64,000 bases of DNA. Origin: an uncultured Thermoleophilia bacterium (lineage in GTDB: Bacteria > Actinomycetota > Thermoleophilia > Gaiellales > Gaiellaceae). The DNA is taken from assembly GCA_963703435.1 (NCBI GenBank), contig CAVPEJ010000002.1, positions 1,179,328 to 1,243,327 of the forward strand, read 5' to 3'. The position numbers and the translations under genes were made by a program. Shown in pieces: positions 1-64,000 of the stretch; the stretch's first letter is position 1; each line of letters starts with the position of its first letter. The notes under the pieces are model-generated. The model worked only from the letters and a program-made list of their open reading frames with translations, made no database searches and was not told the DNA's origin.

Positions 1-1317
1 AACCCGCTGCAGTTCCTGGAGGGCTCGGACGGCGGCCTGATGCGCTCGAGCGGCTCGCTCACCGACGCCTCCGCGAGCGGGTTCAACGACTGCAGCCACC
101 GCAACCTCGGCGCCGCGAGCAAGGCGGCGTGCACCAACCTGCTCAAGGCGATCCCGACCGGCCTGACCGGCCTGAACACGGGCCTGTCGACGCTGCAGTT
201 CCAGAGCGTCTCGATCAACCCGGCCAACCCGGCCGACCTCCAGGGCGGGACGCAGGACAACGGCACCTTCGAAGGGCTCGCCTCGAGCTCGAGCTGGCCC
301 GAGACGATGTACGGCGACGGAGGCCAGTCCGGCTTCGACGTCGGCAACCCGCACATCCGCTTCAACAACTTCTTCTCGCCGTACTTCGACGAGAACTTCC
401 GCGACGGCGATCCGACCGCTTGGGTCGTGATCTCGGGCCCGCTCTGGCTGCCGAACGGCCACCCGAGAGAGGCAACCGCCTTCTACGTGCCGGAGATCGG
501 TGACCCGGTGGTGTCGGGCACGCAGTTCTACGGTGCCCAGCACGTGTGGCGGACGACCGACAACGGCGGCGACCAGGCGTCCCTCGAGGCGAACTGCCCC
601 GAGTTCACGACGCCCGGCAGCCAGCAGGGCTGCGGCGACCTCAAGCCGCTCGGCGATCCGTCGGGCGCAGGGGGTCCCGGCACGCCCGGTGACCTGACGT
701 CGACCCAGTACGGCACCGACCGGACCGGCGATTACATCGTGTCGATCGCCCGGGCTCCGAGCGACCACTCGACGATGTGGGTCGCCACCCGCGCCGGCCG
801 CGTGTTCGTCTCACGGAACGCCGACGCGGCCGACCCGGCGAGCGTCTCGTTCACCCGGATCGACTCGCTCGCCTCGACCGACCCCGGGCGGTTCGTGTCG
901 GGCATCGTCGTCGACCCGAGCAACCCGTTGAAGGCCTACGTCTCGTACTCGGGCTACAACGCGAACACCCCGGCTCAGCCCGGTCACGTGTTCATCGTCA
1001 ACTACAGCCCGACCGCAGGTACGGCAACGTGGACGAACATGGACAACGGCTCCGGGCCGATGGGCGATCTGCCCGTCACCGGAATCGCGTACGACGCGAA
1101 GGCGCAGCTGATGTACGCGTCGACCGACTTCGGTGTCCTCGTGCAGGCGAACACGCGCTCGAGCGCGTGGAAGCTGGCGGCGCGCGGCATGCCGATGGTC
1201 GAGGTCGCGGGGCTGACCCTCGACACGAAGAACCGGATCCTCTACGCCGCGACGCACGGGCGCGGGATCTGGAGCCTCAAGCTCCCGTCCGCACTGTTCG
1301 GACCTTTCGGCGGTTAG
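1..1317 (+). CDS. BNR/Asp-box-like beta-propeller protein (sialidase/GH74-like), C-terminal 438 aa; 5' end lies upstream of the window
   Basis: Frame 1 is open from base 1 (NPLQFLEGSDGG...) to TAG 1315-1317. GC3 is high. Motifs seen: GTQDNGT, TTDNGGD, STDFGV. No start codon is needed inside the window. Confidence 0.7.
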   Translation, partial: NPLQFLEGSDGGLMRSSGSLTDASASGFNDCSHRNLGAASKAACTNLLKAIPTGLTGLNTGLSTLQFQSVSINPANPADLQGGTQDNGTFEGLASSSSWPETMYGDGGQSGFDVGNPHIRFNNFFSPYFDENFRDGDPTAWVVISGPLWLPNGHPREATAFYVPEIGDPVVSGTQFYGAQHVWRTTDNGGDQASLEANCPEFTTPGSQQGCGDLKPLGDPSGAGGPGTPGDLTSTQYGTDRTGDYIVSIARAPSDHSTMWVATRAGRVFVSRNADAADPASVSFTRIDSLASTDPGRFVSGIVVDPSNPLKAYVSYSGYNANTPAQPGHVFIVNYSPTAGTATWTNMDNGSGPMGDLPVTGIAYDAKAQLMYASTDFGVLVQANTRSSAWKLAARGMPMVEVAGLTLDTKNRILYAATHGRGIWSLKLPSALFGPFGG

Positions 1318-1341
1318 CCGGAGGAGAACGGACGCAGCTTC

Positions 1342-1369
1342 GGTGGGGGCCCGGCAACGGGCCCCCACC
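1342..1369. terminator. perfect 12-bp GC hairpin between convergent genes (candidate bidirectional terminator)
   Basis: GGTGGGGGCCCG-GCAA-CGGGCCCCCACC lies between the + strand stop (1317) and the - strand stop (1373). No clear U-tract follows. Confidence 0.5.
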
Positions 1370-1372
1370 GTT

Positions 1373-1909
1373 CTAGCTCTGGATCGCGACCGACACCGTG
1401 TGGGCGCGTGCGCCCTGCCGGATCCCGATCGCGTACGTGCCGGCGGAGGCAGGATTGCCGAGCGCCGCGGCCGGAGCGAACGCCACCTGCAGCGTTCCGA
1501 CGGTCAGGGAGTTGCAGGTGATGCCGTGCACGACCGGTAGCCCGACCGTCACCGAGCGTCCGGACACCGAGACCTTCGACGGCGCCTTCCCGTTGACGCG
1601 AACCGCCCCGGCGGCGATCGCGTGCGGGAGCTGCGCGGCGCGCGGCAGCGTCACCACAACGGGGGCACCGGTCGGGCGCCCGCAGCGCAGGAGGCTCTGT
1701 AGCCGCACGGTCAGCGCGACGCGCCCGGCACCTGCCTTCACCGTAGAAAGCTGCACGGTCGCCTTGTGGTCGGGCGACTGGAAATCGACCGCGTCCACCG
1801 CGGTGCCCACGAGCGGCATCACGATCATCGGCGGGCTGACGGCAGGCGCGGCACCGGCGGCTGCCAGGGCCCCGACACCCACGAGCACGACCGGCGCGAC
1901 CGACCTCAT
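1373..1909 (-). CDS. hypothetical secreted protein
   Basis: 178-aa ORF with a signal-like N-terminus (MRSVAPVVLVGVGALAAAGAAPA). GC3-rich. No recognisable domain. Confidence 0.6.
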   Translation of the reverse strand: MRSVAPVVLVGVGALAAAGAAPAVSPPMIVMPLVGTAVDAVDFQSPDHKATVQLSTVKAGAGRVALTVRLQSLLRCGRPTGAPVVVTLPRAAQLPHAIAAGAVRVNGKAPSKVSVSGRSVTVGLPVVHGITCNSLTVGTLQVAFAPAAALGNPASAGTYAIGIRQGARAHTVSVAIQS

Positions 1910-1990
1910 CGGCGAGCCAGTCTAGATCTGTTGCCTACACAGCTGTGCGAGGCTGATCGTCCGGGACCTCCGGGCGGCCCGCCACCAGTT

Positions 1991-3319
1991 CTAGCCGTGC
2001 GGCTTGGCGAGCGCGCGGTAGTCGAGAGCCTTGTCGAGAACCGCCTCGTCGACGCCCGCTTCACGGGCCACGTCGCGCAAAGGACGGCCCGACGCGGTCG
2101 CTTCCTTGACGATCTCGGTGGCGCGGTCGTAGCCGATGTGCGGGTTCAAGCCGGTCGCGGCGGCGAGCGTCAGCTCGGCGTAGCGCTCGCACTGTTCGCG
2201 GTTCGCCTGGATCCCGGAGACGCACTTCTCGTCGAGCAGGCGGCAGGCCGCCGCGAGCAGCTTGATCGACTGCAGCAGGTTCCGCGCAAGCAGCGGCACG
2301 AACACGTTCAGCTCAAAATGCCCCTGCATCCCCCCGACCACGATCGCCTGATCGTTGCCGATCACCTGGGCGGCGACCTGTGTCACAACCTCGGGGATCA
2401 CCGGGTTGACCTTGCCGGGCATGATCGACGAGCCCTTCTGGAGCTCCGGCAGGAAGATCTCGGCGAGCCCGGCGCGCGGCCCCGATCCGAGGAAGCGGAG
2501 GTCGTTCGCGATCTTCGTGAGGCTGACCGCAAGCGTCTTCAGCGCGCCCGAAGCCTCGACGAGGCCGTCGCGCGCGGCCTGCGACTCGAACGGATCGGCC
2601 GGCGGCGAGATCGCGAGGCCGGTCGTCCGCTGCAGCTCCGCGCGCACGCGTGCGGCGAACTCCGGGTGCGTGTTGAGTCCCGTGCCGACGGCGGTGCCGC
2701 CTAGCGGGATCTGGCCGAGGCGCTGCAGCGTCGCCTCGACGCGCGCTCGGCCCTCGCGGACCTGCGCCGCGTAGCCGCCGAACTCCTGGCCCAGGGTGAC
2801 GGGAACCGCATCCATCCAGTGCGTCCGGCCCGACTTGACGACATCGTCGAACTCGCGCGCCTTCGCCTCGAGCGCCTCCGCGAGCCCCTCGAGCGCCGGC
2901 AGCAGGTCGTGTGTCGTCTCGTCGAGCGCCGCGAGATGCACCGCGGACGGGAACACGTCGTTCGAGCTCTGCCCGAGGTTCACGTCGTCGTTCGCATGGA
3001 CGTCCTCGCCGGCGAGCGACGCGATCACCTCGTTCGCGTTCATGTTCGACGACGTGCCCGACCCGGTCTGGAACACGTCGATCGGAAACTGGTCGTCCAG
3101 CTCCCCGGCCCCGACACGGTCGGCGGCCGCGGCGATGCGCTCCGCCTTGTCACCGTCGAGCAGCCCCAGCTCGCCGTTAACCCGCGCGGCCGCAGCCTTG
3201 ATCCGCCCGAGCCAGCGGGCGACCGGTGCCGGGATCGGCTCGCCCGACACGGGGAAGTTGTCGATCGCCTTCCGCGTCTCGGCGCCCCACAGTTCGCGCG
3301 CCTGGACCCGTTCGCTCAT
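1991..3319 (-). CDS. class II fumarase/aspartase family lyase (motifs closer to aspartate ammonia-lyase)
   Basis: The 582-aa track ORF is trimmed to ATG 3319 (MSERVQARELWGAETRKAIDNFPVSG). Signatures: GSSIMPGKVNPVIPE, TGSGTSSNMNANEV, GRTHWMDAVPVTLGQEF. The start overlaps the fprA stop (ATGA 3316-3319). Confidence 0.9.
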   Translation of the reverse strand: MSERVQARELWGAETRKAIDNFPVSGEPIPAPVARWLGRIKAAAARVNGELGLLDGDKAERIAAAADRVGAGELDDQFPIDVFQTGSGTSSNMNANEVIASLAGEDVHANDDVNLGQSSNDVFPSAVHLAALDETTHDLLPALEGLAEALEAKAREFDDVVKSGRTHWMDAVPVTLGQEFGGYAAQVREGRARVEATLQRLGQIPLGGTAVGTGLNTHPEFAARVRAELQRTTGLAISPPADPFESQAARDGLVEASGALKTLAVSLTKIANDLRFLGSGPRAGLAEIFLPELQKGSSIMPGKVNPVIPEVVTQVAAQVIGNDQAIVVGGMQGHFELNVFVPLLARNLLQSIKLLAAACRLLDEKCVSGIQANREQCERYAELTLAAATGLNPHIGYDRATEIVKEATASGRPLRDVAREAGVDEAVLDKALDYRALAKPHG

Positions 3320-4674
3320 GACCGTGACTGTACCCGCCGACCTGTCTCGAGCAGGTCGCTCCACGTGTGCAGCTTCACCCGCGGACGCCCGAGCGGCTCG
3401 CCGGCGGCGCGTTCCGCGCCGTCGATCGCCTGCCAGCCCGCGTATTCGACGAAGACGACGCCGCGTTGCTCGAGGAGCGTCTCCAGGTCGTCGCCGCCCG
3501 GCGCCGCGAGCCCTCCCGCTCGCGCATCTGCAAGCAGCGTCTCCACCGTCTCCGTCGCATCCTTCTTGTTTGTCCCGATCACACCGCTCGGGCCGCGTTT
3601 GATCCACCCCGCGGCGTACGTGCGCTCGGCTCCGCGGACACGCCCCGCGTCGTTCGGCAGCACGCCGGAGACGGGGTCGAACGGCACGCCGGGCAGCTCG
3701 ACGCCCTGGTAGCCGACGCTCCGGAGCACGAGCCCGCACGGGATCGTCTCGTGTTCGCCCGTCGACCGCGCGACGAGGCGGCCGCCCTCGTCGACGAGCT
3801 CGTTGCGCACGACGTCCACCGCCTCGATCCGATCGCCGCCGACGATCGCGACGGGGGACGCGAGGAAGCGAAGGACGATCCGCCGGGGGAGCCCCTTCGG
3901 CTCTCGCTCGGAGAACTCGTGCAGCAACTCGACGTTTCGCCGCGCGCGTTCGCGGTCGTGCTCGAGCGCGTCGGCGCTCGCCGGATCGAGCTCGAGGTCC
4001 CTCGGGTCGACGATCACGTCGGCACCCGCGAGCTCGCCGAGCTCCTGCAGCTCCGGCGGCGTAAATGCGGCCTGCACCGGGCCACGGCGGCCGAGCATCA
4101 CGATCTCCCGGATCCCCGAACCGATGATCGCCCGCTCGGCGGCGTCGACGGTGTCGGTCGGCGCCAGCTCCGCCGCGGTGAGCGCCAGCATGCGCGCACA
4201 GTCGATCGCGACGTTTCCATTCCCGACCACGACGGCCCGCTCGTGGGAGAGGTCGAACGCGAGGTCCTGGAAATCGGGGTGGCCGTTGTACCAGGCGACG
4301 AAAGCGGTGGCCGGCCAGGAGCCGGGAAGGTCCTCGCCCGGGATGCCGAGGTGCCGGTCCGTCTGCGCGCCGACGGTGTAGACGACGGCGTCGTAGCGCG
4401 CGAGCAGCTCGTCGTGCGAGACCACGGTGCCGACGTCGACGTTTCCGAAGAAGCGGAACCCCGGGCGCGCCGCGATCCGCTCGAAGGCACGCGAGACGGC
4501 CTTGATGTTCTCGTGGTCGGGTGCAACGCCGAGACGGACGAGCCCCCAGGGCGTCGGCAGCCGGTCGAGCACGTCGACCGCGACGGCCGGGTCCTCGCTC
4601 TTCAGCAGGGCGTCGGCCGCGTAGAAGCCGGCCGGGCCGGAACCGACGACCGCGACGTGGAGCTGCGCGCTCAC
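3316..4674 (-). CDS. fprA: ferredoxin--NADP+ reductase, FprA/adrenodoxin-reductase type
   Basis: Trimmed to GTG 4674 (VSAQLHVAVVGSGPAGFYAA). A second dinucleotide motif is VVGNGNVAIDCARML, and GWIKRGPSGVIGTNK is present. Length 452 aa. Confidence 0.85.
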   Translation of the reverse strand: MSAQLHVAVVGSGPAGFYAADALLKSEDPAVAVDVLDRLPTPWGLVRLGVAPDHENIKAVSRAFERIAARPGFRFFGNVDVGTVVSHDELLARYDAVVYTVGAQTDRHLGIPGEDLPGSWPATAFVAWYNGHPDFQDLAFDLSHERAVVVGNGNVAIDCARMLALTAAELAPTDTVDAAERAIIGSGIREIVMLGRRGPVQAAFTPPELQELGELAGADVIVDPRDLELDPASADALEHDRERARRNVELLHEFSEREPKGLPRRIVLRFLASPVAIVGGDRIEAVDVVRNELVDEGGRLVARSTGEHETIPCGLVLRSVGYQGVELPGVPFDPVSGVLPNDAGRVRGAERTYAAGWIKRGPSGVIGTNKKDATETVETLLADARAGGLAAPGGDDLETLLEQRGVVFVEYAGWQAIDGAERAAGEPLGRPRVKLHTWSDLLETGRRVQSRS

Positions 4675-4705
4675 GCGCGCGAGATTACAGAGGTGTCTCT
4701 GAGCC

Positions 4706-5110
4706 TCAGTGGCAGCTGCCGCAGCCGGCAGCGTCCGCCGGGGCCTCGCCCTCGGCGACCTGGAAGCTCGAGCCGCAGCCGCAGGAGGCGGTCGCGTTCG
4801 GGTTCTCGATCTTGAAGCCGGACTCCGCGAGCGTCTCGAGGAAGTCGACGGTCGAGCCCTGCAGGTACGGCGCGCTGAACGGGTCGACGACGACCTTGAC
4901 TCCGTGGAACTCGAGCTCGTGGTCGCCGGCCTGTGCGCCACGGTCGAAGCCGAGCGCGTACTCGAAGCCGCTGCACCCGCCGCCCTGGATCGCGACGCGC
5001 AGGACCTCCGCGTCGCCGGCCGGCTCCTCCGCCATCAGACCGCGGATCTTCTCGGCCGCACGCTCGGTGAGCGTGAGCACGGCCTCGGTCCTGATCTCGG
5101 TGGTCGCCAT
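4706..5110 (-). CDS. erpA: Fe-S cluster insertion protein, ErpA/IscA/HesB family, with extra C-terminal Cys-rich tail
   Basis: Contains [13 protein letters not shown] and [14 protein letters not shown] (the three family Cys residues). A 17-aa tail follows, ending AAGCGSCH. Confidence 0.85.
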
Positions 5111-5257
5111 CGCGGTCTCAGTGTAGCCGGAGGGGTGTCGAACGGGCAGTTCGTGACACCTGCAACGCCGATCACTTCACGGTTTCGGGTTCCGTTCGTG
5201 CGACACGTCCGAACCGTGGTAGCGTCCGGCCGCTGGTACGCGAGGAGGCGCGCTCTT

Positions 5258-5620
5258 TTGTTCGACAGCTGGTTGCCGTTCGCGATCTACGGGTTCTTCG
5301 CCCTGATGATCCCTACGACGATGATCGTCGGCAGCTTCGTGTTCGCGCAGCGGCCGCATCGCCGCCTGCGCGCCCGCACCATCCCCTTCGAATCCGGTGT
5401 CTCGCAGGGGCCGCCGCAGCGTCAGCGCTTCACAGTGAGCTTCTACCTGACGGCGATGCTCTTCATCCTCTTCGACATCGAGATCGTCTTCCTGTATCCG
5501 CTCGCGGTGATCCTGCACGAGCTGCGGTGGTTCGGCTTCTTGGAGTTCCTGACGTTCCTGATCGTCCTGCTCGTCGCCTACGTCTACATCTGGCGGAAGG
5601 GCGCCCTCGAGTGGCACTAG
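5258..5620 (+). CDS. nuoA: NADH-quinone oxidoreductase subunit A
   Basis: The C-terminal part of the track ORF reads FESGV...[26 protein letters not shown] chose TTG 5258, which has GAGGAGG about 11 nt upstream. ATG 5303 is an alternative start. Confidence 0.8.
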
Positions 5621-6192
5621 ACGGCGAACGTCTTCGCGACGCCGGCCTCAAGTCCGAGCGGCTGCTCTGGCCCACCAAGGGGCCGAGCCGCTTCGAGGAG
5701 GAGGTCGACGACCTCGAGCAACGAGTCGGGCTGACCACGCTGCAGAAGGCGGTCGCCTGGGCGCAGACGAACTCGATGTGGCCGGATACGTTCGGGCTCG
5801 CCTGCTGCGCGATCGAGATGATGTCGATCGTCTCGGCGCGGTACGACATCGCGCGGTTCGGCATGGAGCCGTTCCGCGGCTCGCCGCGCCAGGCCGACCT
5901 GCTGATCGTCTCCGGACGCGTCTCGCACAAGATGGCAGCGCCGCTGCGGCAGATCTACGACCAGATGCTCGAGCCCAAGTGGGTGATCGCGATGGGCGCG
6001 TGCGCGAGCTCGGGCGGGATGTTCAACAACTACGCGATCGTGCAGTCGGTCGACAAGCTCGTCCCTGTTGACATCTACGTGCCGGGCTGTCCACCGCGGC
6101 CCGAGCAGCTCGTCGAGGGGATCGTGCGCCTGCACGAGGCGGTCAAGGCCGGAGTGCCACCCGCCTATGAGCTGCGGAGCGTGGCCTCGTGA
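5611..6192 (+). CDS. nuoB: NADH-quinone oxidoreductase subunit B
   Basis: Motifs: [28 protein letters not shown] (N2 cluster ligands). I chose GTG 5611, which overlaps the nuoA end. The start is uncertain. Confidence 0.85.
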
Positions 6193-6749
6193 CGACCCCG
6201 GCCGGCGGCTGGGACGCTGTGCCCGGCTTCGTCGGCGCGACCGACCGGCACGGGGAGACGACCGTCACCATCGAGGCGGCAAGCCTGGTCGAGTCCGGGC
6301 GATATCTGCGCGACGAGCTCGGCTACACGTTCCTCGCCGACGTGACGCCGGTCGACTACCTCGGCTGGGGCGAGCCCGGCGTGTCCGGTTACATCGGAAC
6401 GCAGGGCGGCCGCGACCTGAACGTGCCGATGACGCAGGGGTTCCAGGCGGTGCCGCTGCCCAGGCCGAAGCGCTTCGCGATGAACTACCACCTGCTCGCG
6501 ATCGCGTCACCGCCCCGCCGCGTGCGGCTGCAGACGTGGATCGACGACGGCGAGGCGGTGCCCTCGGTCGTCGCGGTCTGGCCGACCGCAGACTGGCACG
6601 AGCGCGAGGCCTACGACCTGATGGGCATCGCGATCGACGGGCATCCCAACCTCGTCCGGATCCTGCTCGACGACGACTGGGAAGGTCACCCGCTGCGCAA
6701 GGACTACCCCCTCGGCGGCGAGCCGGTGCGTTTCTCGGGGGAGGAGTAA
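6189..6749 (+). CDS. nuoC: NADH-quinone oxidoreductase subunit C
   Basis: Contains [12 protein letters not shown] and [13 protein letters not shown] overlap with the nuoB stop. Confidence 0.9.
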
Positions 6750-6751
6750 GG

Positions 6752-8035
6752 ATGACGGCAACCGTTCGCCGGCCCGGCGCGCGCGGCCCGATCTACGAGG
6801 GCTCGCGCATCCCGCGGCCGATCCCGACCGTCCTGCGGACGCGACCCGAGGTCAAGGCGACCGGCGACGTGATGACCGTCAACTTCGGGCCGAACCACCC
6901 GTCGACGCACGGCGTGCTGCGGCTGATCGTCGACCTCTACGGCGAGGACGTCACCGGCCTCGAGGCGGTCGTCGGCTACCTGCACACGGGCTTCGAGAAG
7001 AACATGGAAGCCAAGACGTGGTGGAAGTGCATCACCTATCCCGAGCGCATCGACTACGTCGCCTTCCAGAACAACGAGTACGTGTTCGTCGCCGCGGTGG
7101 AGAAGCTGCTCGACCTCGACGTGCCGCCGAAGGCGATCTGGATGCGGACGCTGCTCAACGAGCTGAACCGGATCCACTCGCATCTCGTCTGGATCGGGAC
7201 GTCGGCCCTCGAGCTCGGCGCGATCTCGATGTTCTGGTACGCGTTCCGCGAGCGCGAGCTGGTGCTCGACCTCTCGGAGCTCGTCACCGGCTACCGCATG
7301 CACACCCGCTACTTCCAGGTCGGCGGCCTCGCGGAGGACATCCCCCGCGGCTTCTACCCGCAGGCCCGCTCGTTCTGCGAATGGATGCCGAAGGCGATCG
7401 ACGACTACGAGACGCTGCTCACGCGCAACAAGATCTGGCTCGAGCGGACCGAGGGCATCGGCCTGCTGTCGGCGGACGACGCGATCGCGCTCGGGCAGTC
7501 CGGCCCCGTGCTGCGCGCGTCCGGCGTCGACTGGGACATCCGCCGTGACGAGCCCTACCTCGCCTACCACCAGGTCGACTTCCGTGTCCCGGTTTTTCCC
7601 GAGGGCGACGTGTACGCCCGCTACCGCGTGCACATCGAGGAGATGCGCCAGTCGGTCCGCATCATCGAGCAGTGTCTCGACCGGCTCGAGCGGATGGAGG
7701 GCGAGCCGTGGATCGCCGACGACCGCAAGGTGGTGCTGCCGCCCCGGCACGAGCTCCACACGTCGATGGAGTCGCTGATCCATCACTTCAAGATCGTCAC
7801 CGAGGGCTTCCGCGTCCCCGAGGGCGAGGTCTACGTCGCGATCGAGTCGCCGCGCGGCGAGCTCGGGTGCTACGTCTGCTCGGCCGGAGGGCCGAAGCCG
7901 TGGCGCGTGAAGTTCCGCGCTCCGTCCTTCGTGGCGCTCCAGGCGACCGCGACGTGCGTGACGGACGCGCTGATCGCCGACATGATCGCGATCGTCGGCT
8001 CGCTCGACACCGTCATGGGCGAGGTCGACCGGTGA
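6752..8035 (+). CDS. nuoD: NADH-quinone oxidoreductase subunit D
   Basis: Trimmed to ATG 6752, preceded by GGGGAGGAG. Contains NFGPNHPSTHGVLRL and the C-terminal LDTVMGEVDR. Confidence 0.93.
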   Translation: MTATVRRPGARGPIYEGSRIPRPIPTVLRTRPEVKATGDVMTVNFGPNHPSTHGVLRLIVDLYGEDVTGLEAVVGYLHTGFEKNMEAKTWWKCITYPERIDYVAFQNNEYVFVAAVEKLLDLDVPPKAIWMRTLLNELNRIHSHLVWIGTSALELGAISMFWYAFRERELVLDLSELVTGYRMHTRYFQVGGLAEDIPRGFYPQARSFCEWMPKAIDDYETLLTRNKIWLERTEGIGLLSADDAIALGQSGPVLRASGVDWDIRRDEPYLAYHQVDFRVPVFPEGDVYARYRVHIEEMRQSVRIIEQCLDRLERMEGEPWIADDRKVVLPPRHELHTSMESLIHHFKIVTEGFRVPEGEVYVAIESPRGELGCYVCSAGGPKPWRVKFRAPSFVALQATATCVTDALIADMIAIVGSLDTVMGEVDR

Positions 8036-8499
8036 CGGCGCTCTTCCAGGCGATCCAGGCAGAACGGGCGAAGTACCCGGAGGGGTCGCGGAGCGCTGTC
8101 CTGCCCGCGCTCCGGCTCGCACAGGAGCAGCACGGCTGGCTGTCGCCGGACGTGATGCGCGAGGTCGCCGCGGCGCTCGAGGTGACACCCGCGTTCGTCG
8201 CGTCGGTCGCGACCTTCTACGACCAGTTCCACACGGCACCGGTCGGCAAGCACCTCGTCGAGGTCTGCACCAACGTCTCGTGCGCCCTCTACGGCGCGCA
8301 GCAGGTGCTCGAGTCGTTCGAGTCCGAGCTCGGCTGCCGCGCGGGCGAGACGAGCGACGACGGCAAGGTCACGCTGCGGACGATCGAGTGTCTCGGCGGC
8401 TGCGGCTGGGGCACCGTCGTCGCGGTCGACCATGCCTACCGGCTGCGGGTCGGCCCGGAGGACGCGACCGCGATCGTCGAGGAGCTCCGTGCCGGCTGA
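8032..8499 (+). CDS. nuoE: NADH-quinone oxidoreductase subunit E
   Basis: GTG 8032 forms a GTGA overlap with nuoD. 2Fe-2S ligands are present in CTNVSCALYG and ECLGGCGWG. Confidence 0.9.
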   Translation: MTALFQAIQAERAKYPEGSRSAVLPALRLAQEQHGWLSPDVMREVAAALEVTPAFVASVATFYDQFHTAPVGKHLVEVCTNVSCALYGAQQVLESFESELGCRAGETSDDGKVTLRTIECLGGCGWGTVVAVDHAYRLRVGPEDATAIVEELRAG

Positions 8500-9805
8500 G
8501 GTCAGAGAAGTCGTCCTCGCGAACGCGACCACCAGCCTCGCCGAGTACGAGGCCTCCGGCGGCTACGCGCAGCTCGCGCGTGCACGCGCGATGACGCCGG
8601 CCGAGGTGACGGAGGAGCTGCTCACCTCCGAGCTGCGCGGCCGCGGCGGTGCATTCTTCGCGACCGGGCGCAAGTGGTCGTTCGTGCCGTCGAAGGAGCA
8701 GATCCCGAAGCCGCACTACCTCGTCGTCAACGCCGACGAATCGGAGCCGGGCAGCTTCAAGGACAACGAGATCTTGACGCGCGTCCCTCACCGCTTCCTC
8801 GAGGGCTGCCTGATCACCGCGCACGCCGTCGATTCGACCGACGTCTTCGTCTACATCCGCGGCGAGTACACCGGCCCGTACACGGTGGTGGCAGCGGCGC
8901 TCGACGAGCTGCGCGCACGGCCCGATCTCCTCGGCGACGTGAACGTCGTGCTCCACCGCGGAGCCGGGGCATACATCTGCGGCGAGGAGACCGCCCTGAT
9001 CGAGTCGCTCGAGGGGAAGCGCGGGCAGCCGAGGTCGAAGCCGCCGTTCCCGGCGATCTCCGGCGTGTACGGCTCGCCCACCGTCGTCAACAACGTCGAG
9101 ACGATGGCGACCGTGCCGCCGATCCTCGAGCTCGGCGGCCCTGCCTACGCCAAGCTGGGAGTCGAGAACTCCCGCGGCACGCGGGTCGTCTCGGTCTCGG
9201 GCCACGTCGTGAACGGCGGGAACTACGAGATCGAGCCGGGCATCTCGCTGCGGGACCTGATCTACGCCGAGCATCTCGGCGGTGGGATCCCCGACGGGCG
9301 GACGCTGAAGGCGGTGATCCCGGGCGGCTCGTCGACGGTGATCCTGAAGGGCGACGAGATCGACGTTGGCTACGACTTCGACTCGCTGGCCAAGCTGCAC
9401 ACCGCGATGGGCTCGGCGGGTGTCATCTGCCTCGACGGACGCGTCTGCATGGTGCAGCTCGGGATCCGCGTCAGCGAGTTCTACGAGCACGAGTCGTGCG
9501 GCAAGTGCACGCCGTGCCGTGAGGGGACTCGCTGGATGACCGCGATCCTCCGCAAGCTCGAGGCGGGAGACGCGAGCCGCGGCGAGCTCGACCTGCTGCT
9601 CGACATCTGCGACCGGATCAACGGCAAGTGCCTGTGCCCGCTCGGCGAGACGGCCGCCATGGCGGTCGCGAGCTACGTCGCGAAGTTCCGTGACGAGTAC
9701 GTCGCGCACATCGACGAGGGCGGCTGCCCGTTCGGGGACCGCTCGCCGCTCGACCACGTCCTCGCACCGATCGCGATGCACGCGCCCGCAGAGGTGCACG
9801 CATGA
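8489..9805 (+). CDS. nuoF: NADH-quinone oxidoreductase subunit F
   Basis: GTG 8489. Contains GRGGAFFATGRKW (FMN), NADESEPGSFKD and ESCGKCTPCREG (4Fe-4S). Confidence 0.92.
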   Translation: MPAEVREVVLANATTSLAEYEASGGYAQLARARAMTPAEVTEELLTSELRGRGGAFFATGRKWSFVPSKEQIPKPHYLVVNADESEPGSFKDNEILTRVPHRFLEGCLITAHAVDSTDVFVYIRGEYTGPYTVVAAALDELRARPDLLGDVNVVLHRGAGAYICGEETALIESLEGKRGQPRSKPPFPAISGVYGSPTVVNNVETMATVPPILELGGPAYAKLGVENSRGTRVVSVSGHVVNGGNYEIEPGISLRDLIYAEHLGGGIPDGRTLKAVIPGGSSTVILKGDEIDVGYDFDSLAKLHTAMGSAGVICLDGRVCMVQLGIRVSEFYEHESCGKCTPCREGTRWMTAILRKLEAGDASRGELDLLLDICDRINGKCLCPLGETAAMAVASYVAKFRDEYVAHIDEGGCPFGDRSPLDHVLAPIAMHAPAEVHA

Positions 9806-11883
9806 CGAGCCCGTCTCCCGACGTCGTCACTGTCACGATCGACGAGCGTCAGGTGCAGGTGCCGAAGGGGACCGGCCTCGTGGAGACCGCGCAGAGCGCC
9901 GGCATCGAGATTCCCATCTTCTGCTACGAGCCGCGGCTCGGTCCGGCCGTCGGCGCCTGCCGGATGTGCCTCGTCGAGGTCGAGGGCATGCCGAAGCTCC
10001 AGGCCGGGTGCACGCTCACCGCGCAGGACGGGATGGTCGTGCGCACGGCGCGCTCGTCTCAGGTCGCAGCGGAGGGCCAGAACGCGACGCTCGAGTTCAT
10101 CCTCGTCAATCACCCGCTCGACTGCCCGGTGTGCGACAAGGGCGGCGAGTGCCCGCTGCAGGATCTGACGTTCCGCTACGGGCCTGGTTCGACGCGCATG
10201 ATTTTCCCGAAGCGCACCTTCGAGAAGCCGATCCCGATCTCGCCGCTGATCGCGCTCGACCGCGAGCGGTGCATCCTCTGTTACCGCTGCACGCGCTTCA
10301 GCGAGCAGGTCGCCGAGGACGGCCAGCTCGTGGCGGTCAACCGAGGCTCGCAGTCGCTGATCGCGACGTTCGAGGACGAGCCATACCGCGGTCACTTCTC
10401 CGGCAACGTCACGGAGATCTGCCCGGTCGGCGCGCTCACCTCGACGCAGTACCGGTTCGAGGCGCGCCCGTGGGAGATCCAGAACGTCCCGACCGTCTGC
10501 GGACTGTGCCCCGTCGGCTGCAACATCACGGCGACCACCCGCGAGGGCAAGGTCAAGCGGATCCTGTCGCGGATCCATCCCGAGATCGACGAGGGCTGGC
10601 TCTGCGACAAGGGGCGGTTCGCCTACGAGCACCTGCAGGCCGACGACCGGATCACGACGCCCCTGCGCAAGACCGGGCCGCGTCGCTTCGAAGCGGTGTC
10701 GTGGGACGACGCCCTCGATGCCGTCGAACGGATGCTCCGCGACGCCGGCCCCTCGACGGTGACGGCACTCTCGGGCGGCGAGTCGGTCGAGGAGGCCTAC
10801 GGTCTCGCGAAGCTGCTCCGCCGGGGGCTCGGCGCGCACACTGCGCTGCTCCCCGAGACGGTTCCCGACGACCTCGACGCCACCCGCGCGCCGCTTTCGG
10901 CGCTGCGCGACGCGAAGACGATCGCGGTCCGGAGCGACACACCCGTGGTCGAACGCGCGCCGGTGGTCGACCTCTGGCTGAAGGCAGCGCGGCGCCGTGG
11001 TGCGAGGATCACCTACGGCGAGCCGGGCGACGCCGACGCCGTCGTCACCGACGATCCTGCACAGGCCGGCGGCGCACCGAACGTCTACTACTTGCCGCTC
11101 ACGCCGAACGGCCGCGGCGTCGCCGACGCCTGGAGCGCAGCCGCCGACGGCGAGCCGGTCGATGAGGAGCCGAAGCTGCTCGTCATCTCCGGCGACGAAG
11201 CGGCGCGGAATCCGGGCGTGCGTGCGCTCGCCGCCAAGACGCCCGTCGTGCTCGGGATCGGCATGTTCGAGGACAGCTTCCGCGGCTTCGTCGACTTCGT
11301 GCTGCCCGCGACGAGCTATCTGGAGCGCGACGGCACGACGGTGAACCTCGAGGGACGCCTGCAACGGCAGCGGCGCGCCGTCCTCGCGCCGGTCCCCGAC
11401 GTGCTCGCGTGGCTGGCCAAGCTCGCGAGCCGGTTCGGCGTCGAGCTCTCGCCGCACGCGCCGGTCGTCTTCGCCGAGGTTGCCGAGACCTGCTTCGGCG
11501 GCATCACGCTCGCCGACGTGGGCGAACGCGCCATGCTGCCGCCCCGGTCCGACCCGCCGCCCATCCGCAAAGCCGCGGCGAAGCGGCCCGCCGCGGCCGG
11601 CAAGGGCCTGCGTCTGGTCGCCTACCGTCCGCTCTTCTCGGGCGCGGCCGTCGAGCGCACCGCCGAGCTCGACTTCCAGCGGCCCGAGCCCGAGGTGTGG
11701 CTCTCGCCCCGCGACGCCCGTGCGCACAAGATCCGGGACGGCGCAGCCGTGACCGTCTCGTCGAACGGCACCTCCGTCGAGCTACGCGCCCGCGTCGCAC
11801 GCGACCTGGCGGCCGGCGCCGTGCGGATCGCCGAGGAGCACGCCGCCGATCTCCACGCGACCGTCGAGGTGAAGCCGCTATGA
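9802..11883 (+). CDS. nuoG: NADH-quinone oxidoreductase subunit G
   Basis: ATGA overlap with nuoF. Contains CYEPRLGPAVGACRMCLVEV, HPLDCPVCDKGGECPLQD and CILCYRCTRF. Length 693 aa. Confidence 0.93.
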   Translation: MTSPSPDVVTVTIDERQVQVPKGTGLVETAQSAGIEIPIFCYEPRLGPAVGACRMCLVEVEGMPKLQAGCTLTAQDGMVVRTARSSQVAAEGQNATLEFILVNHPLDCPVCDKGGECPLQDLTFRYGPGSTRMIFPKRTFEKPIPISPLIALDRERCILCYRCTRFSEQVAEDGQLVAVNRGSQSLIATFEDEPYRGHFSGNVTEICPVGALTSTQYRFEARPWEIQNVPTVCGLCPVGCNITATTREGKVKRILSRIHPEIDEGWLCDKGRFAYEHLQADDRITTPLRKTGPRRFEAVSWDDALDAVERMLRDAGPSTVTALSGGESVEEAYGLAKLLRRGLGAHTALLPETVPDDLDATRAPLSALRDAKTIAVRSDTPVVERAPVVDLWLKAARRRGARITYGEPGDADAVVTDDPAQAGGAPNVYYLPLTPNGRGVADAWSAAADGEPVDEEPKLLVISGDEAARNPGVRALAAKTPVVLGIGMFEDSFRGFVDFVLPATSYLERDGTTVNLEGRLQRQRRAVLAPVPDVLAWLAKLASRFGVELSPHAPVVFAEVAETCFGGITLADVGERAMLPPRSDPPPIRKAAAKRPAAAGKGLRLVAYRPLFSGAAVERTAELDFQRPEPEVWLSPRDARAHKIRDGAAVTVSSNGTSVELRARVARDLAAGAVRIAEEHAADLHATVEVKPL

Positions 11884-11953
11884 CCGCCCGGCGTAGGCTC
11901 GGCGGAGCCGCGACCCCGGCGGACGCGCCGGCTCTCCCGGCGCGGGAGCGGTC
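11881..11953 (+). repeat. degenerate + strand copy of the REP-like bipartite palindromic element, filling the nuoG-nuoH gap
   Basis: The layout is TGA, then a stem, then GTAGGCTCGGCGGA (11893-11906; 13/14 identical to the minus-strand copies). Next come hairpin CCGGCG-GACG-CGCCGG (11916-11931) and hairpin CTCCCG-GCG-CGGGAG (11934-11948), which contains the nuoH SD. Confidence 0.6.
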
Positions 11954-12952
11954 ATGAAGGAAGCCTGGTGGATCACGATTCCGAAGGCATTCGTCGTGAT
12001 CAACGTCGTGATGGTGTTCTTCGCGTTCACGACCTGGCTCGAGCGCAAGCTCCTCGGCCGGATGCAGCTGCGTTACGGCCCGAACCGCGCCGGCCCCAAG
12101 GGGCTGCTCGTGCCGATCGCCGACCTGCTGAAGCTGATCCGCAAGGAGGCGTTCTCGCCGAGCGCGGCCAAGGAGCCGCTCTACATCATCGCGCCGATCA
12201 TCTCGATGTTCACCGCGCTGGCCGCGTTCAGCGTCTTGCCGTTCGGCCAGGGCTGGACGGTGTGGGGGCACCGGATCGCAGGCGAGGTCGTCAACGTGCC
12301 GATCTCGCTGATCCTGGTGTTCGCGCTCGGCTCACTCGGGATCTACGGCTTCATCATCGGAGGCTGGGCCTCCGAGTCGAAGTACTCGATCCTCGGCTCG
12401 ATGCGCACCTGCGCGCAGCTCGTGTCGTACGAGGTCTCGCTCGCCCTGTCCGTGCTCGGTGTCGTGCTGATGGGGCAGTCGCTGAGCCTCGTCGACATCG
12501 TGAACAAACAGCAGGCGACGCTGTGGTTCTTCATCCCGCAGGCGGTCGGCCTCGCGGTGTTCCTGATCGGTGGCACCGCCGAGACTTCCCGCGCCCCCTT
12601 CGACCTGCCGGAGGCCGACACCGAGCTCGTCGCCGGCTACCACACGGAGTACTCCGGCATGCGCTGGGGCGTCTTCCAAGCCGCCGAGTACATCAACCTG
12701 CTCACGTTGTCGGGGCTCTGCGTGACGCTCTTCTTCGACGGCTACCACTTTCCGTGGGTGCACTCGCTCGACATCCTCGGGCCGATCTGGTTCGTGCTGA
12801 AGCTCTTCACGCTCGTCTGCATCTTCATCTGGCTGCGCGCCACCCAGCCGCGCCTTCGCTACGACCAGCTAATGCGCTTCGGCTGGAAGGTGCTCCTGCC
12901 CATCGCGACGCTGAATGCGCTGATCACCGCCGCGCTCGTGGTCGCTATCTAG
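11954..12952 (+). CDS. nuoH: NADH-quinone oxidoreductase subunit H
   Basis: Contains ERKLLGRMQLRYGPNRAGPKGLL. Polytopic membrane protein of 332 aa. Confidence 0.93.
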   Translation: MKEAWWITIPKAFVVINVVMVFFAFTTWLERKLLGRMQLRYGPNRAGPKGLLVPIADLLKLIRKEAFSPSAAKEPLYIIAPIISMFTALAAFSVLPFGQGWTVWGHRIAGEVVNVPISLILVFALGSLGIYGFIIGGWASESKYSILGSMRTCAQLVSYEVSLALSVLGVVLMGQSLSLVDIVNKQQATLWFFIPQAVGLAVFLIGGTAETSRAPFDLPEADTELVAGYHTEYSGMRWGVFQAAEYINLLTLSGLCVTLFFDGYHFPWVHSLDILGPIWFVLKLFTLVCIFIWLRATQPRLRYDQLMRFGWKVLLPIATLNALITAALVVAI

Positions 12953-12997
12953 TGCTCCGCCCAGCAACACATGCCCGGCGTCACCGGACGGAGCACT
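12951..12997 (+). promoter_or_regulatory. intercistronic stem-loop spanning the whole nuoH-nuoI spacer
   Basis: AGTGCTCCG (12951-12959, starting inside the TAG stop) pairs with CGGAGCACT (12989-12997, ending 1 nt before ATG 12999). An inner CCGG-CGTCA-CCGG hairpin is also present. Confidence 0.45.
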
Positions 12998-12998
12998 G

Positions 12999-13493
12999 AT
13001 GCCCGTCGTCCCGAACACGCTCAAGGGCTTCGGCGTCACGCTGAAGCAGATCTTCAAGAAGCCGATCACGCAGCAGTACCCCGAGTACAAGCGGCCGGTG
13101 TACCCGCGCTACCGCGGCCGCCATCTTCTGCACCGCTACGAGAACGGGCTCGAGAAGTGCGTGGGCTGTTCGCTCTGTGCGGCGGCCTGCCCGGCGGACT
13201 GCATCCGCGTGGTTGCGGCCGAGAACGACCCGAACAACCGCGTCTCCCCCGGCGAGCGCTACGCGCGCATCTACGAGATCAACTTGTCGCGCTGCATCTT
13301 CTGCGGCTACTGCGAGCTCGCCTGCCCGTTCGACGCGATCACGCTCGGCAACGACTTCGAGATCTCCGAGTACAACCGCGACGACCTCATCTACACGAAG
13401 GACATGCTGCTCGCCCCGCCCGTGAAGAGGGTGCCGGTCGCCGACCGCGACCTCTACGACACGCCGATCCCGTTCTACAAGGACAACTCGTAG
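12999..13493 (+). CDS. nuoI: NADH-quinone oxidoreductase subunit I
   Basis: Two ferredoxin motifs: CVGCSLCAAACP and CIFCGYCELACP. Confidence 0.93.
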   Translation: MPVVPNTLKGFGVTLKQIFKKPITQQYPEYKRPVYPRYRGRHLLHRYENGLEKCVGCSLCAAACPADCIRVVAAENDPNNRVSPGERYARIYEINLSRCIFCGYCELACPFDAITLGNDFEISEYNRDDLIYTKDMLLAPPVKRVPVADRDLYDTPIPFYKDNS

Positions 13494-14056
13494 TGGCGAA
13501 CTTCCTCGTCTGGGTCGTGTGGTTCGCGGCCGCGTTCGCGTGCCTCGCGAGTGCACTCGCCGTCGTCAGCTTTCGCAACCCGTTCTATTCGGCACTCTCG
13601 CTGATCGGGAACCTCGGCTCGCTCGCCGTCCTGTTCCTGCTGCTGTCGGGAGAGTTCGTCGCCGCCGGACAGGTCCTCGTCTACGGCGGTGCGGTGATGG
13701 TGATGTTCCTGTTCGTGATCGCTTACCTCGGCGACCGCACCGAGGAGTCGCCGTGGTCGGGCGGGCCGTCGTGGCAGGCGGTCGGCGCCGTCGCCGCGGG
13801 CGGCGCGCTGCTCGCCGAGGTGGTCGTCGTCGTCGGGCTCACGGCCGGCGACCTGCTTTCGCAGCCGAAGCACATCGGACGGTCGTTCGGATCGCCCGCC
13901 TCACTCGGCCGGCTGTTCCTGACCGACCACCTGCTCGCTTTCGAGGTGACGTCGATCGTCCTGCTCGTCTCCGCCGTCGGCGGCGTCGTGCTCGGAGCGC
14001 ACGCGCGCCGGATCGACCCGCTCGAACATCAGGACGGAGTCGATGCACGGACCTGA
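13493..14056 (+). CDS. nuoJ: NADH-quinone oxidoreductase subunit J
   Basis: Trimmed to GTG 13493, which shares 1 nt with the nuoI stop. Sequence begins VANFLVWVVWFAAAF...AAGQVLVYGGAVMVMFLFV. Confidence 0.85.
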   Translation: MANFLVWVVWFAAAFACLASALAVVSFRNPFYSALSLIGNLGSLAVLFLLLSGEFVAAGQVLVYGGAVMVMFLFVIAYLGDRTEESPWSGGPSWQAVGAVAAGGALLAEVVVVVGLTAGDLLSQPKHIGRSFGSPASLGRLFLTDHLLAFEVTSIVLLVSAVGGVVLGAHARRIDPLEHQDGVDART

Positions 14057-14351
14057 CATCCAGTGGTACGTCGTCCTCGCGGCGCTCCTGTTCTCGACCG
14101 GCGCGCTCGGCGTGCTGCTGCGCCGCAGCCCGCTGATCATCCTGCTCTCGGTCGAGATCATGCTCAACGCCGCGAACCTCCTCCTGATCGCGTTCGCGCG
14201 GCTCCACGGCCGCGAGGACGGCCAGATCTTCGCGATCTCCGTGATGGCCGTCGCCGCCTCGGAGGTCGTCGTCGGCCTCGGCCTGATCGTCGCCATGGGC
14301 CGCCGGAACGTCGAGCTCGACGTCGACAAGCTCCGGACGCTGAGGGGATAG
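14043..14351 (+). CDS. nuoK: NADH-quinone oxidoreductase subunit K
   Basis: 102 aa with three TM segments. Contains LSVEIMLNAANL and AASEVVVGLGLIV. Confidence 0.92.
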   Translation: MHGPDIQWYVVLAALLFSTGALGVLLRRSPLIILLSVEIMLNAANLLLIAFARLHGREDGQIFAISVMAVAASEVVVGLGLIVAMGRRNVELDVDKLRTLRG

Positions 14352-14357
14352 CCGATC

Positions 14358-16232
14358 GTGAACGTCGCCGCCTGGATCTGCCTTCTGCTGCCGCTCGCAT
14401 CGGCAACGGTGATCACGATCTCCGGCACTGCCATCTCACGGCGGACCGCGGGCTGGATCTCGACGACGACCACCTTCGGCGCGTTCGTCGCCGCCTGCGT
14501 CTGCTTCTTCGACCTGCTCGGCGAGCACGCGAGCGAGCGCACGCACGTCACGACGTCGTGGACGTGGCTCGCGGCGGGCCCGTATCACTTCGGCTTCTCC
14601 CTGCTCGTGGACCAGCTGAGCGTCCTGATGATGCTGATCGTCTCCGGCGTCGGAGGCCTGATCGTCGCCTACTCGCTCGGCTACATGGACGGCGAGGACG
14701 AAGAGCGGCGCTACTTCGCCTACATGTCGCTGTTCGTGTTCTCGATGCTGCTGCTCGTGCAGGGGGCGAACCTGCTGCTCCTGCTCGCGGGCTGGGGCAT
14801 GGTCGGCCTCTCGAGCTATCTGCTGATCGGCTTCCACCAGGACCGCCCGTCGGCGATCGCGGCCGCGAAGAAGGCGTTCGTAATGAACGCGTTCGGCGAC
14901 GCCACGTTCGCGCTCGCGCTGTTCCTGCTGATCCAGCACACGGGCTCGCTCGACTTCGGCCCGGTCTTCGCGGCAGCTCCGCACGGAGGGGCGATCGCCA
15001 ACCTGATCGCGCTCGGCCTGCTCGGCGGCGCGGTCGCGAAGAGCGCCCAGATCCCGCTGCACACCTGGCTGCCGGACGCGATGGAGGGCCCGACGCCGGT
15101 CAGCGCGCTCATTCACGCGGCCACGATGGTGACGGCGGGCGTGTATCTGATCGTGCGCTGTCACCCGCTCTTCGAGAACGCGTACGTCGTCGAGGACCTC
15201 GCGGCCGGGCTCGGCGCGGCGACCCTGCTGATGGCGGGCCTGATCGCGCTCGTGCAGGTCGACATCAAGCGCGTGATCGCCTACTCGACGATGTCGCAGA
15301 TCGGCTACATGTTCCTCGGCGCCGGGCTCGGTGCGTATCCGAACGCGATGTTCCATCTGCTGACGCACGCGTTCTTCAAGGCGCTCCTCTTCCTCGCCGC
15401 CGGCCTCGTGATCCACGCGGTCGCCGGAGAACAGGACATCCGCAGGCTCGCCGGAGTCGGAAAGCTGATGCCTCAGACCCGGGCGATGTTCGTCGCAGGC
15501 TCGCTCGCGCTCGTCGGCATCTTCCCGTTCGCCGGATTCTTCTCGAAGGACGCGATCCTCGCCGCCGCGCTGGATCGGGGCTGGTACGGGGTGGTGCTCT
15601 ACGTCGCCGGGATGATCGGCGCGCTGCTGACCGGTCTCTACACGTTCCGGCTCGTCTTCATCGTGTTCACCGGCGAGCCGTCCTCCTTCGTGCGCGAGCA
15701 CTACCACGCGCACCACGGCCAGGAAGGCCCGTTCTCGATGCGCGCGACGGTCGCCGTCCTCGCCGTCCTGTCGGCGGTCGCAGGCTTCTTGCAGTGGGCG
15801 CCGCTGTGGCATTTCCTCTCCACCTGGCTCGACCCGATCGAGCGCCCGCTCGCCGAGCCGACCCGCTGGCAGGAGTGGCTCTCCTCCGGGCTCGCGATCT
15901 CGCTCGGCCTCACCGGTGCGGCGATCGCGTGGTTGATCTACTCGGCGAAGCGCGTCCGGGCGCCGAAGGCGCTGACATTGTTCGAGCGGAAGTTCTACTG
16001 GGACGAGCTGTACGACCTGCTCTGGTACCGCAGCTCCGACCTGCTGGCGCGCGGTCTCGCCGCCTTCGTCGAGCGGCCGCTGATCGGCGGCTCGCTGGCA
16101 GCGCTCACCGGGGGACTCTCGCTCGGCGCGCGTGAGCTCAGCCGCGCCCAGACGGGCCTCGTCCGCTCCTACGCGCTCGCGCTCGCCGGCGGGCTCGCCG
16201 TCCTCGTCGTCGTCTTCCTCTCGGTGAGGTAA
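14358..16232 (+). CDS. nuoL: NADH-quinone oxidoreductase subunit L
   Basis: 624-aa antiporter-like subunit. Contains AKSAQIPLHTWLPDAMEGPTPVSALIHAATMV. Confidence 0.93.
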   Translation: MNVAAWICLLLPLASATVITISGTAISRRTAGWISTTTTFGAFVAACVCFFDLLGEHASERTHVTTSWTWLAAGPYHFGFSLLVDQLSVLMMLIVSGVGGLIVAYSLGYMDGEDEERRYFAYMSLFVFSMLLLVQGANLLLLLAGWGMVGLSSYLLIGFHQDRPSAIAAAKKAFVMNAFGDATFALALFLLIQHTGSLDFGPVFAAAPHGGAIANLIALGLLGGAVAKSAQIPLHTWLPDAMEGPTPVSALIHAATMVTAGVYLIVRCHPLFENAYVVEDLAAGLGAATLLMAGLIALVQVDIKRVIAYSTMSQIGYMFLGAGLGAYPNAMFHLLTHAFFKALLFLAAGLVIHAVAGEQDIRRLAGVGKLMPQTRAMFVAGSLALVGIFPFAGFFSKDAILAAALDRGWYGVVLYVAGMIGALLTGLYTFRLVFIVFTGEPSSFVREHYHAHHGQEGPFSMRATVAVLAVLSAVAGFLQWAPLWHFLSTWLDPIERPLAEPTRWQEWLSSGLAISLGLTGAAIAWLIYSAKRVRAPKALTLFERKFYWDELYDLLWYRSSDLLARGLAAFVERPLIGGSLAALTGGLSLGARELSRAQTGLVRSYALALAGGLAVLVVVFLSVR

Positions 16233-16267
16233 GCGCCATCCACTGGCTCACCACCATCCTGATCGTC

Positions 16268-17686
16268 GTGCCGCTGGCCGGCGCGCTGCTCGTGGCGATC
16301 GCGCCGCTCACCTCGTACTGGCTCGGGTCGCTGGCAGCTCTCGTGTCCCTGCTCGAGATCGGCGTCTGGGTCACCGCGGCCGGCAAGTTCGAGTTCGGCA
16401 ACCCCTCGCTGCAGCTCGACCAGCGGACGTCGTGGTTCAAGGACCTCCACGTCTCCTACCACGTCGGCCAGTACGCGTTCTCGCTGTGGCTCGTCGGGAT
16501 GACGGTGGTCGTCATGGCCGCGTGCGTGATCTACGGCTGGTGGGCCGGCCGCGACCGTGCGCGCGCGTACTTCGCCCTGATGCTCGTGCTCACCGGAGCG
16601 ATCGTCGGCGTCTTCACCGCGCAGGACCTGCTGCTCTTCTACGCCTTCTTCGAGGCGATGCTGATCCCGCTGTACGTCCTGATCGGCGTCTGGGGCGGCG
16701 CCGGGCGGCTCCGCGCGACGATCACGTTCGTCGTGTACACGGTCGTCGGCTCGCTGTTGATGCTCACCGCGATCATCGTCTACGGCCTGCAGCAGGGCAC
16801 GTTCGACCTGACGCGGATCGGCCAGAGCGGGTCGACGTGGCTGTTCCTCGGCTTCGTGGTCGCATTCGCGATCAAGTCGCCGCTCTTCCCGCTGCACGGC
16901 TGGCTGCCCGACGCGTACCGTGAGTCGCCGCCCGAGGTCTCGGCCGTCCTCTCCGGCGTGGTGTCGAAGGCGGGTCTCTACGGCCTCCTCCGGATCGCGA
17001 TCCCGAAGTTCCCCGGCCCGGTGCACGACTGGCGCGTCGTGCTGCTCGTGCTCGGCTCGGCGTCGCTCGTGTACGGGGCGCTGCTCGCGTTCAGGGCCCC
17101 CGACTTCCGCGGGGTCGTCATGTACTCGTCGCTCTCGCAGGCGGGCCTGATCGTGCTCGGCCTGTTCGCGAACAACGACCTCGGCTTCGACGGCGCCGTC
17201 CTGCAGATGGTCAACCACGGGCTCATCTCGGCGTCGCTGTTCCTGATCGCCGGCATGGTCGAGCGGCGCTGCTCGACCGGCGAGCTCCGCCTACTCGGCG
17301 GCATGGCGCGCGGGCGGCCGGCACTCGCCACCGTGGTGCTGATCGCAGGGGTGATCGGCCTCGCGGTACCGCTCTCCACCTCCTTCGCCGGGGAGTTCCT
17401 GATCCTGGCCGGCGTGTTCCAGCAGGGCTGGGCGTGGGCGGTGATCGGCGCGGCCGCGATCGTCCTCGCGGCGATGTACATGGTCCGCGCGATCTCGGGA
17501 GTCCTCCACCAGGACGTCGGCCCGGCGGTGCCCGACTCCGCCCTCGACCTGCGTCCCGGCGAGCTGGCGGTCGTCGTGCCGCTCCTGCTCTGCCTGCTCG
17601 GCCTCTCGGCCTGGCCCAACCTCGTCTCGGGCCATGCATTCGGGGCGGACCGCGCAACGAGCGCGATCGTGCAGGGGTTGCCGTGA
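16268..17686 (+). CDS. nuoM: NADH-quinone oxidoreductase subunit M
   Basis: Contains IKSPLFPLHGWLPDAYRESPPEVSAVLSG. GTG 16268 is the first canonical start, but the upstream in-frame sequence IHWLTTILIV looks like a native N-terminus (see findings). Confidence 0.9.
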   Translation: MPLAGALLVAIAPLTSYWLGSLAALVSLLEIGVWVTAAGKFEFGNPSLQLDQRTSWFKDLHVSYHVGQYAFSLWLVGMTVVVMAACVIYGWWAGRDRARAYFALMLVLTGAIVGVFTAQDLLLFYAFFEAMLIPLYVLIGVWGGAGRLRATITFVVYTVVGSLLMLTAIIVYGLQQGTFDLTRIGQSGSTWLFLGFVVAFAIKSPLFPLHGWLPDAYRESPPEVSAVLSGVVSKAGLYGLLRIAIPKFPGPVHDWRVVLLVLGSASLVYGALLAFRAPDFRGVVMYSSLSQAGLIVLGLFANNDLGFDGAVLQMVNHGLISASLFLIAGMVERRCSTGELRLLGGMARGRPALATVVLIAGVIGLAVPLSTSFAGEFLILAGVFQQGWAWAVIGAAAIVLAAMYMVRAISGVLHQDVGPAVPDSALDLRPGELAVVVPLLLCLLGLSAWPNLVSGHAFGADRATSAIVQGLP

Positions 17687-19158
17687 TCGCGGCGATCGCG
17701 ACGCCCCACGTCGACTGGCTCGCGCTGTCGCCGTCGCTGGCGCTGCTCGGCGCCGCGGGCCTGCTGCTGATGACCGCCGTCTTCGTGCCCCGCCGCGCGC
17801 GCAAGCTCGTGTCGGCGGCAACGGGCTTCGGCGGCTTCGCCGGGGCGTTCGCGCTCGCGGTCGTCGTTGCCTCCCGCACCGACCACGGCGCCGCGATCAT
17901 TCGCGACTCGATCTTCCGCGACCGGTACGCCGCGCTCGCCCAGGTACTGATCGCGGGCTGCGGCGCGATCACCGTGCTGATCAGCTACGGCGAGCGCTGG
18001 AGCGACGAACACGTTTCCGAGTACTACGCGCTGCTGGCCGCAGCGGGCGCCGGGATGATGTTCTTCGTCCAGGCGTCGAACCTGATGACGCTCTTCCTGG
18101 GCCTCGAGTGGTTCTCGATCGCGCTCTACGTGCTCTGCGCGATCGACATCGACCTGATCGGGTCGCTCGAGGCGGGCCTCAAGTACCTGATCGTCGGTGC
18201 AGTCGGTTCCGCGACTCTGCTGTTCGGCTCGGCGCTCGTGTACGGCATCACCGGCGAGCTCTCGTTCGACCGGATCGCGGCGGCCGGCCACACCCACGAG
18301 GCGATGCTCGTCGTCGGCCTGGCGATGATCATCGTCGGCCTGGCCTTCAAGTCGTCGGCGGCGCCGTTCCACATGTGGACGCCCGACGCCTACCAGGGCG
18401 CCCCAACGCCGGTGACGGCGTTCATGTCGTCGGCGACGAAGGTCACCGCGCTCGTCGTCACCTACCGCCTGCTCGAGACCGCCTTCCCCGACGACCAGCA
18501 TCTCTGGCGCTGGGCGATCGCGGTGATCGCGTGCCTGTCGCTGGCCTGGGGCAACATCGCCGCGCTCGTGCAGCGGAACGTGAAGCGCATCCTCGCGTAC
18601 TCGTCCGTCTCGCACGCCGGCTTCATGCTGATCGCGGTTGCGGCGGCGAGCTCGCTCGGCGTGCGCGCGTTGTTCTTCTACCTGATCCCGTACGCAGCGA
18701 TGTCTCTCGGCGCGTTCGCCGTCGTCGCCGCGCGCGAGCGCGAGCTCGGCGCCCCCGTGACGCTCGACAACCTCGCCGGCCTCGGCTGGGAGCGCCCGTT
18801 CCTCGGCATCTCGATGTGGGTGTTCATGCTCGGAATGCTCGGCTTTCCCTTGACCGGCGGGTTCATCGGCAAGTTCTACGTCTTCGCCGCCGCGTACGAC
18901 CACGGCTTCTGGTGGCTGATCGTCGCGGGCGTGATCGGGACGATGATCTCGGCGTACTACTACCTCGGGGTCGTCCGGGCGATGTACTTCCGCGATTCCT
19001 CCGAGCTGCAGCTCGCGCCCGCGGGAGGCTCGCCGCCCCGCGAGGTCGTCCTGAGCGCAGGCGTGGTGCTCTGCCTGGTCGTGACGGTCGGCTCGTTCTT
19101 CGCGGTGCAGCCGCTGATCGACGTCGCGCGCTCGGCGGCGCGGACATTGCCGTTCTAG
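17683..19158 (+). CDS. nuoN: NADH-quinone oxidoreductase subunit N
   Basis: GTG 17683 forms a GTGA overlap with nuoM. Contains FKSSAAPFHMWTPDAYQGAPTPVTAFMS. Confidence 0.9.
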   Translation: MIAAIATPHVDWLALSPSLALLGAAGLLLMTAVFVPRRARKLVSAATGFGGFAGAFALAVVVASRTDHGAAIIRDSIFRDRYAALAQVLIAGCGAITVLISYGERWSDEHVSEYYALLAAAGAGMMFFVQASNLMTLFLGLEWFSIALYVLCAIDIDLIGSLEAGLKYLIVGAVGSATLLFGSALVYGITGELSFDRIAAAGHTHEAMLVVGLAMIIVGLAFKSSAAPFHMWTPDAYQGAPTPVTAFMSSATKVTALVVTYRLLETAFPDDQHLWRWAIAVIACLSLAWGNIAALVQRNVKRILAYSSVSHAGFMLIAVAAASSLGVRALFFYLIPYAAMSLGAFAVVAARERELGAPVTLDNLAGLGWERPFLGISMWVFMLGMLGFPLTGGFIGKFYVFAAAYDHGFWWLIVAGVIGTMISAYYYLGVVRAMYFRDSSELQLAPAGGSPPREVVLSAGVVLCLVVTVGSFFAVQPLIDVARSAARTLPF

Positions 19159-19227
19159 CGGCAGCAGCCTCGCTCTCAGCCCGAACGGTCCTTCTATGCT
19201 CACCCGGTCCGCGACGGAAGGATCGAT

Positions 19228-19908
19228 TTGGCAACGCTCACCTGGCTCGGCCACGCGTCATTTCGCCTCGACACGAGCGACGGCAAGCGCATCTACGTGG
19301 ACCCGTTCCTCTCCGGGCCGACGTGCCCGGAGGCGGAGAAGGAGCCGGACCGGGCGGATGCGCTCGCGCTGACCCACGGCCACGGGGACCACGTCGCCGA
19401 CGCGGTCGCGTTGCAGCAGCGGCTCGGCTGCACCGTGCTCGGCATGGTCGAGCTGATCTCGTGGCTCAATGGACAAGGCGTCGCCGACGACAAGCTGATC
19501 GGGTTCAACAAGGGCGGCACGGTGGAGGTTGCCGGCGTCCGGATCACGATGACGCACGCCTTTCACTCGAGCTCGGCCCCCGACGGGACGTACACCGGCG
19601 AGCCCGCCGGCTTCGTCTTCGACCTCGGCGAGTCGCGCGTGTACTTCGCCGGCGACACCACCGTCTTCGGCGACATGGCGCTGATCGCCGAGCTGTACCG
19701 CCCGACAGTCGCCGTGCTCCCGATCGGCGACCACTTCACGATGGGACCGCGCGAAGCTGCGAAGGCGCTCGAGCTCCTCGGCAACCCACGCTGCGTGCCG
19801 TGCCATTGGGGCACCTTCCCGATGCTCGTCGGAAGGCCCGACGAGCTCGCGAAGCTGACGACAGCGACCGTCGAGCAGATCGCGCCCGGAGACACGGTCG
19901 AGCTGTGA
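19228..19908 (+). CDS. UPF0173-type metal-dependent hydrolase (metallo-beta-lactamase fold)
   Basis: TTG start. Begins LTWLGHASFRL and contains THGHGDH and HWGTFP. Confidence 0.8.
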   Translation: MATLTWLGHASFRLDTSDGKRIYVDPFLSGPTCPEAEKEPDRADALALTHGHGDHVADAVALQQRLGCTVLGMVELISWLNGQGVADDKLIGFNKGGTVEVAGVRITMTHAFHSSSAPDGTYTGEPAGFVFDLGESRVYFAGDTTVFGDMALIAELYRPTVAVLPIGDHFTMGPREAAKALELLGNPRCVPCHWGTFPMLVGRPDELAKLTTATVEQIAPGDTVEL

Positions 19909-20174
19909 GGGAGCGCTGGTTCGGAGCGACGGGACGACGCGTGCCGGAGATCGCGCTCGAGGACGAGCTCGACGTCGGCGACGCGCTCGTGCTCGACTCG
20001 ACGGACGACGCCGACGCGCTGCGCACCGCCCACGCCGCCGGCCGCCCGGTCGTCGTCCGCGCCGCGAGCGCAGACGAGGTGAAGGCCGCGCTGGCCCGAC
20101 CCGAGGTCGCCTGCGCGCTCGTCCGCGACCCGGCGTTGCTCGACCTCGATCTGACGGAGCTGACGTATGGCTGA
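19905..20174 (+). CDS. small hypothetical protein (89 aa)
   Basis: This is the last 89 codons of an 846-aa shadow ORF. GTG 19905 overlaps the upstream stop (GTGA), and its stop overlaps the next ATG (20167). GC3-saturated codons. No known domain. Confidence 0.5.
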   Translation: MRERWFGATGRRVPEIALEDELDVGDALVLDSTDDADALRTAHAAGRPVVVRAASADEVKAALARPEVACALVRDPALLDLDLTELTYG

Positions 20175-21012
20175 GCAGCGCGTGGTCGCCACCTACTCGA
20201 TCGCCGCGTGCGACCTCGCGGCCGGGCAGTGGGGAGTGGCGACGCAGTCGAAGTTCCTGGCGGTCGGCTCGATCGTGCCCTGGGCCGAGCCGGGCGTCGG
20301 CGCGATCGCGACACAGGCATACGCCAACCCGCGGTACGGCCCCGACGGCCTGGCGCTGCTGCGCGAAGGGCTGGCGGCCGTCGAGGTGGTGAAGCGCCTG
20401 ACCGAGGCGGACGAAGGCCGCGACCACCGGCAGCTCGGGATCGTCGACGGCCGGGGCACGGCGGCGACCTACACGGGCTCGGCCTGTACGGACTGGGCCG
20501 GCGGCACCGCCGGGGACGGCTTCGCTGCCCAGGGCAACATCCTCGTCGGCGAAGAAACGGTCTCCGCACTCGCGACGACGTTCACCGACACCTCGGGGCA
20601 GCCGCTCGCGGAGCGCCTGCTCGCGTGTCTCGCCGCCGCTCAGGCCGCCGGCGGCGATCGCCGCGGCCAGCAGTCGGCAGCGCTGCTCGTGGTCGAGCGC
20701 GACGGCGGCTACGGAGGGCTCTGCGACATCCTCGTCGATCTGCGGATCGACGATCACGACCGCCCCGTGGACGAGCTCATGCGCGTCTACGACCTGCACC
20801 ACCTGCTGTTCGGCAAGACGCCGCGCGACGACTGGATCCCCGTCGATGACGATCTGCGTGCGGAGCTCTCCGAGCGGCTCGCGCGGCTCGGGTACGACGG
20901 CCCGCTCGACAAGGCGCTGCCCGCCTGGGCCGGTACGGAGAACCTCGAGGAGCGCGTCGAGGGCGTCGACTCGATCGACCCGGTCGTGCTCGAGGAGCTT
21001 CGTGCGCGGTGA
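20167..21012 (+). CDS. DUF1028 family (Ntn-hydrolase-like) protein with a C-terminal peptidoglycan-binding-like tail
   Basis: Begins ATYSIAACD...GVATQSKFLAVGSIVPWAEPGVGAIATQAYANPRYG, which is typical of DUF1028. Confidence 0.8.
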   Translation: MAEQRVVATYSIAACDLAAGQWGVATQSKFLAVGSIVPWAEPGVGAIATQAYANPRYGPDGLALLREGLAAVEVVKRLTEADEGRDHRQLGIVDGRGTAATYTGSACTDWAGGTAGDGFAAQGNILVGEETVSALATTFTDTSGQPLAERLLACLAAAQAAGGDRRGQQSAALLVVERDGGYGGLCDILVDLRIDDHDRPVDELMRVYDLHHLLFGKTPRDDWIPVDDDLRAELSERLARLGYDGPLDKALPAWAGTENLEERVEGVDSIDPVVLEELRAR

Positions 21013-21656
21013 CCGTGCGGCGCACCGCGTACGAGATCGCGCACGTCGACGACCTCGACGAGATTCCCGTGTCCCACGGGCTCGTCTGGCGGCCGGTACG
21101 CAAGCGGTTCGACGTGCGCGCCTTCGGGGTCAACGCGTACACGAGCGAAGAGGTCGGGACGCAGGTCGTCGAGGAGCACACCGAATCCCAGCTCGGGCAC
21201 GAGGAGATCTACCTCGTCCTGCGCGGGAGCGCGACCTTCACCCTCGACGGCGAGGACGTCGAGGTCACGGCGGGCTCGCTCGTCCACATCCCGGATCCGG
21301 CAGTGAGGAGGGTCGCGATCAGCCGGGAGCCGCAGACCACGGTGCTCGCACTCGGAGGCAAGCCCGGAGAGCCCTACGAGGTCTCCGCGTGGGAGGCGAT
21401 GTTCGCCGCCCTGCCCGCCACGCGGCGCGGCGACTGGGCCGAGGCGATCCGCCTGCACGAGGAGGCGCTGGCCGAGCGGCCCGACCAGCCGGCCCTGCTC
21501 TACAACCTCGCCTGCATGGAGGCTCGCGGCGGCCGGCACGTCGACGCGCTCGTGCACCTGCGCCGCGCGATCGAGTTCGAGCCGAAGTGGGCCGAGTACG
21601 CACGCAACGACACCGACTTCGCTTCGATCCGCCGCGAGCCGGGATTTCCGGCATGA
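21009..21656 (+). CDS. cupin domain protein with C-terminal TPR-like helices (paralog 1)
   Basis: GTGA overlap upstream. Cupin core HEEIYLVLRGSATFTLDGEDVEVTAGSLVHIP and tail LLYNLACMEARGGRHVDALVHLRRAIE. Confidence 0.75.
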   Translation: MTVRRTAYEIAHVDDLDEIPVSHGLVWRPVRKRFDVRAFGVNAYTSEEVGTQVVEEHTESQLGHEEIYLVLRGSATFTLDGEDVEVTAGSLVHIPDPAVRRVAISREPQTTVLALGGKPGEPYEVSAWEAMFAALPATRRGDWAEAIRLHEEALAERPDQPALLYNLACMEARGGRHVDALVHLRRAIEFEPKWAEYARNDTDFASIRREPGFPA

Positions 21657-22315
21657 GCCGCGGATCGGCCGGGTGGCAGGTCGTGTCGCTCGACGAGGCC
21701 GAGCACCGGCGCGGGTGGATCCCGTTGCGGGAGCTGCTCGACGTGCGCGCGTACGGGGTCAACGCGTGGTCGGTCGAGAACGCCGGTGACCCGGTGATCC
21801 CGGAGCACGACGAACGTCCGACCCAGCACGAAGAGCTGTACGTCGTCGTCCGCGGCCACGCGCGCTTCACCGTGTCCGGGGACGAGCTCGACGCGCCTGC
21901 AGGCACGATCGTCTTCGTGAGGGACCCGGTCGCGAAACGCGGTGCGGCGGCGACCGAGGCGGACACCGTCGTCCTTTCGGCCGGCGCGAAGCCGGGAGAC
22001 GCGTTCAGCCCGTCGTCGTGGGAGTGGAACGCACGCGCCTTCCAGCCGTACCACGAAGGAGACTACGAGGCTGCTCTCGCCGGGTTCACCGAGGGCCACG
22101 AGCGCTTCCCGCGCGACTGGACACTGCTCTACAACATGGGCTGCATGGCGGCGAAGCTCGGCCGGCGCGACGAGGCGATCTCCCACCTCCGCGCCGCGTT
22201 CGAGCTCGGCGCGGACGCCGATCCGCTCGTCGACGACGACCTCGCCTCGCTCCGCGAGGACTCAGAGCTCGTCGCGATCGCCCGGGAGGCGGACGCCCGC
22301 CGCCAGCGCGCGTAG
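21653..22315 (+). CDS. cupin domain protein with C-terminal TPR-like helices (paralog 2)
   Basis: ATG 21653 forms an ATGA overlap. Core HEELYVVVRGHARFTVSGDELDAPAGTIVFV and tail LLYNMGCMAAKLGRRDEAISHLRAAFE are collinear with the preceding gene. Confidence 0.75.
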   Translation: MSRGSAGWQVVSLDEAEHRRGWIPLRELLDVRAYGVNAWSVENAGDPVIPEHDERPTQHEELYVVVRGHARFTVSGDELDAPAGTIVFVRDPVAKRGAAATEADTVVLSAGAKPGDAFSPSSWEWNARAFQPYHEGDYEAALAGFTEGHERFPRDWTLLYNMGCMAAKLGRRDEAISHLRAAFELGADADPLVDDDLASLREDSELVAIAREADARRQRA

Positions 22316-23011
22316 GGCAGGCACCGGGTCCGACTCCGGCCGCGCGACGAGCAGCACCGCCCCGAATCCTTCCTCCGGGTTGAGGGCGTCGACGAGCACC
22401 TGGAGACCCACCGCGAGCGCGAACGCCTTGTAGGCCTGCGGGCCGCCGAACGGAACCAGCTCGTCCGGGCGCGCGGTCCCCGCCAGCACGTCGCCGTGCG
22501 TGACCGCGCCCATCGACACGTCCACCGCGAGCGGCCGGCCGTCCGACGACGGCACCGCAACAGCGAGTGGGTTCGTCCCGGTGAGGGCTGGACCGCCGGT
22601 GGGCGACGGTAGCCGGCGCGGCGAGGTTGCGGTGAGCACGGCCACAAGCCCGCCGCGCGCGAGCAGGCGGGCCCAATAGCCGAGCGCGCCGGTTGGGAAC
22701 GCCCGCGAGCAGACGACGAGCCGTGCGCGCTCGGGCGGCGCCGCGAGCTGCGCGGCAACGACCGCGGCCAGGGTCAGATACCCGAGCGCACCGGCGCCGT
22801 CCCAGCGCTCGTAGCCATCTGCTGCCTCGACGCGAGCGGGCTGTGCGCCCGGCGAGAGCTGCTCGAAGCCCTCAAGCCATTCGATCCGGCTCAGGCCGTG
22901 GCTCGTCAGCCCCCGTCGCTCGGCCCAGAGGAAGTGCGCGGCCAGCGTCTGGGCGTCGCCGTCGGCGAAGCCGAGGGCGCGCAGTCGCGGAACGGCCTCG
23001 CTAGGCCGCAC
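22262..23011 (-). CDS. Ldh_2 (malate/L-lactate dehydrogenase family 2)-like oxidoreductase, short form
   Basis: Contains ERRGLTSHGLSRIEWL and GTNPLAVAVP. It is 249 aa, whereas I recall about 340 aa for this family. Its 3' end overlaps the convergent cupin gene by 54 nt. Confidence 0.6.
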   Translation of the reverse strand: MRPSEAVPRLRALGFADGDAQTLAAHFLWAERRGLTSHGLSRIEWLEGFEQLSPGAQPARVEAADGYERWDGAGALGYLTLAAVVAAQLAAPPERARLVVCSRAFPTGALGYWARLLARGGLVAVLTATSPRRLPSPTGGPALTGTNPLAVAVPSSDGRPLAVDVSMGAVTHGDVLAGTARPDELVPFGGPQAYKAFALAVGLQVLVDALNPEEGFGAVLLVARPESDPVPALRALAAGVRLPGDRDEL

Positions 23012-23681
23012 GTACGAACCGCTCGCGAAACACGAGCACCGGCCAGCCGCGCGTCAAGGCGGCTCGGCGGAGCCGCCGGTCGGGGTTCACCGCAACGGGC
23101 CGGCCGACGGCTTCGAGGAGCGGCAGGTCGCTGACCGAGTCGGAATAGGCGGTCGACGAGCTCAGGTCGAGGCCCCGCGCCGCCGCGAGCTCTCGGACCG
23201 CAGCCGCCTTCGCCTCGCCGTGGATCGGACGCTCCGATCTGCCCGTGTACACCCCGTCGACGATCTCGGCCGTCGTCCCGATTGCGCCGTCGAAGCCGAG
23301 GTCCTGCGCGAGCAGCGCGACGATCTCGTACAGCGTGGCCGAGACGACGAACACGGGCTCCCCGCGCGCGCGGTGCTGCTCGACGAGGCGCAGCGGCTCG
23401 GCGTAGACCAGCGGCCGCAACACCGACTCCATCGCCTCCTCGACGAGCGCCTGCAGGTCGGTGACGGGCACGCCGGCGAGGAAGCGCATCCCGTTCTCCG
23501 CGGCGTCCTGCACCTTCGCGGCGCCGACGCCGCGCGCAGCGAAGACGAGCTGCCACAGGGCGGCCTTGGCGAGGTGCGTACGGTCGATCAACCCGCGGCG
23601 GCGGAGGACCGGCGCCAGCGCGAGCGCCGACGAACGGCTCGTCAACGTGCGGTCGAGATCGAAGAAGGCCGCAGCCGTCAC
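23001..23681 (-). CDS. HAD-IB family hydrolase (SerB-like phosphatase)
   Basis: Trimmed to GTG 23681. Has motif I FFDLDRTL, plus VSATLYEIV and SDSVSDLPLL. Confidence 0.8.
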   Translation of the reverse strand: MTAAAFFDLDRTLTSRSSALALAPVLRRRGLIDRTHLAKAALWQLVFAARGVGAAKVQDAAENGMRFLAGVPVTDLQALVEEAMESVLRPLVYAEPLRLVEQHRARGEPVFVVSATLYEIVALLAQDLGFDGAIGTTAEIVDGVYTGRSERPIHGEAKAAAVRELAAARGLDLSSSTAYSDSVSDLPLLEAVGRPVAVNPDRRLRRAALTRGWPVLVFRERFVRAA

Positions 23682-23689
23682 GGAAGCGT

Positions 23690-24751
23690 CTACGAGACGA
23701 GTGGGAGCGTGCGGGTGAACCCGCCCGCGCGACTCGCGTCGACGGCCTCCGCGATCTGGACGATCGCGACAGCAGGGTCGCTGCCCGGGTCGCAAAGCAC
23801 GATCGGCGTGCCCTCGTCCGCGGACTCGCGCACGCGCGCATCCAGCGGGACGCGACCGAGCAGCGGAACGCCGAGCTCGGCTGCAAGCCGGTCGCCGCCG
23901 CCGAAGCCAAACACCTCGGAGCTCATGTTCTCGACGACGCCGACCAGGCGCATGCCGGTCTTCTGAGCCATCGCTGCGGCCCGCGCAGCGACCTCCTGGG
24001 CGAGCGGCTGCGGCGTGGTGACAACGACCACCTCGGCGCGGGGCAGGAGCTGGCCGAGCGAGATCGAGACGTCGCCGGTGCCGGGCGGCATGTCGACGAG
24101 CAGGACGTCGAGCTCGCCCCAGTGCACGTCCTGCAAGAACTGCTCGAGCGCGCGGTGGAGCATCGGCCCGCGCCACATCACCGGCTGGTTCTCGTCGAGG
24201 AAGAAGCCGATCGACATCAGCTTCATTCCGTGCCCGATCGGCGGCACGATCATCCGGTCGACGGCGACGGGGCGCTGCTTGACCCCGAGCATGTACGGAA
24301 CCGAGTGCCCGTAGATGTCGGCGTCGAGGATGCCGACCTCCTGGCCGGCGGCAGCGAGCGCAGCCGCGATGTTCACCGTCAGCGACGACTTGCCGACGCC
24401 GCCCTTGCCGGACGCGACCGCGATGACACGCGTCGACGCCGGCAGCTGGAGCCCGCGCAGCTCGGCGCCGCCGCGGAGCATCGTCGTGAGCCTGGCCCGC
24501 TCGTCCGGCGTCATCACGTCGAACTCGACAGTTGTCGAGGTCACGCCTGCGAGCCTGCCGACGTGCTCGCGAACCTGATCCTCGAAACTCGAGCGAAGCG
24601 GGCACCCGACGACGGTGAGCGCGATCGTGATGGTGACGGCGCCGTCGTCGATCGCGACGCCCCGAACCATGTCGAGCTCCGTCACCGGCCGCTTCAGCTC
24701 CGGATCGATGACGCGCTCGAGCGCGTCCAGGACGTCGTTGCGCAGGCTCAC
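23690..24751 (-). CDS. mrp: Mrp/ApbC/NBP35-type Fe-S cluster carrier ATPase
   Basis: N-terminal DUF59-like region (VIDPELKRPVTELDMV), Walker A VASGKGGVGKSS, and a C-terminal ParA-like fold. Confidence 0.9.
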   Translation of the reverse strand: MSLRNDVLDALERVIDPELKRPVTELDMVRGVAIDDGAVTITIALTVVGCPLRSSFEDQVREHVGRLAGVTSTTVEFDVMTPDERARLTTMLRGGAELRGLQLPASTRVIAVASGKGGVGKSSLTVNIAAALAAAGQEVGILDADIYGHSVPYMLGVKQRPVAVDRMIVPPIGHGMKLMSIGFFLDENQPVMWRGPMLHRALEQFLQDVHWGELDVLLVDMPPGTGDVSISLGQLLPRAEVVVVTTPQPLAQEVAARAAAMAQKTGMRLVGVVENMSSEVFGFGGGDRLAAELGVPLLGRVPLDARVRESADEGTPIVLCDPGSDPAVAIVQIAEAVDASRAGGFTRTLPLVS

Positions 24752-24760
24752 GGGAGGATG

Positions 24761-24898
24761 TTAGACCCGGCGGAAGAGCCGCCGGAGAAGTGCCGCGACG
24801 CGCCCGGGCTCAGGCCGGTGCTCGGGCGGAAGGACCGGCTGCTCATCCTCGGCCGGGGAACGCGGCTCGAGGTACGTGAACAGCGACTGAGCAGGCAT
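24761..24898 (-). CDS. candidate 45-aa small ORF upstream of mrp
   Basis: Runs from ATG 24898 to TAA 24761-24763 (MPAQSLFTYLEPRSPAEDEQPVLPPEHRPEPGRVAALLRRLFRRV) and sits in an otherwise unexplained 195-nt gap. GC1 and GC3 are both high, so the coding strand and coding status are unproven. Confidence 0.3.
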   Translation of the reverse strand: MPAQSLFTYLEPRSPAEDEQPVLPPEHRPEPGRVAALLRRLFRRV

Positions 24899-24946
24899 GT
24901 TCCAATCATCGGCTCGTGCCGCCCCGGCCACGAGAACCCGGACGAG

Positions 24947-25732
24947 CTATTCGCCTCGCAGCGCCGCAGCGAGTTGCGCGCACAGTTCGACGCTGCCCGC
25001 GGCGACCACGCGGGACCGCGGCTCGAGGTCGAGCGGCGCAGCGCCGAACGGTGGGGACTCCGGCAGGTCGATCGAGAGACCGCGCTCGCGGACGAGCAGC
25101 TGGGCGGCTGCGATGTCGACCGAACGTGCCCCCTTGAGCGAGACGACACCGTCGACCCGCCCCGCGGCAAGATGGCAGAGGGTCACCGCAAGCGACCCCA
25201 TCACACGGAGCCGATGCGCGACGCCGACGAAGCGTGCAGCATTCTCGGCGACGAACGCCGTGGTGGTCGCCTCGAAGGAGAGGATCTCGAGTCGGTCCTT
25301 CGGCAGCTCGAGGAGAGGCGCTCCGTTCAGCCGCGCCCCGTCGCCGCGCACGGCGGTCCACTCCTCGCCCGTGCCGAAGTCGTAGACGTACGCCGTGTGG
25401 ACGTCGTCCATCGTCCGCCCAGCGGCGACGGCGATCGAGATCGCAAAGAAGGGAATCCCGCGCTTCGCGTTCAGCGAGCCGTCGATCGGATCGACCACGA
25501 CCGTGACCGGCCCGTCGCCTTCGGTCCCGACCTCCTCGCTGACGATGCGCGCCCCGAGCCCACGGAAGCGCGCGAGAATCGCCCGCTCGGCGGCAGCGTC
25601 GATCGCGGTCGTCTCGTCGCCGCCCTCGCCGTCGCCGACGACCGGCTCGCGCTCGGCACGTGTCGGCAGCTCGACGAGCACGCGCGCGACGTCGGCCCGC
25701 GCGTCGCGGCAGAGCGCGAGCCAGTCAGTCAA
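24947..25732 (-). CDS. inositol monophosphatase/FBPase family protein
   Basis: Contains VVDPIDGSLN and a SuhB-like fold pattern. TTG start 25732 overlaps the upstream gene end by 8 nt. Confidence 0.8.
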   Translation of the reverse strand: MTDWLALCRDARADVARVLVELPTRAEREPVVGDGEGGDETTAIDAAAERAILARFRGLGARIVSEEVGTEGDGPVTVVVDPIDGSLNAKRGIPFFAISIAVAAGRTMDDVHTAYVYDFGTGEEWTAVRGDGARLNGAPLLELPKDRLEILSFEATTTAFVAENAARFVGVAHRLRVMGSLAVTLCHLAAGRVDGVVSLKGARSVDIAAAQLLVRERGLSIDLPESPPFGAAPLDLEPRSRVVAAGSVELCAQLAAALRGE

Positions 25733-26753
25733 GTGGGTACAACAGCAGGCCCGACGTCAGCTTCGGATAGAAGAACGTCGACTTCTGCGGCATCGTCTCG
25801 CCCGCATGTGCGAAGCGCGCAACCTGCTGCACGGTGACCGGCTCGAGCAGGAAGGCCGCCGCGGCCTCCCCGCGATCGACAGCCGCGACCGCGGCGCGCG
25901 CGTCGGCCGTGTAGGTGACACCCTCCGGGGCGAACGACTCGACGACACGCGGGCCGAAGTCGTCGTCGGTCTCCACCCGCACGTAGCGCCCGCCGCGGTA
26001 CAACGTGACGCCGCCGTTCGGGTGGTCGATCGCGGAGCCGGGAACGTCGCCGACGCGCTGCACGAGCCTGTGGGTCGGGAAGATCTCGAGACCCGGCGCG
26101 CGCGTCGAAACGAGCACCGCGAACATGTGCGTCGCCCTGGGGTTCTCCTCCCGGTACGCGACGGCCGTCTCGTAGCGATGGTGGCCGTCGGCGATCAGCA
26201 ACGGCGAGTCGATCGAGAGCGCGCCGGACGACACGTCCCACATTCGCGTCCGCACTCCGGCGTCCTCGACGGCGACGTGAGGTGGGCCGTCCGGAGCCTC
26301 GAGCAGCGGGTCGCCGTCGTACAGGACGAAGATCGGCTCGAGCTGCGTCTCGGTCGCGCGCAAGATGCGCAGGCGGCCCTCCTTCGGTCCTGCGTGCGTC
26401 CGTTCGTGCGGAAGCACGTCGCCCTCGGAGTACGGCGTCACCGGGATCGCGGCGCCGATCCCCTCGCGCGTCCGCGCCACGCCGTCCGGGCCGACGTAGT
26501 CCTGGGCGATGAACCAGTACGACGGCTCGCGGGGCACCAGGACGCCGCGGCTGCGCCAGTCCGCCAGGGCGTCCGCCGCCTCGCCGGGCGAGTCGGGGAG
26601 CGTGAGATGGACGATGTTGTGCGGGCTCCGGGCGAGATAGTCGGCGCGCGCCTCGTCGGAGATCACGTCGTAGGGCGGGGCGACCAGGCGCTCGAGCGGG
26701 CCGGCGACGGCCTCGTCGTACTGGAGGGCCCGGAAGGGCTTCACCGTCGGCAT
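25725..26753 (-). CDS. DUF1015 family protein
   Basis: Begins MPTVKPFRALQYDE...APPYDVIS and contains ADGHHRYETA. Confidence 0.8.
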   Translation of the reverse strand: MPTVKPFRALQYDEAVAGPLERLVAPPYDVISDEARADYLARSPHNIVHLTLPDSPGEAADALADWRSRGVLVPREPSYWFIAQDYVGPDGVARTREGIGAAIPVTPYSEGDVLPHERTHAGPKEGRLRILRATETQLEPIFVLYDGDPLLEAPDGPPHVAVEDAGVRTRMWDVSSGALSIDSPLLIADGHHRYETAVAYREENPRATHMFAVLVSTRAPGLEIFPTHRLVQRVGDVPGSAIDHPNGGVTLYRGGRYVRVETDDDFGPRVVESFAPEGVTYTADARAAVAAVDRGEAAAAFLLEPVTVQQVARFAHAGETMPQKSTFFYPKLTSGLLLYPLD

Positions 26754-26766
26754 CCTTGGAGCCTAG

Positions 26767-27501
26767 ATGGTCGACGGGAGGATCCGGACGATCGAGGCGG
26801 CCGCAGCGTGGGTCGACCGTGTCGGCGTGGCGTTGCTCTTCCCGAAAGCGGACGTCGTGCTGCCGTCGCTCTGGGAGCAGGTCGCCGGCGACGCTGCCCC
26901 GACCTGGGCCGTTCGCGACCGCGACGGGACGTTCGTGCGCTGGAGCGACGAGCTGGCCTTCCTCTGGGGCGCGAAGGACGAACTGCCGGCCAAGGGCCTC
27001 GTCTGCGTCGGCAAGCACCTCGCGCGCGTTTCCGCCTGTATCGCGCCGCGCGTCCTGCCCGCACTCTGCGCACAGGCCGACCGGGAGGTGGAGGACGGGG
27101 TCGACACCGACGTGGTCGCCGCCGTCCGCGAGACCGGCCCGCTGACCGGCCCTGAGCTCCGCGGTCTCGTCGGCGCGCCGAAGAAGGACGTCGACCGCGC
27201 GGTCACCCGGCTGCACCGGAAGCTCGTCCTGACGAGCTCCCACCTCGTCGAGCAGGAAGCAGGCTGGGGTGCGCTCGCGCACGACCTGGTCGACCGCAAG
27301 TGGAGGGTCGGCGGGCGACTTCCGGACGTCGCCGCCGCCCGGCACGAGGTCGCCGGGCTCGTGCTCGCCGCTGCCGGAGAGCTGACCGCCGCCGATCTGG
27401 CCGGCGTCCTCGGCTGGCGCCGCCGCCTCGCCGCCGAGGTGCTCGACGAGCTCGCGGAGGGCCGGGACGAGGACGGCTTCCGCATCTGGGCTGCTCCGTA
27501 G
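26767..27501 (+). CDS. hypothetical protein with a winged-helix-like segment
   Basis: 244-aa GC3-rich ORF. GPLTGPELRGLVGAPKKDVDRAVTRLHRKLVL resembles a wHTH. Its start is 13 nt from the divergent DUF1015 start. Confidence 0.6.
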   Translation: MVDGRIRTIEAAAAWVDRVGVALLFPKADVVLPSLWEQVAGDAAPTWAVRDRDGTFVRWSDELAFLWGAKDELPAKGLVCVGKHLARVSACIAPRVLPALCAQADREVEDGVDTDVVAAVRETGPLTGPELRGLVGAPKKDVDRAVTRLHRKLVLTSSHLVEQEAGWGALAHDLVDRKWRVGGRLPDVAAARHEVAGLVLAAAGELTAADLAGVLGWRRRLAAEVLDELAEGRDEDGFRIWAAP

Positions 27502-27510
27502 ACTGGCTGC

Positions 27511-28323
27511 GTGACGATCGCGGAGCTGCAGGAGGACCGGGTCGTCGAGGGCGTCTACGCCGTCAAGGCGAAGCGGAAGCTACGTACCCGCGGTGGCGCG
27601 ACGTACCTCGCACTCGAGCTCGTCGATCCGACGGGGAAGATCGACGCGCGCGTCTGGAGCGACGTCGAGCTCCTCGACGGACGGTTCACCGAGGGCGATG
27701 CGGTGCGTGTACTGGGACGCGTGGAGCGCTTTCGCGACCGTCTGCAGCTGGACGTCCGGTCGCTGGAGACCGCCGACGTCGATCCCGAGTCGCTGACGCC
27801 GGCGGCCCGGCGCGACACCGACGAAGTGCACGGCTTCCTCGAGTTCCTCGTGAGCGAGATCACACATCCGGGGCTCGCGGAGACGGTGCAGTCCGTGCTC
27901 GCCGCGGCGCCGTTCGCGGGCCGTCCTGCCACGCCCGACGGTCATCACTCATACGCGGGCGGTTTGCTCGAGCACACGGTCGGGGTGGCGACGATCTGCC
28001 GCGAGACTGCCCAGCTCCATCCTCGGCTCCGCGGCGACCTGTTGCTGGCCGCGGCGCTCGTGCACGACGCCGGTCGCGTTCCGGAGCTCGGCCCCGGCCC
28101 TGCGTTCACCGTCACCGATGAGGGGACGCTCCTCGGGCACGTCCAGCTCGGCATCCGGCTCGTCGACGCGCACGCGCGCAGCCTCACGCCCGTGCAGCAG
28201 GCCGAGCTGTTGCACTGCGTCGCCGTGCACCACGACCTGCGCGCCGCGCGGACAGCCGAGGCCGCCGTGCTCCATCACGCGAACGCGCTCGACGCAGTCG
28301 CAGCGACCCGCCCGACCGGTTGA
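27511..28323 (+). CDS. YhaM-like OB-fold + HD-domain 3'-5' exoribonuclease family protein
   Basis: N-terminal OB fold (GATYLALELVDPTGKIDARVW) and HD region HHSYAGGLLEHT...LVHDAG. Confidence 0.7.
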   Translation: MTIAELQEDRVVEGVYAVKAKRKLRTRGGATYLALELVDPTGKIDARVWSDVELLDGRFTEGDAVRVLGRVERFRDRLQLDVRSLETADVDPESLTPAARRDTDEVHGFLEFLVSEITHPGLAETVQSVLAAAPFAGRPATPDGHHSYAGGLLEHTVGVATICRETAQLHPRLRGDLLLAAALVHDAGRVPELGPGPAFTVTDEGTLLGHVQLGIRLVDAHARSLTPVQQAELLHCVAVHHDLRAARTAEAAVLHHANALDAVAATRPTG

Positions 28324-29147
28324 CGGCATTCGCACTCGCGCTCGGCGCGAGCCTCGCGTGGGGCGTCGCCGACTTCGTCGGCCCACTGTGGGGCCGCACC
28401 TGGGGGGCGCTCCGCGTCCTGCTGTGGGCGCAGGTCGGCGGCGTCATCTCGATCGCGATCGCGGTGGCGATCCGCGGCGAGGGCCCGCACGGATGGGCGA
28501 TCCTGCTCGCCGCGCCCGCAGCGCTCTCCGGGACACTCGGGTTGTACGCCTACTACCGCGGCATGGCGGTCGGCGCGATGAGCGTCGTCGCACCGATCGC
28601 CGGCGTGTCGGCGATCGTGCCGGTGATCTTCGGGATCGCCGCCGGCGACAGCCCGTCGGCCGGCCAGCTCGCCGGTGTCGCGTGCGCGATCCTCGGCGTC
28701 GGGCTGGCGTCGCTCGAGCACCAGGAAGGCGGGCGTAGCCTCGCCGCCGGCGTCGGGCTGGCGGCAATCGCGGCCGTCGGCTTCGGGTTCTACTTCCCGC
28801 CGATGCACGCGGCGGGCCGCGCCGACTTCTGGTGGGCATCGCTGCTCTTCCGCTCGACGGCGTGCATCGTCGTCGTCCTGGCGGTCGCCGCACGACGACC
28901 GCCCCTCCGGCTGGGACGGCTCGACCTTGCCGTGGTGGTGGCCGTGGGCATCGGCGACACGCTCGGCAACGTCTTCTTCGCTGCGTCGTCGAGCCACGGT
29001 CTCGTCAGCCTGACATCCGTGCTCGCGTCGCTCTATCCGATCGTGACGGTGCTGCTCGCCGCAGCGGTGCTGCATGAGCGCGTCTCTGCACCGCAGCGGC
29101 TGGGGATCCTGCTCACGCTGACCGGCGTCGTGCTGATCTCGATGTAG
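28320..29147 (+). CDS. EamA/DMT family transporter
   Basis: TTGA overlap upstream. About ten hydrophobic segments and a duplicated EamA-like pattern. Confidence 0.75.
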   Translation: MTAFALALGASLAWGVADFVGPLWGRTWGALRVLLWAQVGGVISIAIAVAIRGEGPHGWAILLAAPAALSGTLGLYAYYRGMAVGAMSVVAPIAGVSAIVPVIFGIAAGDSPSAGQLAGVACAILGVGLASLEHQEGGRSLAAGVGLAAIAAVGFGFYFPPMHAAGRADFWWASLLFRSTACIVVVLAVAARRPPLRLGRLDLAVVVAVGIGDTLGNVFFAASSSHGLVSLTSVLASLYPIVTVLLAAAVLHERVSAPQRLGILLTLTGVVLISM

Positions 29148-29164
29148 GTACTCGGTGTAGCTGC

Positions 29165-30088
29165 TCAGACGTTGAAGCGGATGTTCAGCACGTCGCCGTC
29201 ACGGACGACGTAGGTCTTGCCTTCGAGGCGCTGCTTCCCTCGCTTCGCCACCTCTGCATGCGACCCCGCGTCGACCAGGTCGTGCCAGTCGACCACCTCG
29301 CAGCGGATGAAGCCGCGGGCGATGTCGGAGTGGATCGAGCCGGCAGCGTCGAGCGCCGTCTCGCCCGAGCGAAGCGTCCACGCGCGTGTCTCCTTCTCGC
29401 CGACCGTGAAGAACGTGATCAGGTCGAGCGCGTCGCGCAATCGCCGGACCACGCCGTCGAGCGCGGAGTCCGCGCCGTCACGGAACGAGGCCGCCTCCTC
29501 GTCGGGAAGGTCGGCCAGCTCGGCCTCGAGCTTGAGGTCGACGCCGCCGGAGCCGTTGACCACAGCGAGCAGCGGCTTCGTGGTGAGCGGCTCGAGCTCG
29601 GCGGGCAGCTCCCCCGGATAGTCGGCGAGCGTCTGGCCGGCATCGACGTGCTGAAGGACTCGCGTGAGCTCGTCGACCTCCGCGCGCAGACTCGCGTCGC
29701 CCGACTTCGCCTGCTTGGTGACGCGCTCGAGCCGTCGCTCGACGTGATCGCGATCTGAGACGAGCAGCTCGAGCCGGAACGTCTCGAGATCCCCGTCCGG
29801 ATCGGGGTCGGGCCCGAAGCCGCGCAGCACGACGAGCAGCGCGTCGACCTGGCGCAGGTTCCCGAGCTGCGCATCGCCGCTGCCGGGAACGTCCTGCACC
29901 CGAATCGTCGCGGGCGTCACCTTGCGGGCTTGCACGACCTGAGCCAGCGCCTCGAGCCGCTCGTCGGCGATCGGCGCGATCCCCACGTTGGTCTTGCCGT
30001 ACTCCCCGCCTGCCGCCTTCGTCAGCGCGGTGAACAGCGACGTCTTGCCGCTGCCGGACGGACCGACGATGCCGATCTCGAGCGCCAC
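29165..30088 (-). CDS. ychF: redox-regulated ATPase YchF (Obg-like), short form
   Basis: G1 motif GIVGPSGSGKTSLF and C-terminal TGS-like RAWTLRSGETALDAAGSIHSDIARGFIRCEV...GKTYVVRDGDVLNIRFNV. Confidence 0.85.
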   Translation of the reverse strand: MALEIGIVGPSGSGKTSLFTALTKAAGGEYGKTNVGIAPIADERLEALAQVVQARKVTPATIRVQDVPGSGDAQLGNLRQVDALLVVLRGFGPDPDPDGDLETFRLELLVSDRDHVERRLERVTKQAKSGDASLRAEVDELTRVLQHVDAGQTLADYPGELPAELEPLTTKPLLAVVNGSGGVDLKLEAELADLPDEEAASFRDGADSALDGVVRRLRDALDLITFFTVGEKETRAWTLRSGETALDAAGSIHSDIARGFIRCEVVDWHDLVDAGSHAEVAKRGKQRLEGKTYVVRDGDVLNIRFNV

Positions 30089-30100
30089 CCGGCGGGACCG

Positions 30101-30334
30101 TCAGCCGTTCGCGCCGAAACCGACGCGGCTCTCACGAGCGAAACGCTTGACGTAGACGACGCGCCGCAGCAGCACCGTGTAGCGCCCGTCCTCGGCGTCG
30201 AAGGAGAAGGAGCCGTCGCCGGACCCCGCCAGCACACGGTCGAGCTCGTCGGCGGTCCCCGCGGTGACGAGCACCGACAGCACCTGGGGCCCCTCGAAGG
30301 CGATCTCGACTCGCTGGCGGTCAGACGGATCCAT
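30101..30334 (-). CDS. DUF3107-like small protein
   Basis: 77 aa. The tail RVVYVKRFARESRVGFG matches the DUF3107 C-terminal pattern. Confidence 0.6.
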   Translation of the reverse strand: MDPSDRQRVEIAFEGPQVLSVLVTAGTADELDRVLAGSGDGSFSFDAEDGRYTVLLRRVVYVKRFARESRVGFGANG

Positions 30335-30731
30335 CGACCACCAACTCTGCCAGGACCCCGCCGGTCGCCTGCGGGTGAACGAACGCGACCTGCAGCCCGA
30401 ACAGACCGGGGCGCGGCTCCTCGTCGATCAGCTCGACGCCGTCCGCGCGGAGCCGCGCGAGCTCGGCGGCCAGGTCGGCGACGCCGAAGGCGACGTGGTG
30501 CAGGCCGGGGCCGCGCCTGGCGACGAACCTCCCGACGGGCGTGTCCGGCCCGAGCGGGCGCAGCAGCTCGATGCGGGAGGAGCCGACGCGCAGCGAGACG
30601 GCCTCGACACCCTGGTCGGGAACGGTGGCGCGATGCTCGACCTCCGCCGCGAACAGTTGCGCGTAGGTCGCGACGGCAGCGTCGAGATCCTCGACGGCGA
30701 CGCCGACGTGATGGATGCCTAGCCCGCCCAC
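30321..30731 (-). CDS. mce: methylmalonyl-CoA epimerase (VOC/glyoxalase fold)
   Basis: Contains IHHVGVAVEDLDAAV and GPGLHHVAFGV. I chose GTG 30731. The longer track start at 30770 would overlap the upstream gene by 52 nt. Confidence 0.8.
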   Translation of the reverse strand: MGGLGIHHVGVAVEDLDAAVATYAQLFAAEVEHRATVPDQGVEAVSLRVGSSRIELLRPLGPDTPVGRFVARRGPGLHHVAFGVADLAAELARLRADGVELIDEEPRPGLFGLQVAFVHPQATGGVLAELVVDGSV

Positions 30732-31282
30732 TCGCGCCGCAGGATCGCGTACTGGAGCTCGCTCTGCCACTCACCCTTCACCCACTCGTTCTCGACGAGC
30801 GTCGCCTCCAAGCGCATCCCGAGCCGCTCGAGCACGCGAGCCGAGCCGGTGTTGCGCGCCTCGGTCCGCCCGATCACCCGGTGCAGGCCGAACTCGCGGA
30901 AGCCCCAGTCGAGCAGGGCGCGCGCCGCCTCGGTCGCATAGCCCCGTCCCTGGTACGCGGGATCGACCGTGAACCCGATCTCCCCGGTCCGGTGCTCGAC
31001 ACTTCGCCAGTTCAGCCCCACGTCGCCGACCATCACGCCCGAGGCGCGCTCGACGATCGCCGCCGGCAGCCAGTCGTTCTCGGCCGCCAGCGCCCGTGCG
31101 CCGATGCGCAGGTCGAGCTTCGCGCGCGCCTCGTCGAGTGAGAGCGGCTCGTTGTACAGGTAGCGCGCAACCTCCGGGTTCGAGCGGATCGCATGGAAGG
31201 CCTCGAGATCGCCGGCGTCATGCGGGCGCAGCTCGAGCCGCTCGGTGCGGAGCGGCCAGTCGGGTGCCGCGCCGCCCGTCAC
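30719..31282 (-). CDS. GNAT family N-acetyltransferase (RimJ/RimL-like)
   Basis: Trimmed to GTG 31282. Contains LRTERLELRP and QGRGYATEAARALLDWGF. Confidence 0.8.
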   Translation of the reverse strand: MTGGAAPDWPLRTERLELRPHDAGDLEAFHAIRSNPEVARYLYNEPLSLDEARAKLDLRIGARALAAENDWLPAAIVERASGVMVGDVGLNWRSVEHRTGEIGFTVDPAYQGRGYATEAARALLDWGFREFGLHRVIGRTEARNTGSARVLERLGMRLEATLVENEWVKGEWQSELQYAILRREWAG

Positions 31283-31292
31283 GGGGACAACG

Positions 31293-32828
31293 CTACCGGC
31301 CGAGGTCGGCGCCGAGTGCCCGCACGACGCCGACGGAGTCGGACGAGAGCGAATCGGGCTTGACGTCGGCGAAGGTCGCAACGAGCTCGTCGCGCGACAG
31401 TGTCTCCTGGTCGAGCAGCGCTTGGGCGATCCGATCGAGCGCCGGACGATGCGTGACGAGCATGCGCATCGCCTCCGAATACGCGAAGTCGGTCAGCTGC
31501 GCCTGCTCGGAGTCGCGGAGGCGCTTTGTCTCCTCGGAGAGCGCGTAGTTGTCCGCGCGCAAGGTGCGTGACGTGACGTGCTCGCCCATCCCCCACTCGA
31601 AGACCATCGCGCGGGCGATCTGCGTGACCTTCTCGAGGTCGTTCGCGGCGCCGTTGGTCACCCGTCCGAACACGAGCTCCTCGGCCGCGCGACCGGCCAG
31701 GCCGACGACCATCCAGTCGAGCAGCTCCTCCTTGGTCTCCAGATACCGCTCCTCCTCGGGCAGGTGGAGCACGTACCCGAGCGCGGTCCCGCGGGCGATG
31801 ATCGACGCCTTCTGGGGCTCCTTCCCGACAAGGTGTGACATCAGCGCATGACCGCCCTCGTGGTACGCGAGGATCCGCTTCTCCTTGTCGGTGACGACGC
31901 GACGTTGCTGCAGCCCCGCGACGACGCGCTCGAGCGCATTCTCGAAATCGGCGCCGGTGATCGACAACGCACCCTTGCGACCGGCTCCGATGGCAGCCTC
32001 GTTGCAGATGTTCGCGAGGTCCGCACCCGTGAGCCCCGAGGTCTGGCGGGCGACGCTCTCGAGCGCGACGTCGTCGGCGAGCGGCTTGCCCCGGGTGTGG
32101 ACGCCGAGAATCTCGAGCCGCCCCTTCAGGTCGGGGGGCTGAATGAGGATCTGCCGGTCGAACCGGCCGGGGCGGAGCAGCGCCGGGTCGAGATCCTGCA
32201 GCCGGTTCGAGGCGCCCATCACGACCACCTGGTCGCGCGGCCCGAACCCGTCGAGCTCGACGAGCAGCTGGTTCAGGGTCTGGTCCTGCTCGCGGTTGAA
32301 CGAGTGGCCGCTACGCGCCTGTCCCACGGCGTCGAGCTCGTCGATGAAGACGATCGACGGAGCGTTCTTGCGCGCGTCGTCGAACAGCTTGCGGATGCGG
32401 GCCGCGCCGAGGCCGGCGAACATCTCGACGAAGGCGGAAGCGCTCTGCGCGTAGAAGCGCGATCCGGACTCGTTCGCGACCGCCTTGGCCGCGAGCGTCT
32501 TGCCGGTGCCCGGCGGCCCGTGGAAGAGGATCCCCTTGGGCACCCGGGCGCCGAGCTGCTCGAACCGCTTCGGGTCACGCAGGAAGTCGACGATCTCCTG
32601 GAGCTCCTCCTTGGCTTCGTCGAGCCCGGCGACGTCGGCCCAGGTCACCGAGGAGGCGGACCCGGGCGTGATCTCGTGCGGCTTGACGCGAGGCATCAGC
32701 CGCACCGTCTTCCAGAGCAGCCAGACGACGACGCACATCAGGGCGAAGAACATGACCGGGAGCCATGTGAGCGCGAAGTCGCGCGCCCAGGACACGAACT
32801 GGAACCCCAAGAGCATCCCGTGACCCAT
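31293..32828 (-). CDS. FtsH-like AAA+ zinc metalloprotease lacking the extracytoplasmic domain
   Basis: One N-terminal TM segment, Walker A GPPGTGKT, Walker B IVFIDELD, SRH, and zinc site HEGGHAL. Only 511 aa. Confidence 0.85.
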   Translation of the reverse strand: MGHGMLLGFQFVSWARDFALTWLPVMFFALMCVVVWLLWKTVRLMPRVKPHEITPGSASSVTWADVAGLDEAKEELQEIVDFLRDPKRFEQLGARVPKGILFHGPPGTGKTLAAKAVANESGSRFYAQSASAFVEMFAGLGAARIRKLFDDARKNAPSIVFIDELDAVGQARSGHSFNREQDQTLNQLLVELDGFGPRDQVVVMGASNRLQDLDPALLRPGRFDRQILIQPPDLKGRLEILGVHTRGKPLADDVALESVARQTSGLTGADLANICNEAAIGAGRKGALSITGADFENALERVVAGLQQRRVVTDKEKRILAYHEGGHALMSHLVGKEPQKASIIARGTALGYVLHLPEEERYLETKEELLDWMVVGLAGRAAEELVFGRVTNGAANDLEKVTQIARAMVFEWGMGEHVTSRTLRADNYALSEETKRLRDSEQAQLTDFAYSEAMRMLVTHRPALDRIAQALLDQETLSRDELVATFADVKPDSLSSDSVGVVRALGADLGR

Positions 32829-32849
32829 CGGCAGACTCCGGACCGGCCT

Positions 32850-33458
32850 TTACAGCTCGGCCAGAATCTCGTCGAGGGAGGCGAACCTGACGCCGCGCCC
32901 GCGCCAGTCCGCGAGGCAGGCCTCAGTGCGCTCGGCGTCGAGGCCCCGGGAGGCCTCGCCGACGAAGGCCACGGCCCGCCCGCGGGCCAGCAGGCCCCGG
33001 ATGGCCGCGTCGTCGCAAACGTCGGTCGCGACGCCGAAGAGCACGATCTCCTCGGGGTCGAGGCGCTCGAGCAGGACGTCCGTGTTCGGGTTGGTGAACA
33101 CGTCGAAGTGCTTCTTCAGCAGAAGGAACTCACGGCCCTCGAGGTAGCGGTCGGGCACAGGTGTGAGCGCGAGCGGCACCGGGTCCTCCTGACGGGTCGC
33201 GGGCACCTTCTCCGCGCCGCGGGTCCCGCGCAGGCAGTGCGGCGGATACGTCTCGCGATAGTCGGGCTCGTCCGAGATCTCGTCGTCGGTGAGCTCGTGG
33301 TCGTCGGCCGACGCGACGTGCGGAACGCCGGCCTCCCGTGCAGCGACCACCAGCCGCTCCATCGCGGGCACGGCGGCCTCGGCGCCGGGAACCGCGAGCT
33401 TGCCGTCGGCGCGGACGAAGTCGATCTGCGTGTCGACGTCCCAGAGGACGCGCCTCAC
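32850..33458 (-). CDS. pncA: nicotinamidase/isochorismatase family hydrolase
   Basis: Trimmed to GTG 33458 (GTGA overlap with pncB). Contains WDVDTQIDF and LFGVATDVCD. Confidence 0.8.
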   Translation of the reverse strand: MRRVLWDVDTQIDFVRADGKLAVPGAEAAVPAMERLVVAAREAGVPHVASADDHELTDDEISDEPDYRETYPPHCLRGTRGAEKVPATRQEDPVPLALTPVPDRYLEGREFLLLKKHFDVFTNPNTDVLLERLDPEEIVLFGVATDVCDDAAIRGLLARGRAVAFVGEASRGLDAERTEACLADWRGRGVRFASLDEILAEL

Positions 33459-34531
33459 TCGACGCGCTCCAGGCGCGGGTTCGGCCGGGCCCGACGACCG
33501 ACCTTGGCAACCGGGCGACCGTCGACCGTGACGATGTCGGCGGTGAAGTCGTTCGATCCGCGGATCAGCGACGAGCCGACGCCGTAGGCGTCGACGGGCA
33601 CGGCGGCCGCTTCGAACTCGCGGATCTTCTCGAGTGTGAAGCCGCCGGAGACGACGATCTTCACCTGCGGGAAGCCGGCCGCGTCGAGCGCATCGCGCAC
33701 CTTCCACACGAGCCGAGGATTGACCCCCGTCGGGCGGAAGTCGCCCAGCTCCTCCCAGAGCGAGCGATCGACGAGCGACTCTGCCGTGTCGAGCCGGACG
33801 CCCCAGAGCCGCGGCCCGAGTGCCTGGGCGACCTCGAGCGCCGTCCGGACCGAGTCGTTCTCGAAGTCGACCAAGACCGTGACGTTCATGTCGTCCGGCG
33901 CCCAGTCGGCGAAGTGCTTCGCGGCGAGCACGGTGTCGCCGCCGTAGGCCGCGATCAACGCATGCGGCACGGTGCCGAGACCGCGGCCGCCCCACCACGA
34001 GGCCTGCTCGTCGGTCGTGACGCCGATCGGCGCGCCGGCGACCTGGCCCGCGACGTACGCGGCATAGCCGTCGCCCGTCTGCACGCGGTGGTGGTCGTGT
34101 CGCGCCGGCATGAAGATGAGCGGCTTGCCGTTGGCGGCCTCGAGCACGTGGACGACGTTGGTCGTGATCAGCGTGCGCCGCGCGAGCGTCCCGAGATAGA
34201 CGGTCTCGAGATGCGCGAACGCGGTGTAGTCGCCCGCGATCGTCAGCACAGTCTCGTAGGGCTCGATTCGCTCGCCGTCGTACAACGCGTGCACGTCGAG
34301 CGCCTCGAACTGCTCGGCGCACAGCTTCAGGATCGCGATCGCCTCGTCCATGCCGCCGAGGTAGGCGTCGCGCTTCTGGAACACCTGCATCAGCACGTGC
34401 GGGCGGCGACCGTCCTGCAGCAGGGCCGCACGCGTGTGGTTGAAGTACGCGTCGGTGTACCAGCCGGCGCGCATCTTCTCGACCGGCAGGTCGAAGACGC
34501 TCGGATCGAGCCGGGAGCGGGTCGCGATCAC
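33455..34531 (-). CDS. pncB: nicotinate phosphoribosyltransferase
   Basis: Trimmed to GTG 34531 (GTGA overlap). Contains WYTDAYFNHT and RLDTAESL. Confidence 0.8.
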   Translation of the reverse strand: MIATRSRLDPSVFDLPVEKMRAGWYTDAYFNHTRAALLQDGRRPHVLMQVFQKRDAYLGGMDEAIAILKLCAEQFEALDVHALYDGERIEPYETVLTIAGDYTAFAHLETVYLGTLARRTLITTNVVHVLEAANGKPLIFMPARHDHHRVQTGDGYAAYVAGQVAGAPIGVTTDEQASWWGGRGLGTVPHALIAAYGGDTVLAAKHFADWAPDDMNVTVLVDFENDSVRTALEVAQALGPRLWGVRLDTAESLVDRSLWEELGDFRPTGVNPRLVWKVRDALDAAGFPQVKIVVSGGFTLEKIREFEAAAVPVDAYGVGSSLIRGSNDFTADIVTVDGRPVAKVGRRARPNPRLERVE

Positions 34532-35298
34532 GAAGTCTCCAGCTCGAGACAGGCCTGGAGGGCGGCCTCGGCGACCTCCAGCTGCGCGGCCGTCGGCTCG
34601 CGCGTGCCGAGCCGGTGCTGCAGCTCGTGACCCGGCCACGCGAGCGCGCGGGCGAGCCGGTGCTCGGGATTGCGCGTCATCCAGCCGAACGTCTCGACCG
34701 ACGCCGCGAGCGCTCCGACGGCCGCTGCGGCGCGGGCTGCCGGGCGCACCGACGCCGGCGTCCGCTCCGCGGCGAGGTTCCCGGCCGCGGTCGCGAGGAC
34801 GAGCGGGCCGACGAGATGCGAGCCGCAGCGCTCGTGCTCCTTCGGCCGGTCCTCTCCGTGCTCGTAGGCTCCGATCGAGATGTGCTCCGCGCCGTGATAC
34901 GCGGCGAGCTCGCCCCCGCGGAGCGCGAAGACCGCAGGCGCGAGCGTCAGCAGTCCGGAGGCCAGCTCGCGCGCAGCCGGCCGGAGCTGCGAACGCTTCA
35001 GCATCTGCAGGACCGCGGCGCTCCCGACCATCGACGCGAGCACCCGCGGCCGCTCCATCGGCAGCACCGCCTCGGGAAGCTCGCGCTTCACCTGCGGCAG
35101 GAGCGCGAAGACCTCGGCGATCCTCGCAGGGCCGCGAAGGAGCGGCGAGCGCACGCCGGCCGCCGAGAAGCGCTTGTGCCGCGCGACCACCTTCAGCTCG
35201 CCGCCGTCCGTCCGCACCGCGCAGGCCCACGCGCGCGGGCCGTGCACGAGCACGCCGTTCCCGAGCGCCATCCCGCCGAGCCGAAGCTTCTCCTCCAT
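34528..35298 (-). CDS. DUF1385 (YqhQ-like) family protein
   Basis: Contains GGMALGNGVLVHG and YHGAEHISIGAYEHG...HERCGSHL. Confidence 0.75.
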   Translation of the reverse strand: MEEKLRLGGMALGNGVLVHGPRAWACAVRTDGGELKVVARHKRFSAAGVRSPLLRGPARIAEVFALLPQVKRELPEAVLPMERPRVLASMVGSAAVLQMLKRSQLRPAARELASGLLTLAPAVFALRGGELAAYHGAEHISIGAYEHGEDRPKEHERCGSHLVGPLVLATAAGNLAAERTPASVRPAARAAAAVGALAASVETFGWMTRNPEHRLARALAWPGHELQHRLGTREPTAAQLEVAEAALQACLELETS

Positions 35299-35335
35299 CT
35301 GCGGGAATTGAAGCGAACTCGAGGCTCTCGTCGCG

Positions 35336-36094
35336 TTATCGTCGCGTGCCGAGGACGAGCAGGTACCGGCGCGGCGCCCTGATCCCGCCCTCCGGCGTGC
35401 GATAGCCCTCGTACAGCTCGACGAACGCCCGGTGGAGCTCCTCGACCCGGTCGGGGTCGAGCTGGCGGACCAGCGCCATCACCGGCGGGGCCGACGTCGA
35501 GAAGAGCTCCCAGACCTCCTCGCCGCTGCCGGCCTCGAGCCAGAGCGTCCCGTCCTCGAACTCGAGCTCGAACTCCTCGGCGAGCATGTCCTCGACGTGG
35601 TCCTCGCGGCCCCACTCGTAGGCCTCCCGGCCGTCGAGCGGCTCGTGGGTGAAGTTGCGGTACAGCTCGCTGAGCTTCGGGTTCGGCTTCCAGCCCGTGA
35701 ACCCGACCCGCCCGCCGCTCCTGGTCACCCGCCGGAGCTCGTCCGCGACGTTCGCGTGGTCCGGTGCGAACACGAGGCCGAACGCCGACGCGACGACGTC
35801 GAACGAGGCATCGTCGTACGGCAGGTGCTCGACGTCGCCGAGCTCGAACTGGATGTCGACGCCCGCTTCCTCGGCGGCGACGCGCGCCTTCGCAAGCATC
35901 GGCTCGGCGAGGTCGAGGCCGGTCACGAGCGCACCCGCCCGGGCGGCGCGGATCGCCACGGCGCCCGTCCCGGTGGCCAGATCGAGCAGTCGTTCTCCGG
36001 GCTGGACGTCGAGCAGCTCCACCAGCCGGTCGTGAACGGGCGCGAACCGGGCAGCCAGCCGCTCGTACGCACCGATGCCCCAGACCTCGCCCAC
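35336..36094 (-). CDS. class I SAM-dependent methyltransferase
   Basis: Motif I LLDLATGTGAVA and FDVVASAFGLVF. I chose GTG 36094. ATG 36172 would overlap the divergent rarA. Confidence 0.75.
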   Translation of the reverse strand: MGEVWGIGAYERLAARFAPVHDRLVELLDVQPGERLLDLATGTGAVAIRAARAGALVTGLDLAEPMLAKARVAAEEAGVDIQFELGDVEHLPYDDASFDVVASAFGLVFAPDHANVADELRRVTRSGGRVGFTGWKPNPKLSELYRNFTHEPLDGREAYEWGREDHVEDMLAEEFELEFEDGTLWLEAGSGEEVWELFSTSAPPVMALVRQLDPDRVEELHRAFVELYEGYRTPEGGIRAPRRYLLVLGTRR

Positions 36095-36120
36095 GCGCGC
36101 CCCGAGAGCATACTTTCGCC

Positions 36121-37416
36121 GTGGGAGACCTCTTCTCCGAGGCAGCGTCGCGGCGGCTCGGTGCGACCGCACCGCTGGCCCAACGGCTCCGGCCGGCGAC
36201 CCTCGACGAGTTCGTCGGGCAGGAGCACGTGGTCGGCGAGGGCCGCGCGCTGCGGCTCGCGATCGCCGGCGACCGCGTCCCGTCGCTCGTGCTGTTCGGG
36301 CCGCCCGGGTCGGGGAAGACGACGCTCGCGCGGATCGTCGCGGCGACCACCGGCGCCGAGTTCGAGGAGCTCTCGGCCGTCTCGGCCACGGTGGCGCAGG
36401 TACGGGACGTGCTCGCCCGCGCGCGCGAGCGCCTCGGTGCGAGCGGGAAGCGCACGATCCTCTTCCTCGACGAGATCCACCGCTTCAACAAGGCGCAGCA
36501 GGACGCGCTGCTCCCCGGAGTCGAGAGCGGGCTTCTGACGCTGATCGGTGCGACCACGGAGAACCCGTACTTCGAGGTGAACTCCGCGCTCCTGTCGCGC
36601 CTGCAGCTGTACGAGCTCGAACCGCTCTCCGAGGACGACATCGCGCGCGTCGTCGATCGTGGCGCCGCAGAGCTCGGCGTCGCACTCGGCGAGGAGGTGC
36701 GCGGGCTGATCGCTCGGCGCGCCGGCGGCGACGCCCGCTCGGCACTCGGGATCCTCGAGCTCGCAGCCGAGACCGCAGAGGCAGAAGGCACCCAGCTCGC
36801 GGCGTCTCACGTCGACGATGCGGCGCGCAAGCGGCCTCTGCTCTACGACAAGGCCGGTGACGCCCACTACGACCTGATCTCCGCGTGGATCAAGTCGACG
36901 CGTGCCGGCGACGTCCAGGCGTCCGTCTACTACCTCGCGGCGATGCTCGAGGGCGGCGAAGACGCGCGCTTCCTCGCGCGGCGCATGATCGTGCTCGCGT
37001 CCGAGGACATCGGCAACGCGGATCCGCAGGCGCTGCTCGTCGCGGTTGCAGCCGCGGGCGCCGTCGAGCACGTCGGGCTCCCAGAGGCCCGGCACTCGCT
37101 CGCACAGGCGGCCGTCTACCTCGCGCGCGCGCCGAAGTCGAACGCGTCGACCGTTGCGCTCGGGCGGGCGGTCGCGGACGTCCGCGAGCACGGCCTGCTC
37201 ACGCCGCCGGCAGAGCTCAGGTCGGCTGGCTACGCGGGCGCGAAGAAGCTCGGGCGCGGCGAAGGGTACCGCTACCCGCACGACGATCCGGAGGGCTTCG
37301 CAGCCGACTGCCTCCCGGAGCGGCTGCGGGGCCGCGTCTACTACGAGCCGTCGGGCCACGGCGTCGAGCAGCCGGTCGAGCGCTCGGCAGACGCCGGCGC
37401 CGACAACCCTCCCTAG
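36121..37416 (+). CDS. rarA: replication-associated recombination protein A (AAA+ ATPase)
   Basis: Trimmed to GTG 36121. Contains LFGPPGSGKTTLA, FLDEIHRFNKAQQDALLP and GATTENPYFEVNSAL. Confidence 0.9.
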   Translation: MGDLFSEAASRRLGATAPLAQRLRPATLDEFVGQEHVVGEGRALRLAIAGDRVPSLVLFGPPGSGKTTLARIVAATTGAEFEELSAVSATVAQVRDVLARARERLGASGKRTILFLDEIHRFNKAQQDALLPGVESGLLTLIGATTENPYFEVNSALLSRLQLYELEPLSEDDIARVVDRGAAELGVALGEEVRGLIARRAGGDARSALGILELAAETAEAEGTQLAASHVDDAARKRPLLYDKAGDAHYDLISAWIKSTRAGDVQASVYYLAAMLEGGEDARFLARRMIVLASEDIGNADPQALLVAVAAAGAVEHVGLPEARHSLAQAAVYLARAPKSNASTVALGRAVADVREHGLLTPPAELRSAGYAGAKKLGRGEGYRYPHDDPEGFAADCLPERLRGRVYYEPSGHGVEQPVERSADAGADNPP

Positions 37417-38306
37417 AGGATCCGCGCGCCGAGCGCGCTCGCGACGAGCTCGACGGCGAGCGTCCCGGTCTCGTTCTCGCGGTCGAGGATCGGGTTCACC
37501 TCGACGACGTCGAGGGAGTCCGCGAGCCCCGACTCGGCGACCAGCTCGAGCGCGAGGTGCGCCTCGCGATAGGAGAGGCCGCCGCGCACGGGCGTGCCGA
37601 CGCCCGGTGCGAACATCGGGTCGACAGCGTCGAGGTCGAGGCTGACGTGCACGAACGCCGACCCGCGCAGGAAGTCGAGCGCCTCGCGCATGCACACCTG
37701 GACGCCCCGCTCGTCGAGCTCCTTCATCGTGTAGACGCGCAGGCCGAGCTCACGAATCAGCGCACGCTCGCCCGGATCGAGTGACCGGGTGCCGAACAAG
37801 GCGGCTCTGGTGACCGATGGGGTCGGATAGGACGCCGCCAGGAACGAGTCGCCGCCGGCGCCGAGTGCGGCGGCGAGCGGCATTCCGTGCACGTTGCCCG
37901 TCGGCGAGGTGTGCGGCCGGTTGAGATCGCCGTGCGCATCGATCCAGAGGACACCGCCGGCGCCACGCGCCGCCGCCATTCCCCCGAGCGTTCCCATCGC
38001 GATCGAGTGGTCACCGCCGAGGACGAGCGGGAGTTGCCCGCGCGACGACGCGCCTGCGACGCGCTCCGCAACGAGCTCGCAGGCCATCAGGATCGCACCG
38101 AGATAGTGCGCGTTGCCCTCGCCGGCCTCGATCGCCTCGGGGACGGGCGACGGGATGTCTCCGGAGTCGGCGACGTCGAGGCCGATCGCCGACAGCCGGG
38201 CGGCGAGCCCTGCGTAGCGGATCGCCGACGGCCCCATGTCGACACCGCGACGGCCGGCACCGAGGTCGAGCCCGGCGCCGATCACGGCCACCGTGCGGCC
38301 GCTCAC
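37413..38306 (-). CDS. rocF: arginase
   Basis: Contains GGDHSIAMG, WIDAHGDLNRPHTSPTGNVHGMPLA, SLDLDAVDP and EVNP. GTG 38306 forms a GTGA overlap with the ahcY stop. Its stop shares CTAG with the rarA stop. Confidence 0.88.
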   Translation of the reverse strand: MSGRTVAVIGAGLDLGAGRRGVDMGPSAIRYAGLAARLSAIGLDVADSGDIPSPVPEAIEAGEGNAHYLGAILMACELVAERVAGASSRGQLPLVLGGDHSIAMGTLGGMAAARGAGGVLWIDAHGDLNRPHTSPTGNVHGMPLAAALGAGGDSFLAASYPTPSVTRAALFGTRSLDPGERALIRELGLRVYTMKELDERGVQVCMREALDFLRGSAFVHVSLDLDAVDPMFAPGVGTPVRGGLSYREAHLALELVAESGLADSLDVVEVNPILDRENETGTLAVELVASALGARIL

Positions 38307-39568
38307 TCGACTCGCCACCCTGCGCGCGCGCGCCGCTGCGCGTCGGTCAGCGCGTCGAGCTCGATGCCGAGCGTCCGGAGCTTCGTGCGTGCGATCAGGT
38401 CGTCGAACTCGTCGGGGAAGCGGTTGACGCCCGGCGGGAACCGGCCCGCAGCAAGCTCGCGCACCGACAGCGCCTGCACCGAGAACGACAGATCCATGAT
38501 CTCGATCGGATTGCCGTCGAGCCCGGCGATGTTGACGAGAGCGCCGTCCACGAGCACGTGCACCTTACGGTCGCCGAGGCGATAGGTCACGACACCGTCG
38601 CGTGCCGCGTCCGTCTCGTCCGCGGCGCCAGCGATCGCGGCGACGTCGATCTCGCGGTCGGAATGGCCCGCGTTGGCGAGCAACGCGCCGTCCTTGAGCA
38701 GCGGCACGGCAGCGGCGCCGACCGCCTCGACGAGACCTGTGGCGGTGAGCACGACGTCCGCGTCGGGAAGCGCTTGCGCGAGCGGTGCGACGCGGTGCCC
38801 GTCCATATGCGCGACGAGTGCGCGAACGGGGTCCACCTCGACGACCGTGATCCGCCCGCCGAGCCCGTCGGCGGCGCGAGCGAGGCCACGGCCTACGTGG
38901 CCGTAGCCGACGATGCAGAACTCGCGGCCCGCCGCAAGGACGTTGGTGAGCGCGAGCAGTGCGGTGAGCGTCGTCTGCCCGGTGCCGTACGGGTTGTCGA
39001 AGAGGTGCTTGCACCGCGCGTCGTTGGCGGCGACGGCCGGGAACGGGAGGCGGCCTGCCGTCTCGAGCGCGCGCAGCCGGGCGACGCCGGTCGTCGTCTC
39101 CTCGCTGACGCCGGCGAGCCGCGCGTACGCCTCCGGCCGGTGCTGCTCGGTCCGCCGGGTCAGCTCGAGACCGTCGTCGATCACGAGCTCCGGGGACGTC
39201 TCGGCGACGGCGATCAGGTCGGCGGTGAACTCTTCGGCCCCCACGCCGTGGCGCGCGTGCACCTCGATGCCGCGCGCGACCAGCGCGGCGCACACGGCGT
39301 CCTGCGTCGAGAGCGCGTTCGACCCCGCAGCGACGACCTGCGCGCCTGCCTCGGCGAGCGCGAGCACGAGACAGGCGGTCTTGGCCTCGAGGTGGACGAC
39401 GACCGCGACGCGCCGACCGCGCAGCGATCCGTCGCCGAGCTCGGTCCGGCCGAGCTGCTCGAGCACCGGCATGTGCTGCCGGGCCCAGGCGATCCGCCGC
39501 TCGCCCTCCGGCGCGAGGCCGACGTCGGCGATCCGCGACCGCCCGGCGACCTCGGTGGGCGTGATCAA
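38303..39568 (-). CDS. ahcY: adenosylhomocysteinase (short, archaeal-like type)
   Basis: Contains GSNALSTQD, SEETTTGV, FDNPYGTGQT, GYGHVGRG and NAGHSDREID. TTG 39568 is the only in-frame start upstream of the conserved N-terminus. Confidence 0.88.
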   Translation of the reverse strand: MITPTEVAGRSRIADVGLAPEGERRIAWARQHMPVLEQLGRTELGDGSLRGRRVAVVVHLEAKTACLVLALAEAGAQVVAAGSNALSTQDAVCAALVARGIEVHARHGVGAEEFTADLIAVAETSPELVIDDGLELTRRTEQHRPEAYARLAGVSEETTTGVARLRALETAGRLPFPAVAANDARCKHLFDNPYGTGQTTLTALLALTNVLAAGREFCIVGYGHVGRGLARAADGLGGRITVVEVDPVRALVAHMDGHRVAPLAQALPDADVVLTATGLVEAVGAAAVPLLKDGALLANAGHSDREIDVAAIAGAADETDAARDGVVTYRLGDRKVHVLVDGALVNIAGLDGNPIEIMDLSFSVQALSVRELAAGRFPPGVNRFPDEFDDLIARTKLRTLGIELDALTDAQRRARAGWRVE

Positions 39569-39569
39569 G

Positions 39570-39642
39570 TGGCGAGGGCCGGACTTGAACCGGCGACACC
39601 ACGGTTTTCAGCCGTGTGCTCTACCAACTGAGCTACCTCGCC
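39570..39642 (-). tRNA. tRNA-Phe (anticodon GAA), CCA not encoded
   Basis: The manual cloverleaf fold has acceptor GGCGAGG/CCTCGCC and D arm GCTC-AGTTGGTA-GAGC. The anticodon arm is CACGG-CTGAAAA-CCGTG, the T arm is GCCGG-TTCAAGT-CCGGC, and the discriminator is A. Total 73 nt. Confidence 0.93.
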
Positions 39643-39662
39643 CGAAGGGACTGCAGCGTAGC

Positions 39663-41954
39663 TCACTTGACGATCGCCTCCAGGTCGAGGTGCCCGCGCA
39701 ATCCGGTCAGATCGAGCGTGTCGCTGCGCCGGTCGACGCGCGCCGCGACGCCGTTGACGCGGACCGCGGCCAGGTGCTCGCCCGACGGCAAGCGCAGCCG
39801 CAACTCGAGCGATGCCGGAGCCGGGCGCGCGGGCGGATCGATGCTCCCCTGGAGCACCGACCCCTGGCGGGAGAGCGAGAACGACACCGGCCCGAAGCTC
39901 GTCGGTGCGTCCTGCACGCTGATCGACTGGCCGTCCGTCAACCACGGCCGCGGCGTCGAGAAGGCGAGCTCGAGCCCGAGCGGCGCGCCATCCGGGCCGC
40001 GCGTCTCGTGGATCAGCAGCAGCCGGAGGTTCTCGAGAAACGCCGCGTTCGCACCGCCGTTCGGGGGCTGGTACATCGCCCGGTAGAGCAGCCCGTGCAG
40101 AGGCGTCACGCTCGCGCTCTCCCCGGACACGAACGTGTCTGGCGTCATCGCGACACCGAGCATCCCGTAGAGCGAGAGGACGAGCTGGTCGGGTTGGTCG
40201 GAGTCGGCGAGGAAGCGGTCGACGTTGACGCCGTAGACCTGGTCGATGCCCGAGGTGGGCGCAGGCGGGTACTGCCCGTACAGTCTTGTCGCGCCCGCGC
40301 GCACGAGCCCGAGCAACCGTCCGCCGTGGCCGAGCAGGTAGCGCAGCACGCCGCGCGAGACCGGGCCGTGCGGCGGGAACAGCCCCGACGCGAGCGCGTA
40401 CGGCATCACGAGGTTCCAGTACGTCCCGGCCCGCGAGAGTGCCAGGCTCGGATACGGCCGCTCGCCGGTGAGCAGCGCCGCCGGGACGAAGACCGACCCG
40501 TCGGCTGCGCGACGGGCGGACGCCGCGACGGCCGCGTCGAGGCCGGCCCGCAGACGGGCTGCGAGCGTGCGGCCAAGCGCGGCGAGCCCGGGGTGCCCCG
40601 TCACCGCCCACACGCGGCCGAGCGCGGCGAGCCCCTGCCACACGACGGCCTGCCCGTGCAGCGCGTACACCTCGCGACCGACGTCCGACGAGAACGGCTC
40701 GCGTGCGAGCAGGCCGCTTCGGCTCTCGTCGAGCTGGCGGCCGATCGCGCGGACGAGCTCCGCCAGGCGCGGGGTCTCGGCGTCCAGGAACGGACGGTTG
40801 AGCGCCAGCCGGTAGAGATCGGCGTGCGCGACGAGGAGCGCGCCCGCGCGCCAGTTCGTGAAGCGCTGCGGCAACCGGCGCAAGGCGAGGCGCAACACGG
40901 TCTGCGCGACGTCCGGATGCCCGTACGCGGCCATCACGCGGGCGACGTCCGCGGCCTCGGCGAACGACAGCTCTTCGTACGGGTTGCCCGCGCTGTAGCG
41001 CCACGTGAGGAGCAGCTCCTGCACGAGCAGCGCCTGCTCCGCCGACTGCACGTGCTCGTCGGGAACGTCGAACACGGTCCCGTCGTCGAGCCGCGCGAGC
41101 CAGTAGTTCGCCACACCCGAGCGCGCGATCGCGTACGCACGCTCGCCGACCTGGAGCGGCCGCCCATCGTTCGGCCCGCTCGGGACGGCCGCGTAGACGT
41201 CCGACTCGGTGCCGGCGGGAACGTCGAACCTGACACTCGAGCCGTCGACGGTCCCCGTTCCGCTCCAGACGAGCCGCGTCGAACCGTGCGCGAGCAGCTG
41301 GTCTCCCTTCGCGACCAGCCCGCCGGGAAACGCCGACAGCTTCACGGCGACGTCCGACGTGGCCGCCGTCGCATCGACGTGCACGTGCAGGAAGCTGAGC
41401 GAAATCGTCCCGTACATGCGGCCGACGAACGACTCCTGCTCGTAGCGGGCGCCGGCAGCATCGGTATAGGTCGTGTCGAGGATCGGCAGGTAGCCGTCGC
41501 CGAGCTTCGCCGGCCCGAGCCGGTCGAGGCACGACCCGTACCGCTCGTTGCCGTCCGGGCCGACGTCGACCGTCACGCTCTTGCCGCCGACGCGGCGAAC
41601 GATGATCTCGCTGCCGTCGGCGACATGCAGCGCGAACAACCTGCCACCGTTGACGTTGAACGGATAGGCGAACGGGAGGTAGTAGACGCCCGAGTCCGTC
41701 ATCTTCGCGCCCCCGCGCCCGACCGCGTAGAGGAGCGGCGCCAACACCGCACGGGCGCGGTCGTACGTCGGACCGCCGGGAGCCTGCAGGAGGCGTCGCC
41801 CCCAGACGTCGCGGTGCGCCGACAGGGCCGCGCGCACCGAGCGCGCGTAGGCGGGCGAGGCGGAAGGCGGAGCGCAGGAGGCTCGCGCGGCGCCGTGCGC
41901 AGCACCACCGGCCACCACGAGCACGACTGCTCCGCAGGCCACGAGCAGGCGCAA
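39663..41954 (-). CDS. large secreted protein of unknown function (possible alpha/alpha-barrel glycosidase-like core)
   Basis: The 831-aa track ORF is trimmed to TTG 41954, which gives a signal peptide M-RLLVACGAVVLVVAGGAAHGAARA. GC3-rich throughout. I recognised no confident domain. The start is uncertain. Confidence 0.65.
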   Translation of the reverse strand: MRLLVACGAVVLVVAGGAAHGAARASCAPPSASPAYARSVRAALSAHRDVWGRRLLQAPGGPTYDRARAVLAPLLYAVGRGGAKMTDSGVYYLPFAYPFNVNGGRLFALHVADGSEIIVRRVGGKSVTVDVGPDGNERYGSCLDRLGPAKLGDGYLPILDTTYTDAAGARYEQESFVGRMYGTISLSFLHVHVDATAATSDVAVKLSAFPGGLVAKGDQLLAHGSTRLVWSGTGTVDGSSVRFDVPAGTESDVYAAVPSGPNDGRPLQVGERAYAIARSGVANYWLARLDDGTVFDVPDEHVQSAEQALLVQELLLTWRYSAGNPYEELSFAEAADVARVMAAYGHPDVAQTVLRLALRRLPQRFTNWRAGALLVAHADLYRLALNRPFLDAETPRLAELVRAIGRQLDESRSGLLAREPFSSDVGREVYALHGQAVVWQGLAALGRVWAVTGHPGLAALGRTLAARLRAGLDAAVAASARRAADGSVFVPAALLTGERPYPSLALSRAGTYWNLVMPYALASGLFPPHGPVSRGVLRYLLGHGGRLLGLVRAGATRLYGQYPPAPTSGIDQVYGVNVDRFLADSDQPDQLVLSLYGMLGVAMTPDTFVSGESASVTPLHGLLYRAMYQPPNGGANAAFLENLRLLLIHETRGPDGAPLGLELAFSTPRPWLTDGQSISVQDAPTSFGPVSFSLSRQGSVLQGSIDPPARPAPASLELRLRLPSGEHLAAVRVNGVAARVDRRSDTLDLTGLRGHLDLEAIVK

Positions 41955-42009
41955 AAAAGAGACGTCCGGACCGGTGCTACCGCGTCGCGAACGTCCCTGT
42001 GGCCGAACC

Positions 42010-42633
42010 TTAAGACGGAGGCTCACGCCGGGCAAGCAGCGCCAAGCCGGCGCCGGCCGAGAAGTTCGCAATGTGCGTGAAGCCTCGCTGCTCGAGCTCT
42101 GCCTGCACGCGCTCGAGCGGTACCCAGATCGGCGTCTGGGGCCCTCGCGAAAACGCAACGGCGACGTGGCCCCCCGGCGCGGTGACGCGCGCGAGCTCGT
42201 CGAAGAACGGGATCATGTTGAGCTGCGCGACGAGGTCGAACGAGCCGTCCTCGTAGGGAAGCGCAGTCGCGTCGGCGACCTCGTAGCGCTCGCGCTCGGT
42301 GGTCGCCCGCGCTCTGGCGTCGGCGATCATCGGTGCGGACGCGTCGACGCCGAGCACCGAGGCTGTCGCAAAGCGTGCGGCGATCGCCCGCGCCCCGGCG
42401 CCGGTGCCCGTGCCGAGGTCGAGCGCGTGCGCGGGCTCGCCCGGGACCGCGGCGAGGACCGCGTCGAGTGGAGCAACGTGCTGCGGCGTGACGCGCCTCG
42501 CGTCCCACTCCGACGCCATCGAGTCGAACGTCCAGACGAACGGGCGCCGCAGGACGCGCCACAGCCCGGGCCGCGCCGTGACGAGCCGCGTGACGAGCCG
42601 CGCGAAGCGCTGCCGCAGGCGAAGGTCGATCAT
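42010..42633 (-). CDS. class I SAM-dependent methyltransferase
   Basis: Contains ALDLGTGTGAGA and SFDLVAQLNMIPF. ATGA overlap with the upstream gene. Confidence 0.75.
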   Translation of the reverse strand: MIDLRLRQRFARLVTRLVTARPGLWRVLRRPFVWTFDSMASEWDARRVTPQHVAPLDAVLAAVPGEPAHALDLGTGTGAGARAIAARFATASVLGVDASAPMIADARARATTERERYEVADATALPYEDGSFDLVAQLNMIPFFDELARVTAPGGHVAVAFSRGPQTPIWVPLERVQAELEQRGFTHIANFSAGAGLALLARREPPS

Positions 42634-43430
42634 GTGCGCGCGATCCGGAGCTCGTCTCCCGGCCCGACGCCCGTCAGCCGTGCGGCGTTGCCCTGGCTGA
42701 TCGCGAGCGTCATCAGTCCGTACGAGTCCTCGTAGAGGATCAGCTCGCCCGAGGGGGCATCCGCGAACGTCCCGGCGACGACCGCGAAGTACCGGTCGAG
42801 CTGCAGGCGCACCTCGACGCGATCGCCCTCAGCGATCTCGAGCGCATCGATCTCGCCTCGACCGACGTTGGTCGCGATGTTGCCGAACCGGTCGACGATC
42901 AGCACCGTCCCGCGAACCTGGGAGCGGCCGGCCTCGGGCAGCGGCACCTCGAGTCGAACGAGCGTCGCCGGGTCGACCGCGGGCCCGAGCTCGCCGATCG
43001 GCACCCCGGCCGCAAGATGCGCGGCCGCCGGAGCGAAGATGTCCCGCGCGTGGAAGGTGCGCGACACCTCCGCGAGCCGGTAGCGCGGATCGGTCAGCTC
43101 ATGGGCGGCCTCGATGCCGAGCTCGTCGGCAGCGAGCGCGAGCAGGCCGTTGTCGGGACCGACGAAGACGCGGCCGCCGGTCGTCGCGATCGCGACGGCG
43201 CGCCGGTTGCCGCCGACGTCGGGGTCGACGACGGCGAGGTGGACGCCGGTGGGCGTGTGGCGGATCGCGTTGCGCAGGACGAGCGCGCCCTGCAACACGG
43301 CCTGCGGGTCGATCCCGTGCGTGAGGTCGATCACGCGTGCATCCGGTGCGATGGTCGCGATCACGCCGTGGCAGGTCCCGACGAAGTCGTCCTGCAGGCC
43401 GAAATCGGTGAGGAAGGTGATCGTCGCCAT
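42630..43430 (-). CDS. SAM hydroxide adenosyltransferase/SAM hydrolase (DUF62, chlorinase/fluorinase family)
   Basis: Begins ITFLTDFGLQDDFVG and contains VVDPDVG, FHARDIFAPAAAHLA and VDRFGN. Confidence 0.85.
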   Translation of the reverse strand: MATITFLTDFGLQDDFVGTCHGVIATIAPDARVIDLTHGIDPQAVLQGALVLRNAIRHTPTGVHLAVVDPDVGGNRRAVAIATTGGRVFVGPDNGLLALAADELGIEAAHELTDPRYRLAEVSRTFHARDIFAPAAAHLAAGVPIGELGPAVDPATLVRLEVPLPEAGRSQVRGTVLIVDRFGNIATNVGRGEIDALEIAEGDRVEVRLQLDRYFAVVAGTFADAPSGELILYEDSYGLMTLAISQGNAARLTGVGPGDELRIART

Positions 43431-43437
43431 CGGCTTG

Positions 43438-44076
43438 TCAGGCGGACTCCATCAAATCGCGCACGGCCGCGACGAGCCCAGCGAGATCGTGCGTCGCCGC
43501 TTCGCGCACGACGTCGAGCCCCACGGAACGCGCGACCCGCGTCGTCTCGGGGCCGATCGTGACCACCGGCACGCTGCCGCCGGCCCCGGCATAGGCGCGC
43601 GCCGCCGACCCCGACGCGAGCACCACCACATCCGCGTCCGGCAGGTCGGGGCGCAGCAGCCGCGTGCGGTAGAGGGCGACGAAGTCTGCGCCGAGCTGCT
43701 CGACCGGCCCCGGGCGCGCACCCTCGGCCGCCGCGAAGAGCACACGCCCGGCCGGGCGCGGGAGCTCGGCGAGCAGGCCGTCCTGGGAGGACGTCGCGGG
43801 CACGAACGCCGGTTCGAGCCCGTGGCGGCGCAGCGCGTCCGCCGTGCCGGGGCCGACGGCGGCGAGGCGGGGCAGGTTGCGGCCGCGGCGGGCGAGCTCG
43901 CCCGCGCCGTTCGGGCTGGTGACGATCACCCAGTCGTACCCCGCACCGTCTACCGGTTCGTCCGACACGCGCTCGATCGCGATCAACGGGCACTCGACGA
44001 CGTCGAGCGGCAGAGCGCGCAGCTCGTCGACGAGGCCGGCAGCCTGGGCGTGCGCCCGCGTGACGAGCACCTTCAT
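43438..44076 (-). CDS. hemD: uroporphyrinogen-III synthase
   Basis: Trimmed to ATG 44076 (ATGA overlap with hemC). Begins MKVLVTRAHAQAAGLVDELR and contains VIVTSPNGA. Confidence 0.8.
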   Translation of the reverse strand: MKVLVTRAHAQAAGLVDELRALPLDVVECPLIAIERVSDEPVDGAGYDWVIVTSPNGAGELARRGRNLPRLAAVGPGTADALRRHGLEPAFVPATSSQDGLLAELPRPAGRVLFAAAEGARPGPVEQLGADFVALYRTRLLRPDLPDADVVVLASGSAARAYAGAGGSVPVVTIGPETTRVARSVGLDVVREAATHDLAGLVAAVRDLMESA

Positions 44077-44903
44077 CGGCCGGCGGCGAGCCGGACGAGC
44101 TCGCCGGCGAGGGCGAGCGGGTCGGCGCCCGAGCGTCGCTCGAGCCACGCGCCGTCCTCGTCCGCGACGAGCGCCTGGAGGACGGTCCCGTCGTGGTGTG
44201 CGGCGACCGGTGCGAGGCAGCCTGCGCCGATCGCCGCGACACACGCGCGCTCGGGCTCGACCCGGCGGCGCGTCTCCGCGTGGTCCGCAGCGGCGACGAG
44301 CTCCTCCTCGCCGAGGCGCACCTGCAGCGCGAGTGCCCCCTGCGCAGCCTCCGGGAGCATTTGCTCCGGCTCGAGCCGCGCGCCGATCTCAGCCGAGAGC
44401 CCGAGGCGGTCGAGGCCGCACGCTGCGAGGACGATCGCGTCGAGACCGCGTTCGCGCAGCTTCCGGAGCCGCGTGTCGACGTTGCCCCGCAACGGCTCGA
44501 TCGACAACGTCGGCTCGGCCGCGAGCAGCTGGGCCCGCCGGCGCGCGGATGCGGTGCCGATGCGCATGCCCGGACGAACGGCATCGGCGCCGATCAGCGC
44601 GTCCCGCGGGTCGTCGCGCTCGAGATACGCACCAACGACCAGCCCGTCGACGTCGGTCGACGTCATGTCCTTGGCCGAGTGCACCGCCACGTCGATGCGC
44701 CCTGCAAGCAGCGCCTCCTCGAGCTCCTTCACGAACACCCCGCGCGCACCGATCTCGCCGAACGGCTTGCTGCGGTCGCGGTCGCCCGCCGTCGTGATCG
44801 GCACGAACGCCACGTCCACGCCCGGCCCGCGCAACAGGCTCGCCGCCTGCTCGGCCTGCGTGAGCGCGAGCCTAGAGCCGCGAGACCCGACGCGAACGAG
44901 CAC
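44073..44903 (-). CDS. hemC: porphobilinogen deaminase (hydroxymethylbilane synthase)
   Basis: Begins VRVGSRGSRLALTQA and contains TTAGDRD, VHSAKDM and LRGNVDTRLRKL. Confidence 0.9.
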   Translation of the reverse strand: MLVRVGSRGSRLALTQAEQAASLLRGPGVDVAFVPITTAGDRDRSKPFGEIGARGVFVKELEEALLAGRIDVAVHSAKDMTSTDVDGLVVGAYLERDDPRDALIGADAVRPGMRIGTASARRRAQLLAAEPTLSIEPLRGNVDTRLRKLRERGLDAIVLAACGLDRLGLSAEIGARLEPEQMLPEAAQGALALQVRLGEEELVAAADHAETRRRVEPERACVAAIGAGCLAPVAAHHDGTVLQALVADEDGAWLERRSGADPLALAGELVRLAAGR

Positions 44904-45030
44904 AGTTCGACCTCGCCGCCCTCGAGCTGCGGCCGCAGGCGAGCGGACCTCGCCGCACGCGCAGGAACGCCGACGGCGCCACCACGGGGAGCGGGCGCTC
45001 GATCCGGCGGGGCTCGTCCTCGCTGAGGCG

Positions 45031-45092
45031 CTCCGGCGCCGGCCAAGCCGGCACCTCCGCTTCTTCCTCGCCTCCGTCGAGCCTACGGCTCA
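45031..45092 (-). repeat. REP-like bipartite palindromic element, copy downstream of hemA
   Basis: On the minus strand: TGAGCC-GTAGGCTCGACGGA-GGC... (45070-45092, TGA being the hemA stop), followed by GGTGCCGGC-TTG-GCCGGCGCC (45035-45055). Confidence 0.75.
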
Positions 45093-46292
45093 TCGTTTCT
45101 CGTCCTCGAGGCCGAAGAGATGACGCACCGCGTCGGCGTACACGGCACCGTCGGCGCTGACCGCGGCCTCCTTCATGCGCACGGTCGGGAGATGCAGCAG
45201 CTTGTTCAGGATCTGCGCCGTCACCGACTCGAGCTTCGCGCGCTCATCGTCCGTCACCCGGCCGGCGAGCTTCGCCAGCTCTGCCGTCCTGATCTCCTCG
45301 GCCCTCGCACGCAGCGACGCGATCGCCGGTACGACGTCGAGCGAAGCACGCCACGAACGGAAGCGTTCGACCTCCTCGGCGGCGAGGGCCTCCGCCCGCT
45401 CCGCCTCGGCGCGGCGGCCGGCGAGCGTCTCGGCAACGACCGCTTCGAGGTCGTCGATGTCGTAGAGGAAACAACCATCGAGCTTCGCGAGCGCCGGATC
45501 GAGATCGCGCGGAACGGCGATGTCGATGAAGAAGAGCGGCCGCCGCCGCCGGTCGGGAAGGTCGGATGCGTGCACCACGAGCTCGGGCGCGCTCGTCGAC
45601 GACACGACCACGTCGACGTCCGACAGCGCCTCGCCCAGCCCGGCGAGCGACACGGCCGTTCCGCCGAAGCGGGCGGCCAGCCCCTGGCCCACCTCCTGCG
45701 AACGGTTGGCGACGTACGCGATCCGAGCACCGCGCGAGGCGAGGTTCGACGCAGCGAGCTCGCCGATGCGGCCCGCGCCGATCAGGAGCACACGCCGGCC
45801 GGTGAGGTCGCCGAAGACCTGCGCTGCCAGAGCGGCAGCCGCAGACGACACCGAGGCGGGGCTCTCGCCGATCGCGGTCTCGCTGCGGACGCGTTTGCCG
45901 AGCGCGAGCGCCTGGCGGAAGACGCGGTCGAGGAACGGGCCGGGCTCGACCGCCTCGAACGCCGTGCGGACCTGGCCGAGGATCTCGCCCTCGCCCGGCA
46001 CGAGCGAGTCGAGCCCGGCGGCGACGCGGAAGAGATGCAGTGCGGCCTCGTCGTCGTGGAGCCGGTACAGCACTCCGTCGAGCGATTCGCCGGCAAGGGC
46101 GGAGAGCGCGGACGCGGTCTGCTCTTCCTGCTCCGCGCCGAGGTACACCTCGGTCCGGTTGCAGGTCGAGAGGCACACGGCCTCGCCGAGCGTGCGCGCG
46201 AACGCCGCGGCAGCCTCGGGATCGAGCGCGACGCGCTCGCGCAGCTCGACCGGTGCCACGTGATGCGAGAGGCCGACCAGAGTCAGCGTCAT
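45090..46292 (-). CDS. hemA: glutamyl-tRNA reductase
   Basis: Trimmed to ATG 46292 (ATGA overlap). Begins LVGLSHHVAPVELRE and contains LSTCNRTEVY and LLIGAGRIGE. Confidence 0.9.
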   Translation of the reverse strand: MTLTLVGLSHHVAPVELRERVALDPEAAAAFARTLGEAVCLSTCNRTEVYLGAEQEEQTASALSALAGESLDGVLYRLHDDEAALHLFRVAAGLDSLVPGEGEILGQVRTAFEAVEPGPFLDRVFRQALALGKRVRSETAIGESPASVSSAAAALAAQVFGDLTGRRVLLIGAGRIGELAASNLASRGARIAYVANRSQEVGQGLAARFGGTAVSLAGLGEALSDVDVVVSSTSAPELVVHASDLPDRRRRPLFFIDIAVPRDLDPALAKLDGCFLYDIDDLEAVVAETLAGRRAEAERAEALAAEEVERFRSWRASLDVVPAIASLRARAEEIRTAELAKLAGRVTDDERAKLESVTAQILNKLLHLPTVRMKEAAVSADGAVYADAVRHLFGLEDEKR

Positions 46293-47050
46293 GCGAAGTG
46301 GCCTCCGGCCAGTGCGAGCCGCACGACGATCACGAGCGCGAAGCCACCCAGCGCGAGGTAGGCGGCCCGCGGCCCCGACGGCCGAAGGACGAGGAAGCCG
46401 CCGTAGACCCCCCACGTCGCGACTGTCAGCCACTCGAGCGCGTCGGTCGACCCGCCCTGCTGGCGGAGCCGCACGAAACCGGCGACGAGGCCCAGCGTGA
46501 GCAGCGGCAGCGAGACCACGATCGTCCGGCGCGTCAGCCGCTCCAGCAACTGGAGCGGCGGCAGGCGCAACCTCAGGATGTCGGAGGCCCGCCGCTTGAG
46601 CCGTCGCTCCTCCCACAGGTACAGCCCTGCAAGCGCGGCGGCGAGCATGAAGCCGGCGAACGCGGCGAGCACCAGGCCGACGTGCAGCACGAGGAAAAGG
46701 TTCGAATAGTGCGACTTGCCGCCGCTCGCAATCCCGCCGCCCAGGCGCGCGACCACGAAGAGCAGCGCGGCCGGGGGCATTACCGCCAGGCCGAGCAGCC
46801 GGAAGCGCGGCCGGCAACCCCAGATCAGGTACGCCCCGACGACGAACCACACGAACAGGTTCAGCGAGCCGGAGAAGCTCGACCAGGGAAACCCGTCCGA
46901 GCGCCCGGCCTGGACGGCGAGCAGCGCCGTCTGCGCGATCCAGCCGAGGCGGACGCCCCACGTCGCGAGCCGCGACGTGCGCACCGAGGCATACGCGACG
47001 GCGGCTTCGCCGTAGCCGATCAGCGCCGGCCAGAACAGGGCCTCAACCAT
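46289..47050 (-). CDS. cytochrome c assembly family membrane protein (HemX/CcsA-like, no Trp-rich motif seen)
   Basis: Trimmed to ATG 47050. About eight TM segments. It occupies the position immediately upstream of hemA, as in the Bacillus hemAXCD arrangement. Confidence 0.7.
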   Translation of the reverse strand: MVEALFWPALIGYGEAAVAYASVRTSRLATWGVRLGWIAQTALLAVQAGRSDGFPWSSFSGSLNLFVWFVVGAYLIWGCRPRFRLLGLAVMPPAALLFVVARLGGGIASGGKSHYSNLFLVLHVGLVLAAFAGFMLAAALAGLYLWEERRLKRRASDILRLRLPPLQLLERLTRRTIVVSLPLLTLGLVAGFVRLRQQGGSTDALEWLTVATWGVYGGFLVLRPSGPRAAYLALGGFALVIVVRLALAGGHFA

Positions 47051-47213
47051 GCCCACGCTCCGCAACCGGCCGCTTCTCCCGCGCAAGCTCGACCAGACGC
47101 GCCACCTCGCGCTGCAGGCGTTGCAGCTTCGACGCGATGATCACCACGTACGCCAGCACCGCGACGAACACGACGAGATAAGCGGCGGCCGTGTATTTCT
47201 CAGAGGGCGTCAT
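47043..47213 (-). CDS. ccmD: CcmD-like small membrane protein (56 aa), not in the ORF track
   Basis: My manual translation is MTPSEKYTAAAYLVVFVAVLAYVVIIASKLQRLQREVARLVELAREKRPVAERGHG. It has one TM segment followed by a basic amphipathic tail. It lies between ccmC and the hemX-like gene, and its stop overlaps the next ATG by 8 nt. Confidence 0.7.
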   Translation of the reverse strand: MTPSEKYTAAAYLVVFVAVLAYVVIIASKLQRLQREVARLVELAREKRPVAERGHG

Positions 47214-47283
47214 CTTTCCCGCTCCGGAGCCGGCAAAGCCGGCACCTTCGCTCCTGGTGAGCCTCCGTCGAGCCTACGGCTCA
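47214..47283 (-). repeat. REP-like bipartite palindromic element, copy filling the ccmC-ccmD gap
   Basis: On the minus strand: TGAGCC-GTAGGCTCGACGGA-GGCTCA (47258-47283, TGA being the ccmC stop), then GGTGCCGGC-TTT-GCCGGCTCC (47226-47246), then GGAGCGGGAAAG directly before the ccmD ATG. Confidence 0.8.
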
Positions 47284-47964
47284 CGTCAACAGCTCCCGCA
47301 ACTCGCGCAGCGACGCGTCCAGCCGCTTGCCCGCAAGCTCGATCGAGTACAGGGTCGCGAACAGCCCCAGCATGGCGGCCAGGCAGACGCAGAAGGTGAA
47401 GAACTGGGAGTCGGTCATCTGCGGGCCGTGCGAGGTGAACACGACCGGGTGGATGAAGTTGTGCGAGAGCCGGATCGCGAGGAACGAGACCGGGATCAAC
47501 ACGACGCCGAACAGTGCGTAGACGGCGCACATGTTGGCCCGCGCCGGGCCCGGCTCGACCGAGTAGCGGAGCATGAAGTAGGCGCAGTAGAACAGGAAGA
47601 GGACGAGGAAGAGCACAAGCTGGTCCTCACCCCAGGACCACCAGACCCCCCAGGAGATCCGCGCCCAGATCGACCCGGTCGCGAGCGTCAGCGCACCGAA
47701 GATCACGCCCTGGTGGATGGCGACGTAGCTCTCCAGGTCAGCCTGCGGCTCGCGCTTCCAGAGGTGCCGGAGCGCCTTCCAGGCCCCCCAGGCGAAACAC
47801 GCATACGAGGTCAGGGCGAGCGGCACGTGGAAGTAGAAGATCCGCTGCGACAGGCCCTGATTGGCGTCGGTCGGCGCGTAGAAGAACGCCAGCGAGACGG
47901 CGGCCGCAAACAGCAGCGTGCAGACACCCGCGAGCAGCGGGAGCCTCGAGGAGAGTGCTCTCAC
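47281..47964 (-). CDS. ccmC: heme exporter protein C
   Basis: Contains RIFYFHVP, the Trp-rich motif WGVWWSWGED and NFIHP. I chose GTG 47964 (start uncertain by about 10 codons). Confidence 0.85.
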   Translation of the reverse strand: MRALSSRLPLLAGVCTLLFAAAVSLAFFYAPTDANQGLSQRIFYFHVPLALTSYACFAWGAWKALRHLWKREPQADLESYVAIHQGVIFGALTLATGSIWARISWGVWWSWGEDQLVLFLVLFLFYCAYFMLRYSVEPGPARANMCAVYALFGVVLIPVSFLAIRLSHNFIHPVVFTSHGPQMTDSQFFTFCVCLAAMLGLFATLYSIELAGKRLDASLRELRELLT

Positions 47965-47998
47965 GGCCGCAATCGTAGACCCCAGGAGAGCGTGGGCC

Positions 47999-48619
47999 TC
48001 AGACCTCGACCACGACGTACTCGAACGTCGCCCAGGCGAGAATCGCGAAGAGGACGTCGTAGAGGCCGAGGAACCAGAGGTAGCCGCCGACGCCGCCCAC
48101 CACGATCGGGACGGCGGCGGGCAGGAACAGGAGCGGCAGCAGCAGCTCACGGGCCCGCCCGGCCACCGCCATCGCACCGAAGAGCGTCCCGACCGCGCAG
48201 ATGCCGAGGTCGGCCAGGGCGACCGCGGCGACCGTGCGGGCGTCGATCCCCGAGAAGAAGATCGAGAACGCCGGCAGGGCGACGACTTCCGCGCACGCGA
48301 GGAACGCGAGCACGGACAGCGCCTTCGCCAGCCAGATCGCGCTGCGATCGCACGGCGCGAGGACGAGCGCGTCGAACATGCCCTGCTCGCGTTCGGCGAC
48401 AAACGCGCGCGTCAGTCCGAGCAGCGCCGTCAGCACCAGCGCCGACCAGAGCAGCCCGAGCGATGCCGCATCGCCGGTCCCGCGCGGCAGCGCGAAATGG
48501 AAGATCGTCAGCGTCGCGATCACGAACAGGAGCATCGACGGCAGCGTCTCCTTAGCCCGGAGCTCGAGCAGCAGGTCCTTGCGCACGAGCGCGCCGACGT
48601 CGCGGGCGTATCCGGTCAC
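47999..48619 (-). CDS. ccmB: heme exporter protein B
   Basis: Trimmed to GTG 48619 (GTGA overlap with ccmA). Six TM segments. Contains RKDLLLELRAKE and FVAEREQGMFDAL. Confidence 0.8.
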   Translation of the reverse strand: MTGYARDVGALVRKDLLLELRAKETLPSMLLFVIATLTIFHFALPRGTGDAASLGLLWSALVLTALLGLTRAFVAEREQGMFDALVLAPCDRSAIWLAKALSVLAFLACAEVVALPAFSIFFSGIDARTVAAVALADLGICAVGTLFGAMAVAGRARELLLPLLFLPAAVPIVVGGVGGYLWFLGLYDVLFAILAWATFEYVVVEV

Positions 48620-49191
48620 GAGAACGCCAGTCGTGCGGTTGCGAGGCGGGCCACGCGCTCCGGCTCGTGCGTGGCGACGACACACGCGCGGCTGCGCTCC
48701 GCGAGCAGGGCGTCGAGCAACGCGGCGCCCTCGTCGTCGAGCGCGTTGAACGGCTCGTCGAGCAGGAGCACGCGCGGCGAATGCAGCAGGACGCGACACA
48801 GTCCCAGGCGCTGCTGCATGCCGCGCGAGAACGTCGAGACACGCCGGTGGCGTACGTCCCACAGGCCGAAGCGCTCGAGCAGCATCCCCACGTGCTCGCC
48901 GCGCTCGGGGATGCGGTAGAGGCGTGCGAAGAGATTGAGGTTCTCGAGCGGCGTCAACTCGCGATAGACGAGCGGCTCGTGCGCGAGGTACCCGATCTCG
49001 TGGCGCGGCGGCAGCTCGAGCGTTCCCGCGCTCGGCGCCGCGAGCCCGGCCAGCAGCCGGAGCAGCGTCGTCTTCCCCGAGCCGTTGCGTCCCGTGACGA
49101 GCAGGAAACCGTCATCGTCGAGGTCGACGTCGACGCCCGCGAACACACGCCGGTCGCCGTAGCGCATCGCGAGGTCCCGCCCCCGAATCAT
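48616..49191 (-). CDS. ccmA: heme exporter ATP-binding protein A
   Basis: Trimmed to ATG 49191. Walker A GRNGSGKTTLL, signature FSRGMQQRL, Walker B LLLDEP. Short (191 aa), like CcmA. Confidence 0.85.
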   Translation of the reverse strand: MIRGRDLAMRYGDRRVFAGVDVDLDDDGFLLVTGRNGSGKTTLLRLLAGLAAPSAGTLELPPRHEIGYLAHEPLVYRELTPLENLNLFARLYRIPERGEHVGMLLERFGLWDVRHRRVSTFSRGMQQRLGLCRVLLHSPRVLLLDEPFNALDDEGAALLDALLAERSRACVVATHEPERVARLATARLAFS

Positions 49192-49916
49192 CCGCGGTAC
49201 ACCTCGGCGGCGGCCCGGTGGAAACCCTCGGGCGCTCCGGCGGCGGCGAACGTGTCCGCGATCTCCTCCATCTCGCCGATCCACCGCCAGCCCTTCGCGG
49301 CTGCGGAGCGCTCGGCGGCAGCGAGGCGTTCGGGGAGCTCCGGCGCGGACTCGCGCCACTCCGCCTGCAGCTCTTCCCAGACGCCGTTCGCCCGCGCGAC
49401 GTCCCTGATCGCGAGCAGCATCGCGGCGGTGCCCTTCGACCACGCCGCGTAGACCATCTTCACCGCCGAGGCATCCGGGACGATCCGCGTGGCGACAACG
49501 CTGCCCTCGAACAGGGCGGCGACCGATCCCGCCTCCTCGCCGGTGAGGAACAGGCGCGTCGTCCCGGCGGCCCGCGGCGGCGAGCCAACGATGCCACCGT
49601 CGACGAATCGCGGGTGCAGCGCAGCGACCCGACGGGCCGTCGCCGGCGAGATCGCGTTGGCGTCGACATAGACGCCGCCGAAGGCGCGTGTCGCCTCGGC
49701 GACGCCGACCGCGGCGTGCGGCGGGCACACGGAGAGGAGCAGTTCGCTCTCGCGCACGAGCGCAGTCACGCCGCCGGCGTCCTGGAACCGCTGCGCCCTG
49801 GCGCGGGTCGCGTCGCTCCGCCCCTCCGACGCCCAGAGCACCTCGTGCCCGCGCTCCACCAGCGCGTCGCCGAGCGCGGCGCCCATCTCTCCCGGGTGCA
49901 GCAGGCCGACGATCAC
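49188..49916 (-). CDS. NAD(P)-binding oxidoreductase (6PGDH-like N-terminal domain, DUF1932-like C-terminus)
   Basis: Trimmed to GTG 49916 (GTGA overlap). Begins IVGLLHPGEMGAALG and contains AVKMVYAAWSKGTAAML. Confidence 0.65.
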   Translation of the reverse strand: MIVGLLHPGEMGAALGDALVERGHEVLWASEGRSDATRARAQRFQDAGGVTALVRESELLLSVCPPHAAVGVAEATRAFGGVYVDANAISPATARRVAALHPRFVDGGIVGSPPRAAGTTRLFLTGEEAGSVAALFEGSVVATRIVPDASAVKMVYAAWSKGTAAMLLAIRDVARANGVWEELQAEWRESAPELPERLAAAERSAAAKGWRWIGEMEEIADTFAAAGAPEGFHRAAAEVYRG

Positions 49917-50758
49917 AAGAGGTCGGCGAGCACGAACGCGAAGAACGCGACCGAGATGACGCCGTTCATCGTGAAGAACGCGGTGTCGAGCCGCCGCAGG
50001 TCGCCGGGACGCACGAGCGAGTGCTCGTAGGCGAGCAACCCGCCCACGAAGGCGACGCCGACCCAGTAGAGCGGGCCGAGGTGCAGCCCGAGCCCGACTG
50101 CCACGAGCAGCGCGACGGTCGAGAGATGGAGCGCGCGTGCGCCCTGGAATGTCCGCGTCTCGCCGAAGCGCGTCACCCAGGAATGCAGGCCCTGCTCCTG
50201 ATCGACGCCGACGTCGAAGAGCGCGTAGAAGAGGTCGAAGCCCGCCACCCACGCGGCGACGGCCGCCCCGAGCGCCCACGCCTGCCACGGCAGCTCGCCG
50301 CGAACGGCCGCCCAGGCGCCGACCGGAGCCAGGCCGTCGACCGCGCCGAGCCAGAGGTGGCAGAGCCACGTGAAGCGCTTCAGATAGGGGTAGACGACGA
50401 ACGCGATCACGGGGATCGGCGCGAGCGGGCGCACGAACGGATCCAGCTCGAAGACGGCGGCGAGGTACACGGCCAATGACGCCGCGCAGAAGGCGAGGAC
50501 TGCGGCGACCGTGAGCGCGCCGCTCGGCAGCTCCCGCGTGGAGGTGCGCGGGTTCGCAGCGTCGATCCGCGCGTCGATCAGGCGGTTGAGCGCCATCGCC
50601 AGCGAGCGGGCTCCGACCATCGCGACCGTGATCCAGAGCAGGTCGTGGGCGGCCGGCACCCCGCGGACGGCGAGGAAGGCACCGACGTAGGCGAAGGGCA
50701 GCGCGAAGATCGTGTGCTCGAACTTGACGAGCCGGTAATAGAGGCGGGCGACCTGCAT
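49913..50758 (-). CDS. UbiA-family aromatic polyprenyltransferase (4-hydroxybenzoate/MqnP-like subgroup)
   Basis: Contains VKFEHTIFALPFAY, NRLIDARIDAANPRTSTRELPSG and a second Asp-rich FYALFDVGVDQ. Confidence 0.8.
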   Translation of the reverse strand: MQVARLYYRLVKFEHTIFALPFAYVGAFLAVRGVPAAHDLLWITVAMVGARSLAMALNRLIDARIDAANPRTSTRELPSGALTVAAVLAFCAASLAVYLAAVFELDPFVRPLAPIPVIAFVVYPYLKRFTWLCHLWLGAVDGLAPVGAWAAVRGELPWQAWALGAAVAAWVAGFDLFYALFDVGVDQEQGLHSWVTRFGETRTFQGARALHLSTVALLVAVGLGLHLGPLYWVGVAFVGGLLAYEHSLVRPGDLRRLDTAFFTMNGVISVAFFAFVLADLL

Positions 50759-50927
50759 GGCTAGAAGCTCTCACATAGTGACGTTCGTCGACCGGCTGCG
50801 ATCGGCGAGTGCGCTGCAAGGACGCAGGGAGGCCCGATAGTTGCACTATCGGGCCGACCGAGGACGCGGCAGCGTGCCGCCGAGCGCGGCCGGGCGACAC
50901 AATCGCTCACTGTGTGAGAACTTCTAG
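50759..50927 (-). promoter_or_regulatory. structured intergenic spacer (candidate cis-regulatory RNA) between moaB and the prenyltransferase gene
   Basis: A 14/15 long-range inverted repeat, 50761-50775 versus 50913-50927, joins the moaB stop to within 2 nt of ATG 50758. There is a perfect hairpin GGCCCGATAG-TTGCA-CTATCGGGCC at 50831-50855. Local competing hairpins are TCAC-ATA-GTGA and CTCAC-TGT-GTGAG. Confidence 0.45.
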
Positions 50928-51403
50928 GTCTGACTGTGTGCCGTCGTCTCGTCGGCGACCAGCGCCAGCGCATGCGCGAGCGCAGGCCTGAGCAGCGTGT
51001 ACCCGTCACGGCAGCCGCCCGGGGAGCCCGGGAGGTTGACGACGAGCGTGCGGCCGAGCACGCCGGCCGTGCCGCGCGACAACAGGCCGTGCGGGGTCCT
51101 AGCGGCCGAATCGGCGCGCAAGGCCTCGGCGATCCCGGGAATCTCGCGCTGCAGCACCGTTCGCGTCGCCTCCGGCGTGACGTCGCGCGGCGCGACCCCG
51201 GTTCCGCCCGTCGTCAGCACGAGCCTCGCGTTCGCCGCGAGCTCCTCGATCGCCGCGGCGATCTCACCGGCCTCGTCCGCCACGACCCGCCGGTCGACCG
51301 CGTAGCCGTCCTCGCGCAGGCTCCGTTCGAGCTCGTCACCGCTCGCATCGACTGCCTCGCCGCGCGAGACACGGTCGGAGACGGTCAGCACAGCCGCGTT
51401 CAT
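50924..51403 (-). CDS. moaB: molybdenum cofactor biosynthesis protein B (MoaB/MogA family)
   Basis: Begins [12 protein letters not shown] and contains [19 protein letters not shown] and LPGSPGG. Confidence 0.88.
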
Positions 51404-51831
51404 TCCTTCACTTTCTCGACGAGCTCGACGCTGAACGACATCTGCTTGTCGACGGCCTTCGCCATGTCGTAGACCGTGAGTGCCGCGACCGCCGCTGCGG
51501 TCAGGGCCTCCATCTCGACGCCCGTACGGGCGGTCGTCGCCGCCTCGGCGCGAATCTCGACACCGCCCTCGACGATCTCGACGCTCACGTCGATGTGCGA
51601 CAGCGGCAGCGGATGGCAGAGCGGGATCAGTTCCGCGGTCCTCTTCGCCGCCATGATCCCCGCGAGCTGTGCGGTGACGAGCGCGTCGCCCTTGGGCAGC
51701 CTGCGGAGCTGCTCAGCGGCAGAGGTCGAGACGAACGCGCGCGCGACGGCACGCCGCGCCACCTCCGGCTTCCCGCCGACGTCGACCATCCGAACGCCGC
51801 CCGACTCGTCGACGTGCGACAGGTCGCTCAC
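51400..51831 (-). CDS. moaC: cyclic pyranopterin monophosphate synthase
   Basis: Trimmed to GTG 51831 (GTGA overlap). Contains [17 protein letters not shown] and [11 protein letters not shown]. Confidence 0.9.
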
Positions 51832-53378
51832 CGGCGATACCTCCGTGCGAGCGAGAGCAGCGCCTTCCGCTCTCTCCAGGCAGCGCCCACCCGGCTCGCT
51901 GCTCCGACCCCGTACAGCACCGAGAGCGCGCCCCTGAACCCGTCGGCGGCGGCCTCGTCGTAGGGATACCACCACGGGACGGGCACGCGGCCCGAGTCGC
52001 GGTCGACGAACTTGATCGCAGAGAGGTCGTACAGACCATGCCGGGAGTGCGTGCGGCCGTAGCCGGACCGGCCGCGACCGCCCCACGCCGCCTGCGCCGC
52101 GCCGTACGAGTACGCGTGGTCGTTGTGCCAGACCGTGCCGGCCCGCAGCTGCGCCGCGATGCGCGCGGCACGCGCGTCGTCGCGCGTCCAGACGGAGGCG
52201 CCGAGCCCGTAGTGGCCGACGTTCGCCGCCGCGACCGCGGCACGTTCGTCCGCTACGCGCCCGACGGTGACGACCGGCCCGAACACCTCCTCGCGTTCGA
52301 TGCGCGCCGAAGCGGGGACGTCAGCGAGGACGGTCGGCTCGTGGAACCAGCCGCTGCGGTCGGGAATGCCGCCACCCGAAACCACACGCGCGCCGTTGCC
52401 GACCGCATCGGCGATGAGCTCCTGCACGCGCGCACGCGCACCCTCCGAGATCAACGGCCCGAGGTCGTCAGCGATCCTCAGCGTCGAGGCGCGGCGCGCC
52501 AGCTCCTCGAGGAACGGCTCGTAGAGCGACCCTTCGACATAGATCCGCTCGACTCCGGAGCAGACCTGTCCGCAGTTCAGGAACGACGCCCACACCGCCC
52601 CGGCGGTGGCGCGGGCGAGGTCGGCGTCCTCGAGCACGAGCATCGGGTCCTTCCCGCCAAGCTCGAGCGTCACGGGCACGAGCTGGGCCGCCGCGGCGGA
52701 CGCGACCTGACGGCCGCCGTCGACCGAGCCGGTGAACACGATCTTCGCGACCCCTCGCGCCTCCACGAGGGCCCCGCCGACGGCGGCGTCGCCCTGCGCC
52801 ACACGGACGAGAGCCGGCGGCGCGCCGGCGTCCGCGAGCAGGTCGGCGATTAGCTGTGCGGACAGCGGAGTCAGCTCGGACGGCTTCAGGACGACCGCGT
52901 TGCCGGCGGCGAGCGCGGACGCGATCTGCGTGAGTGGAATCGCGAAGGGAAAGTTCCACGGCGTGATCAGCCCGACGACGCCGAGCGGTTCGTACCGCAG
53001 CCAGGCGCGCTTGTGCAGGAGGTGCGGCTGCGTCATGCGGACGCGCTCCGGCTCGAGGATCCCGGGCGCGCGCCGCTCGAGCCAGGCGAGCGTGTCGAGC
53101 GCCGGGTAGAGCTCACTCGTGTACGCCTCGACGAGCGGCTTGCCCGTCTCGGCCCGAACCGTCGACGCGATCTCGGCGGCGCGTTCGAGCGTGGCTGCGC
53201 GCAGGCGGCGCAACAGCGCGACCCGGTGGCGCACCCGTGCCGCGCCCCAGGCGGGCTGGGCGAGCAGCGCTTCGCTCACGAGCTCCTGCACGGCGAGCGG
53301 GTCGGTTGCGTCGATCGTCGCGACCGCCTCGAGTGTCGCCGGATTCACGACGCGCAGCTCGGTGGCGGCGACGGCCAT
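51828..53378 (-). CDS. NAD(P)-dependent aldehyde dehydrogenase family protein
   Basis: Contains [25 protein letters not shown] and a catalytic-Cys region [10 protein letters not shown]. Confidence 0.88.
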
Positions 53379-53388
53379 GGCCGACAGG

Positions 53389-54834
53389 TTACGCCGACAC
53401 GCGCGCCAGGTCGTCGAGCAGCGCGGCGATCCAGCGGGAGAGATCGTTGGCCCTGACCTGGCCGGTGAGGCCCCGCGCCCGCCCGGACCGCTCGGCCGCG
53501 CCGAGTGAGAGCGCCCGGTGCAGCGCCTCCGCCTGACCCAGGACGTCGAACGGATTGACGGTGATCGCCCACTCCCCGAGCTCTTCGTGTGCGCCGGCGT
53601 TCTCGGACAGGACGAGCACGCCGTCGCGCGTGTTCACGAGCGGCGCCTCCTTCGCGACGAGGTTGAGGCCGTCGAAGACCGCGTTGACGAGCAGGACGTC
53701 GTACTGCTTGTACGCCGCCACCGCTCTCGGAAAGTCATCGGCGACCTCCACCACGATCGGCAGATAGCCGTCGTGCCCGTGGCGCCCGTTGACGGCGGCT
53801 GCCTCGCGCTCGAGCGCACGGACGTAGTCGGCGTACTCGGGGATGTCCTGCCGCGACGGGTCGAGGAGCGCGAGCATCGTCACGCGACCGCGCCAGCCGG
53901 GATGACGGTCGAGCAGCAGGCCGAACGCGACGAAGCCGCGGACGATGTTCTTCGAAGGATCCGTACGGTCGACGCGAACGACGAGCCGCTCGCTCCGCGT
54001 GCGCACGATCTCCGCCTCCGCTGCGAGCACGGCGGGTGTCACGGCAAGCGCGTCGAACTCCCGACAGTCGACCGACACCGGATGGCTGACGACAGCCGTG
54101 GTGCGTTCGCCGTGGACGATCCGGCCTTCGTCGTCGCGATCGAAGCCCGTCACATCGGCAGCCGTCGTCAGGAAGTTTCGCGCCCAGCGACGCGTATGGA
54201 AGCCGACGACGTCGTTCGCGAGAAGGCCTTCGTGGATCGCTCGCCGCGGACCGCTCGGCAGGACGGTCCACATGTCCGGTGAGGGCCACGGGATGTGCAC
54301 GAAGTGCGCGAGCACTGCATCCGGTCTCGCCCTGCGCACGACCGCAGGCGCGAGATAGAGGTGGTAATCGTGGAAGAAGACGGCGGCGCGCGGCGCGTTG
54401 TCCAACTCGGCAACGACTGCATCCGAGAACGCGTTGTTCACCTGTTCGTAGCCTTCCCAGGCAACGGCGAAGCCGGGGCCGAGCGTCGGGTCACGCGCGA
54501 GCCCGTAGAGCGAATGCTGCACGAACCAGAGGAGGGGGTTCGCGATCACGTTGTAGAAGGCGTCGTAGTCGTCCGGGTCGTGGACGAGCAGCCTCAGACG
54601 GCACGGCGGGCCGTCGGCGGAGGCGGGGACCACACCGTCCGCCGATTCGGTCGCGACCGCCCGGTCCTCGGCGCCGATCGCGCTCGCGACCCAGGTCACG
54701 TCGTGCTGTTGCAGGAACCCGCGGAGCGCGGTGGCGAGACCGCCGGCGCTGCGCCCGGCGACGCGCGCCCCGCTGTCGTCCCGCGAGTAGGAGACCGGCC
54801 CACGGTTCGAGACGACGATCAGCGGGCGGCGCAT
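53389..54834 (-). CDS. otsA: alpha,alpha-trehalose-phosphate synthase (GT20)
   Basis: Begins LIVVSNRGP and contains FFHDYHLYLAP, RVDRTDPSKN and DGLNLVAKE. Confidence 0.88.
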   Translation of the reverse strand: MRRPLIVVSNRGPVSYSRDDSGARVAGRSAGGLATALRGFLQQHDVTWVASAIGAEDRAVATESADGVVPASADGPPCRLRLLVHDPDDYDAFYNVIANPLLWFVQHSLYGLARDPTLGPGFAVAWEGYEQVNNAFSDAVVAELDNAPRAAVFFHDYHLYLAPAVVRRARPDAVLAHFVHIPWPSPDMWTVLPSGPRRAIHEGLLANDVVGFHTRRWARNFLTTAADVTGFDRDDEGRIVHGERTTAVVSHPVSVDCREFDALAVTPAVLAAEAEIVRTRSERLVVRVDRTDPSKNIVRGFVAFGLLLDRHPGWRGRVTMLALLDPSRQDIPEYADYVRALEREAAAVNGRHGHDGYLPIVVEVADDFPRAVAAYKQYDVLLVNAVFDGLNLVAKEAPLVNTRDGVLVLSENAGAHEELGEWAITVNPFDVLGQAEALHRALSLGAAERSGRARGLTGQVRANDLSRWIAALLDDLARVSA

Positions 54835-56106
54835 CTAGACGAGCGTGATCTCGCTGCCGTCGGTGTCGTTGCCGACGAGCAGGTTGAACAGGACGAGCCA
54901 GTCGCGTAGCAGGCGAGGCGCGAGGAAGTTCCGCCGCACGTGCTCCTTGCCCCGCAGCGCCCGTGCGAGCGCGTCAGGTGCGTCTTCGAGGATCGCGAGG
55001 CAGGCATCGCCGCATTCCTCGACGGAGTCGACGAGCCAGCCGGTCTGACCGTCGTCGATCTGCACCACGATCCCGCCCACTCGGCCGCCCACGGTCGGGC
55101 GGGCCTTCCAGAGCGCCTCGGTCACCGTCAAGCCGAACCCCTCGCGGATCGACTTCTGGATGACCGCGGCGGAGCAGACCTGGAACGCATTGATCTCGAC
55201 CGCGCCGACATTGTTCAGGTTGCTGAGGATGAAGATGTCCGGGTCGCCGTCGGCATGCGCGACCGTGCGCTGGTAGTACTCCCAGCCCTCCGGGTCGTCG
55301 TGCGCCATCGACCCGACCAGCGCGAGCTGCACCTCGGGCCGCCGCTTCTTGACGAGCCGGTACGCGTCGATGACGCCGACCGGGTCCTTCCAGGGATCGA
55401 AACGCGACACCTGGGTGATCAGCGGCCGCTCGACGTCGACACCGAACTGGTCGACGATGTAGGTGGCGTCCTCGCGCGACAACGCCATGTTCTTCGGCTG
55501 CAGCGGATCGATCGCCGGTGGCCAGATCGCGACGCGACGCAGGCCGCCTCCGGCCGGCACGTACTGACGCAGGTGGAAGACCGCTGCGTCGTACCGGCAG
55601 AGCGACGGCAACAGGACGTCGAAGACGGCGGGATTCGGCACCGAGAAGTCGATGTGGCCGCGCCAGATCCACTGGGCGCGCCGATCGGGAAAGGACTCGA
55701 TCGTCGCGGCCGGCTGCGGGTCGTGAACGATCACGTAGTCGTACTCCTCCGCAGCGAGCTCCTCTGCGCTGGACGCGTTGTAGCGACGGTAGACCGCAAT
55801 GTCCTCGGCCGTCAGCACGGCAGGGTCGCCCTGCAGCGCGTTGTGGATCGTCTTCGTCACCCGGAAGAACTCCTCGGCGCCGTGCATCACCCGCCACTCG
55901 ACGTCCAGGCCGGCGTCGGACATGAGCGGCACGAGCGTGTAGAGCAACTCGGCGACGCCGCCGCCGAAGGCCGTCGCAGACAGGTGGACGACGCGCTTGC
56001 CGGCGAGCGGCTCCGCGAGCCGGCGGACCTCGTCCATCACACTGCGCGAGGCCAGCGACGCGTAGTCGGCCAGCGACTTGCGCCCAGCGTTGACGAGGTG
56101 CAGCAC
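54835..56106 (-). CDS. treT: trehalose glycosyltransferring synthase TreT (GT4)
   Basis: I recall near-collinear motif identity to archaeal TreT: HLSATAFGGGVAELL, IHNALQG, VHDPQPAA, ITQVSRFDPWK, MAHDDPEGW, QKSIREGFGLTVTEALWK. Confidence 0.88.
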   Translation of the reverse strand: MLHLVNAGRKSLADYASLASRSVMDEVRRLAEPLAGKRVVHLSATAFGGGVAELLYTLVPLMSDAGLDVEWRVMHGAEEFFRVTKTIHNALQGDPAVLTAEDIAVYRRYNASSAEELAAEEYDYVIVHDPQPAATIESFPDRRAQWIWRGHIDFSVPNPAVFDVLLPSLCRYDAAVFHLRQYVPAGGGLRRVAIWPPAIDPLQPKNMALSREDATYIVDQFGVDVERPLITQVSRFDPWKDPVGVIDAYRLVKKRRPEVQLALVGSMAHDDPEGWEYYQRTVAHADGDPDIFILSNLNNVGAVEINAFQVCSAAVIQKSIREGFGLTVTEALWKARPTVGGRVGGIVVQIDDGQTGWLVDSVEECGDACLAILEDAPDALARALRGKEHVRRNFLAPRLLRDWLVLFNLLVGNDTDGSEITLV

Positions 56107-56564
56107 TAGTGCGAGGCGGCGGGGGCGGTCAAGCGCTTGACGAAGCGCAGCGTCGACCCGCCCTGCTCGCGCGCCGACACGTCGAGCTCGTCGGCGAGCG
56201 CCCGAATGATCGCGATGCCGAGGCCTCCCTCGACCAGCTCCTCGTCGCCGATCGGCGTTTCCGCCGGATCGAGCTCGAAGCCTTCTCCGTCGTCGGCGAC
56301 CTCGATCACAAGCCGGTCCGGGTAGAGCTCGTACCGGATCTCGACGACGCCGTCGCCGCCGTCGTAGGCGTGCCGGACCGCATTCGTGCAGGCCTCGGTG
56401 AGCGCCAGCTTCAGATCGGCGACGAGCTCGTCCGACATCGGCGCGCCGTGCAGTCTCGCGAGGCCGCTCAGCGCGAGGCGGCCGAGCCCGATGAACTCGG
56501 CCTTCGCAGGGATCGTCAGACGAACCGTCTGGACCCGGTCGTCGCCGCCGTCGAGTGCGCCCAT
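56106..56564 (-). CDS. RsbW/SpoIIAB-like anti-sigma factor serine kinase (HATPase_c)
   Basis: Contains LALTEACTNAVRHAY and ADDGEGF. I chose ATG 56564 (GAAGG lies about 10 nt upstream). TTG 56600 is an alternative. Confidence 0.75.
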   Translation of the reverse strand: MGALDGGDDRVQTVRLTIPAKAEFIGLGRLALSGLARLHGAPMSDELVADLKLALTEACTNAVRHAYDGGDGVVEIRYELYPDRLVIEVADDGEGFELDPAETPIGDEELVEGGLGIAIIRALADELDVSAREQGGSTLRFVKRLTAPAASH

Positions 56565-56664
56565 TCCTGCGCCACCTTCCCTGTCGCGCGGGTGCAGCAA
56601 ACCTCGGAGATTCTGCCGGTATCTCCAGACGGCGTTCTGCGCCTGCCGGGCAGGTCCTGCTTCG

Positions 56665-57873
56665 CTACCCCGACGGAGCGGGTCGCGCGTCGAGCCGGAC
56701 CGGGACGACGAGGCGCTTCGCGCCCCGGACGACGGTGAACTTCGCGGTCTGGCCCGGGACCAAGCGCTCCGCGACGATCCGCACCACGTCCTCTGCGCTC
56801 TGCACCGGCGTACCGTCGATCGCGACGATCGCGTCCCCTCCGACCCGGACGCTCTCCCCTTCGTACACCTCGACCCGGTTCGCCGCCCTCAGGCCTGCGC
56901 GCTTGCCTGCGGGATTGCCGTCGGCGAAGGTGTCGATCAGGGCTCCCCGCTTCGCGGCGTAACCGAATTTCTTCGCGATCGAGGGGGTCAAGTCCTCCGT
57001 CGTGATCCCCACGTACGCGTAGCTGACGGCTCCCGTCTGCAGCAGCTGCTGCATCGACCGCTGGGCAGAGTCGATGGGAACGGCGAATCCGACCCCCTCG
57101 AAGCCGCTCGACGTCCCGTTCGAGCGGATCTGGGCGTTGATGCCGATCACCCGGCCGCGGGCATCGAACAGCGGGCCGCCCGAGTTGCCGTGGTTGATCG
57201 GCGCATCGGTCTGGATCGCGTCGACGAGGTCGTAGTTGGTCGTCAGGGAGGGAATCGAGCGGCGGATCGCCGAGACCACGCCGACCGAGAGGGAGTCGAC
57301 GTTCCCGAACGGGCTGCCGATCGCCGCGACCGGCTGACCGACAACGACACGGTTCGAGTCTCCGAGCGGCACCGGCGACACGGCGTGATCGCTCGGCGAG
57401 ACCCGCAGGACGCCGACGTCGTCGAACAGGTCGTAGCCGACGATCCGCGCCGGCACGCGATCGCCGTCCGCGAACTCGACGTAGACGGTGTGCGCCGGCG
57501 AGACCGACCCGGACTGGCCTGCCGTCGTGATCACGTGCGCGCTCGTCAGGATCGTGCCGTTCTTGGCGACGACGAAGCCGGAGCCCTGCCCGGCGCTCGC
57601 CCCTGGGGAGCCCGCCGCGCCGAAGACGCTGAAGATCGTCACCACCCCGGCCGAGCGGGCCCGGTAGATCTGGGCCGGCTGGAAGCCGTTGCCGGCGAGC
57701 GGCTTCGCCACGACCACCGGCGAGGCATCGCCGAGGGTGGCCGTCTCGTGGACGACGATCGTCCGGTCGGTACCGCGGTGCAGCCAGCCGGCCGACTTGA
57801 CGACCGCGAGCGCGAGCACTCCGCCGACCACGGCGGCGACCAGCGAGACGGCGGCAAGCGGGCCCGGGCGCAC
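56665..57873 (-). CDS. htrA: HtrA/DegP-family serine protease with PDZ domain
   Basis: N-terminal TM segment, catalytic His in TSAHV, Asp in DDVGVL and Ser in NHGNSGGPL, plus a C-terminal PDZ domain. Confidence 0.9.
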   Translation of the reverse strand: MRPGPLAAVSLVAAVVGGVLALAVVKSAGWLHRGTDRTIVVHETATLGDASPVVVAKPLAGNGFQPAQIYRARSAGVVTIFSVFGAAGSPGASAGQGSGFVVAKNGTILTSAHVITTAGQSGSVSPAHTVYVEFADGDRVPARIVGYDLFDDVGVLRVSPSDHAVSPVPLGDSNRVVVGQPVAAIGSPFGNVDSLSVGVVSAIRRSIPSLTTNYDLVDAIQTDAPINHGNSGGPLFDARGRVIGINAQIRSNGTSSGFEGVGFAVPIDSAQRSMQQLLQTGAVSYAYVGITTEDLTPSIAKKFGYAAKRGALIDTFADGNPAGKRAGLRAANRVEVYEGESVRVGGDAIVAIDGTPVQSAEDVVRIVAERLVPGQTAKFTVVRGAKRLVVPVRLDARPAPSG

Positions 57874-57897
57874 CGGCGGCCACTGTAGCCAGTGTCC

Positions 57898-58255
57898 CTA
57901 AGGGACCGTTTTCCCGGGAAATCGGACTTTTCCCGGGAAATCGGACCCCGTGCTCATATGCCTGCCGACAACGGCGGGTGCCGAGCCAGCGAGCGAACTG
58001 GTCGAGGACGTCATGCCCGGCGTCGTCGAGAGCGACCCAGCGCCAGTAATCCTTGCGGCGAAGACCGTGCGAACAAGGGTTGTAGGGGCCGTAGACACGG
58101 CCCCGCGCGACGATCGCGTCGAATTCGCGAACGACCTCCTCGTCGGTCATCGTCACGGCGAGCTGCAAGCTGCCCGGCCGAGGTTGCAGGTGAGAGATGC
58201 ATCCTTCGCCCTCGAAGAGGCCCGCCGCCCAGGCAATTTCCTCGTTCGTGGCCAC
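57898..58255 (-). CDS. free-standing single-domain LAGLIDADG-like protein; 3' end disrupted (no in-frame stop before htrA)
   Basis: GTG 58255, beginning MATNEEIAWAAGLFEGEGCISHL. The motif A-G-L-F-E-G-E-G fits LAGLIDADG, and the following beta-beta-alpha pattern also fits. The in-frame ORF runs 579 codons across htrA. Removing one 19-bp repeat unit puts TAG 57898-57900 in frame. Confidence 0.5.
57909..57946. repeat. perfect 19-bp tandem duplication, each unit containing the 12-bp palindrome TTTCCCGGGAAA
   Basis: TTTTCCCGGGAAATCGGAC occurs at 57909-57927 and again at 57928-57946. The palindromes are at 57910-57921 and 57929-57940. The repeat lies 36-73 nt upstream of the htrA GTG (57873). Confidence 0.9.
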
Positions 58256-58299
58256 ACACCGAGTGTGCCGACGAACATGCGTTCCGTCTATTCGCTCTT

Positions 58300-59709
58300 T
58301 CAGACAGGTTCGAGCGTGCGGTCCGGCGCCTCCGCGCTCAACACCAGGGTGAACAGCGTCCAGCCGTTCTGCGAGTCGAGCTCGATCCGGCCGCCCATCA
58401 GCTCGGCCAGCTCCCGCGCGATCGCCAGGCCGAGGCCGCTACCGGACGCACGCGCGCCGTCGAGGCGGTAGAAGCGCTCGAACACCTGCTGCCAGGCGTC
58501 GCGGGGGATCCCCGGGCCGTTGTCGGCCACCGTGAGCATCGCCCGCCCGCCGTCCCGCGCCGTCGAGATGCGCACCGTGCTCCCCGGCGGCGTGTGCAGC
58601 AACGCGTTCTCGGCGAGGATGCGGGCGATCTGGAGCACGCGGGCGAAGTCCCCGCGGGCAAGCACCGCGTCATCTGCGACAGCTTCGAGCGTCTGGCCGA
58701 GCAACGCGGCGCGCGGCGCCAGCTCGCGGGACACGCCGGCCGCCAACTCGGAGAGGTCGACGGGCTCTTGGTCGACGGCCAGTCGCCCGGCGTCGAGTCG
58801 CGAGAGGTCGAGCAGGTCGGTGGCGAGCCGGCCGAGCCGCTCGACCTGCTCGCGCATCTCGCCGATGAACTCGGCGCGCGTGCCCGCGTCCAGATCGGGG
58901 TCGTCCAGCAGCTCGAGGAAGCCTCCGAGCGAGAAGAGCGGCGTCCGCAGCTCGTGCGAGGCGTTGGCGATGAACTCGCCGCGTGCGCGGTCGAGGTGCG
59001 CGAGTCGCAGCCGCATCCGCTCGAACGCCCGCGCGAGCTGCCCGAGCTCGTCGGAGGCCGCATCCACCACCGGCCCCGCGAAGTTGCCCGCGGCGATCTG
59101 CTCGGCGGCGCCCTCGAGCCGCCGGATCCGCCGCGCGAACTGCTGCGCGCCTGCGTAGCCCAGCAGGAGCGCAAAGCCGAGGGCGATCCCGCCGGCGATG
59201 AACACGCGACGGCGGACGACGGACACGGTGCGAAGCTGATCGTGGAGCGACGCCGACAGCAGCACGACCGACCCGCTGATCGGGTAACCGACCTCGGCGT
59301 AGCGCTGCCCGCCGCGGGCAACCGTCCCGCGCGCGAGCGTCTGCCGCTCGATCGCCTGGAACGCGACCGGGTCGTTCTGGACGTCGCTCGAGTCCCCCTC
59401 CGACTCGGAGTCGGCAACCGGCTGGAGCAGTGCCGGCACGGCGTTCTGCAGGTCGTAGACGATGATCCGGGCGTTGACGGCCGACGCCCACTCGTCCGCG
59501 AAGGCCTGCTTGCTGTACTCGACCTGGTCGGCCGGGTAGTTGGGGATCGCGACCGTCCGCATCGCGGACTCGAGCCCCCGCAGCTCGCTGTTCTCGAGCG
59601 AGCGCTGGTACGACGGGACGACGATCAGGTAGACGATCGCGAGCACACCGGCAACGACCGCCAGCAGCGCCAGCGCCAGCCTGCCGCCGACGCCACGGAA
59701 GCTGCTCAT
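58300..59709 (-). CDS. two-component sensor histidine kinase (TM-sensor-TM-HAMP-HisKA-HATPase)
   Basis: Trimmed to ATG 59709 (MSSFRGVGGRLALALLAVV). H-box NASHELRTPL, N-box NALLHT, and G-boxes DNGPGI and GSGLGLAI. Confidence 0.9.
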   Translation of the reverse strand: MSSFRGVGGRLALALLAVVAGVLAIVYLIVVPSYQRSLENSELRGLESAMRTVAIPNYPADQVEYSKQAFADEWASAVNARIIVYDLQNAVPALLQPVADSESEGDSSDVQNDPVAFQAIERQTLARGTVARGGQRYAEVGYPISGSVVLLSASLHDQLRTVSVVRRRVFIAGGIALGFALLLGYAGAQQFARRIRRLEGAAEQIAAGNFAGPVVDAASDELGQLARAFERMRLRLAHLDRARGEFIANASHELRTPLFSLGGFLELLDDPDLDAGTRAEFIGEMREQVERLGRLATDLLDLSRLDAGRLAVDQEPVDLSELAAGVSRELAPRAALLGQTLEAVADDAVLARGDFARVLQIARILAENALLHTPPGSTVRISTARDGGRAMLTVADNGPGIPRDAWQQVFERFYRLDGARASGSGLGLAIARELAELMGGRIELDSQNGWTLFTLVLSAEAPDRTLEPV

Positions 59710-59842
59710 TCCCGCTCCGGCGCCGGCCAAGCCGGCACCTTCGCTCCTTCTCCGCTGCAGCGCCGGCCAAGCCGGCGCTTCCGCTCGCTGCCGGCTCCGT
59801 CGAGCCTACGCCGGCGTGAGCCTCCGTCGAGCCTACGGCTCA
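59710..59842 (-). repeat. tandem dimer of the REP-like bipartite palindromic element, filling the RR-HK gap
   Basis: X modules are at 59817-59842 (TGAGCC...GGCTCA) and 59790-59815 (GCCGGC...GCCGGC), both around GTAGGCTCGACGGA. Y modules are at 59759-59779 and 59719-59739. Confidence 0.85.
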
Positions 59843-60544
59843 TCGATCTCTGAAGCGGTACCCGACGCCGCGCACGGTGAGGATGTACTCCGGTGTGCGC
59901 GGCTCGGCCTCGAGCTTCTCCCGCAGGTGGCGGACGTGGACGTCGATCGTCCGTGGGTCGCGGTAGTCGGCGCTCTTCCAGAGCGCCTCGAGCAGCATCC
60001 TGCGGCTGAACACGCGGCCGGGCTGGGCGGCGAGGGCGCGGAGGAGCTCGAACTCGACGTAGGTCAGCTGGACGGGCTCACCGCGCACCTCGACGGCGCG
60101 GCGCGGCACGTCGATCACGAGACCCTCGTGCTCGATCCGCTCGTCGTCACCGTCGTCCGGGGCGTGAGGGGCACGGGCGCGGCGCAGCAGCGCCCGCACG
60201 CGCGACCGGAACTCGCGGATCGAGAACGGCTTGGTGATGTAGTCGTCGGCTCCGAGCTCGAGCCCGATCACCTTGTCCAGCTCGTCGTCCCGCGCGGTCA
60301 GCATGATGATCGGCACCGTGCTCTTCGCACGCAGCCGCTTGCAGACCTCGAGCCCGTCGAGCCGCGGCAGCATGATGTCGAGGACGACCAGGTCGACCGG
60401 CTGGGCGTCGAACTTGTGCAGCGCCTCCTCGCCGTCGGCCGCCTGCACCACGTCGTAACCGTCGCGCTCCAGCGGGAAGGCGAGCACCTTGCGCACCGAG
60501 TCCTCGTCGTCGACGAGGAGGATCGTGGGTGAGGAGTCGGGCAT
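59840..60544 (-). CDS. OmpR/PhoB-family response regulator
   Basis: Trimmed to ATG 60544 (MPDSSPTILLVDDEDS). Contains DLVVLDIMLP, ITKPFS and a winged-helix C-terminus ending TVRGVGYRF. Confidence 0.92.
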   Translation of the reverse strand: MPDSSPTILLVDDEDSVRKVLAFPLERDGYDVVQAADGEEALHKFDAQPVDLVVLDIMLPRLDGLEVCKRLRAKSTVPIIMLTARDDELDKVIGLELGADDYITKPFSIREFRSRVRALLRRARAPHAPDDGDDERIEHEGLVIDVPRRAVEVRGEPVQLTYVEFELLRALAAQPGRVFSRRMLLEALWKSADYRDPRTIDVHVRHLREKLEAEPRTPEYILTVRGVGYRFRDR

Positions 60545-60616
60545 CGGCGACGGTGCCTGCCGGGCGCGCGAGCGAATCTGCTGCGAAACGATCGCCCTCT
60601 TACTATAGCCCTGCCT

Positions 60617-62437
60617 ATGACGACGACCCGCATTCCGGCGCGCCGTCGGCGGGCCCGCCGCGGGTCGCTCGAACGGCCCGTCAACGCGCGCCTGTACCGA
60701 GCCTCGTTCCTCGTCGCGGCGATCCCCCTGCTGCTCCTCGCGTTCTCGAGCTCGCGCCCCGGCGTGCTGGCGACGCCGCTCCTGCCGCCGAACTTCGACG
60801 GCCCGGGCGCCCGGGCGCTCACCGACGAGGTCGCCTCGAGCTACCCGGACCGCTCGCCGGGCAGCGCCGGCGCGATCGGTGCCGCGAACTGGCTGCACGA
60901 CCAGTTCCGCACGTTCGGTCTGCCGGTCTCGGTGGACTCGTGGCGGCAGCGGGAGCCCGCCGGGCCCGTTGTCAGACTGGAAAACATCTGGGCGGTCGCG
61001 GCTGGACGGTCGCAGACGGCGATCGTGGTGATGGCCCATCGCGACGACACCGGTATCGGCCCTGGAGCGAACGACAACGCGAGCGGCACCGCCGCGCTGA
61101 TCGAGCTCGCCCGCGGGTACACCGCGACCGGATCGTCGAACGGCGCCGCCGTCCGGCCGGCGCACACGATCGTCTTCCTCTCGACCGACGGCGGCTCGGC
61201 GGGCGGCCTGGGAGCTGCGCGGTTCGCGCGCGGTCTCCCGTTTCCGGTCGCGGCCGTCGTCAACCTGAGCGCGCTCGCGGGCCGTGGTGCGCCCCGGCTG
61301 CTGATCTCGGGCGACACGCCCCGCACGGCAACGGCCCTGCTCGTGTCGACGGCGGCCCGCAGGATCGCCGAGCAGAGCAGTGGCTCGGTCCAGCGGGCAA
61401 CCGTCCTCTCACAGCTGATCGACCTCGGCTTTCCGTTCACACTCGGTGAGCAGGGGCCGTTCGTCGCCCGCGGCGTGCCCGCCCTCACCATCACCACCGG
61501 CGGCGAGCGTCCCGTGGATGCATTCACCGACCGCGCGAAGAACCTCGACGTCGCGCATCTGACGGCTCTCGGGCGGGCGGCGGAGGAGCTCGTCGGCTCG
61601 ATCGACCAAAGCGGCGTCGAGCTGACGAGCGGGACGCCGAGCTTCGTCTGGGTGGGGGGGCGGGTCGTGCGCGGCTGGGCGATCCAGCTGCTCCTCTTCT
61701 CGCTGCTCGTGCCGTTCCTGGTCGGCGTCGTCGACCTCTTCGCGCACTGCCGCCGCCGCGGCATTCCCGTCTCGCCGGCTCTCCGCAGCCTTCGCCGCCG
61801 CCTCGTGTTCTGGCTGTTCGCCGGCGTCGCGTTCTTCGTGTTCGACCTCCTCGGCGCCTGGCCCGGCGGGCCCGCGCGGCCGCCTGATCCGGTCGCACCC
61901 TCGACCGGCGACTGGGCGGTCGTGCCCCTCGCGCTCTTCCTCGCCGTCGTCTTCGCCGCCTGGCTGATCGCACGCCGGCGCCTCGTCCCGCGCAGCCCCG
62001 TGCTGCTCGAGGACCGTCTCGCCGGCGACGCGGCGGCACTCCTGGGTGGAAGCGTCGTCGCCGTGCTCGTGCTCGCGGCCAATCCGTTCGCACTGCTGTT
62101 CTGCCTGCCGGCCTTGCACGCATGGCTCTGGCTCCCGCACGTGCAGAGCCGCGGGGCGCTGATCCGCGCCCTCGTCTTCACGGTCGGCCTCATCGGTCCA
62201 GCGCTCGTGCTCCTGTCGCTCGCGATCCGCTTCGGTCTCGGCTTCGACGCGCCGTGGTACCTGCTCGAGCTGACTGCGCTCGGCTACGTGAAGCTGACGT
62301 CGGTCGCGATCGTCCTGGCCGGCGCCGCGTGCGCGGGCCAGCTTGCAGCCGTCGGCGCGGGCCGCTACGCGCCGTATCCGCCACGGCGCCGGCGACGCGG
62401 TCCGCTCCGTGAGCTCGCGCGCTACGCCGCGAGGTAG
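60617..62437 (+). CDS. M28-family metallopeptidase fused to a C-terminal polytopic membrane domain
   Basis: Contains MAHRDD and GANDNASGTAALIELAR, followed by about eight TM segments. TACTATAG lies 8-16 nt upstream of the ATG. Confidence 0.8.
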   Translation: MTTTRIPARRRRARRGSLERPVNARLYRASFLVAAIPLLLLAFSSSRPGVLATPLLPPNFDGPGARALTDEVASSYPDRSPGSAGAIGAANWLHDQFRTFGLPVSVDSWRQREPAGPVVRLENIWAVAAGRSQTAIVVMAHRDDTGIGPGANDNASGTAALIELARGYTATGSSNGAAVRPAHTIVFLSTDGGSAGGLGAARFARGLPFPVAAVVNLSALAGRGAPRLLISGDTPRTATALLVSTAARRIAEQSSGSVQRATVLSQLIDLGFPFTLGEQGPFVARGVPALTITTGGERPVDAFTDRAKNLDVAHLTALGRAAEELVGSIDQSGVELTSGTPSFVWVGGRVVRGWAIQLLLFSLLVPFLVGVVDLFAHCRRRGIPVSPALRSLRRRLVFWLFAGVAFFVFDLLGAWPGGPARPPDPVAPSTGDWAVVPLALFLAVVFAAWLIARRRLVPRSPVLLEDRLAGDAAALLGGSVVAVLVLAANPFALLFCLPALHAWLWLPHVQSRGALIRALVFTVGLIGPALVLLSLAIRFGLGFDAPWYLLELTALGYVKLTSVAIVLAGAACAGQLAAVGAGRYAPYPPRRRRRGPLRELARYAAR

Positions 62438-63609
62438 TCGACCGCCGCGCCAGCGGGCAGCTCGCCGTCGCCGCGACGGACGAGCACGAGCGCATCCGCA
62501 CCGGCGGCGCGCACGATCATGTGGGACTCCTGCCCGCGAACCGGCTCGAGCAGCACCACGCCGCCCTCGAAGCGGCGGCGGGCGCGCACGAGTTGATCGC
62601 GGGCCGAATCGCGGCGAACGTCCGTTGCGAGCCGGCCCGGCTGCCAGCGCGGTCCGGGATCGCTCGCTCCCTGCAGCGCCAGCACCGCCGGCCGGACGAA
62701 CAGCTCGAAGCCGACGAGCGACGACACGGGGTTGCCGGGCAGGCCGAAGACGAGCACCGCGTCGCGCATGGAGAACGCGACCGGCTTCCCGGGCTTGACG
62801 GCGACGCGCCAGAACAACTCCTGCGCACCGAGCGCGGCCAGCGTCGGTCGGACGAGATCGTGCCGACCCACCGACACGCCGCCCGACGTGACCAGCACGT
62901 CGAACGCGAGCCCGCGCTCGAGCGCATCCCGGGTCGCCCGCTCGTCGTCCGCAACGGGCTCGAACGTCTCGACCTCGGCGCCCGCCTCGGCGAGCTGCGC
63001 AGCGAGCAACAGCGTGTTCGACTCGTAGATCTCCCCCGGCCGCAGTGGCTCGCCGGGAGCCCGCAGCTCGCTGCCGGTCGCGAGCACCGCGACGCGCGGA
63101 CGGCGGGCGCACTCCACGGTCGCCCGGCCGACGGCCGCGAGCGCGCCGATCGCCCACGGCGACAACCGTGCACCACTCGCCGCGACCACGTCGCCCGCAC
63201 GGACATCGCCGCCTTGGGGCCGTACGTTGTCTCCTGCGGCAACGCCCTCGACGTCGACACCGTCGCCGGTAGGAGTCGTTCGCTCGACCGGCACGACCGC
63301 ATCAGCACCGCCGGGGATGACGGCGCCGGTAGAGATCGGCGCCGCCTCGCCCGGGCCGACCAGCTCGCTCGACGGCTTCCCGGCAGCCGATGCTGCGACC
63401 AGCCGGAGCCGGCCCGGCGTGTCGGCCGCGCGAACGGCGTAGCCGTCCATCGCCGAGTTGTCGAACGGCGGCAGGTCGACGGCAGCCGCCACGGCCTCGG
63501 CGAGGACGCGCCCGGCAGCAGCCGCGAGCGGGACGCTCTCCGACCTGAGTGGCTGCGCCCGAGCCAGCACAATCGCGCGGGCGGCGTCGATGTCGAGCAG
63601 AGCCTCCAC
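62422..63609 (-). CDS. moeA: molybdopterin molybdenumtransferase
   Basis: Contains PPFDNSAMDGYAV, ISTGAVIPGGADAVV, LVTSGGVSVG and GLPGNPVS. Its 3' end overlaps the convergent M28 gene by 16 nt. Confidence 0.9.
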   Translation of the reverse strand: MEALLDIDAARAIVLARAQPLRSESVPLAAAAGRVLAEAVAAAVDLPPFDNSAMDGYAVRAADTPGRLRLVAASAAGKPSSELVGPGEAAPISTGAVIPGGADAVVPVERTTPTGDGVDVEGVAAGDNVRPQGGDVRAGDVVAASGARLSPWAIGALAAVGRATVECARRPRVAVLATGSELRAPGEPLRPGEIYESNTLLLAAQLAEAGAEVETFEPVADDERATRDALERGLAFDVLVTSGGVSVGRHDLVRPTLAALGAQELFWRVAVKPGKPVAFSMRDAVLVFGLPGNPVSSLVGFELFVRPAVLALQGASDPGPRWQPGRLATDVRRDSARDQLVRARRRFEGGVVLLEPVRGQESHMIVRAAGADALVLVRRGDGELPAGAAVDYLAA

Positions 63610-63648
63610 GAACGATCACGATAATCCCGCGGACGTGGGGTCAGAGGC

Positions 63649-64000
63649 GTGAAGATTCTGTACTTCGGCACATACGACCGCGTGCACCCGCGCAACGTGA
63701 ACGCGATCGCCGCCCTTCGTGACGCCGGCGTCGAGGTCGTCGAACGGCAGCGGCCGCTCGTCCGGGGCGGCCTCACCGGCGTGCTCGATGTGCTGCTCGC
63801 CGAGTCGCGGTTGACGGTGACGCGCCGGCGCGATGCCGACGCCGTCGTCGTCGGGTACCCAGGCCACTTCGACGTGCCGCGTGCGCGGCGCGTGGCCCGT
63901 GCTCGGCCGCTCGTCTTCGACGCAGTGCTCTCGCTCGAGGATGAGCTCGTCGGCGTGCGGCGGCGCTTTCGGCCGCGCTCGGCCGCCGCCACCGTGCTGC
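63649..64000 (+). CDS. probable glycosyltransferase, N-terminal fragment (runs off the window)
   Basis: GTG 63649, beginning VKILYFGTYDRVHPRNVNAIAALRDAG. GC3-rich and open to the window end. GATAAT at 63620-63625 and a GGGG..GAGG SD lie upstream. Confidence 0.55.
   Translation, partial: MKILYFGTYDRVHPRNVNAIAALRDAGVEVVERQRPLVRGGLTGVLDVLLAESRLTVTRRRDADAVVVGYPGHFDVPRARRVARARPLVFDAVLSLEDELVGVRRRFRPRSAAATVL

Follow-up and report, generated by a model that had tools for sequence, protein, structure and literature searches.

What fills the 130-nt spacer between a response regulator gene and the histidine kinase gene downstream of it, at 59.7 kb of the window (the whole 64-kb stretch of DNA analysed here, to which all positions refer), and how did it come to lie at that junction? 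With the regulator stop codon TGA at 59842-59840 and the kinase ATG at 59709-59707, both on the minus strand, the spacer is wholly repeat-derived. The sequence-only reading of this DNA had described it as consisting entirely of repeat modules, namely two X modules with the closing stems TGAGCC/GGCTCA and GCCGGC/GCCGGC, and two Y modules differing by paired substitutions. That description holds, with every module present, the stop and start coordinates in agreement, the closing stems and the paired Y1/Y2 differences as described, and the GCCGGC-NNN-GCCGGC hairpins where they had been placed. Read on the minus strand, the 5' half of the spacer is tGAGCC-GTAGGCTCGACGGA-GGCTCA-c-GCCGGC-GTAGGCTCGACGGA-GCCGGC-agcgagcgga, and the 3' half is AGCGCCGGC-TTG-GCCGGCGCT-gcagcggagaaggagcgaa-GGTGCCGGC-TTG-GCCGGCGCC-ggagcggga-ATGA. 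The features of the locus are as follows, with L numbers denoting loci compared with it.

59840 to 60544, minus strand: response regulator of the OmpR type, the upstream context gene (Pfam Response_reg and Trans_reg_C).
59706 to 59843, minus strand: the whole composite insert with its coupled mini-ORF; the orthologous site is empty, reading CG-ATGAGC-ACG, in L121 and L123-127.
59817 to 59842, minus strand: X1 of the outer unit, with the arm TGAGCC (which holds the regulator stop), the loop GTAGGCTCGACGGA at 59836-59823 and the arm GGCTCA (partial covariance model match, 59822-59837).
59750 to 59815, minus strand: nested inner unit of 66 nt, made up of X2 (GCCGGC / GTAGGCTCGACGGA at 59809-59796 / GCCGGC), a linker, Y1 (AGCGCCGGC-TTG-GCCGGCGCT, 59779-59759) and the tail CTGCAGCGGAG (full covariance model match, 59747-59821, 78.8 bits).
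59710 to 59749, minus strand: 3' half of the outer unit, made up of the linker AGGAGCGAA, the Y2 hairpin (GGTGCCGGC-TTG-GCCGGCGCC, 59739-59719) and the tail GGAGCGGGA, which gives a GGAG Shine-Dalgarno sequence 5 nt ahead of the kinase ATG (partial covariance model match, 59719-59746).
58300 to 59709, minus strand: histidine kinase, the downstream context gene (Pfam HAMP, HisKA and HATPase_c).

Whilst two units are present, as had been proposed, they do not form the tandem X-Y-X-Y dimer that was proposed with them. The modules run X1-X2-Y1-Y2, with a complete 66-nt unit (~59750-59815) lying within the linker of another, and since tandem duplication cannot yield an XXYY order, the target is a nested insertion. 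The outer modules, X1 and Y2, correspond to the single unit of the closest relatives (L120 and L140), with the stems of X2 and Y1 differing from those of the outer unit, being mutually compensated, and making up 66 nt together with their linker; the distance from TGA to ATG is 133 nt (67+66). The inner unit is inserted directly before AAGGAGC of the outer linker, a sequence one base off the usual ATGAGC, with several copies reading [AG]TGAGC at that linker position. The XXYY order recurs at the nuoG-nuoH junction of L078, where the total length equals that of the target, and a related XXY order is seen in L073 and L099. At 59.7 kb, a second unit from another subfamily has inserted into the linker of the first. 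The composite carries a mini-ORF of 45 codons (MSRRLDGGSRRRRLDGAGSERKRRLGRRCSGEGAKVPAWPAPERE), with its ATG (59843-59841) overlapping the regulator stop TGA (59842-59840) and its own TGA (59708-59706) overlapping the kinase ATG (59709-59707).

Four exact copies of the 14-mer GTAGGCTCGACGGA lie in the window, at 59823-59836, 59796-59809, 47264-47277 and 45073-45086, all on the minus strand, with a one-mismatch copy on the plus strand at 11893-11906. Matches with two or fewer mismatches number six in the window against 1.05 expected, a count reached by none of 100 shuffles. One near match, at 15442-15455, lies within coding sequence without a stem or a Y module and was treated as chance. In the window, a covariance model identifies full units only at 47214-47289 (minus), 59747-59821 (minus), 45023-45098 (minus) and 11881-11956 (plus), with one additional X and one additional Y at the target. 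Apart from the target, these are the loci at which further copies had been suspected from the letters of the window (47214-47283 and 45031-45092 on the minus strand, and a degenerate copy at 11881-11953 on the plus strand).

47210 to 47284, minus strand: single unit, 88.4 bits in the covariance model, with a cytochrome-c assembly gene on its 5' side (stop TGA 47283-47281) and a 56-aa CcmD-like ORF on its 3' side (ATG 47213); its mini-ORF runs from GTG 47284 to TGA 47212-47210.
45024 to 45093, minus strand: single unit of 74.5 bits behind hemA (stop TGA 45092-45090), where it adds 66 nt; its 3' ATGA is lost, and it is fused in frame to a conserved small ORF (44872-45093) that precedes hemC.
11880 to 11957, plus strand: diverged unit between nuoG (stop TGA 11881-11883) and nuoH (ATG 11954), 55 bits; its mini-ORF runs from ATG 11880 to TGA 11955-11957.

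The nuoG-nuoH junction is also occupied in L027 and L078, giving three species in all. Each of the three flush copies in the window has an ORF running from an ATG or GTG over the upstream TGA to a TGA over the downstream ATG, and at each of the four window loci the element points the same way as its host genes. Because plus- and minus-strand copies coexist in a window across which the cumulative GC skew is monotonic, the orientation of the element appears, from these four loci, to follow the operon and not the replication fork.

The genome-wide pattern search proposed in the sequence-only reading, performed here on species-representative genomes with the pattern GTAGGCTCGRCGGA-N16-30-CCGGCNNNNCCGG, identified copies beyond the window, with at least 119 loci found. 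All of the matches listed come from MAGs labelled Gaiellaceae, Gaiellales, Thermoleophilia or, less precisely, Actinomycetes/Actinomycetota, and the viral contigs and plasmids scanned contained no copies of the element. The window itself is ~80% identical at the nucleotide level to, and syntenic with, several of the listed Gaiellaceae MAG loci. The consensus unit reads cATGAGC(C)-GTAGGCTCGACGGA-G(G)CTCA-cAAGGAGCGGAGG-YGCCGGC-TTT-GCCGGCRCC-GGAGCGGGcATGA, with the canonical unit of ~68 nt taking the form (N)TGA-arm / GTAGGCTCGACGGA / arm' - cAAGGAGCGGAGG - YGCCGGC-TTT-GCCGGCRCC - GGAGCGGGc-A(TGA). Single units account for 102 of the 126 arrays in the matches listed; nine arrays hold two units (XYXY), two hold three and two hold four, with several others being XXYY, XXY or XYY. 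No terminal inverted repeats were seen, the unit ends GCCGTAGGCTCG... and ...GGAGCGGGCA not being inverted repeats of each other, and inserts are flanked by a direct repeat of 3-6 nt (TGA, ATGAGC). The element had been suspected to be undescribed, and searches of the literature on the 14-mer and on Gaiella repeats found no prior description, with the term 'MIRU-like' bringing unrelated papers only; in Rfam, the sole gathering-threshold match in the window is a tRNA, with nothing meaningful on the element at E<=10. This is a real, dispersed, structured and apparently undescribed repeat family.

The position of the family relative to genes is highly regular. Flanking genes are arranged sense/sense at 79 of the arrays listed and antisense/antisense at two, with the former number an underestimate because the GC-frame classifier mislabels short downstream genes (e.g. 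at the 47-kb locus). In 68 of the 97 listed arrays with a sense upstream gene (~70%), the stop of that gene falls within the 5' arm, as a TGA 5-12 nt before GTAG, whilst among listed arrays it is the TAG of GTAG in six and the 3' TGA in ~10. A downstream in-frame start, preceded by GGAG, lies 13-14 nt past the Y arm in 49 of 103 listed arrays. In flush monomers the distance from TGA to start is 67 nt (20 cases), 70 nt (5), 73 nt (4) or 58 nt (1), and it equals 1 mod 3 in 30 of 35; in arrays it is 135 nt for two units (67+68) and 271 or 274 nt for four, and in nested or partly duplicated forms it is 133, 100 or 109 nt, with both XXYY cases at 133. Units within arrays repeat every 68 nt (ATGA to ATGA), or every 66, 69 or 72 nt with the frame continuous. 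An NTG overlies the upstream TGA in all 45 flush arrays (ATGA in 32, GTGA in 12, TTGA in one), and in 38 of these 45 an unbroken chain of mini-ORFs leads to a TGA overlapping the downstream start, although such counts are not independent trials, because the copies share descent. In some of the seven exceptions a stop still falls close to the start, at most a few nucleotides away. Where downstream starts were examined (n=74), 63 are NTGA and 38 have AGC as the second codon. The canonical unit closes every reading frame (through the 5' TGA, the TAG of GTAG and the 3' TGA) and brings a GGAG Shine-Dalgarno sequence and a new start. Reading frame and structure are both conserved family-wide; the earlier statement that covariation preserves structure stands, but its rider, that it does so rather than preserving a reading frame, does not, given the 45-codon ORF of the target and the coupled frame of the family. 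Placement at stop/start overlaps, co-orientation with the operon and the coupled mini-ORF, which together form the dominant feature of the element, had been missed in that account. The geometry of the junctions suggests that the mini-ORF is translated.

Comparison of occupied and empty sites shows what the junctions look like without the element. A metagenome scan with the kinase sensor domain gave 33 matches, of which about two dozen are orthologous regulator-kinase loci. In most of the empty sites the regulator TGA overlaps the kinase ATG as ...CG-ATGAGC-ACG... (L121, L123-127, L132-135, L141 and L142), with L130 having GTGA and a few showing no overlap at the predicted start. Occupied sites include one unit in L120 and L140, two units (XYXY) in L122, one unit of another subfamily in L128, an internally deleted remnant in L131, and the XXYY form of the window. 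As L122, which is occupied, falls within a group of empty loci 91-92% identical to one another or to it, occupancy differs between close relatives, and gains or precise losses have occurred several times at this junction. The locus L087 is empty both at the junction of the ccmC-like gene and the 56-aa ORF, where it reads ACG-TGA-CGCC (a GTGA overlap), and at the hemA site, where it reads CGATGACGG (CG-ATGA-CGG). Conversely, the window is empty where L025, L027, L032, L036/L067 and L087 are occupied, the empty sites being TTGACTGA, GTGA, ATGA, GTGA and GTGA respectively. A stop/start overlap is found at the empty site in eight of eight orthologous comparisons, with a TGA on either side of the insert, or an ATGAGC where the native second codon is AGC. 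The direction of these polymorphisms is not proven, since the direct repeats at the two ends could recombine, and the resulting precise loss could look like gain. A 'guide' idea, in which the left arm would derive from the target and the right arm would be a guide complementary to it, was rejected, the ccm and hemA sites being natively TGA only, with the GCC having come with the element.

We consider it likely that the family consists of ~68-nt non-autonomous repeats, apparently mobile and so far seen only in Gaiellales-type Actinomycetota, that occupy operon stop/start overlaps and carry a coupled mini-ORF. A unit would enter in sense orientation where an upstream TGA overlaps a downstream NTG, leaving a TGA on either side. 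A ribosome ending the upstream gene would re-initiate on a mini-ORF of 23 codons (24 with the stop), running from one NTGA to the next, which it could do because the unit brings its own stops, Shine-Dalgarno sequence and start; the end of the mini-ORF would in turn hand the ribosome to the downstream gene, and the operon should stay translated. One -4 overlap would become a relay of -4 overlaps, with insertion expected to be nearly harmless. Variants that lose a stop would give rise to N- or C-terminal extensions, or to in-frame insertions within proteins.

Copies within proteins are indeed found. The element lies in frame (VGSTEP..GAGFAGAGAG) within the PHP domain of a DnaE2-like polymerase in two species (L101 and L109), and an XYXY array with a period of 66 lies in frame within an S9 peptidase (L005). 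Loss of a stop accounts for N-terminal extensions in L030, L090 and L067, and L114 has a C-terminal extension derived from the element. The extended protein of L030 is citrate synthase-like by eye, and that of L090 is epimerase-like, with its own ATG now AAG.

The two hairpins of the unit were assessed from the pairs of 140 distinct units among the matches listed. In the X stem around GTAGGCTCGACGGA, all six pairs show double changes, with pair 9-30 being CG in 46, GC in 41 and AU in 31, and pair 11-28 being GC in 82 and CG in 47. The covariation test that had been recommended gives 94% of X-stem cells paired, compared with 25-52% when the partner column is slid, and none of 500 shuffles reaches the observed covariation. 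The orthologous intragenic copies of L101 and L109 also differ in a compensatory manner (AGTGGC/GCCAC versus ACCGGC/GCCGG). In the Y stem the outer pairs vary, pair 53-69 is mostly U.G or C-G, and G.T pairs number 113 against eight A.C pairs, so that the Y hairpin belongs specifically to the sense strand; no such asymmetry is seen in the X stem (16 against 20). The invariance of the 14-mer and the Y core in the alignment (A1) is partly due to ascertainment, because the search pattern required both; in copies found through the kinase protein, and not through a DNA pattern, the 14-mer loop is still highly conserved. Single-unit fold z-scores are modest (-1.4 to -3.0), and covariation was relied on instead because of this weakness. 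The hairpins, and especially the invariant 14-nt loop, are presumably recognition structures for a mobilising enzyme and/or act in the mRNA; they would be needed for mobilisation as single-stranded DNA, for a role in the transcript, or for both.

The sequence-only reading had placed the element among classical REPs. In that explanation X is a GTAG REP, with GTAG and the palindrome GGCTC-GACG-GAGCC recognised and cleaved as single-stranded DNA by a RAYT transposase, and we regard it as improbable. A short palindrome does follow GTAG in ~60% of listed copies, the element is without terminal inverted repeats, and Gaiellales genomes encode a Y1_Tnp protein that bears the JGI name RayT; known GTAG REPs, moreover, supply stop codons, tolerate G.T pairs and occur in replication/repair genes (PMC3733652). 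However, GTAG REPs have an unpaired terminal GTAG at a stem-loop of 6-13 bp, rarely 5 bp (Di Nocera et al. 2013, PMC3733652), whereas here GTAG sits in a 14-nt loop closed by a covarying stem of 5-6 bp that encloses it and does not follow it, with the alternative inner stem after GTA measuring just 3-5 bp, and ~3 bp in a third of copies. GTAG REPs also occur mostly as head-to-head or tail-to-tail dimers, often flanking RAYT genes, and their survey makes no mention of Actinobacteria (PMC3733652). No head-to-head or tail-to-tail pair, the arrangement typical of REPINs and BIMEs, was found among the at least 119 loci listed (up to 8 kb each), every multi-copy locus being same-strand.

The transposase gene itself also argues against this assignment. 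As the sequence-only reading had stated, the window holds no RAYT gene, with tblastn using E. coli RayT finding no Y1_Tnp homologue there. Across 1.03 Mb of sampled sequence the same search found one Y1_Tnp gene (L114:4359-4808), present also in L154-L156; its homologues carry the JGI name RayT, and one of them is labelled Gaiellaceae. The gene is single-copy and syntenic, lying between prfA-prmC with an adjacent gene (a GNAT acetyltransferase in two loci) on one side and OsmC-DUF1385-L31 on the other. No element occurs within 4 kb of it in L154-L156, and in L114 the sole copy lies ~4 kb off and does not flank it, so that the search for a RAYT gene flanked by inverted copies, suggested earlier, found the gene unflanked in four genomes. 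Upstream of the gene lies a different palindrome, ACATGTCCGGGGACTGTCCCCGGACATGTCC, resembling the GGGGWSAS 'TIRYT' repeats of PMC3733652. The RayT-like gene was rejected as evidence for REP/RAYT membership, its orthologues being syntenic, single-copy and unflanked by the element. No cognate TnpA was found adjoining any copy, and a search of the 1.03 Mb for an autonomous X...gene...Y form (a solo X followed by a Y 0.1-3 kb later) returned chance matches and deletion derivatives only.

Another explanation, which we also think unlikely, is that the element is a cis-regulatory RNA module of the host spread by selection, its loop being a protein or RNase site that sets cistron ratios, such as that of regulator to kinase. 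It would account for the constant placement on the operon sense strand, the tolerance of G.U on that strand in Y, the conservation of the loop in copies found through the kinase protein, and the retention of the element at nuoG-nuoH in three species. However, the host operons are functionally unrelated (nuo, hem, ccm, the two-component system and many more), presence or absence differs between close relatives, no Rfam family matches, and nested, tandem and internally deleted copies, together with those in frame within enzymes, are the behaviour of a selfish repeat. The regulatory reading is compatible with that of mobile repeats at stop/start overlaps, and exaptation is possible. A functional micro-protein (SRRLDGG...AEVPALPAPERE) as the product of the conserved frame is very improbable. 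Most copies do have this frame open and coupled to the neighbouring start and stop, but the element is read in two frames depending on context (as SRRLDGG... or as VGSTEP...GAGFAGAGAG), the core is no more variable at third-codon positions than elsewhere, paired substitutions track stems and not codons, and the peptide is of low complexity.

In relation to known systems, we class these apparently mobile stop/start repeats as working in the manner of MIRUs, with REP-like hairpins and RPE-like intragenic copies, and as a member of none of these classes, because the architecture fits in every respect, the sequence is dissimilar to that of the one MIRU unit compared and the element is strongly structured. 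Like MIRUs, the family comprises short (40-100 bp) repeats within operons, co-oriented with the genes and situated at start codons, with an ORF coupled to the flanking genes at -4 (ATGA) spacing, and it forms tandem arrays of variable copy number, the regulator-kinase orthologues here carrying 0, 1 or 2 units; MIRUs too were first noticed in the spacer of a two-component system. MIRUs are reportedly without obvious dyad symmetry, whereas the Gaiellales element has two strong covarying hairpins, as well as nested insertions and in-frame intragenic copies, and the host order differs. Against the 53-bp MIRU292 (PMC7977185, Table 1), the sole unit compared, it shows no similarity beyond the Shine-Dalgarno-like octamer AGGAGCGG, with 315 of 1000 shuffles scoring as well as the local alignment. 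In a 2025 review (PMC12548453, citing Supply 1997), MIRUs are described as apparently mobile, inserting at start codons with an internal ORF coupled at -4 spacing.

With GTAG REPs the element shares GTAG beside GC-rich palindromes, subfamilies with compensatory stem changes, G.T pairs suggesting a single-strand function, the supply of stop codons, and occasional copies in genes, including those of replication/repair. REPs and REPINs tagged with GTAG reportedly go together with RAYT. In contrast to REPs, which lie downstream of genes or between convergent genes, the element lies at stop/start overlaps, is bipartite (X plus Y), ~68 nt long and always in direct orientation, with GTAG in the loop of a covarying stem; it has a Shine-Dalgarno sequence, a start and a coupled ORF, and is unassociated with the RayT-like gene of the clade. 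Rickettsia palindromic elements (RPE) are said to sit in frame in protein-coding genes and to be translated as extra segments, a likeness to the palindromic repeats found in frame inside genes here; in the present family, however, intragenic copies are the minority and the intercistronic junction is the main niche, and the lineages and sequences are unrelated. RPEs are mentioned in PMC3733652.

Insertion beside a short specific sequence and the strand asymmetry of one hairpin are reminiscent of IS608-type single-strand transposition. In IS200/IS605-type systems, a Y1 transposase acts on subterminal hairpins and insertion takes place 3' of a fixed tetra- or pentanucleotide, with which the hairpin geometry and TGA-adjacent insertion of the element are compatible. 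In contrast to these systems, no TnpA was found beside any copy, the sample holds no X...gene...Y form, and orientation appears to track the operon and not the replichore. The IS200/IS605-derived PATEs likewise have subterminal hairpins near each end and are without terminal inverted repeats; such non-autonomous elements are the subject of PMC6006769. The element also differs from DDE-derived MITEs in being without terminal inverted repeats, though short direct repeats (3-6 nt) flank its inserts.

It is conceivable, and we suggest it tentatively, that these repeats represent an unrecognised class of hairpin-ended mobile element, with an enzyme that would recognise the invariant GUAGGCUCGACGGA loop on a variable stem, and with targeting to operon NTGA overlaps as a self-contained 'translational relay' cassette. 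If true, the family would be an independent, structured counterpart of MIRUs that makes MIRU homing experimentally tractable. To our knowledge, no mechanistic explanation has ever been given for the arrival of MIRU-type repeats at start codons or for their tolerance in essential operons. The present family provides a second, unrelated and more informative example, with clear borders, many pairs of occupied and empty sites, nested insertions, compensatory subfamilies and a strict frame rule, and it defines testable requirements, namely TGA-flanked insertion, the 68-nt relay and the recognition loop. Furthermore, the family affects the annotation of Gaiellales MAGs, in which gene callers will report small ORFs that are spurious, extend N-termini falsely and show enzymes such as DnaE2 with apparent insertions, and it offers ready VNTR-like markers for an abundant, poorly cultured soil lineage.

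Units of the element are found in frame within enzyme genes at three comparison loci from other genomes or metagenomes:

L101:3574-6177, minus strand, DnaE2-like DNA polymerase III alpha with an intragenic unit
L109:7284-8000, plus strand, DnaE2-like DNA polymerase III alpha with an intragenic unit, forming a two-species case with L101
L005:4306-6411, minus strand, S9 (prolyl-oligopeptidase family) protein with a two-unit array, in frame with a period of 66 nt

In both species the PHP domain of the polymerase contains one in-frame unit, encoding a segment of ~22 aa (S/TGVGSTEP..GAG.AG.GAG), with the X stem showing compensatory changes between the L101 and L109 species. The array of L005 sits N-terminal to the S9 peptidase domain.

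Small ORFs lie beside the window copies:

44872-45093, minus strand, small ORF (a putative gene) between hemA and hemC, overlapping the hemC start
47043-47213, minus strand, 56-aa hydrophobic ORF (MTPSEKYTAAAYLVVFVAVLAYVVII...) after the Cytochrom_C_asm gene

The first, with a counterpart conserved in locus L087, has a start codon that overlaps the hemA stop as ATGA, its N-terminus being lengthened by 22 element codons in the window. The 56-aa ORF, for which Pfam gives no match, resembles small membrane proteins of the CcmD type.

Divergent and shortened forms of the unit were also observed:

L052:1542-1727, minus strand, divergent variant embedded in a 113-nt tandem repeat
L131:1476-1510, internally deleted remnant at the response-regulator/histidine-kinase junction
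L032 around 7440-7470, minus strand, internally deleted remnant

The L052 variant (GCGC-GTAGGCTCGACGGA-GCGC...GTACCGGC-TCG-GCCGGTGC) has no tail of the usual form GGAGCGGG, and the surrounding sequence does not clearly place it in sense orientation. The deleted remnants, exemplified at the response-regulator/histidine-kinase junction by GAGCGTAGGCT|TGCCGGAGCGGGAATAG, apparently arose by recombination between short direct repeats within the unit.

Two further features lie in the window:

15442-15455, plus strand, GCAGGCTCGCCGGA, differing from the 14-mer at two positions
39570-39642, minus strand, tRNA gene, the window's only Rfam match at the gathering threshold

The former, having neither stem nor Y module and lying within coding sequence, is probably a chance match and was rejected as a copy.

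A RayT-like gene is present in Gaiellales:

L114:4359-4808, and L154-L156 around 4001, Y1_Tnp (RayT-like) gene, single-copy and syntenic

It is flanked on one side by prfA-prmC together with a neighbouring gene, which at two of the loci encodes a GNAT acetyltransferase, and on the other by OsmC-DUF1385-L31. The conserved, perfect palindrome ACATGTCCGGGGACTGTCCCCGGACATGTCC, ~100 nt upstream, has no relation to the X/Y element; it is similar to the GGGGWSAS repeats that PMC3733652 describes as 'TIRYT'.

Family-wide, the consensus of the unit alignment contains three or four Shine-Dalgarno-like motifs per unit. X has ACGGAGG, the linker has AAGGAG and GCGGAGG, and the tail has CCGGAGCGGG, the last being the only one at the correct spacing from a start. 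The X and linker motifs might keep ribosomes on the relay, the proposed chain of element mini-ORFs coupling the upstream stop to the downstream start.
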